Assembly: GCF_006345805.1 (NCBI RefSeq)
Contig: NW_021827664.1
Span: forward strand, 1-9,989
Source: Octopus sinensis
Lineage: Eukaryota
DNA: 9,989 nucleotides
Direction of reading: 5' to 3'
Below the pieces are notes generated by a model. That model made no database searches. It worked only from the letters and a program-made list of their open reading frames with translations, and was not told the DNA's origin. Made by a program: the position numbers and the translations under genes. Below, one piece after another: positions 1 through 9,989 of this stretch (position 1 is the first letter of the stretch; each line of letters starts with the position of its first letter).

Positions 1-530
1 CAGAAGATATGAACGAAACAATCCAAGAAGAATAATTGAATTGAAATATAATGAAGAATATATTCACAGATTTCAACAGGATGGTATCTCTAAATTTTTG
101 GCAATCAAAAATCAACAAATGAAATTTCCAATTTATGGAAGGAATGAGTAATGTACTATTGACATTCCCTACCACTTATTTAGTTGAAAGTGGATTTAGT
201 TTTGTCAATCATAATACACAATGTGAAAGAAATAGACTGGAAGTGTGTTTAGAGGCGATATACGCCTAAAGTTGAACAGAATTAAACCCGACATAGAATA
301 TTTAGCGAGTAAACATCAATATCAAGGGTCTCACTAATAATTTTTATAAAAATTCAATTTTTACATTGATTTATTATTTTATATTTTGATTTTTGATACA
401 AAAAACAACCAATTAAGGGACAATGCCCAAAAATTTTTAAATTGTATGTGGACAAGGGGGCGATAAAATTTCAAAGGGGGCGATAAAATATCTAAGGGGG
501 CGATGAACAAAAAAAGGTTGAGAATGCCTG
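1..530 (+). mobile_element. 3' remnant of a hAT (Buster/ZBED5-SCAND3-like) DNA transposon: decayed transposase C-terminus plus right terminal inverted repeat
   Basis: 153-337 reads VLLTFPTTYLVESGFSFVNH..RNRLEV / RGDIRLKLNRIKPDIEYLASKHQYQGSH* with a frameshift near 248. This is the hAT dimerization region with the catalytic E and the ..SH* ending typical of Buster. The element ends AAAAAGGTTGAGAATGCCTG at 530, followed by CTCTAGGC (8-bp nnnTAnnn, the Buster target-site pattern). The 5' part lies outside the window. Confidence 0.88.
454..504 (+). repeat. hAT subterminal repeats, 3 x AAGGGGGCGAT with 20-bp period
   Basis: Exact copies at 454-464, 474-484 and 494-504, just inside the right TIR. 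Probable transposase-binding sites (inference). Confidence 0.85.
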
Positions 531-973
531 CTCTAGGCCATGCAATGAAAAAAAACCAGTTTATTTATTTAAAATATATTTAGATTTAATTACATTATTT
601 TGTTAAATATCCATTTAAATCTAACTAAACGTTTTAATTCACTTTTTTACACATCAAATTTGACGTTTTTCTAAATATGAAGCAAAAACAATTATATTTA
701 TTTGAAATTCATGAATATAATTAGCACGAAATGGGTTCCAAAGAATGCAAGATTTTATTGTGTAGCATGATGAACTAAATCGAAAGTGTTATCATTGTAA
801 AAATATATTGAATTGAAAAAATGATAGGTGTGCCATGACTTATTTGCCCACTGAAACATAAAACTGGATATGTGAATTAATGATAGAATAAATTAAATCT
901 ATTACTCATAATTAACTATTTTATGAATTAATTATTTGCATTATCTCACCGCCATATCTTTGCCCCGATAATT

Positions 974-1026
974 ATTATTTTTTATTTCGTAATTCTCTTG
1001 TGCAACTAAGTTGCGCAATAATCCCG
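974..1026. repeat. 53-bp direct repeat, copy 1, containing a 21-nt near-palindrome
   Basis: ATTATTTTTTATTTCGTAATTCTCTTGTGCAACTAAGTTGCGCAATAATCCCG is identical to 1846-1898. The internal stem is TTGTGCAAC-TAA-GTTGCGCAA. Confidence 0.95.
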
Positions 1027-1069
1027 TTTATTTGTATATAAAATATCAAAAAGGCGGCGTTAATTTGTT

Positions 1070-1800
1070 ATGATGTTAACTGATAATTCTTGTCAGAGTG
1101 AGAAAAGGCACAAGATAAAGAGTAATGAATCCTTCTCATATATGTAGACAACAAAGAAGCTCAAGACAATCTTTCGAATTCTAGCAAATCGTTATGTCTA
1201 TTAATATATATAATTCAGGAATTCTTTCAAGAAGTTGAACACTGGAAATAGAGAACAGAACACAAAAGTAAAATAAAACAAAATTTAAAATTAGCAAAAC
1301 ACGCAGAAAAATTTGTATCGTCTGCACGGCTTAACCAGGACTTTGTCCTCTCCTTCGAAATTGTAGGAATGTTTATAATCAGTGTAGACTCCCGCACTAA
1401 GCACAGTTCAGCATTGACTGTGCCGAGAGAATTCAATTTCTCTCATCGAATAAGACGGGAACCCGTGAAGAGTACCTCGCAAATGGAAGAAGAGGAGGCG
1501 AGGTTCTTAGTTGTACTACAAAGTCAGGAAAAAGTTCAGGGCGAACCCACTAAATCGCCGCATTTTACAACGCCCAGATGAGTTGAAACAGATCGAATAT
1601 CGACCAAATTATTCTCGTGGGGTGGTAGAGTCCACTAATGTTGACCGTGCCAGCACGGTTTACAAGGCCAGACCTGTGCCGAAATCCTTGTATTACAAGG
1701 ATGAGGTTTGGGTTATTTGTATTTTTGATAGCTTCCGAGTGTGCGGGTTCCTAGTCCAACCTATCCTCAAACGCCAAAATTTGCTAGAAAGTACAATTGA
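1070..1800 (+). CDS. TPX2: TPX2-like microtubule/spindle protein, 192 aa, 7 exons separated by 6 micro-introns
   Basis: Removing GT-AG introns 1122-1147 (26 nt), 1191-1218 (28), 1268-1294 (27), 1363-1382 (20), 1503-1527 (25) and 1706-1731 (26) gives one 579-nt frame from ATG 1070 to TGA 1798-1800 with no frameshift. It contains LTVPREFNFS, KSTSQMEEEEARKKFRANPLNRRIL (cf. vertebrate TPX2 KSTAELEAEE..YKFKARELDPRIL), YKARPVP and PTYPQTPKF. The gene structure is better supported than the name; the 20-nt intron and the start codon are the least certain parts. Confidence 0.7.
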
Positions 1801-1845
1801 TTTGTACATTTCTTGTTTTCTTTTTTTTCTTAATAAATCTCAATA

Positions 1846-1898
1846 ATTATTTTTTATTTCGTAATTCTCTTGTGCAACTAAGTTGCGCAATAATCCCG
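1846..1898. repeat. 53-bp direct repeat, copy 2
   Basis: Identical to 974-1026. It lies 45 bp after the TPX2-like stop and 37 bp beyond the stop of the minus-strand retroelement ORF. Confidence 0.95.
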
Positions 1899-1935
1899 AT
1901 TGCATAACTGTTATTAAAGTAAAAAGATAGCTAAG

Positions 1936-2295
1936 CTAATTAATGGCCTCACGAGACACCCGGCCAGCCTCGCGAATGGCGAAGCTGTTCCCTCGGATCA
2001 CAGCAATCGACAGACGTTCCAGGAGCCAAGAAAACTCTCTTGGATCGTGACTAGTCCTTGAAATCCGTCGGCCGAGTGAGCGAAGGAGCGGAGTGTCTTG
2101 GAGCCGAAGATCCCGAGGACTCCACGGCGATTGGAGTAAAGAACACCGAATTGGAGAGGTGGCCGTACTTGAGAATCTTTCGGTCCTCGGCCTGCCTCGA
2201 AGCGTGCCCATGATTGGCGCGGACAGAGCGAGATTTCCCAGCGAGAACGTGTCCGAACAGGTAAATCCCAAATAAGGGATTTCCCCTGGTTGCCT
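1936..2295 (-). mobile_element. 3' fragment of a CRE-like (restriction-like endonuclease) non-LTR retrotransposon, frameshifted
   Basis: Joined across frameshifts, the minus strand reads GKSLIWD/FTCSDTF..ASRQAEDRKILKY..FFTPIAVESSG..LGRRIS..DPREFSWLLERLSIAVIRGNSFAI. This is the WD-TC, AE-xxK-xxKY, P-A-E-S-G and RLSIAxxRGN motif series of the RLE C-terminus, and it is homologous to the ORF at 5458-6150. Confidence 0.85.
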
Positions 2296-2304
2296 TGACA
2301 AGAC

Positions 2305-2630
2305 TTTCGAACTTCGTAGAGGAATCAGCTGCACTTGCAGTAGGCAGTAGGGAAAACGCTGACCCGAACTATTTTCAATGTTTTCTCTTGCATATTCTAC
2401 GCTGGGCAGCCTGCTTTTTGGGTAAAATCATCAGGTCAATGTGGGATCCCACAGGGTAACCCCTTCTTATTTGCTGTTTGTGTCGACCATCTGGCATTTT
2501 TTCGCCAATTAATTTTTGTATTTGACGAGATCACTTTTGGAGAGTCGTTAAAAGCATAATGAAGGATTCTTCAAGGATAATATTTGAACTTCTAAAATTG
2601 GACTTTTACTAAATGGCGCGAAATTTGAGT
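2305..2630 (+). mobile_element. Decayed reverse-transcriptase core fragment of a CRE-like non-LTR element, opposite in orientation to the adjacent RLE fragment
   Basis: The plus strand, across several frameshifts, gives PELFSMFSLAYST..SLLFG (from 2363), GIPQGNP-FLFAVCVDHLA (2443; cf. GVQQGDPLGPLLF), FDEITFG (2521; cf. YLDDxT) and IGLLLNGAKFE (2597-2629; cf. IGLxLNxxKCE). The motif order is that of non-LTR RTs. Boundaries are approximate. Confidence 0.7.
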
Positions 2631-2996
2631 ACATTCAGAGCGTTGTACATTTGTTTGGTGATTTCAAGTGAGGTCATGATGACAGAACTTCCCGTATCCG
2701 CAACTGTAGCAACGTTATAGAAGGTGAACCTTCCAAGAGATAATCTTAACCCATTAAGTTAATGATATGCCTTGGCATATTGAATTGCCAATAATATTTC
2801 TTAGTTATTGGAATATATGTTATATTTCCTACAAGAAATTGGGATCGGTAAATCCGAGTGTGAGCTCTCCTCCAGTTTTATTCTTCGAATTACTGACAAT
2901 TGAAATATTGTGTGTGACCAGTTTTAAATAAAAGGCGAATATCCCCGATCAATTAGTCCCTGAGATAGCATCTGTTGCAATGGAGGAACGACATTG
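2625..2996 (-). pseudogene. Inverted partial duplicate of the aspartic protease gene, including two introns and the second DTG
   Basis: The reverse complement matches 6589-6959. I count 3 substitutions and 3 single-base indels over about 372 bp (about 98% identity). Confidence 0.95.
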
Positions 2997-3085
2997 CTGA
3001 TTTTAGCTGATTTTAGTTCGAATTTGGCCTGATTTTAGTTCGGGACATATTAATAATAAAAATCAGGTCTTTGCTGAAATAACAA
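2997..3085 (+). repeat. Stuttered junction plus a direct-orientation copy of a second protease-gene segment
   Basis: CTGATTTTAG occurs at 2997-3006, 3007-3016 and 3029-3038. 3021-3085 matches 6453-6516 (intron 3' half plus exon start) with about 4 differences. Confidence 0.92.
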
Positions 3086-4824
3086 TTTGCCATAAAATTT
3101 TGCGAACAATTCACTGAAACCTTCTCAACTTAGGCGCCACAAAGAGTCTGTACACCCAAAAATTCTTCCTCACATGAATATTTTAAAGTCAAAAGAACGA
3201 AGTTTGATTCACAGCAAAGCTGAATGTGTTTAATAAATCTCAAGATAAACCGAGATTAGAAGCATCATATGCTGTAATTTTAATTTGTATATCTACAAAT
3301 AGGTCTCAATGATTATCGCAAAAAACAAAGCTGCACATAATTCTGGTGAAAAGCTAATCAACCAGCGGCTCTGAAATGGCTCGAATTTTGTTTGGTCCGG
3401 ATGCAGTTACCAAACTTAAGGACATACCATTATCCAACGATTCAATTTCCCGTAGAATTTCAGAATTCATTCGATATCCTGAAGCAATTAATTGAAAGAA
3501 TCAATAAAAGTAAATGCGGAATAAGTATTCAATTGGACGATCAACTGACATTTCTAACGACTGTCAGCTTGTGTTTTATGTTCGCTTTGTTGATGATGAG
3601 AATATTATTGATGAGTTTTTATTTTGTTTGGAGATGGATGACACACTCGTGAGAGGACATCTTTAATATTTTTGACAATTTTATGAAGACGAATAAATCC
3701 AATGGGATAAAGTTGGATCTATATGTACTGATGGTGCATCTGCGATGATTGGTCATCAATCTGGACTTGTTACTCGTATTAAGGATTTGGTTCCTGATAT
3801 TGTTACAAGACATTGTGCATTGCACAAATATGCACTTTGTTCAAAAACTATGTGTTCGTCGTTAAGAGAAACACTAAACACTATTGTAAAAGTGATAAAC
3901 TATATTCGATCTCGACCACTTAATCATCGAATTTTCCAAACTCTTTGTGAAGAGTTAGGAAGTGATCATTCTATACTACTTCATCATTCTGAAATTAGGT
4001 GGCTTTCAAGGGGGAATCCTTTCGAGAATTTGTGAACTTTCCCCTGCGATCTCTTGTTTTTTGCGTGATAATATGCAGCATGATTGGGCCGATCAATTTG
4101 ATGATTTTACTTTTAAATCGAAAATGTATTATCTTGCCGATTTTTTTTAACATTTTAAATGAGTTTAATTTGTCATTGCAGGTTAATTTTTATTAATTTA
4201 TTTAAAGATCTTTATATATCAATTGTCGAGTCAATCAAATAATAATGGCTTTTAAAAAAAAGTTATTTTGTGGATAATGAAAATAAAAAAAGGAATAACA
4301 TGAATGTTCCCAATCCTTGAATATCTCTCGGACACAACCCACCGGATAATGTTCTTCTAAGTCTGATAATCAAACATCTGGAAAATCTCAAGACAAAATT
4401 TGATGATTATTTTCCTGTTGAAGACCCAATTCCAAACTGGATCGTTCAACCTTTCTGACCTCATTTAGAGAATATCAGGAACTCAATTTTCAGCAGAGCT
4501 TGATTGAACTTCAATGTAATCAGTCTGCTCAGATTATTTTCAAATGTACTTCATATTAGATTTTTGGTATTCTCATTAATAATTCTTTTTATTGTTAGGT
4601 GTCAGATGGCGAAAGAATTCCCCATTTTGAGTAAAACTGCATTGGAATCAATACTTGCATTCCCCACTACTTATCACTGTGAAATGGCGATGTCGTGCCT
4701 GACTTTTCTAAAAAAACAAATATAAAATAGACTACGGGTACAAGATGATATGCGAGTAGCTTTGTCGAACATAGAGCCTGTAAGTAAAATTATTCTGAGC
4801 AAACAAGATCAGAAATCTCACTAA
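3086..4824 (+). pseudogene. hAT transposase (ZBED5/SCAND3/Buster-like), multiply frameshifted, with putative micro-introns
   Basis: Motifs appear in order: LEASYA|VSMIIAK, IPLSNDSISRRI, SIQLD.STDISNDCQL (first D), ICTDGASAMIG (second D), HCALHKYAL (CxxH), HSEIRWLSRG, YYLADFF, DFW|CQMAKEFPIL, AFPTTYHCE (E), KQDQKSH* (stop 4822-4824). Confidence 0.92.
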
Positions 4825-5020
4825 ATTACTATTAAATTTCTGTTATTTTCATAATGTTCATGTTATTTTTATAATAAATATCGAACATGTCTAAACCTGG
4901 CCCTGACGAGGCCAAAAATTGTGCGCTAATACCAAAAATGTTTATTTTATTTAAGGTGGTCCCCACAAAATTTTATAGTGCAAAAGTGGTCCCCAGTCTA
5001 AAAAAAGTTGAGAACCGCTG
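3086..5020 (+). mobile_element. 5'-truncated Buster-type hAT transposon with intact right end
   Basis: It begins mid-BED finger (CHKI.ANNSLKPSQLRRHKESVHP). It ends with GTGGTCCCC subterminal motifs at 4956 and 4986 and AAAAAAGTTGAGAACCGCTG at 5020, followed by TTGTAAAC (nnnTAnnn). No left TIR is visible. Confidence 0.92.
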
Positions 5021-5318
5021 TTGTAAACCATTACAAAAAGTCCTTTAAATTCACGAATTTTTATTCAATAAAATCATGAATATTTTCTTGGGAAAATAAA
5101 CGTATATTCATCAATGTTATCAAATATTGGGCTCCCGCACTTGCGTGGGTCTAGAGTCCAACATCTGGAAAAGCTGAGAAAAATTTTGAGGATTGCTAGA
5201 ATCACTTAATTAATTACCCTAATTAACTGTTGGTGATTCTTGGGTTAAAATAATAATAATAATGCTATTTTATTTTACGCAATTTTTTTCGAATTAAAAA
5301 GGGAGTTATAACTGTTGA

Positions 5319-6130
5319 TTTTTTTTTTAGCTTAATTTTATTCAAATTAAAAGAGAAATAGTCATTGGCAGATAGCCAGAGTATTGCCTCTGACTATGGC
5401 TATAGATATTCTTTCGATTATACCGGTGCTCACACGGGTCGCCGGTAACCCTTTCGATTATTGAGGCAATACGCTGGAGTAGGGTCCGAGTAGAAGGCCC
5501 CTGTATTCCTGACGTCTCAACAGCCAGGGGGACAACAACACTCTCCCGTTCCCAATTCCAGCGTATTTCTCAGCTTTTCTTTTCTCAGCCCGTTCAGACG
5601 GGGCTCCAGGATTCTCGATGCATAATTTGATGTTCTGTTTAGAAAAGGAGTTCACACACGTGACGTCCCAAACCAGACACTTTCCCCTCTGGAATGGAAA
5701 TGTGGTCATCCCATCGGGTCTTCTGCCGTCCTCTACGAAAATCCCTGCAGGTTCCAATTGTGTGTGGAATCCAGCAGTTCGAAGAGATCGACAGATGATC
5801 TGGTTCAGTTCGGAATGCCGTGAGGAACGTCCAATTCCGTTTCGACAGGAGAGGGAGTGATATCCAAACTCGTCAGTCCACACGCCGCACCGGCATTGGT
5901 GTTTTTCATAAACGCGTAGACCGAGGCGCAGACAAACTCCAATTCTTACGGCTTCATCATTAAGAAGGCAGCCAGTTGTATTACAAGGGTAACAGTTTAG
6001 CCACGCGCCGCTTAGGGGCTGGCTGCCCGCTTGTAAACAAGCCAACCTTCTCTGGTCCATGGTTTCCTTTAGGCATGAAAAAGTATTGGCGTGAACTTTC
6101 ACAGTCCACTCCGATTGGCAGGTCACATCA
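5319..6130 (-). mobile_element. 5'-truncated CRE-like non-LTR retrotransposon (zinc knuckle plus RLE domain) with poly(A) tail
   Basis: ORF 5458-6150 shows SGAWLN..P, RIGVCLRLG, the CCHC knuckle CRCG(x7)HSLSC, RH..LN, RRPDG and GKCLVWDVTCV. After frameshifts it continues PLAVETSG and RISIAIVRGN, with stop at 5342-5344. The stop overlaps AATAAA (5337-5342) and is followed by A10 (5319-5328) on the minus strand. The 5' boundary is approximate. Confidence 0.92.
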
Positions 6131-6138
6131 GATGGCAA

Positions 6139-7267
6139 TTGAAACTTCACAATTACAAGAACGTGATTCGCTAAATAAAGAGACTTCTAGGCTCAATATT
6201 ATGGTGAAATCGGGTTAGGGACTCCATAACAAAAATTTAACGTCATTTTCGACACAGGCTCTGCAAATCTTTGGGTTTATAGTTCAAAAAAATTGTTACC
6301 AGGTGTATAATCCACCTTATTTTTATTAGGACATCGTAAATATAATCATAAAAGTCATCAACATACAAGGCCAATGGGACAAAGTTCGAAATTTCATATC
6401 CTTCGGGCAATGTCAGTGGCTTCCTTAGTCAAGATCATCTTTCGGTATCGCCAATTTGGCCTGATTTTAGTTCGGACATATTAAAATAAAAAATCAGGTC
6501 TTTGGTGAAATAACAAATGCAAAAAATCAACTTTACTTTGCAAAGTTTGATGGAATACTTGGAATGGGATTTCTGCTTTAGCAAAAAACAATGTCGTTCC
6601 TCCATTGCAACAGATGCTATCTCAGGGACTAATTGATCGGTAATATTCGCCTTTTATTTAAACTGGTCACACACAATATTTCAATTGTCAGTAATTCGAA
6701 GAATAAAACTGGAGGAGAGCTCACACTCGGATTTACCGATCCCATTTCTATGTAGGAAATATAACATATATTCCAATAACTAAGAAATATTATTGGCAAT
6801 TCAATATGCCAAGGCATATCATTAACTTAATGGTTTAAGATTATCTCTTGGAAGGTTCACCTTCTATAACGTTGCTACAGTTGCGGATACGGGAAGTTCT
6901 GTCATCATGACCTCACTTGAAATCACCAAACAAATGTACAACGCTCTGAATGTACTCAACTTTTATTTTGTATTTTTATTGATAATGGAATAGCCTATTG
7001 TCATTTGTGACAAATCTAGTAAATATCCTTCTCTAATCTTTTTTATGGGTGGGAGGGAATTTGAGTTAAGGCCGGAGCATTACATGAAACATGTAATTGA
7101 CACGAATAATACCATAGCTTGCTTTGAATCTGTGCTATGTGGGAATACAGGCAATGAATATCCTGCCATTTAACAGTTTAATATTGGGTGATACATTTTT
7201 GAGTCGTTTCTATTCCGTCTACGATTTTGAAAATGGCCAAATTGGCTTTGCTGATGCTAGAAATTAA
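6139..7267 (+). pseudogene. Cathepsin D/pepsin-family (A1) aspartic protease, 5'-truncated, 7 micro-introns, 1 premature stop and 4 single-base deletions
   Basis: The spliced product reads [34 protein letters not shown] (DTG 6251-6259)..FAKFDGILGMGF..GGELTLG..YWQF..VADTGSS (DTG 6886-6894)..LILGDTFLSRFYSVYDFENGQIGFA. Introns are at 6163-6190, 6303-6329, 6445-6470, 6666-6691, 6814-6839 (GC-AG), 6970-6993 and 7093-7117. Lesions are TAA 6227-6229 and -1 deletions near 6350, 6570, 6641 and 6744. No signal peptide or propeptide is seen; the CRE-like element lies directly upstream. Confidence 0.93.
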
Positions 7268-7339
7268 CTAACTTTGGTTGATATTTGGATTACTAACACT
7301 TTTCATTCCTTTCGTCATTAATTTGACTTATTCGACAAA

Positions 7340-7680
7340 AATTTATTTATTGATGATAAAAAAACCATTTCCTGTATTGAGGAGTTTTCTCGTCACAAGC
7401 CGGAGGATTCGGATTAGCTCCCCAGAACTGTTTATGGCAAAATCGAGTTATCTTATTGGACTGTCCTTTTCTGTTTACAAACAAGGATAGTTTCTTAAAT
7501 AATGTGCATATTATGGGCCTTTGGAGGTTTGCTATATATACCTGTGTTGTTCACAAGGGAATGGCTAGTAGTTCAATGCTGTCTTAAATGTAGATCTCTG
7601 TGACATTACAAATCTCCTGGATTTAGACTGCCGAAGTTTCTAAAAGCGGTTTCTCGGAGATTTTTTGCTAGAAAAATTGA
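7340..7680 (-). pseudogene. Possible decayed micro-intron gene fragment, product unknown
   Basis: Candidate GT-AG segments lie at 7583-7609 (27 nt) and 7519-7541 (23 nt). An open frame reads ..RPIICTLFKKLSLFVNRKGQSNKITRFCHKQFWGANPNPPACDEKTPQYRKWFF. Indels are needed to join the pieces and I recognise no family. Confidence 0.25.
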
Positions 7681-7699
7681 TATTTTAATTGGTTAGCTT

Positions 7700-7787
7700 T
7701 TTTATAAAATTGTTTTGTTACATGTGGCCCCCAGAAGAATTCAACTAATTAAAGTGGTCTACGGTCAAAAAGGGTTAAGAAACAGTG
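7700..7787 (+). mobile_element. Isolated, diverged right end of a third Buster-type hAT element
   Basis: GTGG-CCC-type motifs lie at 7724 and 7754, with the same 30-bp spacing as in the 5020 end. They are followed by AAAAAGGGTTAAGAAACAGTG ending at 7787 and then TGCTAGGA (nnnTAnnn). The left boundary is uncertain. Confidence 0.7.
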
Positions 7788-7833
7788 TGCTAGGATATCA
7801 TTAAATGCTATAATGACTAATATTATTTTAATA

Positions 7834-8980
7834 TCAATATTCATTCCTGTACTTAATTGAGCTAATTTCCATTAGCTGTATTGAATTTTTACAATTTCCA
7901 CTTTTTTTCCAAATGCTGCAAGTACTTCTTTGGTTGCTGATGACAAACATCTTGTAGAATTAAAATATTAATGGAAACTTGCATTTCAGCTTTTAGCTGC
8001 CATTCTTGTCACATCTGTGTTTTTCTTCTCTTTGGTTAATTAGTTAATTTTATATAATCACAATTTCAGGAACAATGTATTTTTCAAGTTTTTTTCTCAA
8101 TTCTCATATTCACATTTTTGGCCAGATTTTTATCCCCAATAAATCTAATTAAAATATAACCCGAGACTTTACATAGTTGACACAAAAATGCGTAAATACA
8201 ACATTAATGGATTATGTTGAATACTACTCAATGTTTCTGAAAATTATTTTTTAATAGATGTTAGCGACTTTTTGGTGTCGATATGTTCAATTTTATAGAA
8301 TTATACCTATCCAGAAAATTAGTCAATCCTGTTAAAATACTCTGGAAATAATGAAGATTAAAAATGGATCATGATATGATCAACTGAATATTGATAAGAT
8401 AGAATTGAGATGATGAATAGTTTTATTAGTTCGTCTTCATTGCCATTGGAAATGAGGAAATATCGTCAATTCAGTAACACACAATTTCATATTTTTCACG
8501 TTACCAAACGACATGTGAAAGTTCCCACAATCTCCTATCGGACCGATAAAGATTTACAATTAGATTGATTATATTTTTTATCGGATACAAGACATGTTCC
8601 TCTCACGAGATTCACGATTTTATGAAAGAATTAGTGTAACTACAGAATTTTGTCTGAAAGTTTAACCTGTTGATCTAACGCAGAGGATATGTTCTACAAG
8701 CAAAATCTAATAGAAGATATCTTAATTACACGCAGTATTGTGGACGTTTCACGGACTTGAGAGATACATGGCTGAACCCTAGGATCTTCACCAAAACTTA
8801 TCTGCGACATTCCTGTGAATAAAAAGAGGAATCGAACAAAGAAACCCCCCAATGCCGTACGGAAGATTCTAATCATTCTTGATGGGATCCAAAAACCTGT
8901 GGACCAAACGTACTACAATTTTTTAAGACTTGAAAACTACAGGAGCAGTCTAGGAGTCCTACATGTAAAGAATCATTCAT
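7834..8980 (-). pseudogene. Interrupted minus-strand gene with micro-introns, product unknown (best supported 7834-8460)
   Basis: GT-AG introns at 8237-8268 (32 nt), 8145-8172 (28), about 8028-8061 (32-34), 7951-7978 (28) and 7876-7901 (26) join ..GLTNFLDRYNSIKLNISTPKKTLSSIQHNPLMLYLRIFVSTIFIGDKNLAKNVNMRIEKKLEKYIVPEIKKNTDVTRMAAKKLKCKCLSSATKEVLAAFGKKLMEISSIKYRNEY* (TGA 7834-7836). This needs single-base corrections in homopolymer runs near 8092 and 7992. The upstream part to a possible ATG at 8980 is poorly resolved. Confidence 0.5.
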
Positions 8981-9064
8981 GTGCAGCATTAACGGAATTA
9001 TAGTTTATGTGATTATGTATCGTCGCATAATAAAAAAGTGAAAGGATTAAAAGTAGTTTAATTA

Positions 9065-9583
9065 ATGTTGCGTGTGCCTGAGGTTATGTTGTCGTGAAAT
9101 AGTCTCAGTTACCAATATACGGGCAGTCCCCCGACAAGTCCGGCTACGTGCCACCACAGGAATCAGTCGAACGCATAATTCACTCGATTCGACTCAAGTT
9201 GGAGCCCTCCTTCGACAAGGCAGGCAATTGGAATGGTCATTATTAGTTATACAACCAAGTCGGACAGGCAATAGAATACTCGATGGGTACTCCCATATGC
9301 TCATTCCCAGATAACGTGGAATATATCCGAAACCACCCATCTCTCATCCCTAAATTGTCAGTGATCTCTGCCTTTGGAGTGTCTGGCTTCCTTATGTCTT
9401 TGCGACGTTGACTGTTGTTGGTAGTTCCAGTGGGAGGGCGAGTGAGACGCGTCGTCTACTCCGGATTGGGACTCATCACAGGCGTCAGTGTCTGCTACCC
9501 TCAGACCGCCATCGCCCACTCCAAGACAATGGTCGACTTGTTAATATCGGTATATACTCAGTGCACTATTCTAGAAAATGTGA
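9065..9583 (+). CDS. APOO: MICOS complex subunit MIC26/MIC27 (apolipoprotein O-like), 132 aa, 5 micro-introns
   Basis: Removing introns 9083-9102 (20 nt), 9220-9246 (27, GC-AG), 9287-9310 (24), 9407-9430 (24) and 9550-9574 (25) gives a 399-nt frame: MLRVPESQLPIYG..EYIRNHPSLIPKLSVISAFGVSGFLMSLRLGGRVRRVVYSGLGLITGVSVCYPQTAIAHSK..KM*. The LPIY motif, two glycine-rich hydrophobic segments split by a basic linker, and the CYPQ motif match ApoO/ApoOL. MIC26 and MIC27 cannot be distinguished here. Confidence 0.85.
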
Positions 9584-9614
9584 CTAATTCAATAATTGTT
9601 GTTATTTATTAGTT

Positions 9615-9989
9615 TTATTGGAGGACACACTTATTCCACAGACTGGGAGTGTCCTGAAGGGCGGTGATTGCCTCGATTAGAATATTGTTGCGCACGAGAC
9701 TCCCAAAGATGTGTTCGGCCACCGCACAGCTGTTGTAATCCAAAAAGTCGGAAGGTTGGGCCAACTGTAGGTCCCGATTTATGAGGGTCGACAAGGATTG
9801 TCTCGACGACTGGTCCTCACACACTTTGATGGACTGGTTGATTATTTTTACGAGTTCTTGCTTGTCACAGACGGGCATATTGGGGGACCGTTCTGCCTAG
9901 GGGTTAGTCAAATGGACGAACGAGTATTGTCTTAATGTTTTGGACAATATTCGTGGCGGAGGGCGTCATCTCGTCTGTTCCCAGGGCAA
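9615..9989 (-). CDS. 3' part of an unidentified protein-coding gene running off the window end
   Basis: A 25-nt intron at 9897-9921 (GTTCGT..TGACTAAC..TAG, clear branch point) joins ..ALGTDEMTPSATNIVQNIKTIL|AERSPN in frame to the listed 87-aa ORF. The frame is stop-free to TAA 9615-9617. Confidence 0.8.

What the first reader, a model, noticed from the sequence alone, without database searches (positions are those of the whole stretch)
3274..4598. A Buster-type hAT transposase that appears to carry host-style micro-introns
Removing 3274-3302 (29 nt, GTAATT..AAATAG) gives LEASYA|VSMIIAKNK, the conserved LEASYxVSxxIAK motif. Removing 4567-4598 (32 nt, GTATTC..TGTTAG) recreates the split Trp codon in DFW|CQMAKEFP, matching the FW..EYP motif. 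A third AT-rich 26-nt GT-AG segment follows NLSLQ at 4182-4207, but it needs one extra indel. Buster/Charlie/SPIN transposases are generally single-exon, and the other hAT here (1-337) shows no comparable insertion at its FW region. The element still has a right TIR and a TA-centred flank. This suggests intron gain inside a mobile gene, with introns sized to the host splicing machinery, or a long-resident intron-bearing lineage.
Basis: partly seen in the sequence, partly recalled or inferred. Interest (0 to 1): 0.75.

Follow-up and report, generated by a model that had tools for sequence, protein, structure and literature searches.

The report
Jumping gene with three tiny introns
A cut-and-paste transposon (Buster-type hAT), in what looks like the genome of a dicyemid (a tiny parasite of octopus kidneys), carries three introns of only 27-33 bases, the size typical of its host, and its transposase gene reads through only if they are removed; its closest relatives in other animals have no introns at these sites.

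Summary

- **This copy.** Window 3086-5020 is a 5'-truncated, indel-laden copy of a Buster-type hAT transposon.
- **Other copies.** I found four further independent insertions of the same family (97.6-99% identical) on contigs of an assembly labelled Octopus sinensis. Two complete copies have 8-bp duplications of the nnnTAnnn type.
- **The segments are a family feature.** All copies carry the three segments. In the consensus they are 30 nt (phase 0), 27 nt (phase 1) and 33 nt (phase 2). All are GTA..AG and 82-93% A+T, against 66% in the exons.
- **The gene needs them removed.** The consensus gives an uninterrupted 590-residue transposase only after all three are removed. Unspliced, it stops after 103 residues.
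- **Removal restores normal spacing.** The spliced protein has the exact spacing seen in 82-83 of 84 homologues at sites 1 and 2, and in 53 of 84 at site 3.
- **Relatives lack them.** Five relatives from other animals and two other hAT families in the same genome have no intron at these sites.
- **The host fits.** Neighbouring host genes have 26-28-nt introns and no cephalopod orthologues, so the host looks dicyemid (published median intron 27 nt).
- **What is open.** Splicing is inferred, not shown, because no RNA data were available. Whether the introns arose tiny or shrank later is unresolved.

The parts
3086..5020 (+). 5'-truncated copy of a 2347-bp Buster-type hAT transposon. The left TIR, the ATG and about the first 30 codons are missing.
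   Evidence: blastn gives 96% identity (gaps counted) to L003-L007 from window 3085 to 5020/5028. Alignment to the family protein shows 18 frameshifts.
3086..3273 (+). Remnant of exon 1: BED-type zinc-finger region (..CHKIL.NNSLKPSQLRRHKESVHP..) ending in LEASYA.
   Evidence: weak zf-BED Pfam match on the consensus protein.
3274..3302 (+). Intron 1, phase 0. 29 nt here and 30 nt in the consensus (GTAATTTTAATTTATATCTAAAACAAATAG). It has two in-frame stops if retained.
3303..4182 (+). Exon 2: catalytic core (QLDESTD, CTDGA, RWLSRG motifs) up to NLSLQ plus the first base of the Gly codon.
   Evidence: The longest intact stretch, 3697-4032, is 95% identical to P0226.
4183..4207 (+). Remnant of intron 2, phase 1. 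25 nt here and 27 nt in the consensus (GTAAAATTTTTATTAATTTATTTAAAG). In this copy the donor is mutated GT>TT and two A's are deleted.
   Evidence: Homologue spacing at this site is 14 residues in 82 of 84, equal to the spliced form.
4208..4566 (+). Exon 3, ending in ..LDF plus TG of the Trp codon.
4567..4598 (+). Intron 3, phase 2, splitting the Trp codon. 32 nt here and 33 nt in the consensus (GTATTCTCATTAATAATTACTTTTTATTGTTAG). It has an in-frame stop if retained.
4599..4824 (+). Exon 4: C-terminal hAT dimerisation region (FPTTYHCE..RNRL..) through the TAA stop.
   Evidence: sub-threshold Dimer_Tnp_hAT match.
4825..5020 (+). 3' untranslated and subterminal region with GTGGTCCCC repeats; the right TIR is at 5005-5020.
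5021..5028 (.). Flanking octamer TTGTAAAC (nnnTAnnn). It is the surviving half of the target-site duplication.
   Evidence: The complete copies L003 and L004 have perfect 8-bp duplications, GGCTATAC and TTCTAAAT.
6145..7258 (+). Context: a host cathepsin-D-like gene, frameshifted here, whose introns give the host's intron style (6163-6190 at 28 nt, 6445-6470 at 26 nt, 6666-6691 at 26 nt).
1..530 (+). Context: 3' end of a second, different Buster-type hAT (coding tail 11-334, TIR ending at 530, flank CTCTAGGC). It has no intron at the FW site.

Best explanation
Window 3086-5020 is a dead or error-laden, 5'-truncated copy of a recently active Buster-type hAT DNA transposon. The host is most likely a dicyemid, a parasite of octopus kidneys.

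**The intact element** is 2347 bp. It has TIRs of about 15 bp (CAGCGGTTCTCAACC), subterminal GTGGTCCCC repeats and 8-bp nnnTAnnn target duplications.

**Its transposase gene** has four exons separated by three ultra-short GT-AG introns of 30, 27 and 33 nt.

**Inferred mechanism.** The host spliceosome, which routinely removes introns of about 27 nt, splices the pre-mRNA. Only then is a 590-residue transposase made, with a BED finger, a DDE/RW catalytic core and a hAT dimerisation domain. That protein cuts and pastes the element. Without splicing, translation stops after 103 residues.

**Origin.** The introns are extra sequence inserted into an otherwise colinear gene. They are absent from all relatives examined, so they were most likely gained in this transposon lineage.

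**Shown:** the family-wide presence of the segments, their GT-AG ends, an open frame only after their removal, their absence in relatives, and the host's intron size.

**Inferred:** that they are actually spliced, and when and how they arose.
For: **Other copies.**
- A closely related protein, P0226, is 95% identical over 93 residues. It led to five loci holding the same element at 97.6-99% identity.
- L003 and L006 are the same locus, so there are four independent insertions plus the window, each with different flanks.
- Perfect 8-bp duplications occur in L003 and L004.

**The segments behave as introns.**
- All three are present in every copy.
- The consensus aligns to the Buster profile with no frameshifts and no stops once the 30-, 27- and 33-nt GT-AG segments are removed.
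- The spliced gene has 590 codons and no stops, against 37 and 67 stops in the other two frames. The unspliced reading frame is 103 residues.
- The introns are 82-93% A+T, against 66% for the coding sequence.
- The spliced spacing equals that of 83/84, 82/84 and 53/84 homologues at the three sites. The alignment with the intronless Palaemon protein has no gaps at the junctions.
- GT-AG is the joint best of 256 boundary pairs.

**Relatives lack them.**
- The coding sequence is continuous across all three sites in five relatives.
- Two other hAT families in the same genome have no insertion at the sites they cover.

**Host.**
- Introns of 26-28 nt occur in the adjacent cathepsin-D-like gene and in an SK-channel gene.
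- The SK-channel protein has no cephalopod orthologue; the next hit is 42% identical.
- Published dicyemid introns have a median of 27 nt and a GTa 5' signal. D. japonicum lives in O. sinensis (PMC6543705, PMC13644364, PMC6736024).

**Buster identity.** The best hits are FAM200-, ZBED5-, ZBED8- and SCAND3-like proteins. ZBED5 and ZBED7-9 are Buster-derived (PMC3606216).
Against: - No transcript or junction-read evidence was available, so splicing is inferred from reading-frame logic.
- Intron 2 is 27 nt with no in-frame stop, so on sequence alone it could instead be a 9-residue coding insertion.
- None of the six sequenced copies is fully intact. L004 has no frameshift, but the acceptor of its intron 1 is mutated AG>AT. 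An active master copy has therefore not been seen.
- The consensus rests on only five independent copies.
- The host is assigned from micro-introns and missing cephalopod orthologues, not from a named dicyemid sequence. The related contigs are labelled Octopus sinensis.
- The relatives examined are only 34-45% identical, so closer intron-bearing sister lineages could exist unseen.
Confidence: 0.85

Rival explanations
1. The introns are old. The lineage acquired ordinary-sized introns long ago, either in dicyemid ancestors or before arrival. They then shrank together with all host introns, so nothing was born at 27-33 nt.
For: Dicyemid introns are described as shortened versions of conserved ancestral introns (Ogino et al. 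2010, as cited in PMC6543705). The relatives I could examine are only 34-45% identical, which leaves a long unsampled branch.
Against: No relative examined has any intron at these sites. Two other hAT families in the same genome lack them. A transposon would have had to stay continuously active in one lineage throughout the whole period of shrinkage.
Confidence: 0.3
2. The segments are not spliced. The family is non-autonomous, with a reading frame disrupted by three insertions, and another element's transposase moves it.
For: No RNA evidence exists. No fully intact copy is among the six sequenced. Other Buster-type hATs with similar ends occur in the same genome.
Against: - It needs three independent insertions that all start GTA and end AG.
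- All three must sit exactly where removal restores frame and canonical spacing.
- All three must be very A+T-rich and of host intron size.
- The other 590 codons of the consensus carry no lesion, while the alternative frames carry 37 and 67 stops.
Confidence: 0.05
3. The segments are copy-specific junk acquired during the decay of this one dead copy.
For: The window copy is heavily damaged: 18 frameshifts and a truncated 5' end.
Against: All four other independent insertions carry the same three segments at the same positions.
Confidence: 0.01
4. The element belongs to the octopus genome, or was exchanged between octopus and parasite, so the segments are not matched to the host that expresses it.
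For: All related copies come from an assembly labelled Octopus sinensis, and RefSeq names them as octopus proteins.
Against: - Genes on these contigs and in the window have 26-28-nt introns.
- The SK-channel protein has no close cephalopod orthologue.
- The window's cathepsin D is only 42% identical to a cuttlefish CTSD.
- The five RefSeq proteins sit on contigs of 21-522 kb.
Confidence: 0.05

Closest known systems
Buster family of hAT transposons (TcBuster, AeBuster; domesticated ZBED5/Buster1, ZBED7-9, FAM200, SCAND3)
   Same: - Best protein matches are FAM200C-, ZBED5-, ZBED8- and SCAND3-like (E down to 1e-134).
- 8-bp target duplications with a central TA.
- Short CAG.. TIRs.
- BED finger, DDE/RW core and a C-terminal dimerisation region, colinear with the Palaemon protein.
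   Different: All relatives examined have no intron at any of the three sites, and four of the five are single-exon outright. This family has three introns of 27-33 nt. Identity to the nearest relative is only 45%.
hAT elements known to have introns: BuT2 of Drosophila buzzatii (five exons; PMC3942097). From my own knowledge, also maize Ac and medaka Tol2.
   Same: The hAT transposase gene is interrupted by spliceosomal introns of the size typical for the host. BuT2's predicted exon coordinates imply introns of 60, 154, 58 and 58 nt, close to the Drosophila minimal class.
   Different: BuT2 belongs to the Tip group and Ac/Tol2 to the Ac group, not to Buster. Their introns are at least twice as long. 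None is from a host with introns under 30 nt.
Paramecium Tc1/mariner elements Sardine, Thon and Anchois (PMC3464196, supporting-information legends)
   Same: These are transposons in a host with tiny introns (Paramecium introns average about 25 nt, from my own knowledge). Their reading frames were annotated with predicted introns, including a potential intron in a DDE transposase gene.
   Different: They belong to a different superfamily and live in a ciliate host. The introns were only predicted, and no comparison with intronless relatives was made.
Ultra-short host introns of Dicyema and myxobolid Myxozoa (PMC13644364, PMC6543705)
   Same: Length 27-33 nt against a dicyemid median of 27. The 5' end is reduced to GTA. 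A-runs lie upstream of the AG in two of the three.
   Different: These sit in a mobile element, not in a conserved host gene, and have no counterpart in homologues. All three are followed by exon GT, unlike the four host introns seen here.

Membership tests
hAT superfamily | 8-bp target-site duplication | tested here: met
   L003 has GGCTATAC on both sides and L004 has TTCTAAAT on both sides. The window copy has only its right flank.
hAT superfamily | Short terminal inverted repeats | tested here: met
   CAGCGGTTCTCAACC at both ends of L003, L004 and L006. Only the right TIR is present in the window, at 5005-5020.
hAT superfamily | Transposase with a DDE catalytic core, an RW motif and a C-terminal hAT dimerisation domain | tested here: met
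   Colinear alignment with Buster homologues keeps QLDESTD, CTDGA, RWLSRG and the C-terminal CE. Pfam Dimer_Tnp_hAT scores 19.0 bits, below the 21.4 cut-off. Precomputed PF27073, PF14291 and PF27046 are on record for the family's RefSeq proteins. Catalytic activity was not tested.
Buster family of hAT | Target-site consensus nnnTAnnn. The contrast with nTnnnnAn for Ac is from my own knowledge of Arensburger et al. 2011; PMC3606216 says only that the families differ in target-site choice. | tested here: met
   All five independent flanks have a central TA: TTGTAAAC, GGCTATAC, TTCTAAAT, CTATACAC, AGCTAAAC.
Buster family of hAT | Groups with Buster sequences rather than with Ac or Tip | tested here: inconclusive
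   The best hits are all FAM200/ZBED5/ZBED8/SCAND3-like, and ZBED5 and ZBED7-9 are Buster-derived (PMC3606216). No formal tree with TcBuster, Ac and Tip references was built.
Spliceosomal (U2-type GT-AG) introns | GT..AG boundaries whose removal restores the reading frame and the homologous protein | tested here: met
Spliceosomal (U2-type GT-AG) introns | Present at the same position in independent copies of the gene | tested here: met
   Five independent insertions. Single copies carry splice-site mutations: L004 at the intron 1 acceptor and the window at the intron 2 donor.
Spliceosomal (U2-type GT-AG) introns | Removed from the mature transcript | not testable with these tools
   No RNA data were reachable. 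No spliced product was found in the protein collections. A junction pattern found nothing in metagenome contigs.
Introner-like or transposon-generated introns | The introns are copies of one another or of a dispersed repeat | tested here: not met
   The three introns share only low-complexity A+T similarity. Genome-wide copies could not be searched.
Introns made by tandem duplication of exon sequence | Intron sequence resembles the adjacent exon | tested here: not met
   Local alignment scores to the flanking exons fall within the range of shuffled introns (fraction reaching the observed score 0.2-1.0).

The most novel reading that the evidence does not exclude
The three introns were born at their present ultra-short size inside a dicyemid, after an intronless Buster element arrived. 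That would make them the first clear cases of new introns arising at under 35 nt in an animal, where tiny introns are otherwise explained by shrinkage of ancient ones. As a side effect, the element could make transposase only in hosts able to splice such introns. That would confine it to the parasite and block its spread to the octopus it lives in.
Probability: 0.35. Interest if true: 0.7.

Novelty: new variant of a known kind. Interest (0 to 1): 0.55.

Why it matters
**What is and is not new.** Introns in transposase genes are not new. Examples are BuT2 (PMC3942097) and, from my own knowledge, Ac, Tol2 and the P element. Here the gene has close intronless relatives and sits in one of only two animal lineages known to have introns under 30 nt (PMC13644364).

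**A clean case of intron gain.** These three are extra sequence in an otherwise colinear gene, so they show intron gain rather than conserved, shortened introns. They give a small, well-defined substrate for two questions: how such tiny introns arise, and what minimal signals the dicyemid spliceosome needs.

**Practical consequences.**
- Standard annotation missed the introns. The RefSeq models start at the first Met after intron 1.
- Parasite contigs appear to be annotated as octopus genes.

Tried and rejected
**Searches that found nothing close**
- The first protein search, with a frameshift-corrected translation, found nothing closer than 45% identity. An exhaustive search with the one intact 112-residue stretch was needed to find the family.
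- An exact look-up of a window ORF in public assemblies found nothing.
- Metagenome contigs gave no relatives by peptide patterns and no match to a pattern spanning junction 1, spliced or unspliced.
- The spliced protein matched no solved structure at E <= 0.001.
- The local Pfam copy gives only sub-threshold matches to it.

**Ideas tested and rejected**
- Myxobolid Myxozoa as host. They also have introns under 30 nt (PMC13644364). I dropped this once the sister copies turned up in an octopus assembly on contigs with spiralian-like genes.
- Origin by tandem duplication of exon sequence: no significant similarity between introns and flanking exons.
- An introner-like origin: the introns do not resemble each other.

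**Checks that were uninformative or unresolved**
- Whether the window's many frameshifts are sequencing errors. Deletions outnumber insertions 28 to 2 and are only mildly enriched in homopolymers (68% observed against 54% expected). This is unresolved.
- The flanks of the related loci are mostly transposons and yielded few extra host genes.
- The RefSeq gene models are chimeric with a neighbouring hAT and say nothing about splicing.

Full report
**What is at the coordinates**

The window is A+T-rich eukaryotic DNA. The plus strand from about 3086 to 4824 reads as a Buster-type hAT transposase, but only by hopping between frames.

I wrote a protein-to-DNA aligner that allows frameshifts and GT-AG introns. 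I ran it against single homologues and against a profile of 43 homologues. It also finds some 16-18 small frameshifts and a few stops.

In a control using all 256 donor/acceptor dinucleotide pairs, GT-AG tied for the top score. The only equal was the same deletion shifted by one base.

The right TIR (5005-5020) and the TA-centred flank TTGTAAAC are present. The copy starts abruptly at 3085/3086, where it abuts a duplicated piece of a neighbouring gene.

**Finding the family**

A word-indexed search with the corrected translation found nothing closer than 45% identity: FAM200C-like from the shrimp Palaemon, then ZBED5-, SCAND3- and ZBED8-like proteins. These are all Buster-derived names (PMC3606216).

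An exhaustive search with the only long intact stretch (3697-4032) found P0226, 95% identical. Its cluster has five RefSeq proteins named 'ZBED8-like [Octopus sinensis]'. The DNA around all five could be fetched.

Each locus holds the same element. The window copy is 97.6-97.9% identical to them, and they are about 99% identical to each other. L003 and L006 are the same locus, so there are four further independent insertions, each with different flanks. L003 and L004 are complete, at 2346 and 2358 bp. Both have CAGCGGTTCTCAACC at each end and perfect 8-bp duplications, GGCTATAC and TTCTAAAT.

**The decisive result**

All copies carry all three segments. In the consensus they are:

| Intron | Length | Phase | Sequence | If retained |
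|---|---|---|---|---|
| 1 | 30 nt | 0 | GTAATTTTAATTTATATCTAAAACAAATAG | two in-frame stops |
| 2 | 27 nt | 1 | GTAAAATTTTTATTAATTTATTTAAAG | no stop; adds 9 residues |
| 3 | 33 nt | 2 | GTATTCTCATTAATAATTACTTTTTATTGTTAG | one in-frame stop |

- With the three removed, the consensus aligns to the Buster profile with no frameshift and no stop.
- It then encodes 590 residues from an ATG at element position 286. The other two frames hold 37 and 67 stops.
- Left unspliced, the frame closes after 103 residues.
- The introns are 82-93% A+T, against 66% for the coding sequence.
- The spliced protein has exactly the spacing of 83/84, 82/84 and 53/84 homologues at the three sites.
- It aligns with the intronless Palaemon protein without gaps at the junctions.

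The consensus shows why it seemed to need an extra indel. In the window the donor G is mutated, two A's are lost, and the true remnant is 4183-4207.

**Relatives**

- The Palaemon, Sipha and Onthophagus genes span exactly three times their protein length plus a stop codon, so they are single-exon.
- An unnamed ENA contig has four 1-nt frameshifts and no intron.
- The Oratosquilla model is one exon through residue 497, past all three sites.
- Two other hAT families in the same genome also lack them. The tail at window 11-334 has no insertion at the FW site. A deleted copy at L003 8215-9234 has none at sites 2 and 3.

The introns are thus specific to this family, as far as sampling allows.

**Host**

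- The neighbouring cathepsin-D-like gene has introns of 28, 26 and 26 nt. It is at most 44% identical to any known protein and 42% identical to a cuttlefish CTSD.
- On L006, an SK-channel gene has a 26-nt intron. Its RefSeq protein has no cephalopod orthologue; the next hit is 42% identical, and the named hits that follow are mostly annelids and molluscs.
- Introns under 30 nt are known in animals only from myxobolid Myxozoa and Dicyema (PMC13644364).
- Dicyema introns have a median of 27 nt (PMC6543705).
- D. japonicum lives in O. sinensis, and its genome is 36.7% G+C with 49% repeats (PMC6736024).

I conclude that the window and the 'octopus' contigs are dicyemid DNA. The intron sizes, the GTA starts and the A-runs upstream of the AG in introns 1 and 2 fit that host.

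**Mechanism and origin**

*Inferred.* The element is an ordinary cut-and-paste hAT, but production of its transposase depends on host splicing of three micro-introns.

*Shown.* The introns are pure insertions relative to homologues.

*Unknown.* How they arose. They resemble neither each other nor the flanking exons, so the introner and tandem-duplication models gain no support.

Two oddities are unexplained. All three are followed by exon GT, and all three lengths are multiples of three.

Whether they were born tiny or shrank with the host's introns cannot be decided from five copies and distant relatives.

**Caveats**

- There is no RNA evidence.
- No fully intact copy was found. L004 comes closest, but the acceptor of its intron 1 is AG>AT.
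- The window copy has 28 deleted against 2 inserted bases, alongside about 44 substitutions, relative to the consensus. This may be partly assembly error, so 'dead copy' is likely but not certain.
- Buster membership rests on homology and target-site pattern, not on a tree.

**Comparison and verdict**

hAT transposases with host-sized introns are known, for example BuT2 with five exons (PMC3942097). Paramecium transposons were annotated with predicted introns (PMC3464196).

What is new here is a Buster-family element whose three introns are clearly lineage-specific and of extreme brevity, in a host lineage famous for such introns. I rate it a new variant of a known kind, of moderate interest. 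It would rise if RNA data confirm splicing and population data show recent birth of the introns.

Noticed in passing
L003-L007 (contigs VCDQ01013302, 9711, 5863, 0240 and 9435 of GCA_006345805.1): Contigs of the Octopus sinensis assembly look like dicyemid parasite DNA. They hold a 26-nt intron, and the SK-channel protein P0375 has no cephalopod orthologue. They nonetheless carry RefSeq 'Octopus sinensis' proteins: XP_029654905.1, XP_029656764.1, XP_029654959.1, XP_029656197.1 and XP_029653726.1. The hAT models start at MIIAKNK because the 30-nt intron was not recognised.
   Followed up: partly
window 2621-3085 versus 6447-6963: Pieces of the cathepsin-D-like gene are duplicated next to the truncated 5' end of the hAT. 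2621-2996 is an inverted 97% copy of 6589-6963, and 3015-3085 is a direct copy of 6447-6516. The hAT and a retroelement fragment lie between the inverted arms. This could be a transposon-associated rearrangement.
   Followed up: partly
window 6145-7258 (+): The cathepsin-D-like aspartic protease gene (Pfam Asp, E 1.6e-29) has introns of 28, 26 and 26 nt. It also has about seven frameshifts and in-frame stops, most of them shared with its 97% duplicate. It is either a pseudogene or sits in an error-rich assembly region.
   Followed up: partly
window 1-538 and about 7587-7795: Two further Buster-type 3' ends lie in the same orientation, with ..GTTGAGAA.. TIRs and TA-centred flanks (CTCTAGGC, TGCTAGGA). 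The first has a decayed coding tail. The second has no coding sequence and may be a miniature derivative.
   Followed up: partly
window 5458-6150 (-) and 1936-2430 (-): G+C-rich (about 50%) reading frames with no Pfam match. The first has a CCHC..RPDG..WDVT pattern. A similar domain (..RPDG..WDAT) lies on a contig with a reverse-transcriptase-like reading frame in L005, so these are probably retrotransposon fragments. Window 5357-5535 is 95% identical to L004 3810-3990.
   Followed up: partly
window 3086-5020 versus the family consensus: The window copy has 28 deleted bases but only 2 inserted, alongside about 44 substitutions. The deletions are only mildly enriched in homopolymers. This is an unusual indel-to-substitution ratio, and may reflect long-read assembly error or a strong deletion bias.
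   Followed up: partly
family consensus (window equivalents 3303, 4208, 4599): All three introns start GTA. All three lengths are multiples of three (30, 27, 33). Each is followed by an exon that begins GT (GTCTCA, GTCTTT, GTGTCA). None of the four host introns seen here is followed by GT.
   Followed up: partly
L003 5388-5650, L004 5368-5650 (left end of the full element): The first ~127 bp of the element, including a second TIR-like motif (AGCGGTTCTCAATCGTGGTCCCC), is tandemly duplicated at the left end.
   Followed up: no
window 970-1029 and 1842-1901: A 60-nt direct repeat (97% identical) lies 872 bp apart and contains the near-palindrome TTGTGCAACTAAGTTGCGCAA. It may mark the ends of another element.
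   Followed up: no
window 9412-9609 (+): A weak ApoO/MICOS-like match (E 0.013, below the cut-off) suggests a host gene at the right end of the window.
   Followed up: no
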